A stretch of DNA of 62,975 nt, counting the filler, from Choristocarpus tenellus KU-1152 (Eukaryota > Protista > Phaeophyceae), in NCBI GenBank assembly GCA_964200185.2. It is 9 parts of 9 records of this genome, joined end to end, with 100 filler letters (N's around TTAATTAATTAA, not from the genome) between each part and the next. Parts side by side here need not be neighbours in the genome. Positions count along the whole stretch, not along the records: positions 28,700 to 50,153 come from CAXNAD020000341.1; 8 more parts are not named here. One strand, given 5' to 3'. Below are positions 1 to 62,975 of the stretch, one piece after another. The notes below the pieces were generated by a model. The model saw only the letters and a list, made by a program, of their open reading frames with translations, was not told where the DNA came from and ran no database searches. Position numbers and translations under genes: made by a program. Numbering within the stretch: the stretch's first letter is position 1; each line of letters opens with the position of its first letter.

Positions 1-3000
1 GGGGGGAGAAACCCTTACCGATGAGCACCGGGCTATTTATGCTGAACGTATTGCAAATGCTACAACTGTGGAGGAGGTGGGTATTTGATCACACTGGGGG
101 GAAGGGGGGGGAGGTTATGGTTTGGTTTAGTTTGGCTTGGCTTGGATGAGCTTTTTTTTGGTGTTGTAGTAGAGGGATGGAGGGAATGAGGTATCCTTGT
201 GCTGCAGTGTTGGCCTTTTCAGCTGTTGCCTGGTGGAGTTGAGTCTCTCCCCTCGCATGCTTTTGGAATTGTTGTACATTGTGTGGTATTGTTGTCTTAT
301 GTACAATTTTGGAATGTTGGGAATGCCTTCCGCAACCGAGAATTTTTGAAGTGATCAATATTATTATTATTATTATTATTTTGTGTTGATTAAATAGTGT
401 CATATTTACGACTTTTTTTAATCTCTGATGTTGCCTTCCTGTTTGTTTGTCTGTCTCCCTTCCCCTCCCTCCCCCTCCCCTCTGCCACTACCTCTGCCAC
501 TACCTCTACAACTTGCAGGTGGAAAGGCTGTCAAAGAAGATCAAGGCGGGAATAATTCCATCTGCAAACTACAAGGGGGGAGGGGGGCACGGGGCAAAGG
601 AAAATGGCCACAATGGCACCACTGGTGCTGTAGCCAATGGTACACTGGGGTCAGGGATTGGGGGCACAACAGGGAGTGGAGGAGAGGCCGATGAGGCAAT
701 TCCAACATCTGAGGTCACAGCAATAATGCAAGACGGAGGGGGGGGCGGGGGAGAGGGTGTTGGGGGAGAGGGGGGTAGTGCCAGAAAATCAGTGACAGAA
801 GAAGTTTCTGTAGGATTGGAGGAGATGACCATAGAAGGTAGTGAGGCAAAGGGTTTATCTTCAAGTGAATGGAATGGATCTAGTCAAGCGGTGGGTTTGG
901 CTATGGAGGTGGAGGAAGAGGAACCTGAACCAACCCAGCCTAAGGAGAGTGATACAGAGAAGGAAGGTGATATGGTGGAGATGAAGGAGAAGAAGGAAGA
1001 GATGGAAAAGGAGGGAGAAATGGAGGAGGAAGAGGCAATAGCACAAGGTGAAGCTGAGACTGGGGCACAGGGACAAGATGTTGATACGGAGGTTACAGCT
1101 GAGGCTATGGAGGAGGAAGGGGGGAAGGGGGAGGAAGGAGAAGCAAAGGGAGTAGGGGAGCCACAAGATGTTCCAGAAGAGGAGGAAAAGGGGGGAGGGG
1201 ATAAGGAGGAGCAAGAAGCAACGATGGAGGGAAATGAGGGGGGAGGGGAGGGGGAGGGGGAGGGAGAGCAAAAGGAAGAAGCGCAGGAACCGAATCTTTC
1301 GAAGGAGGAGATCATGAATTTTAAGGTAAGCAAATGGTGAATATGATGTATGCAGGGTGTGTGTGATGGATCATGATGGACTGTTATTTTTCGTAAAACT
1401 TTTTTTGTTTTGTTTGATAAATATATATATAATACTATTAAGATAGTGTGGTGCTGGGGTTATAAGGTTGTTTAACATCATCGAAGGGTGTTGATATTTG
1501 TTGAGAACGTTATCTTAAGTTGTGCTGCTTCTGTTTTTTATTGCTCTCCTTTGTGTTGGCTCTGACCTGACCATGCGACCAGGAACATTGAATTTTTGTT
1601 TATGGATTATTATTATTATTATGAATGCAATTGCTTACTGCTGAGGATTAGGGCTCAGTTATGAGAGTTTTTGTGGAAGGTTTGTTGGTGTAAGTAATAA
1701 TCCATTGCAACACTTTCAGCCTTGATTATTGCAGTTGTTGTTATAGAAAGGTATTGAGGTATTGTGGACCACGAAATGCAGTGTATGTTTTGCATTTGGG
1801 GAAGCTGTACCTTCATAAGAGAAGTACCTCATATGGTCTTTTCTGAACAATAGGTAAAGTGAGTTGAAGTGCAATCGATTTTCAAATGGAGTGTTTCCAG
1901 ACGATTTAATTTTTGATCTGCAGTTTCTTTTGGTTGACAGCAGTCGTTGACCTTGATGATAGGGATGTGGGCTAGAGTGTTGTCTCTTGTCCTCACCTGG
2001 TTCATTATCTTTTGGAGGTGGTTTGGAGAAAAGAGATCGTTGTTTAAACCATAGTTTTTTGCTGTTATATTGGGCTTATCCAGGGTGCATCAGTTGAGCT
2101 TGATGATATGACAGTGTGATGTGTGTTGCCGGACCATGCCGCTCTCACTAGATAGGCTCTAGCGCAGTATGAAGGCAATAATCCGATTTGTTCATTGGGT
2201 TTTTGTAGTATCTTTGGTTGCTCTCAACTCTGCTGTTTCAGAGGAATGTTGTGTGTTTGTGTCAATGTTTTTGTGTCTGGTGAGACTGTTGTCACGCAGT
2301 TGATAAGGATAAGTCAGCGCTGTATGCATGTTTGGAGGTACCTTGATTTCAGGTTGGTCCTGGTCACTCTACCTTACTTGATGGGTACATCCCCTGTGAT
2401 GGTAGCAGCAGTGGGAAGTGGGAAGTGGAATAGGGTAGTGAGCTCTTGTTATTGATTCCACTACTGCTGTTGTTGGTGTCATGCTATGAAGAGGCTTTGT
2501 GTTGGTTGACTCAGTAACTTCAATCTTGAAGATAGACCTTTGATGCTGTTAAATGTTCCTCCCGTGTTTTTGTTTGAAGCAATTGGATTCTCAGCACTGC
2601 TGAGTATGTTTACTGCCCTCAGTCCAAGGGCTCCCACCCAGTTTGTGTGGGAAGTTTTGATCTTGAAAAGTGTATGTAGTGTATGTATAATATATATATG
2701 TGAGTGAAAGTATCTTAGAGGGTACGAATTTTGTCCTGTTTGTCCATTTGGGGGTTGGCTTTCCATGGGTTTTTATTCACATTTTACCTACTCCAAAATG
2801 TTTCGGAGTTGGTAACATGTATACGTTATGAAAAGGAGTGGCCAGACAAGGATATTGACATCTCCTAACATGATAGTCAAAATAACATCAAAATTGCAAC
2901 ATTGGATTTTGGTCCTCAAATAGATGCGGCTGTACCCTCTAAGATACTTTGGCTCATACATATGATGCTGAGGTTGAGAGGGGGGTAGGGGAGGTTGTGC

Positions 3001-4060
3001 AGTGAATGTGTTTCTGTTGGCTTACTCTCCCATGAAGACACTTTTTTCCGTTGATTCTATTGGTGGAAATCTAGTGCTGGTTTATTGCGCCATGTTTCCT
3101 TAGAGGTGTACAAATCAATGTTGTCATGCCTCAAACTTTCAAGTAGTCTGTTAGCTTAAACTTGATTAGACCCCTATTATATCCAATTACGATTCCCTAT
3201 TATCATGTAGCTCTGGGCGACTTTGGGCACTCCAGTCTGTCGTGCGCACAGTTTACCTGCCCTTAAACCTTAAGGGTCACTGTATATATATGTACATGCC
3301 TAGAGGTTAAGTGTGGTTTGCCACAGGTGACTGTGGACTGATTGATGACTTCATTGTTCCTCTAGGGATAATATTGCTATGGCAGGAGAGAGCAAACTTA
3401 CTCCCTCCATTTTTTTTTTAATATGTGATGGCAAAGTGTAGAATGAGTGTCAGTCAGTGTTGTTTCCTTGTTGTATACTAGTATGTGCTCTTCCAACTGG
3501 TGGGTGATCCATGAACTTTTTATTATTATGCTCCCTGCCCTGCTGTCAACTCTTGTGATGTATGTCACTTTGTGAAGTCTTGGTCCCTGCTGGTGTTGAC
3601 AATTACCACTGTTCAAGAGCATCGATACTGCTGGGGAGGACAGCTTTTGTGACCTCTATTTAGCTTTTGTGTACTTAGCCAAGTCTGCTTGAGCGCACCT
3701 GCCCTCATGTGACAACCAAAATGTTTTGGGTATGTGTACATGTTTGCATGTAGTTGTTGTTTCCAACAAGTATCAGTGATGCAGTGATCACTGATACACC
3801 TACTCGATATATGCCCCTGGTGTCTTCATCAACGTCACTTAGTGTCTGTTTCCGATTTCTTTCCTCTTTTTTTTAGTGTTTTTTTTTAGTGCTTCGTTGA
3901 GAAATATGTGTATAATGTGCGTGTGTGTGTGTGTGTGTATGTGTGGTTTTATTTGGAACAGGTTGCCCAGCTGAAGAAGGAACTGCTTGCCATTGAACTG
4001 CCCACAAATGGACTCAAGGCGGAGCTACAGAAGCGTCTCCTCGTGGCTATGGGCTACTGA
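1..4060 (+). CDS. SNRPA1: U2 snRNP A'-like protein, 3' part, with Glu-rich linker and C-terminal SAP domain (exons <1-76, 519-1325, 3962-4060)
   Basis: Joining GT-AG exons in phase 0 gives LTDEHRAIYAERIANATTVEE|VERLSKKIKAGIIP, matching the U2A' C-terminal motif (AIANASTLxEVERL...G.IP). Then ~250 aa of G/E-rich sequence and IMNFK|VAQLKKELLAIELPTNGLKAELQKRLL (SAP consensus); TGA at 4058-4060. The LRR N-terminus is outside the window. Confidence 0.75.
2702..2955 (+). mobile_element. MITE family A (~255 bp, Sola2-like), intronic copy
   Basis: Terminal inverted repeats GAGTGAAAGTATCTTAGAGGGTAC ... GTACCCTCTAAGATACTTTGGCTC; same internal sequence as four other full copies; TSD not clear for this copy. 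Confidence 0.85.
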
Positions 4061-5213
4061 ATGAAGCGATTTCAGTCTCTCGCATACAAGTGTTGCTGGT
4101 ATTGTGTGTAGGGCAATATATACACTTGTAATGTTATCATACAGCAGCACCAACATCCATGTGTTTGGTCTGGGCAATAGCAAAGAACTCTGGTGATGGA
4201 GATGTCGATATCACCACATGTTTCACCTGCAGGAGAGGACACAAGGTCGTTGTTCTTGCCCTTTTGAGGGTTAAATGTCTTTTAATAAAGTGTGCTTGGC
4301 TCTCTGGTTGATCTCATATTTTCTTTCTGGGGGGGGGAGTGAGAGTGTTTTACCATCTACGGTAAGCCGTGCGTATCACACACCAGTTTGATGAGAATTT
4401 CACATCAGAAGACACACAAAGGGACTGTCGTGTGAGTAAGGGGATAGCTGAGGATGAGGAGCAGGGTTGCACAGCATGGTGAGGTAAACTGTTCTTGGCG
4501 CAGAGGGTGATAAGGTAGAAGGGGTGCCTACTTTTTCATTCCTGGACTATAGGGATGTGGATAGCTTTTAGTATTATGATATCCAGTCTGTTGAAAATAG
4601 GAGTGTTTAGGTGTTGGGGATCAGAGGTTGAGGTGGGAAGAGGGGGTCTTTGTTCTTGTTTGGTTTGGTTCATACTATCATAAGGTTTCTAACAATATAT
4701 TGGTCTACTAGCAAGGAGCTTTGATTATGAGTTGTTCAGGGCAACATGGTTTTGTCCTTGTTGTGGGGAGGTATTTGATGGCTCCACATCCCTTCTACTA
4801 CATTTGCTGTTCGTCCCCATTCCTTTTCAGTACCCCTGGCCAATAATAGATTGATTACCAAGGAGAATTCTCCCTGCTTTACACTTGCTTATCACAGAGT
4901 GCAGAAGACATCAGCAGGAGTTTCTGTTGTTGATACAGGGAAAGGGCATGACACTGCTCCTACACTCCACTTTGTAGATCGACTATTTAGCAAATTGGCA
5001 CTTACCCCAACTCTCAAACTTGCAAATGTTATGTTCCAATCCCTGCTCCCACACAAGCTGTTTAATTTGACATTTAGAGTGTAGACCGTGCACACATTGG
5101 TCTATCTTTGTGTTACCAGTATCAGCTCCCTTCCTCATGCATCTTCTTGCACGTGTGTTTGCACCAGTGACTCTCAAGAGAAATATAGAAGTATCTTCAT
5201 TTCTTTGTTGTTT

Positions 5214-5850
5214 TGCTAGGATTAGGGCGAGGTTGCTAGGTTTTTTTTTGTCAGACCTAGCCCCAAACGGATTTGACTGGTTCTAGCTCGTTGCCATTTC
5301 CGATTCTCCTCCATATCGTACATCTACTCGCAAGCTTGCTCCTTGTGTATTTCATGTTGTGAGTACTGGCTCTCCTTCTTGCATGTGTGATTGCACCCAG
5401 CTGCATTCTCCTGCCCACAAACATTTCATTTATCTGTCTTGTGCCAGATATATCTGGCTATACTCCTGTACCTGATCTTTGTCTATCGTTAGTCTATGCA
5501 GTTTCGTCTTGTTTCTCATTGTGTCCAAATAGGTACTTTTTACAACTACTCCGGGAATATCTTGCTACTGTATATTACATACATACCCCCCCCCCCCTGT
5601 GCCTTTCCTCCTAGAGATGTAAGAGAACTGTGGTCACGAACTGGTGGGTCTTTTTCTTCTCCCTCTAATCCTTCTCTTCTTCTCCTAGCAGTCTCCCTGG
5701 GTTTGCCTAGGCACACGGCAATGGGGCACTGCTTGCTGTGGGTTCTAACTGGGGGGTATTATCTTTCTTACCTTTTCCCCTCAGGGTAAACTCTCACGGG
5801 CTTGACCAGGCACACCCCTTCACTGCACCTGGAGCTGCTGGATGATATTC
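5214..5850 (-). mobile_element. Probable LTR-retrotransposon 3' end (PPT plus LTR ~5214-5583)
   Basis: On the minus strand a polypurine tract AGGAAAGGCACAG(G)n precedes TGT, and the segment is bounded by TG...CA. It shares motifs with 6930-7140 in inverted orientation. Confidence 0.4.
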
Positions 5851-6514
5851 GCACAACCTGTGAAGAGTTGGATTTATGTGAACAAGTACTCTACTCCGTA
5901 GTACAAAATGTTGATATAAGGGGTTAAATCATCATGATATAATCATACCCACAGGCATTATTTTGGGGTACTTACCTTTGTTATACCCTACTGCATGCAC
6001 TGGGCAATTGAGCATCCATTTGGCTTAATATTGCACTTGGCACCCTCAGCGACTGATGGTCATTTGTAGTCTGGCATTGTTTGTTCCTTTGTTGCATTAC
6101 TGATTGCTCCCAGTGCACTGAGGCATGTCTCTAGGTGCCAGAAAGTGGAATTTGTAGGCAATTGTACCGTTGAGGAGTACCTTTGCAAGTTACTTCCTGC
6201 CACTACCAATGGACGTACGAGGATAAGGACTTCTTCCCTTAATTGAAGGTTCGGAAGTGTGGGAACGTTGGTGGTAGGAGCTACATGATCCGCACTCTAA
6301 TCAAAGCAACCAGAGGGATTGAGGTGGGAATGTGTTTTGCGTTTCGTTTTCATTTCGCTGTATTCGTATCTGTTCTTCAAACGAGCATGTGACGAACAAA
6401 CTCTTTCTTACTTTCCCGGGTGTCTGTTGTGATAATATGTTCTTGTGTGTTTGGTACATGTGCCCCATGTTGGTGTCGTCTCTTTCTGCTTCGTCTACCA
6501 TCTAGATAGTTAAA

Positions 6515-6695
6515 GGTTCAAAGTATCTGGGGGGGAGGGGGGGGTCTACACCAGGGTGTCCATTTGGGTCCTGACCAGGTAAAGTGCGTTAACATAATCC
6601 ATCCGACACATGCAACCAAATCACTCAAAAAATGCGAAATGGAAAAAAGGGCCCCAAGTGGACAGCGGCCACCCCCCCCCCAGATACTTTGAGCC
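6515..6695. mobile_element. MITE family B (poly-G subterminal, ~180 bp), complete copy
   Basis: GGTTCAAAGTATCTGGGGG ... CCCCCAGATACTTTGAGCC with a TAAA 4-bp TSD (6511-6514 and 6696-6699). Confidence 0.85.
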
Positions 6696-6929
6696 TAAAC
6701 AAACTCAGATGAAGTAAGTGTTGCGATAATCCTGTCAAGCGATGACCCTGCTGAGCACTACTCCTGTGTCTCATTGGCTATAACCATAATAGGCTACTTC
6801 CGTGACCAGGATGTGCTACTACTTCAGGGTACAATACTGTGCATTGGTAACAGGATAGACTGCACCAGGGGGAAGAGTAGAAGAAGCTCCACCAGGTAGG
6901 AGTAGTCACTGTGCTCCAAGTGCCCCAGA

Positions 6930-7400
6930 AGGAAAAGAACAGTGAGGATGTATGCCTGGGTAAACCCATGGGGTCTGTGCCGGGAGAACAATAGAAGGTG
7001 AAGATCTGCCACTAAGTTACCACAGTACCCAAGCAGCATCAGGAGAAAAGGCAAATGGAGGTCTGCATCTGGGGGAAAAGAGGACAAGAACCTCCACCAG
7101 TTAGCAGCACCAGGATGAAAGGCACAGGGGGAAACTGTTCATATTGATTGTTCCTTTACCCCATACATATTTTACCGTAACTGTCCGATAGAGTTGGAAG
7201 AGTCTAATCGAACACATCCCCCCCCCAGACACCTCCTCCTGAAGTCCAAAAAGGTGCATAATATGATCAACATTTGAAGGACTTTTCAATTTTCAATTTT
7301 CACCGCACTCTAGTCTGATAGACACAGAAAATAGAACAGTACCTATAAATAGTGCGTATTATTAGTTTTGATTTAGTAGGACCGATCCAGGGCCATCCGA
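6930..7400 (+). mobile_element. Second LTR-retrotransposon 3'-end remnant, related to 5214-5850
   Basis: PPT-like GAAAGGCACAGGGGGAAAC followed by TGT at 7136; shared GGGTTT..C.AGGCA.AC motif. Right boundary uncertain. Confidence 0.35.
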
Positions 7401-7914
7401 GAGTATAAGCAGACCAGGCGACGGACCTGCCTGTTGTGGTAGAATGTATCTTAATACTTGTAAAGTCAAACAATCAATTATTGCTTGATTTATTAGAACC
7501 TTTTACTAGTGATTAGTTGTATGAGAAAAAATTTCATATAAAAGGAAACATTTCTGATTTTATGGGGTGCTGCATGCCCCACTTAACTTTAATCAATCAC
7601 TCTACAGACACCAAGCACTCTCGCTGGGTTTATCACCATTATCCTCTTTGACGATTTGGGAGATACTTTAACAGAAGCTGTATCTGGGTAACAGGGATAA
7701 TCAGCAGCGCCCATGTAGGAGGAACGGGTTATGCCAGAGAGAGGGAGTATCTGCGCGTACCTGTTGTTTCAAAATATTAGAGCTAAACGTACATGTGTAA
7801 CTGTGGGATCTGTGTGAAACTTGACCTTCAAAGTGATCAACATGGAAGTCCTAACTATTAACAAAGGCAGCACAGGCCAGGGTCCCGCCAGATAGCAAAA
7901 AAAAAAACGGAATT

Positions 7915-7993
7915 GAGTCAAAGTAAATGAGAGGTACCCAGAGTTGTATCGAAAATTTTCAAACAATAGAGAAGGGTCAAAGTATCTGGGGGG
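7915..7993 (+). mobile_element. MITE family C end (7915) followed by a family B end (7974), truncated by the contig break
   Basis: GAGTCAAAGTAAATGAGAGGTACCCAGAG matches 30617; GGGTCAAAGTATCTGGGGGG runs into the gap. Confidence 0.7.
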
Positions 7994-8093
7994 NNNNNNN
8001 NNNNNNNNNNNNNNNNNNNNNNNNNNNNNNNNNNNNNTTAATTAATTAANNNNNNNNNNNNNNNNNNNNNNNNNNNNNNNNNNNNNNNNNNNN
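7994..8093. other. Artificial contig linker (N44-TTAATTAATTAA-N44); also at 13634-13733, 20653-20752, 24431-24530, 28600-28699, 50154-50253, 55876-55975, 58542-58641
   Basis: Eight identical 100-bp spacers with a central sequence giving stops in all six frames. Confidence 0.97.
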
Positions 8094-11000
8094 GTTTCAA
8101 CATGCTCCAACCTGTTTTGTCCCAAAAACCCCTGCCCACTGTCTGTGCTGCGCTGACAAATCAACCTGCTTCTGCTCCTGGGAAATATGGGATCACATTC
8201 ATTTCTAAGAGCAATGCACCCACACCCGTACGACCAGCAACACCCACCACCCAGTCTGTGCCCCGATCCACGTCTTCGTTAACCACAGACAGAGCAAGCG
8301 ATACAGGTCGACACCATTTGGGTAAGGATTTGCCTTCACCATCTGCTCCCCAGGGTGAGGTTGTCGAGTCGCTTAAGGCACATCGAGTTTGCTTCCATCA
8401 AGCTTTTGGTCACGACTGCTTCAAGTCTATTAGCCGTAGGTGTAGGTATACTCACGACGACTCCATAGTACCTAAGGGTTACTTTGCATATCTTTCCCAA
8501 GATAAGCAAAGTACTACCCCAGTGAATGAGTCGCGTACGATGGAGCCTTGATAGACTCCCATTTACATTACCATGCCGCAATGCAGGACTTTGAGTTCCC
8601 GCCACTATTTGCAAGTAGCCTGACTGATTCTGAAGTACCTGAGTTACCCTGAGGGTTCACCCTGGAGTGTTCAATTCCAGGGAACTTAGCCACTGTAGCC
8701 ATAGGAAGCAGGATCCTCACACCTACCTCGACAATATCCACTATGTCAACTGCCCAATGAATTAGTCAAGTATGGCTATCTGCCTTGCTGTGGCACCCTC
8801 GCAAAGTCCGCTCGAGAACGCCTGTACAGATACTCCTTGAAACAGGTACAGGAGATCGGAACTACATTTCGTCTGCTTTTTGGCGCAGTACTACTCTCTG
8901 GGGAGGTAGCACCGGCCTGCCGCATCTTAACCAAACAGGTAAAGGTTCGTTGCATGCAGCAGATCCGAAAGGATGCAGTGTTCCACCTATGCAGGTACTA
9001 GGATCCTGCATCCTGCCAATATTGTTTCCTCCAGAGGATAGAGTCCCCAATGTGAAATTTAGAGTAGTGGAAGGCTTACCTTACGGGATGGTTCTAGGAG
9101 CAACATTCTGTAGGCAGAACAAGAGTATACTGTAATTTAGAGAAGGGAAAAACTTTCGACCAGCTCCAAACTCACCATGGATACCTTTTGTTTGAGCTGT
9201 GACACCCTGATCTCATTATAACAATACACCTCTGTCAGCCCTAGGAGAGTGGCAAGCATCAATGACACCCACAACCCGACCATCCAAGTACCACAGACTG
9301 CCTCTTAATAACCCCAGATCAACTGGATGTAGAGAACCCCCCCCTGACGCACTCCCTAGATTCCCAAGATGCACTAGTACCCTAACTGGTGAACATATGC
9401 CACCAGAGAAGGAACATGCAACTTTTTTTAAATGTAAACCCAGAAGCAGGCACCCAAGATGCGGATCCAGCGGCAGGTATCGCCACAATAGATCTTACCC
9501 AAGCTATGGATCCTCTGACCCCATCATTGGAGGATCCAAGTGTTGTACCCCTTCCAGTAGAGGTAGCGTGGGAGGATGATGGGACTCTGCAATGGGAATT
9601 GCGTCTGTCGGTTGTAGAACATGTAGAAGGGTTTGTCAGCAAAGTCTACAAAGGATTTGTTAGGGGGGCACAACCACAATCCAGAAAGTTGGTGGTGCTT
9701 GAACCCTTATCAGAGTATAACCTGGAATTAGGGAATGCTGTCGGAATTGCCAGAGGTGTACAATGGTGGAACACAGGAACCCCCATTTATGGCAAGCTGG
9801 TATCACCAGCATCTTTGATAAGCTTAAAGGTTCTAGCTATTTTAATGCCATAGATCTAGCATCAGGATTCTTTCAACTGGAAATCGCAGAGGTAGACAAA
9901 CATAAGACAGCCTTCCGTGACGCTCTCATCAACAACTTTGGGAATATAACAGGTGTGGCTTTGGATTGAAAATCTTGCCTGCAGTATTCTCTAGTTACAT
10001 AAGAGAGGCATTAGGAGATCTCAAGGAAAACGGTGTAGAAAACTGGCTAGACGATCTTTTTTGCTATAGCTCATCATTTGATGAGCGCATGACCAAACTT
10101 CGCCTCCTTCTTACCAGACTCAAGCAATACGGTCTGTCTTTGAACTTTCCCAAATCCTCGTGGTGCATATCCTCCCAAGAATTTGTAGGAATGAGGGTAG
10201 GGGTAGAGATGGCTTGAGTCCTCCTGCTCCATCAAAAATGATAGCAGTAGCAAAAAACTTGACCCCCCGTCTACACTTGAGCAGTTAAGGAGTTTTCTAG
10301 GCATGACAGGATACATGCGACAGTTTGTTCCGAACTATGGCCAAGTAGCTGCACCTTTGACTGACATCCTCCCGAACAAAGGGTATGCTTCCAAAAGAGA
10401 CAGGAAGAAGAGTATCCCTTGGGGACTAGAGGAGCAGAAAGCCTTTGAAGAACTTAAGGTGCGTCTGGTCTCTCCACCAATCCTAGTCTTTCCTGACTGG
10501 GACAAACCGTTCCTCCTCCATACAGATGCTAGTGAAGAAGGGGCTGGAGCAATCCTAACCCAGGTACAGGATGATGACCAAGAACATATCATAGCATCTG
10601 CTAGCCATAGATGGTCTAAAACAGACAGTAGGAGAGCACCCACTGAAAGGGAATGCATGGCCATCTTGTGGGCTGTAGAACACTTCCGTTCCTACATTCG
10701 AGGTAGGAAATTCACCCTAGTCACTGACTGCTCTGCACTGACCTGGCTCTTCAAGAGTCATAAACTTAGCCCCAAGCTCCACAGGTGGGTCCTCCGTCTT
10801 ATGGACCACGATATGGAACTGAAGTGGCGAGCAGGCTCGAAGCACCAGCTACCGGATGGAATGTCACTACTCTCCCCACCAACAGGATCAGGTCTGGATA
10901 TCGACGATCCTTTTCCTGACAATCCGTCGGTAGCTTGTAGCAAGAACTACGCTGGACCACGAGGACCTGTCTTAGATGGTGTATGTTTGCAGTATTTAGG

Positions 11001-13139
11001 TACATCAGACCTAAGCCCATGTCACCCCACACTGTCCCCTTGCTCTCTCTGTGCCTTGGTAATTCAGAACTAGAGTATGCTCCCACCTCATATGATGAAC
11101 CGAGTGTAGGTGTAGCACAAATGTTACTTCAGGGAACAGTTGATACCACACTCTCAGGAATACTGTCAGCTCTGCAAGATTTCCACATGGGACCTGATAA
11201 TCGAGACTTAAGCGTTCGAGGTTTGTTACCACTCAGTAGTTCCCAGGATCAAAGTCTGGCAGTGCGTATACCCCCTCCCTCTGGTTGGATGGCCCCAGAT
11301 AAAACACCTAGTGTAGACCCGACACACACCCCACTGCAACTCCTTCCCCCGCTTAACGCCTCTAACGCTTTTGGTTGGCAACCTTTAGACCTACCCTCGA
11401 AGACAGGGTAGAAATAAAAGGAAAAACAGGAGAAGAGAAGCCACCTTGCAAGAAAAGACGCACAAGTACACCAAGGCCAAAGAACAAGAAGGGTAGTGAC
11501 AGAATAGTCCGAATGAGTGAGAAGGTTCAACACCACCCCACTCTCAAGAGGGCAATGGCTACTCTCTCAGACGTACCAGAGCTAGTGGAGAGGCAAAAGA
11601 AAACCCCTTTTTGAGCAGCATACGGGGTGTACTCGAAGGCCAAGAACACTGGAGGTCGTCACTCGAATGGGGAAAAGGGAGTATAGATGTAGGGTCATAT
11701 TCCCTAGACGATAAGGAGTTACTCTGGTACACCCCTGGAGAGTATGCACCTAGGCTGGCAGTTCCTCGTTCACTAGTGTCAGACATCATAGCACTAGTTC
11801 ACTTGCAGATTAGCCACCAGGGAGTTGGACGCACAGTAGCCCTAACCCGTCGATACTTCTTTTGGCCCTCACTCCACAAAGACACGCAGGATTATGTTTT
11901 ATCCTGTGGCTGTCGCAGACGAAAGAGGACCAGGAGCGCACAAGTGGCAATGCTGCCAGCCAAGTTCCTGGAACCATGGGATGTACTTCAGATGGATCTA
12001 CAAGATGTAGGACACATGTCAGCAAAAGGCAACAAGTACTATTAAATGTGATTTATAGAGCTTCGAGATTCCTTTTGCATTCCCAATGGCGTCAAAGGAA
12101 GCAACTGGAGTAGCAACAAACGTGTTAGAATTATGTCTTACATTTGGGATCCCTCTGTCAATTCGTAGTGATGCAGGAGGGGAGTTCACAGGAGACATAA
12201 TGAATCACCTTTGCCGTTGGCTGAAGGTCCCTATCAATTATGGACCAACTGGCAACTCGAGAGGACAAGGGGGATAGGAAAAGATGGGAGGTCTGCTTTT
12301 AGAAGTCCTTTCGGAACTATGTGTGAAGTGGCCAGATAGATGGGATGAGTATGTATCTCCAGCATGTTGGGCACAACACACTACTCCAGATCCCTCTGGC
12401 CCTCTCAACCCCACCCCTTCCGAGTCTTATTTGGCCGTGACCCCCGCACACAGCTAGATGCCATCATACCGAAGTTGGATGGGGACATAGAGGTTGGAGG
12501 ATGGAATTCCTTTACCGAGCAACGCAGACAGAACTTAGGGAGGTACGAAAAGTCCTGGAGAGAAGGATGTCCACTAGACAGAAACACAGGGAGAGAGCCA
12601 ATGCTTTGATTGCTAGGTCTTCCCCTGGACTCGGATCCAAACCAAGTGACCTAGTTCTAGTGAAAGAAGCAGACAGCTCTATTCTTGGGGAAAAATTAGG
12701 CGAGACGAGAGCAGGCAGAAAGCTAGTCCATGAAAGGTGGACAGGACCGTGGACTGTAAAGGAAATTTCACATCAGAGTAGTAGCATGGCAGTAGAACTG
12801 CTAGGTAGGCAAACACGTACTCGTAATGTTCATGCTTCTTATGTGAAACCCTTCCACGTATGGCCCATCCATCCGAGACATAGCTTCCAAGACGAATATG
12901 CTCAACTAGTGTGGGAGTCGGACCTAGGTTCGTCAGAGCAATCCGTGGTAGCAACCCCTATGTACACTCTTTCAGACAGGAAAGCAGTATTGTTGCCATC
13001 CAATGTATGGCACTGGGAGTACCGGGTGAAGTATCAGAATGGAGAATTTTCAGATTGGATTACCGAGAAAGAGGCTATGGATAGCTTCACCCCATTTCAG
13101 TTAGATGTCTTCCCTGCCCTTTGGGACCTGTGGAGGTAA
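8094..13139 (+). mobile_element. Degenerate Ty3/Gypsy LTR retrotransposon internal region (gag end, protease, RT, RNase H, integrase, chromo-like tail)
   Basis: Protease ILLETG...GMVLGATF (8785-9135); RT YFNAIDLASGFFQL..DKHKTAF and NWLDDL (9800-10200); RNase H FLLHTDASEEGAGAIL, TERECMAILWAVEHFR, FTLVTDC (10303-10870); integrase HQGVGRT, LQMDL, IRSDAGGEF (11611-12480); RWTGPW and a chromodomain-like WEYRVKYQNGEFSDWI. Domain order PR-RT-RH-INT, with many frameshifts and stops; the RT N-terminus appears deleted near 9800. Confidence 0.93.
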
Positions 13140-13633
13140 GCTTTCTGGGTCACCTGTAACAGATCTGCTGGCTGTGAGTTTCAACTCTGTGGGGGGGATC
13201 TGGCATGCCGACTCCAGGGGTTGTGTTGAGCCTCATGCATTGGCCCCTTGTCCACACTGGCTCCGGTGGCGTGCTAACACTAATGAAGAACTTTCCTTCC
13301 CCTGTTCCACTTCATTTGGAAGGCTGGCCAGTTGTGTTCGTAAGGAATAGAAACTAATCCTGTTCAGGAGGCGAGTAATCTCGTGCTGGACCCTCCTTGT
13401 GATCCTGGCGTCATGGGCTGCCAAAATGTGGACCTCCGGGATGGGTGTGAGAGATGCTGTTTCCCCCCAGGTTACCCAGTCTTGGCCTATGATTTCCGCT
13501 AGATCTTCTGAGGGGACACCTATAGAGAGGAGGGTGTGGATGGACGATCCCAGGGCCCGTACTGTGGGACTCGCACAATCGGCTTTGTGAGAAGGACTCG
13601 CCATGAGGCCCTTGCTGCCTTGCTAGAAGGGTG
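13140..13633 (-). mobile_element. CRE-like non-LTR retrotransposon fragment (post-RT region)
   Basis: ORF 13233-13604 ends LVLARHRSQCGQGANA*GSTQP, resembling the ARLxSxxGxGAxAWLxxxP motif of CRE/SLACS-clade elements. Confidence 0.55.
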
Positions 13634-13744
13634 NNNNNNNNNNNNNNNNNNNNNNNNNNNNNNNNNNNNNNNNNNNNTTAATTAATTAANNNNNNNNNNN
13701 NNNNNNNNNNNNNNNNNNNNNNNNNNNNNNNNNCCCCCGCGCGC

Positions 13745-13764
13745 CCCCCCAGATACTTTGACCC
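13745..13764. mobile_element. MITE family B terminus at contig start
   Basis: CCCCCCAGATACTTTGACCC, the inverted end of family B. Confidence 0.7.
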
Positions 13765-13813
13765 TTTCGCATTTATGACATTTTATTTCTTTTGGGCTTA
13801 CACTGACATGTGA

Positions 13814-13870
13814 ATAGTTTTCATTGGTTTCTCCCCTGACACATCTACAAAATATCAGAAGGCATAATAA
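13814..13870 (-). repeat. ~58-bp dispersed hairpin repeat (also at 33093-33150 on -, 49835-49896 on +, 50087-50146 on +)
   Basis: Consensus ATTATGCCCTCTGACATTTTGCAGATGTGTCAGGGGGAAACCAATGAAAACTAT, four near-identical copies. Confidence 0.85.
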
Positions 13871-14781
13871 TGTGATAATAACAATCATCTTTATAATAGT
13901 AACAATAATAGTAATATTGACGATAATGATATATTCATACAGATTAAGAGTCGAAGTAATTGAGAGGTTAGGTAAGGTTTACATTTGAAGGAGGATCCCG
14001 ACAAATGACAAAAAAAAGACGCAGTTCGTACAAAAGTTGTAGGAAGCGTTTGTCTTGAATTGTGTGTGTCACTTTGCGTAGTGCATGGAAAGAGGGAAAA
14101 TCTCTTTTGCGTACACTGCAATCGTGCATATTGCAATGATGAAAGAGGGTGTATTGCACAGGGTAGCACAGATGACTGAGAATGCGAAAGGGTCCAAATC
14201 GCTCTAACTCTCAATTACCTTGGCTCAAATTGTTATTACATCAGTAGTAGTGGTAGTAGGTAACAAGGAAGCGGACTCAAAACAATGCCGAAGTAAGTGC
14301 GGCCCATTGCACCCTCACGCATAATAATGAGAGGAGAGGGGGAAGATGCAGAAGCCTTGTCATCAACTCCTGAGTATGAGCATTGATTTTCATTATTATC
14401 ATTGTGCCTTAATTCTAGGTGCCTCCAGATCGACACCCTTCCTTGGATCGTATCATCCCTTTTCACTCCTGTTGTTGCTGCGCTATTATGTGTGCAGTTC
14501 GTGTGTCTCTTCACCACAACAACACCATTCATTAGACCGAATTCACCAAATTGACCAATTCGCCCCATAAGCTCAATCTAATAGGCAACAGTCAACTGTT
14601 ACTACCCCAGATAGATAGCACACATATATTGAACGGCCCATCACCATAGTTGTTACTATTGACAACCACCACGTGTAGTATTATGATAGCAGTAGTAACG
14701 GTGATTTACGTGTCCTAAAAAACGACGTATACCACAATATTACTCTAAGTACATAATGTAGTCGTACAATTTACTAGGTAT

Positions 14782-14817
<36 letters not shown>
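14782..14817. repeat. (GTA)n microsatellite
   Basis: About 12 perfect GTA units. Confidence 0.95.
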
Positions 14818-15399
14818 TTTATTATATTATCATTACTACCAAGTAGTATTAAATTCTTGTATTGGGTGTAGTTGGATCCAACCAATTCCCCAACACTAAC
14901 GCTCCCCATCCTCCCGTGTAACAGAGAGAGAGAGAGAGAGAGTACCGACCAAGATCTTACCAAGCACTCTGTCTTGCTACATCATCAATCATCACTTCAT
15001 TTATCAGTTTTTAAATAGTTCGCTGCAACTGGTTGTGGTTTGATGATGTGTGGCATAAAAAACGTTTTAATAGTATCGTGACTAAATCTGGGTGAGACCC
15101 AGCCACTCGCACGGAACGTACTTTGTTGTTGTGACTCTCCGTTGCAATCGAAACCTTGGAGAAAACATCAATAAAGGCCTCTATATTGCTGCCATCGAAC
15201 GAAACCGATTGTGTCCGAAACGGCTACATACAACAGTATGGTACAGTTTTGATGTTGCTTACCTTCACATGCAACCATACATCGTAATGGACCACATAGC
15301 ACCTCACAACACCATTCTTTTTCTAACTGATCTGGTGACATTTGGCGTGCAGGGTGGTGAAAAAAAAACAAGGTAGTGATCTGGTGATAGGAGATCCGC

Positions 15400-17700
15400 A
15401 ATTTTTTCAACTTCTCTGTTATATCATCCAGTTTCTAGATCTAGAAAACAATATGCAAGCGCTTGTTACAATACAGGCAGCATTCCAAGTGTTGTTAGCA
15501 GTGTTGGAAGAGAACTGTTGTTGCAGTTCAGAAGAATTCAGATGGTACGAGGTGATAGTCTGAAGAGATTAACATGGATATCTACAAGAAGTGGAGTCTC
15601 CCTGCGTTCAGCTCAAAAGGGCATGGAACACAAGGAAGTTGGCCTTAAGAAAGGAGGGATGTTTATGCCGTGACACGAAAACTACCCTCACACCCAAATA
15701 CGAAGAAGAGAAAGGGATTCCCAAGAGTGTGTCCTGACTTGCAAGTAGTATGAACATTGGAATTTGTGTCGTACTGCAGTACAATAGCATGAACCATCAC
15801 TAACTTGTTCCCTTGGCATCTTCCAAGGATCTCTGTCTCCTCATTTCCATCACAAGAGGTTTTCCATCGCAAGAGGTCAGAGCACTCAAAGGTAAGACGT
15901 GATCAATAGCTCCATGGTGACTCTCTGTGCCTTACTTGCTGGAAATGGCGGAGTGGCAAAGCCTGCTGGTATTGGAAGTGTCAACGGGCTGGCCAAGAAT
16001 ACACGAAGTACATATTACATACAAGTTATATGCTGGAACAAGGGAGGATTGAAGGTACCACGAGCATGCAGCCAATCCGATGTACCTGAGATTATACCTG
16101 TATATAAGCATCTGTTCCATGAGCCCTGAATGATGATGATATGATGACATAAAGAGTACATCTCCTCTCATGATGTATTGGATTACGAGTGTGCCTATAG
16201 GTATCAGCATTTAGGCCTCTGCACAAACTTCACAGCCAAGCACAAAGGAGAAGCAATGCACACCACCCATCATACGAGGACATCTGCATCGACACACTCT
16301 TCTGTCATATACCTAGAGGATACCTTCAATAGAGGCAATAGTACACGATTAGGATAACGTGTGGCACTTCGATACAGATACTTGATTTATGATACACTTC
16401 ATCTATCATCGAATACCACAACCATAGTGGGTTGCTATCACATGATTTGATCGGCTACTCCAAACAGTCCCTGCAACTCCACCGGTGGTCTCCGTGTGTG
16501 TCTAGTGCCCATTACCAACACCCTCCATTGTCACAGACAAACAGCCCTCCTGGATCCTCTACAACTCATGATACCCATGCTTGTAAGTCCAGCAACTCCC
16601 CATCAAATCTTATTGAAATATCTTCACTAAACTCTGGAACTTGCGTGATGATAAAAAGATTCACCCTTTCATCAACAGTACCACTATCATAATCATCGAG
16701 CTCCAACTCTACAGCTGCAACCCTAGCAAATAAATCTCCATAGTCGACATTGTTGGCATTATTGGGGAATGTACCATCCACTACTCCAGTCAGACAATCA
16801 CTTGCCACTCCTCCAAAACCTGTGGGACTGCGATATGGATTGTCAACACCAAGCTACTGTTGCCAAAGTTGGTCAAGTCTTTCAATCCTACCAACAATAC
16901 GTGCCTGGGGACGGTGAGGTATACGAATTGAATATTGAACCTCTGGGTGCCCAACACCAGCGCACCAATCACACCTCAAATCTGACGACTTGTCCAGATT
17001 CCCCTCTCTGCCAACATCTTGAACTATTGCTTCACTCTTTTGTACAACTGCTCTTCTATTCAGGGGAAAGTTTCATTTCATGTGGCCTACTATAAGGCAC
17101 ATATAACACTGAATCTTTTCTCCCCAGTCGTTCCTTTCAGCTACTAACGCACGTCTTCTTCCTGACCTTGGCCCCTTGTCCTCCCTGGTTGAAGTTCTTC
17201 GTACCTCGACCGCATCATGTTACCCACATCATGCAGGGTCCTGTCATGGTTACTACATTCGATAACAGATATCACTGAATATTATTATATTTTGGCAGCT
17301 TACCCAAGATCTAAAAAATCAGTGTTTCCGAATCTGGTATCTCGATCAAGGAAAGCAAGGTACATAGGCAACAAGAAGGGAACTGGTCCCCCCCCACCCC
17401 CAAAGTACATTCTTGCCCATGTTCAGTTGGACCTTGGATATGGAGACTTTAGCCAACGCCGAATGGAGGAGAAGGCTCGGTCGCTTCTCACAAGTATACT
17501 CCAAGCAGTTTTTGCAACTCCACCGGGGTTGTCCATGTAGGAAGTCCGAGCACCAAACGAAAACAGCATCATCGCCTATCATCACCATCTTGTATAGAGC
17601 ATTAAAGAAAAGGAGTGATCTATCTATTGAGTGATTTGTACTTGGTCACATCACTTCTTAAAGAAAGCGCCGCAGACCAGGTCTGTGAGGCTGTAGCCCG
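15400..17700 (-). mobile_element. Highly degenerate Ty1/Copia element (gag, zinc knuckles, integrase N-terminal part)
   Basis: Minus-strand translation gives gag-like AKTAWSILVR (~17500) and RTLHDVGNMMRSRYEEL (~17200), two decayed CCHC knuckles (QCYMCLIVGHMK ~17090; RCDWCAGVGHPEV ~16960), the integrase Zn motif GCEVCAEA (~16225), and HHGAIDH / LRIW remnants. Integrase follows gag directly, as in Copia. Confidence 0.7.
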
Positions 17701-19271
17701 TGCCTGGCGGAGTCAGTTCACAGTTTTTTACTCATAAAATGAACAAGTGATCAGAAAATTCCTTGATACGTACCTCCACAACAGTTGTATACACAAACCA
17801 AAAAATCGTCCATGGGTAGATTGGAACTCTAGAATCGCATGTCAATCACACTTCGAAGTAAAGTACTTCTCTGTTTTGTACTTGACTTAGCGTACTCGCA
17901 CTCGTCACAAGGGCGTAACGTGTGAAACTGTTTTATCGACGAAGAGGTTTGTCGAAGTGAACACGTAAGCAATGGGGACAAAATGTTGTTGAAGCAATTC
18001 AAGGATGAAAAGCATTTCAATTGACCACCGACGCCAAGGATAAAGAGAGTACCACTACTGGGGGAAGGATTGGGGAGGAGGGGAGTGGAAGGATATCCCA
18101 GATCTATCAGTCTGCACAACAACAACCTGTTTGCAGAGGGGTCGCCAATGGCGAGGCCGTGTGGACGGTCAGCAGTACGGTGCACAATTTCCTTCCTCCA
18201 ATCAAACTGTGGTCACTCAAGCGGAGAGTGATTGCACCCAGAGTGAGAAAGAGGTCCGCGGTGGATGGATGGGAAAAGGAGGAAATAATTGCGCTCGAGG
18301 GACGAGGAGGCGGCCTTCTCTGTTGTGGTGGGGGAGGAAATGGGAAACGCAGGAAATGGAGGCGCGGGAAGTCGGTTTCAGCAGCAAAAAAATGATGAAA
18401 GGAGAAAGTCGGCATCAGGAAGAGGACGATCTGGGACAACTTGGAAGGTGAGATGGAAAAGAACTGAAAGTTAAGGTGTATTGTATTGATAGCGAGTACA
18501 CATATAGAGCTCCAGGTTCCGACCCCTACATGAATAGCCCCTGTAACTCTTCCGTCGTGCCTATAAAGAACCTTTACTATAGTTGAGCCCCAACGTATAT
18601 CTCAGTTTATTTCACAAACAAGGGTTTCAAGATGTGGTTAGCCAGCTACGTGTTTGATCATGGGTATCGCTGGTCACATTTCTTCGTATGTTTGCCAGGG
18701 GCCAGGTGTCTGAGGGTGCCTACAGATCAGCAATTTACATAAAAGAGTGCTGCCGCTACGTCCGTCCGATTCTAACTAGCATGTGAAATGCTTTAATCGA
18801 CAAATTTGGGTTGCTTTTTTTACATTAGGCATATGACATCATGTGCCATAACATCGTTGACTGTCTTCGTTGAAATTCTCTCATGAACTCAACTGCCCCA
18901 TTCAGCGACCAACATCCAATCATCTTGGCAAGTTGGGTAGGCTCCTACACAGTACTCAGAGGTCATGTCCTATGTGTGCATATCCTTTTCCTTAACAGGG
19001 AGTTCCCCATCAGGGTGTATTGTGTGGAATAATGCGGAGGTGGTAACGTAGGTTACAGGGCAAATGTACCTCATTGGCTCATACAGTGACATGTCACCTA
19101 TTGTGTTGGTATTTTGATAGAAGTTGTCAGTGGTTTCTTACCCTACCCCTCAAAATTTGCTGTGTTAGTACTATTACTGTTACTTTTGTTGCTACACTAT
19201 CATCTCTATTTCACAGAGTACATGTATGTAGAAATGTTATTATAAGGTGGCATTTATTTTCGCATGACTCA

Positions 19272-19529
19272 GAGTCAAGGTATCTTAGAGGGTAGAGCCA
19301 CGTCCATTTGGGAGCCAAAATCCAATGTTGCAATTTTGATGTAATTTTGACTATCGTGTTTGCAAGGAAGTATCAATATCCTTGTTCCGGACCCGCCTTC
19401 TCATAGCGCATACATTTTACCCACTCCGAAATATTTTGGAGTAGGTGAAAGTCGTATAAACCCCAAGGGAAGTCAAGCCCCAAATGGACAAACAGGGCAA
19501 AACTTGTACCCTCTAAGATACTTTCACTC
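19272..19529 (-). mobile_element. MITE family A, complete
   Basis: GAGTCAAGGTATCTTAGAGGGTA ... TACCCTCTAAGATACTTTCACTC with a CTCA 4-bp TSD on both sides. Confidence 0.9.
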
Positions 19530-20559
19530 CTCATTGGCATAACCCCAAGTGGACAGAACAGGGAATGATTTCCATGGGATGATTAACGGGTTGATGAGGT
19601 ACAGCTGCAATGACGATGGCGCTCCATTTGCCTGGTGGGGCTTGGCTCTTTGTTGGAAATATTGAAACCCTTGGTAGTCCTTGTATCGAGTAATTTGCAG
19701 TGGGGAACAGTATAATGACTCCAAGGGTTTCGATATGGTTTGCTTTTTGCACACAATAGGAGGGTGAAAGTGAAGGATCGAACACACTATGTTGTACTTA
19801 TGTGTAGGATAATCTATATGTGTACCTACTAGATGTTTGCATTGGTTGCTTACAAACATATTATGGAGAAGCAAGGGGCAAGAGGCAAGAGAATTGAGTG
19901 TGTGTGCAGCACGATTATTCTAGCTTCACTGCACTAGGGGGAGAGAGTCAACTGCAGTGGTGTCAGAGCTGGGGGATCGGCACTCTTATTCTGATCTGTT
20001 ATTTGCGGGTTCAAGCACCTTGCAACCGATGATGTGGGCACCTTCTCAGCTGTCTGCAACTCTCTGCTATGACTCTCTGCAAGCACATCGTAGACTTGCA
20101 GCTCGGGCAACCAATCCAAACGGATAACTTCTTCACGATCACAAAAAAGTGCTCTCATTATGCCATCGTATGGTACAGCAGAGAGGTAGAACAGTTGTGG
20201 AATATCGTTCTCAGAACGCATGAGACACAAAACCGCGAGCAGACGCACGACACTGAAGATGAGGTGGTGTACGTGCATTGTGTAGAACGTGATAGGTCCA
20301 GCCAACGAGCCAAGGATCGTGTACAAGTCGCTTGTGGTTCATGCAAGAACGTTTTCACAATAGTAAGAGCCGGTACCTCTGACATGAACACATGAGGGGC
20401 TAGATAGCAAGTAGGTGTGCAATATGGGCAAAAGCTGCGATTGGTCATGCAATGGAGCCGGTTCAAGAAGGTCTAGTCCGTGGGGAGTCATTATTTTCAC
20501 TTCAATAGTGTGGACTCATTGGTGCGAGTAAATGAGAGCAGATACACATAGATAGATGA

Positions 20560-20793
20560 GACCCAAAGTATCTGTGGGGGGGGGGGGGGGGGGGGCGGCC
20601 CCAGGGGGGCCTTTGGGCCCCGCCCCAGGGAAATGGACCCAACATATTCACCNNNNNNNNNNNNNNNNNNNNNNNNNNNNNNNNNNNNNNNNNNNNTTAA
20701 TTAATTAANNNNNNNNNNNNNNNNNNNNNNNNNNNNNNNNNNNNNNNNNNNNCCAAATAGACAGCCGCCACCCCCTCCCAGATACTTTGGGCC
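20560..20793. mobile_element. MITE family B halves on either side of a gap
   Basis: GACCCAAAGTATCTGTG(G)n before the gap and CCCAGATACTTTGGGCC after it; the flanks are not a matching TSD, so these may be two different copies. Confidence 0.7.
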
Positions 20794-20949
20794 GAATATA
20801 TCATGAACTCCAGTGATTCCACACGCTAGTTTAATCATGCGTATGCGTACGTTCCTCTGAACAAATAACAAGGATTTCCTCAAACTTTGTGAATACGCGC
20901 TGTCTGTATCCTACCACTCAGTCAGTTGCTATACATAAAACAGAAAGAC

Positions 20950-21209
20950 AAGTGAAAGTATCTTAGAGGATACGATTTTTGTCCTGTTTGTCCGTTTGGG
21001 GCTTGGCTTCCCCCACGTTTTTTTTTATACATTTTCCCTACTCCAAAATGTTTCGGAGTAGGTCAAATGTGTATGTTGCGAAAAGGTGTATCCGAACAAG
21101 GATATTGACACTTCCTAACAAGCACAATAGCCAATATTACATCAAAATCATAATATTGAATTTTGGCACCCTAATGGACGCGGCTCTTCCCTCTAAGATA
21201 CTTTGACTC
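20950..21209 (+). mobile_element. MITE family A, complete
   Basis: TIRs as above, AGAC 4-bp TSD (20946-20949 and 21210-21213). Confidence 0.9.
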
Positions 21210-21364
21210 AGACGCAATATCTTCCTATGTGCATACGAGGGGTTCACTGAACCCTACCACTCTGTAGTTATGCAGCATCTACCCGAGCATATGCACAGGA
21301 TCCTGTTGTTTGTTCTTTGCCACTGCTTCCCTCGTCACGATCCTGCATTCCTCTCATGTTCAAG

Positions 21365-22212
21365 CTACTGTGGACCTTCCATCCTTGAATCCACTGCAGC
21401 CAAGCAAAGAGCAATTGTGCGATACCAAACCACCATGCTGTATATATCCCTGTCCCTGGACTCAAGTGACTGGGCAGCACATTCCTCCTTGGTAATATCT
21501 TGATTCAGAATAATATCACCCTTGGTATTGGAACTACTGTAGGGATCAACAAGTTCTTCCCCCGCTAGTGACCTCCTGCTTGCTAGCGCCAGAGAGCACA
21601 GAATTCTCCGTCTCTTCCACCTTTCACTCACAACCGGAACGCTATGCTGTTTTTTATTGTCAGCCCCACCCCTTTTCTCAGAGGAGGGAACCCAAGCAAC
21701 CTTAATCCCCAGGCTCAAGGTTCTTCGTCCGTTCTGAGTATCTCTAGAATGAGGGGTAGTCAGGAGCTCCTTAGCCGGCGCATCCTCTCTTTTTTGTGCG
21801 GGGAGAATCTTGATTCCCAGGCTCGAGGTTCTTCGTCCCTTCTGAGTCTGTCTAGAAAGAGGGGTAGACAGGTGCTCCTTAGGCAGTGCATCCTCTCGTT
21901 TTCGTGCGGAGAGATCTTTTGAGTTTGCTTGGATGCTTCTACTCTTAGATCCCCTGCTTACTTTAAGTGACAGTTCCTTCCCAAACCCTTCTCCATCAGG
22001 CGTTGTCATTGTCACTCCTTCATCTCCCCCTCCCCCTGCAACAGTCAGTTCAGAACTGATATCATTACAACTACTGGTACTGCAGTTCTTGTTGAAGTGG
22101 TGATGACGATTGCTTTGAGAGAGATCTGGTGGGGTTTGTGCAGGGGCACGAATTTTGACAAACCCATCCTGCACATATTCTTGAGGTGGGGAGCGGAGAC
22201 CTGGGGAGGACA
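21365..22212 (-). CDS. Probable terminal exon of a hypothetical low-complexity protein with an internal ~35-aa duplication
   Basis: Open frame of >280 codons with no upstream ATG; CAG acceptor at ~22213; repeat KREDA(L/P).KE.L.TP.SR.TQ.GRRT.SLGIK occurs twice. Confidence 0.4.
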
Positions 22213-24603
22213 CTGCAAGTTCAGGACTTAGACGCAGGCATGGATGGCAAAGGTACAGAACCGCGATAAAAAGTCGTAAGTGGTGTTGAATATTGAGATC
22301 TTGGAAATATCATTGCGAACAAGTAGATATCAATCGGGTCTTATAATATGTAAGATTCTTACTTTACTGTATGCAACAAACAATATTATTCGAGTATATA
22401 GAGATCTCGACAAGCATCTAAATCCCACAAAGTCTAAATGAATCAAGCCATCAATGTCCAGTCATGGATGAAGTACAACCACTCTGTTGATGACAGTACC
22501 TAGTACGAGAAAAAAAGTGTAGTGAGGAGTGACCCTAACCATGGATTGAGATAGTCCCCAGACTTGACAATAAGATGTAACTGTTAATACTACTACTACT
22601 AGAAAAAATGTACTACTAATATTTGCTATTATCCTGGAATCAGCAAAATATTAAATGGAAAGAGGAGTCGTTTGTTTGCGCCTTACCAGAAAGTAGGAAG
22701 CCATAGTGCCGATTATTTAATTTCAACTTGCCTCGTCCCCTCGCTCCATGCAAATTGCTTCCATATTAAGGGGAAGTGCTAACCAGCCTAAATTGTTATG
22801 ATGGTGTAACTCAGATACACTATTTGATCACTGAAGCGATATCATGATAAGTAGATCGATACTTATTTTGTCTATCAGTGCAGTCATTTTTCTTCTGTGA
22901 TATTATTATGTAGAGACCCAGAGTCTGCTTTTTATCGCCCTACGTTCTATTTTTGATTTGTTTCCATCAACCAGGACTTGGAGCTGAACACGAGACCTGA
23001 ACAATGTACTCGTAGTTAAGAGAAAAGTTTTATTTGAACAATTCAAGTATTACTTTGAAGTATGAAACAGACGATTTACTGCAGGGATTAATAACTTTTT
23101 ATAACCACAATACATCGATCCACAAGCTTTCAGTTTTGATATAGTCCGGAGTCTGAAAGATGAAGGTATACAGCTCTAGACCTCTAGGCACTTGTTTGAA
23201 ATTTCACATATATATATGCATATATCGACACAAAAGTACGAAGTACAAATCCTTATGCTTCTAGTGCTCAGTATTTTTTACCGCTCTCTATGTAAGAGCT
23301 CTGTATCTTTACATACATGTATTCGCAAAATACCAGTAGATCTAATAATTTGGTGTACATACGTATGTCAATGTGCACCCAGCGTTTCTGGTATACATGG
23401 ATCGAAAACAAAAAATGTGGCTGGATTGACCCCTCTGGAATCCTTCGTACTACTATTAACAGTGCAATTTCATAATTAGTTGTTTTTTTTGTATTCCTGA
23501 CCTTATTCAGTAAGTACAACGAGCCACAAAAAAATACTCTATTTCTGGGTATCTACTTCACGGTTGTTTGAGTTGAATCTCGGTTCATACCAGAGCCTCA
23601 GTGACTACTTCTCCTATAAACCACTCTATGTCTAACAAACACCCGCCTACTGTACATGTTTTACCTGTTCCTGAGTGGACCCAGTTTCGGTGGTGTTGGA
23701 TCCGTGGCAGGTTTGTGACCAGTAAGTTTGTTCACCTGGTGCTTTGCTTCACCTTCGTCTTCCTTCCACCATTGCATATCAAGCTCTGGGCTACTGATAC
23801 GACTTGATGGTGATGGTGGTAGTGGAACATGGGGCAAATGAGTGTACTGAATTTGCTGAGAGGGCGGTGTTGTGGTGGTGGTGGCACAGAAGGGGTGCTG
23901 GAATGGCCTGCTGACAGACAATTTTGTGCAGTCTTGTGGTGGGGACTGCAGCTTTTCGGTGGTTGTGTACGTGGACTGTGTGTTAGTTCCAGGTAAGGGG
24001 CACGAAGGGACATTCTCCAAGGCCCCATCGAAGAGGTTCCAACCAATGGTCATGGATATGAGGGTCGCTGCTCCAGGTTGAATGTTGGTAGAGCAGTTGA
24101 TTGGATTAATAATCTCGGTTGTTGTGGGGGGACAAGTGCAAGGTGAGTGTTGTGAAATTCTGCAGTCAGAGCACAATAAATTTCTAGTCGGCGTGCCTGA
24201 AGTCACATCAATTGGCTTTCTAAACAGATAGCCTTATCATGTAGTGGTAGGTAAGGGAATAGGCAATGGAGATTACTTGTTGAAAACATTGTCGATATGT
24301 AAATGTAACAGTAATATTGGAGTATCCTCTCTACAATATGTTCAGATGATCTCCTTGTGGGGTCCCGACTGTACTGAGGTATCAAGTATATAGCATTGTG
24401 ACCAGAATATAAATTAAAGTATGGGGCCATNNNNNNNNNNNNNNNNNNNNNNNNNNNNNNNNNNNNNNNNNNNNTTAATTAATTAANNNNNNNNNNNNNN
24501 NNNNNNNNNNNNNNNNNNNNNNNNNNNNNNTCTCTACCCTATCACATAATCCACCAGTGGTGTCTATAGTGTATCAGCAGCACTATCTACGAACAGTCCC
24601 TTC

Positions 24604-25900
24604 TCACGTCGAACACCTTTGGTCTGCCGTTTTGTGTGAGTAACGATGGGAGATATGGGGCGTGTGTCGGTTGTGCAGCAGAATATGAGAGATCATCCGG
24701 GCATCCCTGTTAGTGATTAAATGGTTTTCTACAGTGGATGTGTTCGCCCGGGGAAGTTTTGTGTGTGACACACTGTTGAAGGTTGGGGGAAACGAACTTC
24801 CATACCTGTGGGCGGTGCCTTGAGTAAAGTTGTGAGCTGCGTGTATGTCGGTGCTGGGAGAGAAGCCCCCAGCGTCATCTGCAGCCGATGCGGAGGGACT
24901 CGCCTGTCGCTGCATGTCTCGCAAGAATTCCGTGCGTTTTGCTATGACAGACGAGTGAAAGTATCTTAGAGGGTAGGAGTTCTGCCCTGTTTGTTCATTT
25001 GGGGCTTGGACTCCCATGGGTTATTAATGGAATTTTAACTACTCCGAAATGTTTTGGGGTAGGTAAAATGTATATGTTATGAAAAGGTGTGTCTGGAACA
25101 AGGATATTGACACTTCCTAACAAACATGATAGCCAAAATTACATCAAACCTTCAAACATTGGATTTTGGTCGCCAAACGGACGCGGCTCTACCCTCTAAG
25201 ATGCTTTGACTCAGACAGAAGGGGTTGAAACGTGGATGTCACACTGTCATCGCCTATTTCGACATCAGGAGCGATGCCGCCGAGGAAGGATTTGTACACC
25301 TGGCAGGTATGCTCGGTGCTAAGATCTTTCTTTACACATTGGAGGAATGTGTAAACCTGGAGATCAGGTGTTGACTCACGTTGTTTCCGACCCAACACAA
25401 CTTGTAGCGCACTTGCCAACGATGCAAATCTGCTCTCCTCATCCAACAACCAAGAGGCAAGCTCGTTCCAAGTGTTGCCGCTTCTTTCCATCCCTTCTGA
25501 GCCATCGTGGTTGACAAAACATGGAGAGGAAGAGGTCCATTATCTGGTCCGCTTGGGATTTCTTCCACGAACGGGCGGCACTGGTCTTGGGCAGTCTCTT
25601 TAGTCCCCGTCTCCTGAGTGGGATCCAAAGGAGGTCACGCTGTAAGTTGGGTGGGTTGTTTCCTTTGACACTAGTGATCGATCCTTGTGATGCGAACATA
25701 GGTAATACTGCATTTTCTTCGGGGAAAGGTGCTCGCATAGTGTTTGGCCACGAAGTGCTCCACCGAAAACGGCCGTGGTGGATGACACCCCACTTTGAAA
25801 GCATGGAGAAGGGTGTGCTTGATGCATCAACTACCGAAACTGCCCCGATTTGATTCTCCTGAAAATGTGTGCGTCGCATACACGGCCAATCGTGAGCTTG
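24604..25900 (-). mobile_element. Degenerate gag-like retroelement ORF interrupted by a MITE
   Basis: Removing the MITE and one TSD fuses ORFs 25189-25491 and 24604-25017 in frame (TSTFQPLLS|VIAKRTEFLRDMQRQ). The gag identity is inferred from its general character only. Confidence 0.45.
24953..25212 (+). mobile_element. MITE family A, complete
   Basis: TIRs plus AGAC TSD (24949-24952 and 25213-25216). Confidence 0.9.
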
Positions 25901-26049
25901 TTCCAGACACACCTCTTCATAACGTATACATTTTACCTACTCCCAAACATTTCAGAGTAGGTAGAACATCATAAAAAAAACCCCGTGAAGCCAAGCACCA
26001 AATGGACAAACAGGGCAAAACCTCGTACCCTCCAAGATACTTTCACTCG
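25896..26049 (-). mobile_element. MITE family A, partial
   Basis: Ends ...CTCGTACCCTCCAAGATACTTTCACTC; the other end is missing. Confidence 0.8.
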
Positions 26050-26054
26050 ATACC

Positions 26055-26470
26055 TGTGTTATTAGATTCGATGTCCTGTTTTTATTTGTGCTCCCAACCT
26101 TGTACACACCACTTCTCCAAGGTGATGATATCCGTGTCTTTAGATTCGATGTCCTGTAATTTTTTGTGCTCCCAACTGTGTACACACACCACCTGTCAAT
26201 GATGGTGATTTCAGCATTTCTAGACTGGATGTCCTGTGATTATTTGCGTATCCAACCGTGTACACACCAACTGTTCATGGCGGTGATACCACCATTTTTA
26301 GATTGGATACCCTGTAAATTATTTGTGCTCCCAACTGTGTACACACCACCCGTCCATGGAGGTGATATCACCATTTTTATATTGGATGCCCTGTACTTAT
26401 TTGTGCTCCCAAACGTGTACACACCACCTGTGCATGGTGGTGATTCCAGCATTTTTTGATTCGATGCTCT
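26055..26470. repeat. Minisatellite, ~79-bp unit, about 5 copies
   Basis: TAGATT(C/G)GAT.(T/C)CCTGT...TTTGTGCTCCCAAC.GTGTACACACCAC recurs at ~26062, 26141, 26221, 26299, 26378 and partially at 26456. Confidence 0.9.
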
Positions 26471-27124
26471 ATGTTAGAGGGCACGAGTTATTCCCAGTGT
26501 GTCCTCTGGGGCTTGGCTGGCCACAAGGACTTTGTACTTATGCTCCAAAAAATGTTTTGGAGAAGTACAATGTCTACACTACGGCAAGGAGTGTTCGGAA
26601 TTTCGACATTTACATATAAAAAAAATATGGAGGGCAAGAATGACAGCAAGAAAGCAACACTTGAATTCGGTCGCAAAATGAATGCGGCCCCACCACTAAG
26701 AAATTTCGACCAGCACCCATGCTACCAACCCTAGCCCCGAGAAAAAAAAATCACCAACATTTTCTACACTTATCCAAATCCGCAATTTACAGATTTCACC
26801 TCGGATCAAAAATGTAATCGTAGAATAAATTGTAAAGCTCTAACACGAAAGGACTACAGCGAATTCGACCAAACCTTTTTCCGAAATTGGAACATGTGTT
26901 GCTGACACTTTTGTCGGGAGTAATCAGAAAACTGATCCGAAATAGAAGCAAGATTCCACGATGCAATTCCACGCACCAGGACATCCGTCCGTCCAGGATG
27001 ACGTGGTAACACCTTTGATACGCGCGTGTAAGGGCTCCGATACTATTGGAACATTTCCGATAAGTATTAAATCGGAAATGTTCCAATACATCCCCAAACC
27101 GTATTGCCGTGTTTCGGAATTTGA

Positions 27125-27680
27125 TGGCCTTTACCGTTCATCAGAACACATAAAATTCATTCATTATTATCAGCGTTGTGTCAAGCACAAACCCGCGCAT
27201 GATTGCACTCCCGACATCCATACCGAGTCAGTACGTAAATTCTTTTCATCTTCATCTATCACTCTCTCGGTTCGACGTGATGTTTATCTCCTCAGATTGT
27301 TACCTTTTGTGGACACACACACCCTCCACCGTCTCGCCGTGCTTTGGAAATTGATTGCATTTACCGTTCGACAGAACACATCAAATTCATTTATCACTTC
27401 CTGCCATATGTCAAGCACAGACCTATGCGCGGTTACCCTCCATACATCTAACCCAGGTTGGCGCGTACATCGCTTTCATGTTCACCTTTCACTTTCGAGA
27501 TTCGACGTAATGTGTTCCTGCTCAGGAGTATAATTTCAAATCTACACACACACACCCCAACAGTATTGCCGCTCCTTGGATATTGATTGTGTACACAGTT
27601 CGACAGAACACATGAAATGCACTCGTTATTGCCTGCCCTATGTCAAGCGCAAACCTGTGCATGATTGCCCCCGCTATATG
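27125..27680. repeat. Diverged tandem repeat, ~230-bp unit, about 2.3 copies
   Basis: (TTACC)GTTC..CAGAACACAT.AAAT.CA...TGTCAAGC.CA.ACC recurs at ~27131, 27361 and 27595. Confidence 0.7.
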
Positions 27681-28699
27681 TGACCTTGATCTGCGCATAA
27701 ATTCCTACCAGGCTGCATCCGATAATGATGCGTATTATTCGTATTCATATTCATCCCAAGTCGACCGCGTTAACAGTTTCACATTTCTTAGTAAATTGCG
27801 ACCTTGCAGGAAAGCGTTACTCCGTCCCCATTTCCGCACAATTGCTACGCTCTTTTCATATCGTCTTTGCATAGCCCACCCATGGACACAAACCCTGCAC
27901 TCCGTACAGATCCTGTCATCATTAATCACATAGTCCACCACTGTTCATATAAAGACACCCTTCATGCGCTCGGCTAACCATCACATCCACCCCTACGTGG
28001 ACATCGTTGATATTTGCTGATACCATTGTCTCAACTTTTTCCCCTCTATCTTCACAGACAGCCACAGGCCCAAAAGGCAGTGAAGACCAACCAAAAGACC
28101 ACGGACCTCATAACGTCCAACCTCAGCACAACCTGCATGATGGACCTTGCCACGTCTGCCTACTTGACACAGAGGTACAACGCAAACCTCCTAGACACCG
28201 GTAGATTGGAGTCTGTGTTCTCCAAGCTAGGGCCGGACCCAGTTGTCGCTGGCAATAGGCTCGCCGGGATCCTGAGTGGGCAGCCTTTTTCCTTGTGCTA
28301 CAGATGGAAGACGATTAGCGATATCAAAGCCAACATGCACAGAGCGAATGTGCCCTCTAGTGTGCCTGATGGCGAACTACTCGCAACCTACATCGCCAAC
28401 GGCAACCTGGACGTAGACGAGATGGCGACGAGAGGGATAGAGATGATGACGACAACCTCTTATTTTGCCTGAATGGCAACACCGCATAATGGTGCTGAGG
28501 ACAATCCATGGCGTCGCGCACGAGGATAATGTCCCAGGTGGCATTAACCTCCCAGCCCATGTCACAACACGATGGGCCTCGGATGTTGGAGTGAACCTCN
28601 NNNNNNNNNNNNNNNNNNNNNNNNNNNNNNNNNNNNNNNNNNNTTAATTAATTAANNNNNNNNNNNNNNNNNNNNNNNNNNNNNNNNNNNNNNNNNNNN

Positions 28700-28862
28700 A
28701 AGCCAAGCCCAAATGGACAAACAGGGCAAAACTTGTACTCTCTAAGATACTTTCACTCCTAAACATTTTGGAGTAGGAAAATGTCATAGAACAACCCATG
28801 GGAAGCCAATCCCCAAATGAACAAAAAGGGCAAAACTCGTACCCTCTAAGATACTTTCACTC
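28700..28862 (-). mobile_element. Two tandem partial MITE family A ends
   Basis: ...CTCTAAGATACTTTCACTC ends at ~28758 and ~28862. Confidence 0.8.
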
Positions 28863-28873
28863 ACTACCTAATC

Positions 28874-29350
28874 ATGAAATACTGCATCCATAGGGAAATT
28901 CCGATGAAAAGTGAAGGGACTCTCATCCTTCAGGGTACCCATCTTCCTACAGATGCTTCCCAGTTACCTGATCGTAGACATGTACTGCTGCACTTGCTCT
29001 CCAGCTCTGAGGCATGTGCCAAGTATCCATACCATGTCTTCCGCATCCAGCAGCTGTGGTGGGACAGGGCCTTCGCTACCCCAAAGATCTGGTAGCTGCG
29101 AGGCGGAATTCTGGGGAAAGGATTCGCCTTGCTAGCTCGAGTGGTTCCCCACACATCGACCCCTTGACCACACTGGCTTCTGATGAAATGCTAAGCCCAT
29201 TGTGTATTTCCTTACAGGACTTGGATCTGCAGCGGTTTACTAGTGTACTAACAAACGCTACTCTCGTGGGATCGAATCTCTCGCCATGGTTACACATCCG
29301 TCAAAAGGCTTAACACGCCGCCAGGATACACAACCTCACACAACCTCACG
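28874..29350 (+). mobile_element. 3' end of a non-LTR retrotransposon (CRE-like), degenerate
   Basis: Ends GTTACACATCCGTCAAAAGGCTTAACACGCCGCCAGGATAC(ACAACCTCAC)2, nearly identical to 31857-31910. Confidence 0.55.
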
Positions 29351-30616
29351 TAGTGGGGGCTAGACCAGAACTTTATGCGCCTTGGGTGCAACATAGCTCA
29401 GGATGCCCACGAAGTCAAGTTTGAAGGCATCTCAGGAGGAGTCGTTGCCCGTGAATATAGGGAATTTCAATGTGCGTTCAATAACGAGGTTGTGAAGTTA
29501 TCTAGTGAGGTATGGTAGGGAAGTGGGGGCAGTACAAGGCAAGGTCGGGAGAATTGGGTGTAGTATGTGTCGATCAAGTGTTGAGGCTCATAACTTGTTG
29601 AAACCTGAATCGAATGCATCGTACATGTAGACAAAATGCATAGACTACTAGCGATGAGGAATCATGGTGTTGCAAAGCACCATTGAGTAAAATGCGTAGT
29701 CTGTGTTTTGGATAGATGTGATTGTGCTGCAAAGCACCTGTGTATTTATTCTGTTGTAACCTAGGTCATTCATCTCTCAGTCAAGAATGATGCGATGTGA
29801 ATTCAGTCTTCTTGTTTGCTCAATCCAGAATGATGTCATGTTAATTCAGTGTTCTTTCGTGAGATACCCAACGAAAGAAGTCCATGCTCTGTGGGGAGGC
29901 TTGTCACCTTGGCCGGCAAGGGTTTCTTCGGATGTTTTTAACTCTGATTATATTACATCCAGATGTGTAACTGGTGCACTGTTTGCAGAGAGAGGTTGGT
30001 GTATTGTGAGAGATGAATGGCAGCCACGAAAGAAATAATAATCAACAATCAACGTACAACTGTCATCTTCAGCAGATAAGAAGAAAGAGTGAAAGAAAAA
30101 CAAACAACAGAACAACAGAACAACAGAACAAACTTGAACCAATATGTGATGCAACTCAAGTGACGTATACTGTTCCTGCATGTGGGATGCATAGCGACTG
30201 TTCTGCACTACAGTGTTCTGATAGTAATTGATGTAATGTGACCAGCCCGAGTGGAAAAAAAACGACCTGACCGACCGTTCCAATACGGCCTAGTCCATTG
30301 CCATCGCTTATGTGGTGATGAACTTGTGACAGTAACGTCCAGAGCGTAACAGACCAATCAACAGTCAGTGTTGACTGGTGGAACTGTATCCTATCAACGA
30401 ACAAGCAGAGGAGTAGCCTGTGTTTTAACAGCATGAGTGTGGTGAATGGGTCTTGAACCTAGGCAGGAAAGAATGCACTCAACACCCTGAATCAGTGCCT
30501 TCATTGAGACCCTCACCAGAAATCCTCCCAGGTCTATACCCGTATGTGGCAAAAGGTCTATGAGGATTCACCAGATCCACTATTCCTTTAGATGAAGGAA
30601 GGTTAAAAGTTGTACG

Positions 30617-30785
30617 GAGTCAAAGTAAACGAGAGGTACCCAGAGGTGCATTTTGAGAACGCTGAAAAATATTTGCAAATTCGACTTTTATTGCAAATAC
30701 ATATAGGTGAATTGCACAAGATTTTTTTTTTATGTTTTAAATGAAAAACCGCCAAAACCTGGGGATCTTTTGCTTACTTTGACCC
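30617..30785. mobile_element. MITE family C (~170 bp)
   Basis: GAGTCAAAGTAAACGAGAGGTACCCAG ... CCTGGGGATCTTTTGCTTACTTTGACCC imperfect TIRs; no matching TSD seen. Confidence 0.7.
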
Positions 30786-30829
30786 ACAGCCCAGGTTGGG
30801 ATCTTAAAAAGATGACTTACTAGTCCCAC

Positions 30830-31910
30830 TTGTGTTCTGTCTCATCACCTCTAAGGTGTTACAAAAACCTCCTAGATAATTTTTGGCCCCTAGGGGACTT
30901 TATCAAGCAGCTATCTGGACAACTCCTCCCTTTCCACCTGCAGAATCAGTTCTACCACAGTAAGATTGTTCCAACAACTCAAGACCGGATCTGTCGGGGG
31001 TGGGAATCCTTCTCCATATACTTAAGAAGTATGTCTCTAACTCAGGGTCACCACCCTTTGGATATGAGAACTAAATCTCCTGGCCATGATGGGAATCAAC
31101 CGTGCCCTAGACGCTGATGGCTTTATCCTCCTTGGTGCTCCTATAGGTACTGTACCTTTGTCCAAGCCCATATATATGGCTGGAGCGCCGGAGAGGACAG
31201 GGTCATGGAATCTAACCATACAACCCAGAAAATAGAGGATAAACAAGCGGTATGACTCTCCCCAACTAGGCAGTGTGGTGAAGGTCACCACATCATGGCT
31301 AGTAAATTACCCGATAGCACATTCTATAAAGCAGCAGATGGACAACTTTTTTTTGTGGGCACCTGAGTGGATCATGAAAGTGGAAGACTCAACTGACGAA
31401 AACGTTTTCTAGGGAGGGTGTGCAATTAGGTATCTTCCTTTGGAGACACACCAACAGGTCCAAGCCCAGATGCCAACTAGTGCAGATGGTTTTGGCCTGT
31501 CCTCCATGATCCATCTCCAACATCCTCCCCACCCACCTAGCCAGATAGCAAGGTCCCTGGTAATAAATTTGTTGAGTCATCCGCTCCAGTGTTACCATAC
31601 AGGCCATGGGATTACCAATCCACACGATCCTATTTGCTGGAGTCCTCACTAAGAACCTGGCTGCGATTATTAACCAAAGCTGGCTGAGTAGACTGGGGTG
31701 GTATAACCTCTCCAGTACAATCTTCCTATGTCCACACATTGGCAAGCTCGCGGTGCAAGAAGGACGTGAAGATGGGCCTAGTACAAGATCACCCGTCTTG
31801 TCAATCAGGTCCGCTTCGGTATCCTTCTATTGCAACACAGGAAACCTCCCTGCGGTGTTACACAACCGTCAAAAGGATTAACACGCCGCCATGATACACA
31901 ACCTCACATT
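30830..31910 (+). mobile_element. Degenerate CRE-like non-LTR retrotransposon (RT C-terminal half to 3' tail)
   Basis: DGFILLGAPIGT (~31117) and QVQAQMPTSADGFGLSS (~31460) match CRE-clade RT motifs (G.xxLGAPIG; QAxLPxxxGGLGL); 3' tail shared with 29288-29350. Confidence 0.65.
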
Positions 31911-32152
31911 AGTAACTGCCACGCCGAAGTTGGTCACTGATTAGAGGGATGGCAACCCTCGGGCGAAACCTCATCATCAAGTCTAATAGCTTACGATCCC
32001 TGGGATTAGCTTTTGTTAGCTGACTACCTGCTCGGTAGACACAGGGGTTTACTAGTGTTATAACACATGCCATAGGTGGATGTCCGGTACGGCTTGTTCC
32101 ACAATGTTTCGAAAACTAATACCAACACGACCTATGTTTGTCACAGGCGATG

Positions 32153-32255
32153 AGAGTGAAAGTATTTTGGAGAGTCCAAGTTTTGCCCTGTTTCTCCGTT
32201 GTTTAGGGCTTGACTTCCCACGTTTTTTTAAATGGCATTTTCCTACTCCAAAACA
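32153..32255 (+). mobile_element. MITE family A, diverged 5' half
   Basis: GAGTGAAAGTATTTTGGAGAGT...TTTTGCCCTGTTT...TTTTCCTACTCCAAAACATT. Confidence 0.65.
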
Positions 32256-33466
32256 TTATCACGCCAGGCAGAGGGGGGTGTACACGTTCGTTACAATCTT
32301 CTACGCCTTAGTCCACCTTAAACCATATCGAAGTGTTTGCACTTGGGAATGTCTTCGGAATGGTCTTCTTCCCAGTCCCCAAATTTGTCTGAACCAACAC
32401 TTCTTTCGTAAGAGTCGGGGGGTCAAGGCTGGGACTTCCTCTCCTAACCACTTCAAGAATCCAGGCCCCGCCACATCCTTGTATGTTTGCGTTGTTAAGG
32501 CATGTCTCTCATTCCGTGAAACTGTGGTTCCGCATTCCTTCACGGACCTCGCCGCATAGGCGATGGGAACGGCTTGGTACGACTTCAAATGAGGGACCGT
32601 CATCTGTGAACAGCATGAGAGCACAGCACTCAACTCGAAGCCTAGACCCGTAACTGCATCCTCATAAGCCATGATTCAGTGCTTAAGAATTTTGTATCGG
32701 TATTGGCTATCCATAGATGTAACGGTGGAATGTTGTGATGGTAATAATGAGACGTTTTGTACAATAAATGGCGTTCCCATGGTCAAAATAATATATATAT
32801 ATATATAGATGTGATATTTGATAGTGGTGAAGTAACTGATTAGTGGTTTCCACGCAATGTCTTATAGTATTCTTATGTTTAGGACATTTTATATACACAT
32901 ATGTATATATTGCTTCATTATACAGTATCAGATATGACAAGAGCCGTAAAGTTGTAGCACAAGGACTGAAGTCTCTCCCGGCTGAAGCCGAGGTTTTTAA
33001 CCAAAAAGGGGACTATAAATTAGTATCATTTTAAACCACCTTAGCATGTACACTTATAATACATCACGTTGAATGCCTTTGCATAATCTCTATATAGTTT
33101 TCATTGGTTTCCCCCTGACACATCTGCAAAATGTCAGAGGGCATAATAATATAATATATATATAGTACAACTCCCACAACCGTCCTGTTCTCTTTTTCCC
33201 ATCAGGATCTTCAATGAAAAGCAAACCAAACGGCAAAAAAAAATCCTTCATATATAAAGAGTTGTAGTTAATGAAGATGTGAAAAAAATCTTGTTTCTTC
33301 ATTAGGACTACAAAAAGTTATGTTACATTTAATTCCAAATCTAAGAAGTACATCACGACACCTTTGACATGACACCTTATTTTCGAACGCTATTGTTGAT
33401 CAACCAACAAAGGCACAGGAATTCCCACACACACTATTGTACCCATACTTTACTGCATACCTTCAG

Positions 33467-36400
33467 ATGAAGGTACCCGATGTGATTGTTTTATGGGTGG
33501 CAGCATTGCTATCGAAGCCACCTGCAGTAGTCAAAGCATTCGTGCCACCCCGCCCCGTCGTGTCTAGACCGCATCGCATTTTTGGGGTCAACACGGAACG
33601 CACGAACCAGGAGGTTAAGGACCTTCCAGATTCGCAAGACCTTGCCGGCGTTGTGAGCAAGTACCCCCGTCTACTGGAAAAAGTCAAAGACAACATAATG
33701 GAGGGAAATGCGGGCGAGCGGGGAGAAGAGTTCGCACTTGCCCAGGGAGCTATCTTGCTCTGTCTTACCATTGGAAGCGTACGTAATCTTCCCTCGCTTT
33801 GTTTGCCAGGGAATAAACATAGGAACCAAAGCCCAGGCCCCACCCATCAGACACTAGGCAATGCTATCATTGGTATAATTGAGAATTCTGTTGTCTATTG
33901 ATACCAACATCGTATTTCCTTCCCTTCTCTCATTTGATGTATACACCACGCCATGGCTGAATTGCTCTACACTTTCTTACCCCTTGTGTCACGAGTAGGT
34001 GCCTCTGGTGGGCAATATTTTGGAGTTTATCGCTGGTCCAGGGATGATGGCGGGCGGTATTGGCTTAGGTGCAGCTGGACTGGTGGGGCTCGGAGGGAGT
34101 TTGTCACCATGGCCAGCCCCAGTGGATGATAACGAACTTCAGAAGTCTGGGGCCTTTGGATTGATGCGGCACCCAACCTACACGGGTGAGTTAAGAATCC
34201 GATACCTGTTACGGGTGGATTGCGTTCTTGTTGTTTGCCTTAGCTGCTGTGCTAACCTTACAGGTGCTTCTTCTGGCAACAGTACTCTGATTTACTCTAC
34301 TAGCGATTGGTCGAGTCACCCAGTCATGTACCATACTTCCGTCGTTGCTCCCAACCTCTTTCTCGATGTGTGCCTCAATATGTGAGACTTTCAACGGTAT
34401 GACAAGGGTTAGAGGGGTGTGGGAGGGAACATGTCCGCCACAGATTTGGTGAAAGTTGGAAAACTCCATTAAGAAAAATGCCCCTTCAGTGGGTCATGTT
34501 GTGCGGAAAGATCCGCAATTTAGTGAAGGCTCAAGGGTAGAGTATGAAGCGAAATCAAGTGTTTCTATTAAAGAATAAACTACAGAACGTTACATTCCTG
34601 TGTTAATCCTTTGGTGATACTATAGTACAGTTTCAAATTTGACCAGACGTCAAATATGGTTGAAATACTTTTGTGCCAATGGAACAGACACACATGAGGA
34701 TGATAACAATCAGCATTGGCTTAGATGCAGCTATGTATGACATTATTTGTCATCAGCACTCATGGGACCTTGGGCATTGTTGAATATCGTGATCACTCCA
34801 TATATACACATATATGTACATCAAGACACATCTTAAGTGAGCTTTCCTCACGTAAATGCCACGAGCCTGCTAGGAAACTGTAAAAAAGTTTTCACAAAAC
34901 TTGGCACTTTTTTACATTTATAGCATGTGGGAATCTGTCACGCATGCATGGGCCTTTCACATGCAATTCAGACATGATTGCATATGTACACCTTAGTATG
35001 GTATTGGTAGGAATGAGGAGGGTTCATTCAATACTAGTACTACAATCTGTACAAAATCGTAACAAGACTGTGAAGCAGGTACCCATCGCCACCTAATAGA
35101 GAGATGTAGCAACTGATACAGCTATCTATCAACCAATTCCTGACCAATTCATCAGTAAGAAAAAACGTGAAGAGTCATAACATCAACAGGCATTCGTGCA
35201 GCAATCCACTGCTGGTACTGTGACCCTACTCCACACCTTGGAATTTGATTGATTACCAGGCCTGATAATGTTTGCACTAGGACTGGGTGTTGCTACGGAC
35301 TCTCCTTCGCGTATTCTATTGACAGCGCTTCTTTGGTGAGTGGCGCATGTCTAAATGATTGCAGGGAGCATAGTGGAGAAAATTAGTGAAGGGGGGGGGG
35401 AACATATTGTCTGAAAAACATTTTTCCAACCTCTTCAGCTGAAGTTGAAAGTGCAATTATTATTTGAAGTAAATACTGCACTAGATTGTTCGAAGTACAT
35501 GCTAAAGCACAGCGTTTTGGAGGTCCCAATACCTTTTTTATGCTCAGATTTTTACACTATCAGCACTAGAAGGGGCACTCACAACAACAGCTATTCCCAT
35601 CATTCTTGTTGCATCTGGAAGTATCTTTGCCACCGTTCCCCAATCTCATTCCTCATCGACCTGGATGTGTGTTGGGCGTATGGTGACCTTGCCTTGGACC
35701 TCATGCCAATGAATCCAGTAGTCACTTGTGTTATTTAGCTTAAACCTGGTGCAGTTGAGGATCTGTGGTGTGATCTATCCTCTGCAGTGCAGCTAAGTTT
35801 GCTATGATGCCAAAAGGCTGAATGCATTGTCTTCTCAAAGTCTCACCGCTTTGAATTGACCATGATATGTTGTGCATTGGTTGTTATGCTTCCATGTTGG
35901 AGCATGAAAGTGTACTAGTATAAGCTCTGCTTACAGATTTTTCATTCGGCAGGTTCCCAAAACAAGCTTCAAGGGAAGCATTCTTATGATAGATTAATCG
36001 CGTTCCCTCTTCCATGTGACATATTGAAGGTGGTTTAGGATTGTTGAGAGTTTAAGAAGGGCTACCCTGAACTACTCACACCTCGTACCTCATGTATGTG
36101 TGCACTCAAGGAGACTCTCTAAAGAGGAAAGATTCCCTTGCTAACCATGACCAAACGTTACTGTGAATAAGAGAAGTATAGTAGAATGTGATGTATTGAG
36201 ATTAAGGGACTTAGACGGACAAAAACATTATGTTGACTCAATGTGTATGTAGGTATCCTATTGATTCAAATGTTGATTTTCATACATAACCCCAACCTCA
36301 TCAATCTTGGCACTCACTATATGTCCATATATCCTGTCCTAACGTACATAGCTCAGTAGTTTGAATTACACTTCGGTGCAGTATATACTGCACTTTCAAG

Positions 36401-36546
36401 TATTTGTCAATTGCTGTACATATTTCTACAGTTATGTGCTGGACAAGAAGGCCATCAAAGAGGAGGCTATGCTCGTGGAGAAGCATGGTGTAGCCTACCA
36501 AGACTACCAGAAGGCCGTGGCAAAGTTTGTCCCTAGAGTATACTGA
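33467..36546 (+). CDS. Isoprenylcysteine carboxyl / phospholipid methyltransferase (ICMT/PEMT) family membrane protein, probably plastid-targeted; exons 33467-33778, 33999-34185, 35260-35335, 36432-36546
   Basis: Four GT-AG exons join with consistent phases. Motifs LGGSLSPWPAP...L..SGAFGLMRHPTYTG and KA.KEE..L...HG.AY..Y...V.KFVP; N-terminal hydrophobic stretch followed by KAF-VP (ASAFAP-like). Confidence 0.9.
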
Positions 36547-39500
36547 TATCTCAACCTACTCACAGTTGCGCCACAGGATGGGGTGTGGTATTTTCTTCTC
36601 CTGTTGTGTTGCTTATTGGTTACAAGGAGGGGTATGCTGAAACCTCACCGTTGCTGGAGAGGTAGACAGGTGGAGTCAGGGAAAGTATTCAGCGTAGAAC
36701 GCGATGGTCAAGGTAGAATCTTTCTTATATGGCAGGCAGAGGGGGAGATAGAAAAGCTGGCTATCATTAGAGGGTGGATCTTAGTGTAGTAATGGTACCA
36801 CATGGCTTACTTGTATTTGGGAAAATTTGTCGGAAGTATGGAATCTCTCAGTAGGAGGAAGGAATGTCTCTATCATGTTCATCAAACAGATGCGTAAGTG
36901 GCAGATTAGCAATGGGCAAGACAAGAAGTAATGAGTTATGTGGACCTCAACTCAATAGAAGAAACAAGTATATTATCGTTATTATCTCGTGTAACGGTTT
37001 GTCCTCAGTATAGCCTTTTTTTGTTTCTCTGTATGCCAAGAAAAAGGATCAGTTTGAACAGTTTTGTCCACTAGGTAAGACCTTTGTAGGTTTGTATACT
37101 TGTGGAGACCATCGTAGATAGCTCATGCATCATGATTCATGGATAGCAAGCAAGAAACACCACTTGTAATATTTGATCTTGAGCTCAACACCGAACTATG
37201 GAAGTAGTGATTGAAGGTTGGTTATTCGTGGATTGGGAAACGCTTCGCCCAAAGTAGTAGTATTTTCTTGTGTCCATGATATTCTACATTGATGGCATGC
37301 ACAAAGTAGGCAGCCGGTTCCAACTTTACAAAGCATGTACATTTTGTTATTTTTTTAATTGCTCCCTTATTAGTCTCGGGTCTAAATTGTCACCCATTTC
37401 ATGGAGGGAGCGAAGGTATCCTGTATGCTTGCAGGTGCCTTGACCAATGACTAGAGTGGTGGATGTTCCTGGTGGGCTACATTACAGGTCGGAGCTCTTC
37501 TGCTGTTTGAAGTTGTCCCAGCAAAAATCAATTCAATGTCCAACATGACAGGGAACAGAATTATTATGTAAAAATATCATGGGAAATCGCCATAGACAGC
37601 TAAACATTGTTACTTCCACAATGATACCGATACAAGCGCATTGTCCAGTGACAAGGTTAGTATGACTTGGCGGCTCAGAGGGTGTTGTGAAGAATTTGTG
37701 TTGGTGTATGCAACTATAGGGGGCAGTAAATTACGGGGAAGGTGGGTGGATTGCGTTTGGTTGACCGAGAGAGGGAATGGCAGGGGTCAAGAGGGGGGGT
37801 TTCTCCTCCCTGTTCTGATTGACACAGTCTTGACATTTAGTGCACACTGGCTAGATCAGAGCCCAGCATGCCACGCTAGACCTGAATTACTTTTGTTGGC
37901 AACAATTGCAGGTCAAGCTTTGGGACTGGACTGGATGTGACATTAATTCGAGGTAGATCCACAAATCATTTGCGGTAAGTATTCTTATTTTATTTTTCTC
38001 ATCCACGCAGGCAAATCGTTTGAACTGATGCTGAACAGAGGAAGCATAGAGTAATATGGCACACTTCAGAAAACGCACTGCTCAACGCTAACATTTGCCC
38101 TGGAATATTTGGTCATATTCAGCTAATGTCATTATCCATGACAGTGTTTGGGCAGTCTTGCTCTGTAATGTAGGTCATCACATCAGGACAATGTTCACGG
38201 ACTAAATGCCTTAGTATGCCTGTTGTCAGGCCAACATTCGGGGCTGCTTCCATTTCTTTGATCCTTTTATGTGGAAAGCAACAAGTGGAAGAGATTTGGC
38301 AAAAGAAAGTAGAAACAATGCAAACAGTGCGCACTCGGAATGTCTGTTGTCCGGGAACGCTCAGAAACATTTGATCCGTCCGTAACGTTCTTTGTCCTGG
38401 ACAATAGTTGGATTCTGTGCTCTTTACACATCCTTTTGTCCTGGGCAATGTTGGGGGTTGTTTGGTCGATAACTAACGTCTGTTCTTCAACAAACAATTG
38501 ATGAGTCGATTTGGTTCAATCGTGTTGTCCGTTGTCTGGACAGTAGTCCAGAATGAAACTCGAGAATCTTAAGTTGTCTTCTGCAAGCGTTGCTCTTGTC
38601 CAGTATGTAATATGTTAGTGTTAGAGGTACCTATCATCACTACTCCTCATTGATTCTGGACAATGTATATACGCACATACTTGTGCAGAAATTACCACGG
38701 TCAATGTTCCGTCCTGTCTGTGGTGGTGTTGATGCATGTTGCGGTGGTACCATACCCACCCCTGATAACACAGTGTAATTGTTGTACTTCCAATTATGTA
38801 CTATAATTACATTATTACAAGTTTATTTTTTGTAGAGGAGTCACACAACAAGATGGGAGCCTCCTTATCCCATGGTCTCACTTCTCACTACACACACACA
38901 TCCATCCATGGTTATGAATGAATCTGCCATATGTACGTGGAGACTTTGGGTCTCGAGACTTAGATGATTCATCTGCTGCATGTCCTCCCACACACAAGAC
39001 TATGACGCTAAAGCCATTCTTAACAAACATGGGCAATAGTCTATCTGTGAAATTAGCTACAAGAGATGGTGCTTTGTCCGTGGGAAAAGAGTATAGCAAG
39101 GTGTGTAAGTCAGAATTTTATTGCGAGTCACTCAGCAGCCTGAGATTCTTGGGTTGTGACACATCTAGCTGCATGTACAGTGTGAATGTGGCTTTGATTG
39201 CATTGCGATTCTGCATGATCATGCAACTTTCATACACGACTTCTTCTGATTTGCAACATTACATATTTTACCCACTCAACTCGTTCATTTAGAGTACACC
39301 CTTAGTGGTAGCAAATGAGTATTGACAATGCTGCAGGCTCACCAAAATAGGTACGCACTTAATAGTAACACTTGGGTCCAATGCCACCCTGTGCAACCTT
39401 CACTACACTCCTTACAGAGATTCTGGCATTGCAAGTTTATAGTGTGGGCACTATCCCACAAAGTGTTGGCACAGAGACCATGAAAATGAGTGTCGGATGC

Positions 39501-40480
39501 TCTGCAGGATCCACACACACAATAGTCAAAGTTGCCACATTTGGCGATCAGAATAGCAACAGTGAGTGCTATTCCTGGTTCACTTAATGGAGTTTTTTTA
39601 TAGATGAAATATGAGGTAATAAATGAGCAAGTGACTCTCACACCTTTCGATGCACCATAAGAGGTAGTTTTGTGTGTATTGATACATTCATCCTTCAAAG
39701 TGCAGGTTAGAACTACGACAACATGATATTATGCAAGATCTCATTTCCATAATTGGAGTCAATATCTTTGCAGTTTTCTGGATGCCCCGTGTGATTGAGT
39801 GAGTGATGAGAGAGGGAAGGCAATGGTCCAGTAGGGGTCTCATAGCGGAGGACCGTTTCACCAAACACATCTTCCTTATTACTAATGTTCCTGTTAACAA
39901 GACATTCGTATGCAAAAGCTGAACCCCTCTCCTTGCCTGATAGAGCAAGAATCACCTCCCATGTGTACACTACAGGGGAGGAAGATCAGGCAGGGAGGTT
40001 GATCGAGCTCAACAGGCATGAGAGTGAAGGAAGAAACCATTAATAACAACTCATCAACCTAACATCCACGCATCAACTCACAAACCAAGGGATTTGATCC
40101 ACTGAAGGAGAAAGTTTCTACAACCGCACCTTCCCCATCCCATTCCCCCCTTTCCCTTTGCCCAAATCCCTTCATGTGTAGTACACAAGAGAAACTTGGA
40201 TAGAGATATCACAGATACAACGCACGAAAATCTATTCCTGTAAAATAGCACCTATATACAATACAAACACTTACATATATACACTCAAGAAATGAAACTA
40301 ACTGTTCTCAAACGAGTTTCCCTCCTTCCTCAGCATCTGCCCGATCAGATAAAAGCAATACGCCTGGTGCCACACACCTGGCGCCACACTACTGGGCTCC
40401 CAGCCCTCATTCGCTTCCCCTCTCTCTACTCTTGATTCCCCCCCTCCTATGGATAGGGTTAGGGTTCTCCAGCTCACTTA

Positions 40481-40729
40481 GAGTCAAAGGAACCGAGAGG
40501 GGTGCAATTTTTGAGTTTTAAAATGGTCTTTCGTACTTCGAATAATTAAATATGACTTTGAAAAGGGTCGAGAAGGATAATAATCTTCTACAAAACTAGA
40601 TGTACCTACAAAAAGATCTAAAATGAACTCCACACCTATGGGCAGAATGCACCAAAAACACATATGCCACCAGAGAGTCAAATATGTCCTCCAAACCTCG
40701 GTGGCACCCCCTCTCGGCTACTTTCACTC
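40481..40729. mobile_element. MITE family D (~250 bp), 55 bp downstream of the AAA gene stop
   Basis: GAGTCAAAGGAACCGAGAGGGGTGC ... GCACCCCCTCTCGGCTACTTTCACTC inverted ends; TSD ambiguous. Confidence 0.75.
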
Positions 40730-40783
40730 TCACTCTTAACCTTTGTCACCCAGTTTAAGCACCTCCCCAAGGAGGACAAAGCG

Positions 40784-43700
40784 TTAACCCTTTGGTGGGG
40801 CCTCAGGGTGAGCTGCAGGAGCCATGGATTCCTTGAGGGCGGCGAGGAAGTCACCAACAGACTCCTGCTCAATCGCCATCTGTTCCACAGCAGCTGGGGT
40901 GAGTTGTGTTACGGGCCCCTCGTGGGGGTCTTTGAGTATACTTTGGAGGTTGTCCTTGTGTTCCTCCAAGACGGAATCCTTGTAGTAGTGCTGCATCATT
41001 TCCAAGGCAGCAGGGTACCTTTGGGAGTCAATGTGTTTGTGCGGGTGGGTGTTATTTTTTGGTGGGGAGGTTAAGGATTAACACGAATTTCTAAATACAA
41101 AGTGCTAGTGGAGAGTCTGGGAGAGGTATCAAGTTTGGTTCGGGCTACTGGAAAAGGGTTGCCATTTGAGAACAACTGCTGAAAGCAGGCTAATAGAAGA
41201 AGTGGCAACAGGGAATTGGGTCAGCCCTTTGGTTGCTGAGTTCCATAGTGGCTGTCGTGTATGACACTTGAGAACATATCGCCAACTACAACATCAGAAT
41301 AATTTGTTTCACATACATACCCATACTAGGAAAACATAAATATGTAGCAATATTTAGCAAATCATTTGTTCTTTCTGGGAAATTATATGCATAGTTCTAC
41401 GGAGAATCTTGAGTGTACTCCACCACTACATTATTCACACAGTGCAACAGTCTTGAACATTTGCCTTGAATTCTGAAGCAGGCCTTAGAATACAACCCCC
41501 TAACCACTACAGATGCATAAAATGGAGTGTTCTTGTACTAGACAAATATGTAATGTAGTCCTTGATGAAATGGATTAACAGTGGTACTATGTTGGAGTCG
41601 GTAATAATATCAGTGTTGGGGTTTGATTAATCCAACAATGGGAATGGGACAAGGGTCTAACAAACAGGCTAGGAAGTGAGGGGGGCAAGATCAATTTGAG
41701 TAGCAGTATAGTGTAGTCTCGTTGAGAAGTGCTTGCCGGTGAGAGGTTCAATTTTCTATGACAGTAGGCAATATAAATTTGGTGTTGCCTCATGTCATCA
41801 TGAAGGGTGGGGTAAGGCTCACTTTATAAAGTCCAATAGGATGATCTTGTCAATACGTCCTGGTCGGATGAGAGCTGTGTCAAGACGCTCAGGGTGGTTT
41901 GTAGTCATGATAACTATTCGTCCAGGGCAGTCCACCACCCCATCCAACACATTCAGCAGTCCCGCCAGGTCTAGCCTGTCAGAGGGACCCATGAACAAAC
42001 TCTTCTTGTTCGCTCTGCCTCTTCCCCTTCCTCTCCCTCCCCCGCCACCACCCATTGCACTCGCACCCATTGCCTCCACAAGTTTCACTAGTAGCTCACT
42101 GCTAGCCATACCAGTGCCATTGCATCCATGAATGTCAGCTACGGAAGTGTCTCCATCATCGTCACTGCTGCTGCTGCTAATGCTGTCAATGTCATTGTCA
42201 CTGTTTCTATTATCCTGGACACTACTGTGGTCGAAGCTGGTGTAGTCCTCATCTCCTGTACCGTACGTGCTCCCTCCACCCGGGCTCTCCCCTTTCACCG
42301 TCTTATTGCTGATGGCTTTTGCGGCAGCCTTTCCTCCCCTTTCCTCAGAATCCCCTGCCCTCTCCTCTCCCTCCCCCAAGCCTCCCCCTACCTCCACTCT
42401 GATCCTCTTATCCTCCTCCTCTACCTCCGCCTCCTCATTCTCCTTCCCCTCATCCCGCTCGTCCTCCTCCTCCACCTCCTCCTCCCACTCCTCCCTCTTT
42501 TCCTCATCCTCATCCTCATCCTCCGTTTTCTTCTTCTTCTTCTTTGATGTCATCTTCTTCTTGGGCGATTTCTTCTTTTTTTTCTCCCCATCATTCTTCT
42601 TCTTATCCTTCTTCCGTTGTTCCCTTTCCTTCCTCTTGTTTTTGACCTTCTTCTTGTTGATGCCTCTTGAAAGAACAATAGGATTGGTGGCGTCGACGTC
42701 TTCCATCACAAAGATCACGTCCTTGAAGCCCAGTTTCACAGGGAGGTCTTCTCCCATCACATTGTAGGTCTGATCATAGACCAAGTCCATCAGTTGCTGG
42801 GCATTGAATGGGACATTACACGGGTATGTGCAAAATGTGTGACAAAATTAGACATCCACAGCGAACAAGGTGTGTGACTGTGACTTGGAGGTGCAGAGTT
42901 TGAGGCTGGTTGATGCAAGTGTGATTAGAAGATAATTTTACACATACATGTGCTGCTCTCTCTCCCCCACACCTTCTTACCATACACACGGATCGAGGTG
43001 TGAACATTGCTCGCACCCCCCTTCAACCCAGCCTCCCTAAAACTGTCAGCTTGTGTAAGCAATTTCCCACTGAATGTAAGATATTATATGAGATTGTATA
43101 CAGGCACATAAGCTACCATGGTACCCACGGCACAAGCTGACACAGTTACAGGACTAGACTATCCAAATGATCCTAGCAAGAGACACAGAGGCTACACACA
43201 CATGCACACTGCAAACCTGATTGGTGGTGATTCGAGCAAGGGGCACAGAAATTATGCTGCGCTTAGTATGACACGCAAGTGCCTTGATAAGTGACGTCTT
43301 TCCTGTGCCAGGTGGGCCATGTAGTAAAATACCAAGCTTGTGAGGATAGCCCTTAATGGCATATAGACCTGGCAGTTAGTTGAGAGAGAGTTTGGAAGGA
43401 GTGTAGGTGAGATGAGGGACAACCAAGTACTCCGCTAAATATTGTTCTGATCCTATTTGACCGTTAATCGTGGATCATTTCGGTACACATGCAACCTCTT
43501 TATTGAACTCAGCTAAATCAAGTTCTCATAATAGCCTGTCAGTGAGCAGCTCGATGACCACGAACTCATTATGTCAGAGGATAGGCTTGTAGGGAAGTGG
43601 TGGCAGGACGGGGGGGGGGAAGACACGGTAGTTCTGGAGAGAAAGTGAAGTAAGATTGAGAACAGATAAGTTCCATAGTATGTTTCCTACACCTTGATTC

Positions 43701-46700
43701 TTAATAAAAGACCAAAGGTCTTGATATTCTACAACTTTTTAGTAAAAGAAGCATCAGGGAAAAGTTGCCTTATTCTCACAACTCAAACATTGTTTTCTAT
43801 GTGTTCAAATAAAGATAGAAGCCCATAAGCACCAAAAAACGCATTCCACAGTAGAAAAAGCCCCACACCCACCCCCTCCATGCTCTGGACTAAATATTAA
43901 CTGCACTAGTAGTGCAGTGTAACCCCTATGCATTCCGTAGTAGTGACCTACTCTTGAAAAGAAACCTTACCACTCCTGTCCTCAAAGCGCTTCAGCAGTG
44001 CAAGAAGTTTATCCTTCTCCGGGAAGAAGAGGGTGTCAAAGTCTTTATCGTCTGTAAGCTTGTACCTCTTGTATCTTCTTTGTCCACATTGGGAAGATCG
44101 GAAATTAGAGACCAGCAAACGAGATAGGGTACAGCAAAAAAACGAAAATAGTCAGTCAGCCAGAGACACAGACAGACCAAGACAGCCTAGGTTAAACATT
44201 GTACGTGGAGTATGTTCACATTCACATGTAGAACCGGAGTGACACCATAGTAGTCTGGGGTGATACACATAATACTCTGAAGTGTTTGTTTGGCCTGATA
44301 CAAATGCAATCAACTGACTGAGAGCACGATTAAAGCAGTAACATCAGAAAGCGAGACTCATAACAAAATAAATGCAAGAGCCTCCAAAGTGGTAAAAGCA
44401 TACAATGCAGAGGTCTCCCTTTCTACAGAGTGTATGTGTTGTATAACTCGCGAGGGCTTTGGAGTACCCATAAAGCCCTTGCAGTGCGAGGGGTCTCTCC
44501 AAAAACAATTGTAACAAAAAAGGGAGCATTCAACATGAAGCGGTTGGTCCATCAACTCAAAATAAAGCTGACTGGAAGAGAAAAGGATAGAACTGAATGG
44601 AGGGCAAAGGAACGGACTGCCAGGAAGAGTTGGGAGCTATCATTGTTTTTTTATAGGACTCTTCTCAGAAAAACTTTGCAACCCATACACATACACACAC
44701 AGTTCATAAATAACTGCCGAATAACATATGTATTAGTGCATGGACGGCGTACTTTATCAAGTCCGACGACCCCCTCTCTGAACAGGCACCGTCCGAATTA
44801 TCATGGCCTCCAGTATCGGCATCATCATCATCAGAGAGGAGTGTGTACAGGTGGCGTCCATGGTCCTCCCTCCTGGTCATCTCGGCCTTGTACCATTCAA
44901 ATGCCTGCAGGGGTTAGGTTTTGTTGGAGTGATTAAAGTTCATACAAATATTTGAGTTAGGAGCAGGGTTCTTGAAGGAAAACTTCTACCTGGAACTATA
45001 CTACAAAAAAAAAACACAACAGAAGTAGTCTTAACCATTGTATATTGCATGGATGAGGGAAAGGGGGGGACTGGGGTGGCTGAGGTTGGTGTTCAGACTG
45101 GTTGCAGCGATGTGGATGGTTTTGGGGTGGGGGAGTGGGGTGACTATTATTCAGCTCGTTGTCCAAGTAGCAAGGTGTTCAGATAAGGCCGCAACATGGA
45201 AGGTACTTCAAAAAAAAGAAGACTGGTCAATTGCCTTGCCGTATGATAAATTGTTGTGATATGTGTAATGAGAGTACAAGACAAAAATCTCCATCCTCTC
45301 CAGATACTTCCTCTCTCATTTTCAACAAATGTAACACGAATTTTGTGTTCCATAACCGTTTTCTCTGCTTCTCCTGTACTGAGTCAGTCGCCTATTGCTC
45401 TCTTCCATATGGAGTTATGCTGAATCGTTATACGATGATTATTTCCCATACTTCTAGTACATCAGTACAGACTTTGGAAAAGTCGAATTATGATCTTAGT
45501 GACTCCACCTACCCTCACCACCCCTTCCGACATTTTTTTTCCTTGTCTTCTTTGGCGGTAGGGTTACGCCTTACATGGAAATGGTCAAACAGCAGTCCTA
45601 AAAGGCCAATACTGAACAGGTATATCATCCCAAAGGCGTACCTTGAGCATGAAGGCATTGATGCGCTTGTCACCATCTCCTTGGTTACAGAGAAATTCGT
45701 ATACCACCTGAAGAAGTGAAGGGTGGAGAGAGCCAAGGACAGCAGAGTGGCACAGGTCAAGTGATTGGACCTTCCTTGAGGCAACAAGGAAGGGGGAGCA
45801 TTCTGTCAATGGGTTTCACTTCAAAGCTGTTGCTCAATTTGTTTCACTGATCTGAGAAGAAAGAACTCCCAATTACCCGGTTTTCCTTCCAAATCATTTG
45901 CGCCATTTTGAATTTCAGACGTGAAAAATCAGACGTTTAATACAACTACAATAGTGACAGGACAAAATATAAATTACGAAACACTACCTTCTTTTTGTTG
46001 TCCATATTATCTATGACGTACAATATTGGACTGTGCATGGAGGATGGAAGCAAGTGAAAACCATGTCAAAATTACTACACAGGTGATTGTGAGGTAGAGG
46101 TAGTACAGGCACCTACAAGTCCTAGCCGTCTTACCGATTTCTTCTTGTGAACTGTTCTATCTCTGTGATGATGAAGTGAGGACTCTTCGCCTTTCAACAC
46201 TGTCTCACTATTGAACTTTACGTTTGACAATGGACAGGAGTAAGTGGTAATTCCGAACGCAGCCCCACCCCAGGAGGGTGGCGGGCATGGTTGTCGGGGA
46301 TAGGGGGCAAACGGTCGGTTTTTGTTTAGAGAGAGGGTGAGGTGAGGGGAATCTGCTTGCATAATACTCCTTACTGAAAGTGCTTTGGTACAATGGATAA
46401 GAAATCAAACAAGACAATGTCGGATGGAAAGCTAGGACAGTGGTAGAGAATGGTGGTGCATGGTACACACGGTAGCCCAAGCCTTTCAGACTGTGGTAGA
46501 GATTGAGACTGGTCCATGGGTTGTGATTCTAGTAGTTCTCATTACACTTTCAGTATAGAGACAGATCTCTCACCTGGCGAAAGTATATGTGATCTTCTAT
46601 GTGTACCCACATCATATCGGGTGGGATGGTGGTCACCTGACATGAATGTACATGTACGGGGTATGTAAGTATAAGCAGTACGTGCAATTGATTGTGCTCA

Positions 46701-49172
46701 TGATTTCAACCCTCTATGGTCGCCTGCCCGCATGTTTCCACATTATTCGGTACCTGTATTGTTCTATCATGAATTAAAAGCTGATGGAATTGGTACTTCT
46801 AAAGTTCATGCTAGAAATGATGTTCATTCAATGTTTAAAGATTTTTATACTGCGGCATTACCTAATGCCCAAAAATTTGATGATATTCATTTATGTATTC
46901 CCGTTGGTTGGTGGGTTACTGAAGGAGATAGTGGAGGGAATGTGCAATTATACCCAAATTATAAGCTCTGTATTTGCAATGCAGAGTGATTAACTTGCTA
47001 CTATTGGCTCTCTACGTGTCATATCTAACAAGGCTTCTTCTCCACCTTTTTCATATAACTCTTGGAATCTATAGTAACTATCTCTGCTATAACCCATTGT
47101 CTACATGCTGCTGATATGTTGCCTAAACTTTTTGCAAGCTCTAATAATCCTACACAATTATGCAGTTTCAGACGTAGACTTACCTAGCGGCGTTAAAGTA
47201 GTTGCCAAATCCTTATTTGATAATACCATTCAGGCCATAGCAAACCCTGATTACAAATCTATAAGTTTTCAAGGACATCCTGAAGCTGGTCCTGGCCCGA
47301 GAGATTGTTATTACATATTTGACTATTTCCTTAAACAAATTAATAAATACTAATTATGCCAAAAGATAAAAGTTAAAAAATATATTAGTAATTGGCGCTG
47401 GACCTATAGTAATCGGTCAAGCCTCTGAATTTGATTATTCTGGTACACAAGCTTGTAAAGCATTAACTGAAGATGGATATGAAGTAGTTTTGATTAATTC
47501 TAATCCAGCGAAGGCTCTATGAGCAAACAGTGAACAAGCGATGAAGTATGTATACCTGACCCACAAACAGGGCTTCTGTGGTTGTCGTTACAATGAACCT
47601 CCGTGGTTCAGAGTTCGGGATGGTCAAGACTTTGATCCACACATGGCATGCCATAAGAAGAAATGAGGATGGAAAGGCGTAGAGGGTTGTAGTGCTTTTC
47701 ATTTTGCCAACACCCAAGTATAACTTGTAGGCTAGGCTGCAACATGTTGACCTCGCCAGGCATTTGTCTTTGGTAACCTCTGAGTAGCTTTCAGTCCCTA
47801 AGCAATACTTCTACTACTTTGTTACTAACTGGAATTCTATTGTGAAAACCCCCAAGCAGAATACACTACCAACGACTCTTTTGTGATGTAAACACGTCAA
47901 ATTCAAATCATCTACCACAGGCAATAAATTTAAACTTGATCTGAACACTTGCAACACCATTATTTGCCAACTCTCTACCTCAATCCATGTTTCTGTAGCA
48001 CACAAACAGTAACATTTCTCAAACACATGCTTAGGTTGATGCCACCAATCTGTCCAACCTAAGGAGACAAGGAGGTTGGATGTAGGGTTCTTGATAGGTC
48101 TCACCTCATAAGCCTTGAGTTGGTCTGAGGTATCACCATAAACTACGCAGCCATCCCACGAATCTTCATACTTAGCCTTTTCCTTGATAGAGGTCAGCAG
48201 CACTTTTCCCTTCCTGAATGGTAGATTCATCTGCTTCACCAGAGGAGAAGGTGGATTGGAGTGAGGAACAAGAAAGGACACATCGTGTAGGTGAGGAAGG
48301 GGTCATTAGTCAAACCCTAACCCCGACAAGGACACAAGCTCATGGGGCATGACTCTGGATGAACTTTCCTACTTTCCTTGTTTGATCACTTTTGAGTACA
48401 CTTCCTGCTCTTTGGCATATCGGACATGCTTACCTGACCAATATAAAGCATGACAGCCTTCTGAATGATGTTGTTCCGAGAACCCTCCATCTCATCACTG
48501 TCTCTGCTGTTGTGGTTGTGCGTACTCTGGAGCACGAAACGATCGGGGCAGGCGAAGAAGAGAAGGGATAACATGCGTCAGTGGGGATAGAGGTGAGGGT
48601 GGGATATAGAAGAAACGGAGTCAACTATTGCTGAGGCAAGATTTGGCATAAGACTCTTGCAACAGGAGTGGCAATCCTTTTTCTCATGTGAATTTTAAAG
48701 TTCGTGCTACTGTAAAATTTCTTTCACTAATTGTGTCTGGAAATATTGAAAATACCGCAGGTACCACACCCTGCTCTGCCTCAATTTCACCAGGCATCTC
48801 CTTCCCAGGCACAAATTGTCCGAACTCAACTTTCCTCCTTCCTAACATATACTTCAAGGAACCTACTATCTAAACCACTCATTACTGTTGTCAAGTCAAT
48901 CTTACGTCGAATTATTGGCCCATCAAGGTATAGAGATTTCATGGAATAATGTATCGGGCTCATCGACCAACACTCGCCTTCTCGAAGATTACCATACGTC
49001 GGAAGGCCCTGCCCTGCACTAGATGCGCCGAACGTTCCTTGAAATATTGACCACCAAAAACAAATGCCGCAATAACTCCGTTGATAACAAGGGGGATGCA
49101 AAGGGCAACAATCATGTCCGTCACCACATTGCCCGTCCTCAAGGCGTTGAGGATGCCCACCTGCATGTTCAT
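40784..49172 (-). CDS. BCS1-like AAA+ ATPase; exons 49172-48978, 48526-48434, 48230-48105, 46636-46574, 46215-46135, 45707-45642, 44904-44753, 44074-43971, 43368-43217, 42796-41823, 41018-40784
   Basis: Eleven exons join in frame. N-terminal TM helix ([17 protein letters not shown]), [16 protein letters not shown], Walker [12 protein letters not shown], Walker [10 protein letters not shown], and [40 protein letters not shown]. The start codon is tentative. Confidence 0.9.
46759..46930 (+). pseudogene. Fragment of a DegT/DnrJ/EryC1/StrS-family sugar aminotransferase C-terminus (foreign, intronic)
   Basis: [53 protein letters not shown] fits the family C-terminal pattern (L...GI....H......LP......hh.IP....T); AT-rich codons. 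Confidence 0.6.
46993..47153 (-). pseudogene. IS481-family transposase N-terminal (HTH) fragment, frameshifted
   Basis: [18 protein letters not shown][-1][32 protein letters not shown] matches the GLLxLAxxLGNVSxACxxMGYSRDxFYR signature of IS481 elements. Confidence 0.85.
47153..47353 (+). pseudogene. carA: Bacterial carbamoyl-phosphate synthase small subunit, 3' fragment
   Basis: HNYAV..LP...[10 protein letters not shown].....[24 protein letters not shown]; stop at 47351-47353. Confidence 0.92.
47356..47510 (+). pseudogene. carB: Bacterial carbamoyl-phosphate synthase large subunit, 5' fragment with frameshift
   Basis: ATG 2 bp after the carA stop; MPKDKS[-1][45 protein letters not shown], then an abrupt end. 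Confidence 0.95.
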
Positions 49173-50746
49173 CAAGGACAGATCGAAGGTGGGGAATGTC
49201 AGCTACTCGTCTGATCGCCGTTTGTTATGACTGATAGAGGGTAGAAGACACTTCTCAAAGATACGTTAGCCTCACCATTCCTCCCAGGCTCAACCCAACA
49301 GAATTGCGCATAATGTACAGGATTATCAAAGTGTGTCTATTTGATAAGTACGGCACTGAGGAGTCGTACTTTGCGGGGAGCGACTTGATGGTGAGATCGA
49401 TCGTGAAGACATCCAAGTTTTTAATAGCGATTTCTCACAGCCTTGTCCTTCCCAGCGATATTGAATAAGCAGACAAAAGAGGTCTCAAATATAAATGGTG
49501 TGGCAAAGAGGAAAACACCAAGTCATCCTGTCATATTTCAATTGTTATTTACCATCACATTGACGGACCTGTGAAACGATGTCTTCCATACTGCGGTTGA
49601 AACAAAGTTGCTTATGCACCACCCACACGGACGTGTTCACCTTGTGGGTGTGGGAGTGACTCTGGTGTTGGGGGAACACCTGAAGGCAACTTACTGGGGA
49701 AATGGGAAATTGTTTTTGATCGTTAAATTCGACCAGTTCTGGATAGGTCTCGGAAAAATGGTAAAAAAAGAGGAATCGTGGTGTGTTCCTAATGGTGTAA
49801 AAATTGAGTAGTGACAATCTTATATATGTTTTTATTATTATGCCCTCTGACATTTTACAGATGTGTCAGTCAGGGGGGAAACCAATGAAAACTATATATA
49901 TGTCGTTGTCAGCCCTAAAGAAATAAAATATATTGTGATTCTTGATGGGGTCCAAAATCCACCAATTAGGAAAGTGTTTTAGGCATTATAGCAATAGTGG
50001 AGAGAAAGCGTCAGTTCAGGTCCATCTAAATATTTGCAATTTTTATATTATTATGCGGAGTGAAGTACAGTCAATGTACCTATATATATTATTATGCCCT
50101 CTGACATTTTGCAGATGTGTCAGGGGGAAACCAATGAAAACTATATACATACGNNNNNNNNNNNNNNNNNNNNNNNNNNNNNNNNNNNNNNNNNNNNTTA
50201 ATTAATTAANNNNNNNNNNNNNNNNNNNNNNNNNNNNNNNNNNNNNNNNNNNNCCCCCTCCAGGTCTGGAATCTACTGGCATTGCCCCGCTTGCATCCTC
50301 GGGTTAAGCGACCAAACGCACCACTCAGAAGGCAAGAGAATCAATCAAGCAAGAAAGAGGTTTGATCACTAACTACATTGCAGGGTGCGTACTTAGAAAG
50401 CCAGAACAGTCGGTACCCAATGTCAAGGGCACCTACCATAAGAGATGCGCATCCTATCGCTGCGCACACCACACAAGGCATGCATGCATGCAGCTTACCG
50501 TGTGCCCTACTGCTACTCACACTCGCAAAAAAAAAAAAAAATTAAAGTTCATCGCTCGCTCGGTATACTATTTTTTTTGTTTTTACTTGAAAAAAGAAAG
50601 AGAAAGTACATCATTTGGTTTATAGTTTTTAGGGGTTTTTTATGTACAGGAATATAAACATACAAAAAAAAGCCCCCCTCGCTAACCACACGAGCAGACT
50701 ATGACATGTACCCCTTGGGTACTACCTGATACTCACTTGGGAGTAC

Positions 50747-50749
<3 letters not shown>

Positions 50750-50783
<34 letters not shown>
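50750..50783. repeat. (GA)n microsatellite
   Basis: Direct dinucleotide run. Confidence 0.9.
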
Positions 50784-50786
<3 letters not shown>

Positions 50787-51277
50787 CTCACGCGTACATA
50801 TGATTCAATCAACCCTACACCCCCCAAAGCCTTACAGTGGAAGCAAAAAATAGCAAACAGAAAGCACAAACAAACAAAAGTCCATCAATTTATTGAATCA
50901 CGCTCACACCGATCAGCATATATAATGCCTAGGTGCATTCAGTAGAACCAGCAACTAACGCTGGAACTCTACCTGTGACCCAGTGGGGAAAATCATCCAG
51001 CTGACAAAGAGGGAAGATTTAGACAGACAGGTAGATAGCCAGCAGCATCAGGAAAATGGAAGCATCAATCGCAACACACACACACACACACAAAGCTTCA
51101 TCACCTCGACAGTGTTGCCCACCTCCACGTGATTTTTGAAGTGGGTAACATGGAGCTTCATCTATCTGTGCTAAGGGGCTTCAGGAATACAGCACATCCT
51201 CTGTTTAGCTGATTTAGCAAAGGTTGCTTGCCTGAGGGATGGTGCAACTTCTTAGTGGTAGCCATTACCCTCACCCT

Positions 51278-54238
51278 TATCCTCCTCTGCCTCTCCTTCT
51301 CAGCAGCATGGACCGCCCACTCCTGCCAACACCTCCTCTCCACCAACTCCGCTTCACTCTCATCCGACAGCACCCTCTGCCTCTCCCCCATCCCCGCAGC
51401 CCCCTTCATTATCGCAGTTCCATCTGAGAAATCGAGCTAAATATATATATATATAGAGAGAGAGAGATATATACACATATGAAAGAAAAAAAAATGTATA
51501 GATCATAGCATCGGGGAGAAGACAGGGTCGGAATGTGGTGAAAAAACAAAAGTTCAGCTTGCAGAAAGTCAGTACAGCTTGTTCAGGCATTCGTGTGTCA
51601 AGCAATATATTGCAATACTCCTTCTCCTGTGGCCCTTGTGAAAAGTGGTTACATACGATTAAATAACAAACATTCAGGCCAAATACCCTGCACTATTCTT
51701 ATATATTGAGGGCCGGAAGGGATGAAAAAAAAAATGTTCTTCCCCAAAACAGATTATTTTTTTTAACTCTTTACTGCACAAAGCATGAAGGATCCCTCCT
51801 CACCGAATCAAGCCTTGAAAATCAACCACATTAACAACGAATCGGCACATCTTTTCTCCGATCAAATGGAACTCTAATTACGCCAAAACTCATAGAGAGT
51901 CAATGTACCCAGCAGAGGGGGATGAAATGAAAAGTTACCTGATCCACCTCGGAGTCGTAGCCCTCAATGTCTGCATTGTCCCGGTGCCTCCAAACTTGAT
52001 CTCCTCTCCCCAGCATCTCAAACCATCCCCCACTAACAACCTCTCCCCCCCCTCCCCCAGCAACACCTTCCCCCACAAACATCTCTTCCCCACCAACAAC
52101 TGTAGAAACTCCATTGGAGTGCACCCCACTGTGACCACCACCGTTTAAAACACCCCTTTCCACCCCCCAACTGCACAAGAAACTGTCTTGAAGGCCTGGT
52201 TCACTTTCCGGTGAATACTTCCTGAGGTGATGGTTACTCTCTGGTGAGTGTTCCAAGTCCAGCAGCAGCGAAATACAGCCATCAGAATGATTGCAGTGAG
52301 AATGGTTCAAATTATTGCCATCACTGCCACCATCTCTGGTACCAGCACGTGGAGGTCTTGGGATATCCTAGTGGTCAAACGGATAACAGAGCAATGCATG
52401 CGAAAGAAAGGAATGAATGTTTGTACAAGGTATGGAGAACGGAGGCAACTAAGCAAGGGAAATAGAGGTATCATGTATCGATAGCAATGTAGAGTCCTAC
52501 GTACACAAAACGAACAGTACAAGAATATTCCAAACTAATTCCACAATACACATGTACTGCATATATCATCCCATTGGCAACAGGAAAAAGATATCATGTA
52601 GAACCATAGATCCTAGAATAATTGGCTTTATTGTCCCACCAAGTATAGAAGTAAACTAGCCTTGAGTGAAATTATCTTAGAGGGTACGAGTTTTGCCCTA
52701 TTTATCCATTTGGGGCTTGACTTCCCATGGGGTTTTTTATGAAATTTTCGTACTCCAAAATATTTTGGAGTAGGTAAAATGTGTACGTTCAGAAAAGGTG
52801 TGTTCGGAACATAGATATTGACACGTCCTAACAAACACGATAGCCAAAATTACATCAAAATCGCAACATTGGATTTTGACTCCCAATTGGATGCGGCTCT
52901 ACCCTCTAAGAGACTTTGGATCCTTCATTAGGGTGAGGTTTTCAGTTCACATACAGAGTTATGGGAGGGTCTCACCAAAGAGACGGTTGGAGAGAGCAAC
53001 TTTGCTGGCAGCAGGTGTCCACTGGGAGTTAGTGGAGGACTCAAGCTTGACGAGTTCCGGTGAAGTAGTGTCAACCGTAGCTTTTCATCCCTCGAGGGAA
53101 TGCCTTCTCCTCGACCCTCTATCACCTGTGCCAGCCATTTGTCCTCGCATAAACCAAACCAGGGTCCACTGTTTCCCGCCCTGCTGCGGACCTTGACCCA
53201 GCGAGGGTTCTGAGGTATGGTGAGTGGGATGTCGGTGAAAGAGTCAGAAAAATCGTCAAGATTCTTCAAGACGGCAAGACGGGTTGGCTCCCTTGCATGC
53301 GGGAGCTTTAGAGGTCTGTAGGCATTATCTTTCTATCCCGAACACTCACGACAAGACTGAAGAGGTGTCTAAACAGTAACACAGTACATGGATGGTTGAT
53401 GGAAAACGGTCCAGTTGGTGGGAGAGCATATCCCGCTGAAAATTCTGAGCTGGAGCTCAAAGCAAATAATCTTCGTACACTCTTTGTTAACGAGCCTTGC
53501 AGTCGCACAACCTCGACATGGGAACCTTGTAGACAAGACATTACCTGTCTTTCGTCGGTCCTCCCCGAGCTGGACGTCAATCCTGAAGGAGGCAATGTGG
53601 GGTTTGCGTCTCTTCGGCGCCTGCGGCGTGTGCGAGGTCCTGCTCTTTCTTTCTTTTCCTGCTTCATGGAAGTACAGCCATTTGTACGAGGCACTAAGGT
53701 GGAGGGATGTGCTTGCATTGGATCGCCTTCTGTTGTGAAGGGTGGGACTATTGGAATGGTGCCTTCTCTCCTATGCACCAGAAGGCCACCGAGTCATCGA
53801 GGGATTGAGCACTTTAGCATAGTAATTTTTTTTAAGTGAGCACACTAACCACAATTTTGAAGGCTACCGAGAGGGGAGACGAACCAACAGGATGACAAAC
53901 CAGGTTAAGAAAAGCAACCATGACTGTTCAAACACATCTATATTCCAGCGATACTATTCTTAATCCACGGTAAGCAGAACTCTAAGGAACCCTTCCCGAA
54001 GCAAAATAGATCTAGAAAATATCAGAGATGTAAGCACATATAGTGAGGGAAACTTGAAGCAAGGTGAATATCTGTCTGCATGCATGCTATAGCCCATAGG
54101 TTTGTTCTCGTTGTCCAATAATCTGACCTTTGACGGTCTACTCACTCCCCCCGCAGCAAACGATTTAGCAGGCGGACAATAGGGCTTGGCCTTAGCTGAT
54201 AGTCCTGGCGAAAGTTGTGAAGGCTGAAGTTGGCTCAT
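51278..54238 (-). CDS. Multi-exon hypothetical protein with an N-terminal PAM2-like motif (approximate exons 54238-54128, ~53770-53545, ~53317-52975, ~52357-51938, ~51436-51278; 3' end unresolved)
   Basis: MSQLQPSQLSPGLSAKAKPYCP resembles PAM2 (L...A.xF.P). Several open minus-strand segments are bounded by AG/GT, but not all phases could be reconciled. Confidence 0.5.
52664..52921 (+). mobile_element. MITE family A, intronic
   Basis: TIRs with CCTT on both flanks; right end slightly degenerate. Confidence 0.85.
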
Positions 54239-55059
54239 CTTTCATCTTCAGTGTTGGTAGAAGGTATTATTCGAATTTGGTTTTAGTTCCTTGCCCTATG
54301 CCTATCCCTTAGTATCAACTAAACTACATACCACTATAACAATACTACTAAAACAGTATGATGACTATGATATGTATATATAGAGAGAGATGTTTTATTC
54401 TACACAAAATATTTAAGTATTCTTTACATTTTGAATTTGAAGGCTCGGGTCATTTCCCATTATCGTCACACTATCTCGGAGGAATATGCCTTCATTTCGC
54501 TATTTATTGTCAAAATGGGTTTGTTTTCGGGATTGTTCGGGACAATTGTTGACCTAAATGTTCGCTTTCTCTTTTCTCACAACCAATATTTTCACTTCAT
54601 CATACTATAAAGACGAACAGTTATATTGATAAGGCAAAGAATACAACACCACAATTAGGATGATAGGAATGAAGTGGAGGTTACTTGGTTTTTTGTACCT
54701 CATTCAACGCCTTCACTACTGGCAATCGCAATGTTCTGGATCATTGACTTAAATTTTCTTTAGTATTTGATTCAAACCACTGCACTGGTTGAGGTGAATT
54801 GGCTTGGTCTGGACGAGATAAAAATAATTGGTGATATTTTAACATTAATAATATTTAGAGATTTTTCTTTATCTTCGTTTAATTCAAGAACTTTATTTTC
54901 AATAAAAAGTCTAAATATTTACATACAAATAAAATCATGTTTTTTCTAAAAAATTGGTCTCGTATAGATTGGAAAATTAGACGCCATGTCTTGAATAAAA
55001 CTCCGCTTTTTAAGACCCACCCTTAATGAACTTATAAATCTGCCTTACATTGTCTGACC

Positions 55060-55660
55060 CGTTTCAAAATAGCACAGTGAATGTGTTCCAACCAAACTGC
55101 CTCAGTTCCTGGTAAGCATGAAATGCTGTTTGCTTCAAGGGTCAAGCTCCTTCGTTGCATAGCGACATCCTTCATTCGTTAGTTTGCCCACTCACCACTG
55201 TTGGCAAGTGCAAAAGCAACGGACAGTTTGTTCGCCCGTGGCTCAAGCGCTGACTTATCAATGCAGCCGAGCATTTCCAAAAAAGGCGGAAGGTGATTAG
55301 AGGAGCTGAAGGTTGCTTTTACCTTGCATAAGATTGAAGAGTGTCACATGTACTTCTTGGTAGACAGGAAAAGTTGAAACATGTTGACAGGGTAATCCTG
55401 AGGAGTGAGAACCATCACACCCTGTACAGGACTTAGCAATGGATCTAGTGAAAGCGCAACTCACACAAGCTTGTACCAGCTGAGCCCTCTCCCAAGAAGA
55501 ACTAAGAGTTCATTAATAAGAGTTTCTAAGGTAGTAAAAATGATGAGAGACAGGGACACCAATGGTCACTGCTCACCAATGCTCAGTAAGTCAGGTAGTA
55601 AACAAGCAGGTGTACCCGTGGCGAATGCCATGGAGTTGAACACAAGGGATGCCAATACTT
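55060..55660 (-). CDS. Possible small-exon 3' end of an unknown gene
   Basis: Short AG/GT-bounded open segments (VLASLVFNSMAF..., TLINELLVLLGRGLSWYKL, DYPVNMFQLFLSTK, ELRQFGWNTFTVLF*); no recognisable domain. Confidence 0.3.
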
Positions 55661-55853
55661 AGGAATAGGATGGAGATTCTCTTCGAGACGCCCATCAACC
55701 CTCACAAGAGCCCTGTGATTCATAAGCACTTTACTACAGGCGTGCCCCAGGCAGGTTAGTTACCTAAACCAGATCGGGCTGATGACATTGGCAGAGGGGT
55801 TGATGTTGCTGCCCATCTGACAATGACAGAAGGGAAACTGTAATTGAGTTTCC

Positions 55854-55875
55854 GACCCAAAGTATCTGGGAGGGG
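55854..55875. mobile_element. MITE family B terminus at contig end
   Basis: GACCCAAAGTATCTGGGAGGGG running into the gap. Confidence 0.7.
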
Positions 55876-56421
55876 NNNNNNNNNNNNNNNNNNNNNNNNN
55901 NNNNNNNNNNNNNNNNNNNTTAATTAATTAANNNNNNNNNNNNNNNNNNNNNNNNNNNNNNNNNNNNNNNNNNNNAATGGTTTAAAGTACTGATCAGTTG
56001 GGCGTGTTCCATTGGTTTGGGGGGGTTCTCTGAAACAGAGACGGGGGGGGGGGGAAGGAAGGGGAGATTTCCTTGGTCCTTGCCCTCAAGTAATGACCTC
56101 AACATCAACATCACAGCCACTACCACAACTGATACTTGAAAAAACACTCATACTGAAACAAGTATCATGCGGATGCTTTTCATTGACTTCTCTTTAAACC
56201 TTGACACAACAAAATTTTCACCATACTAGAAGTCTCCTCGCATCTATCATTAGACACATATTGGACTTCAATTCTCCTCCAGAACATTATACTTTACAAA
56301 CAAACAAAAGACTGCTTACGCCCCAACTAACGCAAAGTTCATTGGATGCAAGATAATGCCATGAGTGAAGTACACAACCCTGTACACCCCATCCCCTCGA
56401 ACCCCGCAAGGTCTCCCTCAC

Positions 56422-58403
56422 CGCATCAGCCATGTCAAGATCGGATGCAATCCTGTCTCGCAGGGTGCGCATCGTGGGCTCTGCAGCACCTGTAGAGGAG
56501 GAAGTGCCCCCTCCCCCACCACCTGACTTCTGGACAAAGTCTGTTGAGAATATGGGATTCTTGGACAAGGACCCTCGGAAGAACTCCTAGTACAATTGTG
56601 TACAAAACATCCAAGAGCAACAGCAATAGCATTATAGATTTAGAATTAGGGTCAAGAGTGCAATTATCTCATCAGATACACTTTGCCAATGGAAAGGATA
56701 GTGGTCAGAACAACGACGAATATAGACCAAAAAAAAAACACCGCCCACACAGAAAAAAAAAATCTTGAAAAAAAAATCTACACTCAAAACCTCCAAACAG
56801 CCTACGTATGGCATAGCAACTCCGACACAAGGGCACTCACGCTGAACATACTCAATAAGCCTACCGCCCAATCCCAACCAACCCCTACCTAGGCTTTGCA
56901 ACTATGTAGAGGAATGACCATGATGGGACACACCTACTAGCAAAAAACACGTCACCCCCCCCCCCCCCCCCCCCCTCTCCCCCCCAAACCACCCACCCCC
57001 CCACGCGGAGCCCCCCCCCCGGGGACCTGGGACCNNNNNNNNNNCAAAAACCCCGCCCCCCCCCCCCCCCTCCAGCTTATCACCCCAAAAGCACTGACCT
57101 CCTGAGTCGGAGCCCGGCGCAGGAGTACCTTGAACCGTGGAAGGTGCCTGGGTGGATCCACAATATCATTCATTCCTCGCAAAAGTCGACCCACTGCCCC
57201 CACCGAGAGCAGACCATTTGGCATAATGTCCCCCAGTCCCCTTCCCTCCCTCCTCCCCCCTGCCCCAGCCCTGCTGCTTCCAGAGGTGTGCTGGGTGTAC
57301 GAGCCTGGTTTGATGTTCTCAACCAGTACCCTCACTGAAGAGCAAAGGTAAGGGCGCTTGAGTCCGTCCGGAACCACCACCGTTGATCCTGCACTCAACC
57401 TTCCCGATGTTCCTCCTGTGCTTGATGCTGATTGGGATGACTGTAGGCCAATGAGACGCTCAAGGATCTCTGTGGCAAGGGTGATGTGCCTGCTTCGACA
57501 TTGTCCAGCACACACCACATTCACAAAAATCATAGGGAGGCCACACATCAACAAAAGAGTGGAGGATTTATAACACTGCAAAGGCCCAATCACAACAAAA
57601 TTAAGGGAACTAGGTGATGCCAGAGCACTGGGTGAGAAAGTCCGTTAGTGTGTAGTGCTTTGACTACCTACGTCATCTATCCAAGACCACTTCAAGTGAG
57701 CACAATGACATCATGGCATTCAATGCGCAGAGCGAGCAGTGGGGGGTGGGCTTGGCCGAATGAACAACACTCCCCCCCGCATGCCTTTGAATAACCCTAA
57801 CCCTGAGACTATCCAAAGATATAGCCCACGCCTAGCCTAAGAAACCAACCCCAAACCAGGTCTACAACCCTAACCCTAAGTCACATCACACCAGGAAATA
57901 TCCACCTACCTACTGCGTAGCAGCACCAGTCCACGCACACGAATCAGCGTCTCCACAGCAGACACCAGATGCCCATCACCACTCCGACCACTCCCTCGGG
58001 CTTCCCTCGCTGCTACAGAAGTCGCCTCAACCTCCATTCCCGACAGGTCCAACGACAACTCATCCTCTGGGGGAATTGCAGGCCCATCCCCTCCTCTTCC
58101 CCTCCCCCCTCGCCCTCTCACATCACCTGCACCGCCAACTGAGCTCCTGCCTCCAACGCCCACAGGTGGCATTGCCTTGGGTTGGCTCTCCAATCCCAGA
58201 GGCATATCTTGTGAAGTGCACGCTTGTTCCCCAGCCCCGCTCCAGCTCCCAACACGGTGGACGATATCAAATGAACGATTGATTGTCACAATTGACTCCA
58301 ACATACGGAGAAGGAGAACTCCACTTCGTGCTGGCAGAGGTCGCATTCCTCTTCGCTGAGGCCTCATGACGGTTGACGCCTCCTCTGCCTCCAGTCGCCT
58401 AGC
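56422..58403 (-). CDS. UBR4: UBR4/BIG-like E3 ubiquitin ligase, internal fragment; exons 58403-57910, 57489-57099, 56586-56422
   Basis: Spliced F.V.LRRAPTQE|EFFRGSLSKNP.....PTMRTLRDRIASDLDM matches the UBR4/BIG motif TQEEF.RG.M.KNPY...P.MRD...KI..DL; exon phases are consistent. Confidence 0.85.
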
Positions 58404-60548
58404 CTGCTTCAAACAAAGAAAAAAAAAAGATTGAGGAGAGGGGGGAGGGGGGAGGGGGGAGGGGGGAGGAAGGAGGGGGGTGGGGGGTGGGAGGTGGGAG
58501 GTGGGGGGGGGGGGGAGGGAGGGAAGAAAAAAAAGGACGCANNNNNNNNNNNNNNNNNNNNNNNNNNNNNNNNNNNNNNNNNNNNTTAATTAATTAANNN
58601 NNNNNNNNNNNNNNNNNNNNNNNNNNNNNNNNNNNNNNNNNGCAACATTTACAAAAAAAAACATATCGGCACTTTTTCCGCACCATTTTCGGTCAAAACC
58701 ATCCTCAATCTTTATAATCCACTGTTATCGGAACATTGTTGCTTGTATAGGAAGGCCTTCATTGTAGGCAATACAGAGGCTTTTGCTTTTTTTGTGTATT
58801 TTCAGTCTTACGTGATTCCTCCTTTGTTCCCTCCATGGCAGCATCGGCAAAATGCATGGGAGTATAAAATGGTGCTTTACAAACGCGGAATCCTGAAGAC
58901 ACATGGCATCTATCTACATACGTATTATTACGAGGTATCAAATCGATTCAGACGTTTTTAGTTTTTTTGTTCTGCTAGCTGACGAAGACAGTGCAAGAAG
59001 GGTGTGACTCTTGTGGAAGAAACTTCCTCTGGCGGGTGTTGTTCCTCTCTTTGCACAGCACAGATAAAAAAAAGATGATACCCGTTACTTGTTCAAAGAT
59101 TTGAAATTGACGAAAATAGGGCAGTAGATGCATTATTGATCATCTCTTCTTCTCGTTGTGCTGCATATAGAGAGTCCTGCTTGTGTACTGCTAATACTCT
59201 CTTTTTCTTCTCTGCCCCTGGGTATATCTTGAGTGTAGTGTATGTGGAAGGGGTTGAGGTACAATCTTAGAATATTCTTTGTGGTACAAATATTGAAGTA
59301 TATGTACTAAGAACATGAAGTTTTATAAAATAGTTTAAATTCTGTATCAGGAAGGAGTACATTTTTGTTCCCTGTACTATACACAATTTTTTTCATGCAG
59401 CTTTTAAAATTGGAAGTGACAGTAACAGGCTGAACCTTTACCATAAAAAAAAAAAAGGATGGGGATTCAAGAAAAAATATGTACGTATTTTTTAGGTATT
59501 CAGGTCGGTATCGCACTTTGCACTTCATTGCTTTCGAGCGATCATCTGAATCATTAAAAAAAGTGAAGTATATCGTTCTACTGCTGCTGCCGTCAGTTTA
59601 TTATTCAATACCTGGTTCTTTCATCACTAGAGCATTCCTATGTCCACCATTTTATTGTCTAGCGTTGCTATGACTCACTGCATTTATACTACTCCCAGGG
59701 TATAGATTTCATAAATTTCCACCATTGTTGGATGCCTATGTATCCTTTAGTTGTGCTTGAGGAGCAAATAAAAATATATCCAGTTTGTGCTGGAAAGCCG
59801 GTTTCCCCAACAAACTCAGAGGTTGAAACTGGCAAAATAATATGAGGGGGTCCATAGGTCAGTATGAAGGCATGCTGAGTTATACCCATGAAGGTACCAA
59901 CTAAATATGTCAAAAATCTTTTGGGTTCTCGCAACCATATACCATGCAATCCACTCCACCACCACCTCTCCATTTTATGCCCTTACGTTTATGGAACAAT
60001 AAATACAATGAGTAAGGAGGGGCTTGTTAGATTCTTGGGATGCTTCCCTAGCTCCTCACCCCGGGGTGTAGGACTACCCTACGTTGGAGGTACAGGAGGG
60101 CGGTGGTGTAGCATAGCTGGTTGTAAAATAGCAACAATGTAGAAATCCACCCACATACACCCTCTCCTCCTGAAAAACCCAATACATCTTTCAAGGCAGC
60201 ATCTATCTTGTGGTATACTCTAAGAAAAAAAAAACTTGAAAAAAAAAGCACTTGACGGGGTCCAAACCTATCACCAGAAGAGTCTAAAATATATGTGACA
60301 ATAACTACGATATCCGCATTTGCCATCATCATCACACCAGCCCCATTCCCATCAACCCCTGATGCCCTCAACTATCCACTCCTCCATTCCCCTATTCCCT
60401 CCCTCCAGCAGCACATAATCAGTCCACCCCTCACCCTCTCACCACCTCTAAAATATTTGAACAATTTTCCTTCCGGTGAAGAGGTTTCCTCCTGCCATTC
60501 CTTGCCCTCAACACACTGTCCCCTCCTCCCCCTCTCTCCTCAAGACCA

Positions 60549-61531
60549 CTACTTACAATCGTCTTCCTCAGACTTGGCAACCGTCCTAATTCGGGTTCTG
60601 ACCGGACTCCTGATTTCCTTCTTCTTAACATTGCTTCTCTTTGTTCCGATAGTATCTTTCCCACCCTTAGTCTCCCCCCTCCCTCCACTCTCCCCATCAC
60701 ACCTCGCTCTGGGCTTCTTGGAGGATGCAACGACAGGTGCCTCAACTTTAACCTTTTTTTTGGCAGCTTTTGCGGTGGCTTTGTTTTCCTTTTCCTCTTT
60801 CTTGAATTCCTCCATTTCTTGTTGCAGGGCTGGTGGAAGCAGGATCTGCACAACCCCAGGAGAGGGCAACCCCAGTTGAATCACCACAGGAGAGAGCAAG
60901 GGTGGGTGCTTTCACATAGCAACATTGGGGGCTACACGGCAACTCATAGCAAGATGCAGACTTTAGTGCCTCGTACATGCCAACACATACTATTTATTCA
61001 CTTCAACGATAAAAATATGTATGAACTGAGGGGTTCTGTATATAACACAAAAGGAAAACTTCAACCAATGCAATAACCTCCATAACCACATTCGAACCAA
61101 TACAATGCCTTCTACATATAAACTACATAACGTACCGTAAGGATTGGGGGAAACGGTTGAAAAGAAAAGTTAAATACAATGTAACCGACAAAGTGCGCAG
61201 AATGATTAGGCACCAAACGGTTACACGAGCTAAGGGGTCAAGAGAGTAATCTGACCTATCCAAGCACTAACTGGAGGACGGACAGGGAGAAGGGGGAGGG
61301 ATGGAAGTACCAAACGCCATCTATATACTACAAGCAGTACAGTAATGAAGTCAACGGGTGGGGAATGGAAGTATCAAACAAACGCCATCGATACAATACA
61401 AGCAGTACAGTAATGAATGGGGGGGGGGGGGGGGGGGGGAGCACCAAAAAAACACCACCAAAACACAATAAAAAGGACAGAAAAAAAAACAACACACCCC
61501 GAAGGGAGGAAGCCACGCACCCGGCTGATCC

Positions 61532-61571
<40 letters not shown>

Positions 61572-62601
61572 GTGGTGGGGTAAGCACCAAACAAACGCCA
61601 TCGATACACTATAAGCAGTACAGTAACAAAGTCAACACACCCGGAAGGCAGGTAGTTCTGCAGCAAAAAGGAGACTGTGTGCCCAACCTGCGTAGTCACC
61701 AAACCGATCTCGAAACAGATCGCCAACTCTCTCATAAACCTTTGGCGTGAGAGATCTGCACCCAACACAAGTCAGGTCAGTTAATCTCCTTTCATTTCAT
61801 TTCGTGTCAGGTCAGCTTCACATCCATTAGCAGAGGTAAGTGCAGCAGGTGTTTGGGGGTATGAAGGCAGCTACCTCACTACGAAGGGTTCAGAAGGGAG
61901 CGTCAATATAGACTGGGGGGGGGAGTCTGGCCTAGGTATAGGAGGAGTTGAGGAAAAGAGAGCAAAATTTGAAGAAAAAAAAAAATCCTTCATTCTCTTG
62001 TGTACTGATACATTTCAGAAGCAAAAATATATATGTAGAATCACAGCTGAGTATCTACTATAGAGAGAAAAAAAATGCACCATCCAACGCTATTTTGACT
62101 GATGGATAACAATGTTCAAGCCAAGCAAAGATATCGAAACCCCACATACGAGGAACTCTACTCGGTCCCCCCTTGCCCCACATACATCAGACTGCCAACA
62201 ACATCACTATATATGCCTGGACACAGATATCGCAATTAACACTGCTGACAAAAAAAAATCTTGCATGTGGCTGTACACAGGAAGATTCATGGTTTTCCGC
62301 AAAATAGTCCGTGAGCAGGCATTACCACTGGGCAAGCCCCTCAGTCATTCAGTAACATCATTCTGCCGGCCAGCTTGCCAGGTCATTCATATTGCCAGCT
62401 TTCAGCACATCTTTGACCCCAAGTGCTATCTACAAGCCTAACCCCCCCCCTCAAGGGCCTAGGCTTCACGCCACTACATAGACCTTACTTGCACTCCTGA
62501 AGAGTAGAGTCAAAGTCCCGGCAGGCGATTCTCCAGACATGAACATCCACAGGGATGGCAGAAGATTGATCCAAGGAGAAGAGAGCCACACAGTCCGCCA
62601 C
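60549..62601 (-). CDS. OGG1: 8-oxoguanine DNA glycosylase, last three exons (62601-62489, 61755-61641, 60845-60549)
   Basis: VADCVALFSLDQSSAIPVDVHVWRIA and SLTPKVYERVGDLFRDRFGDYAGWAHSLLFAAEL are HhH-GPD/OGG1 signatures; basic C-terminal tail. Confidence 0.93.
61305..61650. repeat. Intronic imperfect triplication with poly-G runs
   Basis: CAAACGCCATC.ATA.A.TA.AAGCAGTACAGTAA occurs at ~61311, 61379 and 61592. Confidence 0.75.
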
Positions 62602-62975
62602 CTGAAGAAGGGTCACAATCAGGATGAGAAGACTAGACATTAGGACCGATTTGCACCATTACCATGAGCAACAACAACGATGACCATTTCCATCGTGAAG
62701 TATTTTGTACACCTTTTTCACCGCTTTGGAAACAATTTTTCTTAATCCCAACAACAACAATAACAACAACATCAACGAATCTGATCGGGTTGAAGCACGG
62801 TACATACTTCTTCAACCAAATATGCCCACATTTCAAACAAAAACGAAAAATCACCCACGTGGAAAAAAAAAAGAGGCAAAAAAAACCATAATTATTGTTA
62901 TTATTTTGTCGATCACCTACACACACTACCGGAGAAAACAAGAAACGAAAAATTATAACATGTGAGGGGTGGGGG

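Follow-up and report, generated by a model that had tools for sequence, protein, structure and literature searches.

A patchwork of broken bacterial gene fragments in an intron of Choristocarpus tenellus, probably captured by end joining

In Choristocarpus tenellus KU-1152, one intron of a gene for a BCS1-like AAA ATPase contains a block of about 740 bp of AT-rich bacterial DNA (46771-47511). Coordinates are those of the window, the whole stretch of 62,975 nucleotides, filler included, that was analysed; its positions 28,700 to 50,153 come from CAXNAD020000341.1 and are here called the 21-kb piece. Quite probably, the block is bacterial DNA without function that was taken up into the nuclear genome of this stramenopile alga by end joining at a break. 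A sequence-only reading had previously placed it at 46759-47510; the location was right, and the exact bounds had to be corrected. The pieces and the host features around them are as follows:

46771-46931, plus strand: piece 1, C-terminal part (~53 codons) of a DegT/DnrJ/EryC1/StrS-family sugar aminotransferase, recognised by amino acid identity to relatives
46932-46992, no strand: 61 bp of filler separating pieces 1 and 2
46993-47153, minus strand: piece 2, N-terminal HTH of an IS481/ISRpe1-type transposase, approximately aa 12-65, recognised by tblastn and profiles
47153-47353, plus strand: piece 3a, the last 66 codons of carA with the TAA stop (47351-47353), recognised by Pfam and TIGR01368
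47356-47511, plus strand: piece 3b, the ATG and first ~51 codons of carB, recognised by Pfam, NCBIfam and DNA alignment
46637-48104, minus strand: host intron of the BCS1-like AAA gene, from GT...AG read in the sequence and homology of the flanking exons
48105-48230, minus strand: host exon that precedes the intron, its translation ending in ...DQLKAYE, from tblastn
46574-46636, minus strand: host exon downstream of the intron, from its match to P0158

The intron is 1468 nt long and the insert makes up about half of it. The proposed location in an intron of a multi-exon AAA gene, here recognised as BCS1-like, was corroborated by the GT-AG ends and by the flanking exons, which are contiguous in the Ectocarpus homologue P0158. 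A tblastn search with P0158, P0155 and P0157 mapped to 48227-48093, and the translation of 46574-46636 matched P0158 residues VNIIPPNGHWVTLRENLEF, which in P0158 directly follow ...DQLSCYS. In P0158 the residues encoded by exons 48105-48230 and 46574-46636 follow on from each other without a break. The gene of the Ectocarpus homologue has no intron at the corresponding position, and Ectocarpus is therefore not comparable as an empty site. The closest named protein matches of the host were from brown algae.

That the intron holds bacterial DNA was borne out, each piece being recovered at or near the place first assigned to it with matches far beyond chance. The block was also rightly described as a patchwork, its pieces being truncated, non-contiguous and differently oriented (DegT on the plus strand, IS481 on the minus strand, carA-carB on the plus strand). 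Both ends of each fragment are truncated, the sole complete gene boundary being the native one between the carA stop and the carB start, and the IS and carA pieces adjoin directly at ~47153. The GC content of the insert was 0.348 compared with 0.43-0.44 in the flanks, and GC3 in homology-defined frames was 0.11-0.27 in the bacterial pieces compared with 0.41-0.62 in the host exons. Since GC3 was this low in all coding pieces (0.11 for DegT, 0.13 for carB and 0.27 for carA), and their GC content was 33-37%, the donor or donors were AT-rich bacteria, as had been supposed. No inverted or direct repeats or target duplications were found flanking the block, and no copies of any part of the insert elsewhere in the 21-kb piece. 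An Rfam search of 46500-47700 and an exact-protein look-up of two window ORFs gave no match. The 61-bp filler resembled DegT or IS481 relatives in none of its frames, had no DNA match in plasmids or phages and no Rfam match, and had no second copy in the 21-kb piece.

The DegT piece alone (65 aa) had no Pfam or NCBIfam match at E<=1, and its family was assigned through relatives. It was 62-67% identical in amino acids to the C-termini of metagenomic DegT ORFs, reaching 67% over 51 aa with the C-terminus of ORF 878-2014 of contig L002, which itself scored 2.7e-76 on PF01041. Matches at 1e-8 and 1e-4 were obtained by tblastn against annotated DegT-type genes, and the identity to an annotated phage dTDP-4-amino-4,6-dideoxygalactose transaminase was 44.6% (E 1e-8). 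The last ~15 codons and everything upstream are missing, including the PLP-binding lysine and the large domain; with the catalytic core absent, the piece is no more than a gene fragment. Contigs 98.7% identical to it over 46772/46783-46931 were present in a run from another organism (X4) and in a marine metagenome (X6), and the DegT piece would come from a lineage that persists in the sea. Leftwards of 46772 the X6 contig continues with sequence unlike the window. We noticed that the X4 and X6 contigs share an end point 2 nt beyond 46931, where piece 1 ends, an unexplained coincidence.

By tblastn, the transposase ISRpe1 of Rickettsia peacockii aligned to the minus strand in two frames, aa 12-29 with 47100-47153 and aa 30-65 with 46993-47100, at 78% and about 70% identity, respectively, with a 1-nt deletion near 47099. 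The same stretch was recognised by NCBIfam transpos_IS481 (NF033577, 3e-4, profile positions 23-53) and by Pfam HTH_29 (3.6e-6), and was 71-81% identical in amino acids to annotated IS481 transposases. In the search for related taxa, which covered plasmid sequences only, the closest matches were ISRpe1-type copies on Rickettsia plasmids (71-76% in amino acids, 75-78% in DNA over 46997-47152), followed by chlamydial plasmids of Neochlamydia and Rhabdochlamydia; ISRpe1-like copies are present on Piscirickettsia plasmids too. The match stops at residue 65 of the 365 of ISRpe1, the DDE (rve) domain and the IS ends are absent, and the fragment cannot transpose. A mobile element was also considered as the nature of the whole block and rejected, given that it has no flanking repeats, its IS piece lacks ends and DDE domain, and its pieces change strand.

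The carA piece matched Pfam GATase (3.7e-11, profile positions 128-189 of 190) and the NCBIfam CPSase small subunit TIGR01368 (8e-15, profile positions 296-360 of 361). It comprises the C-terminal end of the glutamine amidotransferase domain with its GHPE (His-Pro-Glu) motif and ends at the stop codon, while the N-terminal CPSase_sm_chain domain and the catalytic Cys are missing; the IS piece, on the other strand, lies upstream. The ATG of carB follows 2 nt after the carA stop. The carB piece matched Pfam CPSase_L_D1 (PF25596) at 4.8e-20 and NCBIfam PRK05294 at 3.6e-25 over profile positions 8-52, the N-terminal pre-ATP-grasp segment. A 1-nt deletion within 47361-47374, evident from the DNA alignment with locus L082, breaks its frame, and the similarity to carB genes at the DNA level does not continue past 47511, leaving ~95% of the gene missing.

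The closest relative of the carA piece was P0001 (66% amino acid identity), on an uncultured metagenome scaffold of 31.9% GC in which carA meets carB as well; all other representatives among 1.84 billion proteins were at most 54% identical. In a PLSDB search without pattern limits, the best E-values of the carA matches were in Gammaproteobacteria, followed by Betaproteobacteria and then other groups, Sinorhizobium coming only after the first 30 rows. The gamma- and betaproteobacterial matches have in common the ISFQGHPE motif of the carA piece, and carA and carB are adjacent in their loci. A GTDB scan with the carA piece, limited to 8-residue patterns and therefore biased to carriers of ISFQGHPE, gave only 41-52% matches, approximately 43 of the 68 loci being other class-I amidotransferases and not carA. 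The HNY and SLFDNTI motifs of the piece recur in a marine Legionellales MAG. In the carA tree P0001 was a long branch without placement, which is a basis for no taxonomic claim. Judged by its sequence, the carA piece is of putative gammaproteobacterial, not alphaproteobacterial, type. The carA-carB fragment would accordingly be described as coming from a long-branch lineage with gammaproteobacterial-type carA, adjacent carA and carB, and no close sequenced relative.

Algal sequencing data often contain bacterial contaminants, and the composition of the block is foreign, so that bacterial reads wrongly joined into an algal contig have to be considered. The X1 Logan contig (16.7 kb) covers 45900-48400 with zero differences from the window. 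The X3 contig (2268 bp), from a different sample, covers 45900-47570, crosses both junctions, reaches 59 nt beyond the right border of the insert and differs from the window only by host-flank SNPs at 46228 and 46737; more host-flank SNPs were seen at 47683, 47702 and 48154. X1 and X3 come from a single study, the assembly itself may have been built from X1, and the evidence consists of contigs, not raw reads; X1-X3 were taken as genomic DNA on the basis of contigs of 136-245 kb. Neither contigs that skip the insert nor indels were observed in X1 or X3. The sequence-only reading had named failure to span the junctions as the sign of a chimeric assembly, and both junctions are crossed in two samples by independently built short-read contigs from a different assembler; the block is therefore no assembly chimera. 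The X3 contig also carries host SNPs and insert together, kilobases of host sequence with exons of one gene lie on both sides, and fragments of 160-360 bp, truncated mid-gene and frameshifted, are unlike a contaminant contig. An artefact of assembly or contamination is thus extremely improbable. The block is carried by two genetically different samples. Both 1-nt frameshifts reported earlier were upheld and lie in the IS and carB pieces, indels relative to the window being absent from all aligned contigs including the insert-spanning X1 and X3.

The origin of the block may be depicted as follows: A chromosome break would have occurred inside the intron of the BCS1-like AAA ATPase gene and been repaired by end joining. 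This repair would have captured at least three short, non-contiguous bacterial fragments together with the 61-bp filler, in mixed orientation, the donors being one or several AT-rich bacteria with approximately 33-37% GC in their coding DNA. From the truncated pieces, the two 1-nt deletions, the location in an intron and the presence in two samples, we infer that splicing of the intron removes the block and that the block is neutral. The mosaic could instead have been formed before entry, as a stretch of scrambled pseudogenes in a degrading bacterial genome rich in IS elements, or as viral or vector cargo. The frameshifts and truncations could predate the transfer, the common end point of the X4 and X6 DegT contigs would fit, and relatives of the DegT piece are present on IMG/VR contigs and also in Flavobacterium phages. 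These viral relatives are, however, only 44-56% identical, compared with 62-67% for other metagenome contigs, among them L001 with its clearly bacterial neighbour, an RluD-type pseudouridine synthase. No relative of the carA piece was found on viral contigs, and the block is surrounded by no repeats or element ends. We regard a mosaic formed before entry as unlikely and prefer capture of separate fragments at the break.

As to the donor, a single AT-rich and probably intracellular bacterium, plausibly Rickettsiales- or Holosporales-like, had been suggested, which would make every piece a relic of an obligately intracellular alphaproteobacterium living in the alga. The low GC3 common to all pieces and the best plasmid matches of the IS piece on Rickettsia agree with this, and there is a precedent in the nucleus of Volvox carteri, where ~9 kb of syntenic rickettsial DNA with four genes was found and related endosymbionts were sequenced from sister algae (PMC4324946). 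The Volvox case resembles the insert as bacterial DNA in an algal nucleus, read as the trace of a past association; the insert, in contrast, is a scramble of pieces amounting to 740 bp, with a carA-carB of non-alphaproteobacterial type. The carA ranking, with Sinorhizobium so far down, the ISFQGHPE motif and the carA-carB adjacency all speak against an alphaproteobacterium, and Rickettsia is not known to carry carAB. Only the IS piece points to Rickettsia and chlamydial plasmids, and IS elements are mobile and move between phyla, in addition to which the IS search was confined to plasmids. The 98.7% DegT copies in X6 and X4 are not accompanied there by matching IS or carA copies. One Rickettsiales or Holosporales donor for all the pieces is very unlikely.

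One AT-rich bacterium of gammaproteobacterial type, living close to the alga either intracellularly or on its surface, might instead have given all the pieces in one event, which we consider a serious possibility somewhat short of an even chance. GC and GC3 are similar among the pieces, which form one block with the IS and carA pieces directly abutting. The carA is gamma-type and its branch is long and compositionally unusual, a pattern often seen in bacteria that are host-restricted or streamlined, and the motifs shared with the marine Legionellales MAG and the ISRpe1-like copies in Piscirickettsia point in the same direction. The similar base composition is compatible with the single donor originally proposed, but X6, with its 98.7% DegT copy, shows no comparably close, long IS or carA copy, though the depth there is only ~3, and the proposal was not confirmed. 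Moreover, DegT genes and IS elements are often transferred among bacteria, and each piece may therefore point to a different taxon. In the metagenome, GTDB and representative searches no genome with all three pieces was found, nor any genome or contig close to any two of them. A still narrower reading, which we find rather doubtful, is that the block is the fossil of an unsequenced AT-rich, IS-carrying, intracellular bacterium with gammaproteobacterial-type carAB and a Legionellales- or Francisella-like lifestyle, resident now or in the past in cells of a brown-alga-like host, whose relatives occur in seawater and in samples of at least one other organism. If true, this would be a new intracellular association of alga and bacterium, detectable only through its genomic scar. 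The insertion is real, but it alone is no demonstration of a bacterial symbiont in the alga; intracellular, surface-associated and environmental donors may alike be compatible with the tests made.

In mosaics of NUMTs and NUPTs, double-strand breaks, often in introns, have been closed with non-contiguous fragments of either orientation and with filler. The insert likewise has several mixed-orientation fragments with filler at one site, but organelle-type features are absent and the source is not an organelle, because IS481, DegT and carB are not organelle genes. Fragments of Wolbachia DNA (nuwts) in nuclear genomes of nematodes and insects, e.g. Brugia malayi (PMC3849323), are, like the insert, short, truncated and mostly non-functional bacterial pieces in host chromosomes, often non-coding and with frameshifts. 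Their donor, however, is a known resident, germline-associated endosymbiont to whose genome the pieces can be mapped, and the host here is an alga. In brown algae, functional genes of bacterial origin amount to approximately 1% of the genes (bioRxiv 10.1101/2024.02.19.579948). Bacterial DNA has entered a stramenopile algal genome in both cases, but those genes are expressed and host-adapted, whereas the insert is raw and broken with its donor composition intact. DNA in this unadapted state suggests that the insert is an early or failed stage of gene transfer from bacterium to alga.

The insert is a verified instance in which a stramenopile algal chromosome has taken up raw bacterial DNA, and it is common to two genotypes. 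The first step of transfer, random capture at a break, would thus occur in this lineage and reach the germline. It is functionless by itself and no phenotype is expected, but it can serve as a datable marker for comparisons of populations or species, and the pieces provide three sequence tags for finding a bacterium with physical access to the nuclei of the alga. The other AT-rich stretches of the 21-kb piece (32600-33500, 49700-50153 and others) contained no bacterial-looking frames, and Pfam gave no match for two ORFs from 32600-33500 and one from 49700-50153. These other stretches share a short host repeat of approximately 70-80 bp.

The AT-rich block lies within the intron 46637-48104 of a minus-strand gene for a BCS1-like AAA protein. 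Direct reading and six-frame translation of 46400-48300 showed that this intron starts with GT and ends with AG. A search with the large exon at 41822-42790 brought up AAA/BCS1-like homologues; the best of those with a name came from Ectocarpus and Undaria, with oomycetes and a diatom next, on which ground the host is taken to be a stramenopile near the brown algae. When the exons were searched singly, these homologues mapped onto a minus-strand exon chain from approximately 49154 to 40823. In the protein of Ectocarpus fasciculatus, the residues of the two flanking exons, 48105-48230 and 46574-46636, follow one another without a break, and the block is therefore truly intronic, as the sequence-only reading had placed it. 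In the exon at 41819-42790 (minus strand), a long low-complexity insertion rich in Lys/Glu/Asp/Ser separates the AAA motifs, especially at about 42130-42650, and accounts for the extreme GC and AT skew at 42200-42650.

Inside the block, four recognisable coding remnants were identified, arranged as follows:

46771-46931, plus strand: piece 1, DegT remnant, an open frame whose translation matches the C-terminal ends of metagenomic proteins at 62-67% identity
46932-46992: filler of 61 bp between piece 1 and the IS piece
46993-47153, minus strand: piece 2, IS481 remnant, corresponding to residues 12-65 of ISRpe1, an IS481-family transposase of Rickettsia peacockii
47153-47511, plus strand: piece 3, carA-carB remnant, with the last 66 carA codons and their stop (47351-47353), 2 spacer bases, and the start of carB (ATG and first ~51 codons)

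All parts of the patchwork first read from the sequence, cut-short prokaryote-type pieces with DegT and carA-carB on the plus and IS481 on the minus strand, were thereby located. Piece 1, too short for Pfam, gave no Pfam or NCBIfam match by itself; among its relatives is a 378 aa ORF on the metagenome contig L002, a full DegT/DnrJ/EryC1/StrS aminotransferase (PF01041, 2.7e-76). Piece 1 ends ~15 codons short of the usual DegT-family stop, and also matches a plasmid DegT gene. The 61 bp filler had no match in any comparison made. Piece 2 contains an IS481-type HTH according to both NCBIfam and Pfam, and its DNA-level matches have their limits at 46997 and 47152. The two 1-nt frameshifts noticed initially were confirmed: piece 2 aligns to ISRpe1 in two frames, with one nucleotide missing near 47099, and the carB remnant, whose DNA-level match ends at 47511, lacks one somewhere in 47361-47374. 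Both are identical in contigs from runs X1 and X3, which represent two samples of the host organism.

These Logan contigs, which give no local depth, come from an assembly of public reads made separately from the submitted one. A single 16.7-kb contig of X1 covered 45900-48400 with zero differences from the window. From X3, a different sample, a 2268-bp contig covered 45900-47570, crossing the left border and passing the right one by 59 nt, so that junction-spanning sequence was found for both borders in both runs. All differences between X3 and the window fall in the host flanks: 46228 and 46737 in this contig, 47683, 47702 and 48154 in those that follow it. Inside the block there was neither a difference nor an indel. 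No contig skipping the block was found among those of X1 and X3. Given this agreement, the insertion and both frameshifts are present in at least two genotypes, X1 and X3 being from one study and X1 possibly the data behind the assembly itself. With contigs of 136-245 kb, the X1-X3 data point to genomic DNA. Just right of the insert, at 47571-47767, a 197-nt contig of X3 carries two SNPs and has a depth of 3.7, down from 8.1, which suggests that this segment of the intron varies between alleles in the sample.

The proposed AT-rich bacterial origin was borne out by the base composition. The GC content of the block is 34.8% compared to 43-44% in the flanks, and GC3 in the homology-fixed frames is 0.11 (DegT), 0.17 and 0.26 (IS), 0.27 (carA) and 0.13 (carB), whereas the host exons range from 0.41 to 0.62. 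The codon usage of AT-rich bacteria is still present in the pieces, so either the capture is recent or few mutations have built up since. Part of the other AT-rich stretches in the 21-kb piece carrying the block is accounted for by a host repeat of ~70-80 bp, present in three copies (33091-33164; 50081-50147, minus; 49821-49898, minus; 98.5% and 88.6% identity), without a Pfam match and probably a small dispersed element.

Every piece is cut short at arbitrary codons, the strands are mixed, a filler segment is present and the IS and carA pieces abut directly; neither element ends nor an RNA family were found in the block. A break in the intron would have been repaired by end-joining that captured extrachromosomal bacterial DNA fragments; this pathway, one event for the whole block and its neutrality are what we infer. 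Scars of bacterial DNA are well known in animals. The capture would follow the pattern of NUMT/NUPT mosaics and of fragmentary Wolbachia insertions (PMC3849323). Among algae, the rickettsial DNA in Volvox (PMC4324946) is the closest precedent, and functional bacterial HGT in brown algae amounts to ~1% of genes (10.1101/2024.02.19.579948). The block adds a well-verified case from a stramenopile alga to the known insertions of bacterial DNA.

Among the pieces, carA-carB is the least mobile marker. When 1.84 billion representatives were searched exhaustively with HMMER, P0001 was the sole outlier at 66% identity to the carA piece, all others reaching at most 54%. Its metagenomic scaffold (1.7 kb, 31.9% GC), on which carA also adjoins carB, is 77% identical to the window over 189 nt at the nucleotide level. 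P0001 remained unplaced in the carA tree, on a long branch with odd composition, and the donor lineage is poorly sampled. Upstream of carA, positions 1-441 of this P0001 scaffold, L082, resemble by eye the C-terminus of a NodU/CmcH-type carbamoyltransferase; the placement of this candidate beside carbamoyl-phosphate synthesis genes is suggestive. In PLSDB, which includes many mislabelled chromosomes, a tblastn search not limited by patterns ranked Gammaproteobacteria first (Acinetobacter 50.8%, E. coli 48.5%, E ~1e-15), ahead of Neisseria and Ralstonia; Fusobacteria and Firmicutes came next, and Sinorhizobium ranked below them. A GTDB scan, biased by its 8-residue patterns, returned gamma- and betaproteobacterial carA genes, each of which encodes ISFQGHPE and is directly followed by carB. 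The carA of two GTDB contigs labelled Bacteroidaceae / Parabacteroides distasonis (L033, L034) took a fully supported place next to Duodenibacillus (Sutterellaceae, Betaproteobacteria), which suggests mis-binned contigs or a transfer.

The Rickettsiales/Holosporales (alphaproteobacterial) donor proposed earlier is contradicted for carA-carB, and finds its support only in the mobile IS element. The symbiosis implied by the sequence-only reading is a conjecture. In a collection of plasmids only, the IS piece best matched copies of the ISRpe1 type carried by Rickettsia plasmids (75-78% nt), followed by Neochlamydia, Rhabdochlamydia, the seaweed-derived Chondrinema and Leptospira, which fits a mobilome common to host-associated bacteria.

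For the DegT piece, no relative above 67% was found in the JGI metagenome or IMG/VR scans. Two contigs, one of 189 nt from the marine metagenome X6 and one of 151 nt from X4, another organism's run, are 98.7% identical to it and have a common T>C at 46886 relative to the window. Left of 46772 the X6 sequence goes on, unlike the window; this fixes the left border of the block and identifies the contig as donor-type DNA, not alga. Both contigs stop two bases past 46931, the very position at which the algal piece 1 comes to its end. Chance could explain this, as could a branch point common to the donor population; alternatively, the DegT gene of the donor may have been broken at this point beforehand. 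The composition would fit a single donor; the X6 data, at a depth of only ~3, lean slightly against it, as no match was found to the IS piece, and the carA end and conserved carB start had short matches only, mostly at 85-95%, with at most two other short contigs at 95-99%. The 178-kb IMG/VR contig Ga0315289_10000055 (L007, identical to L009), classed as viral, encodes a protein of the DegT family with 56% identity to piece 1. Flavobacterium phages also encode one (44.6%); an annotated phage dTDP-4-amino-4,6-dideoxygalactose transaminase matches piece 1 at 44.6% identity (1e-8). From the viral contig and the Flavobacterium phages it follows that sugar aminotransferases of this subfamily circulate in large phages.
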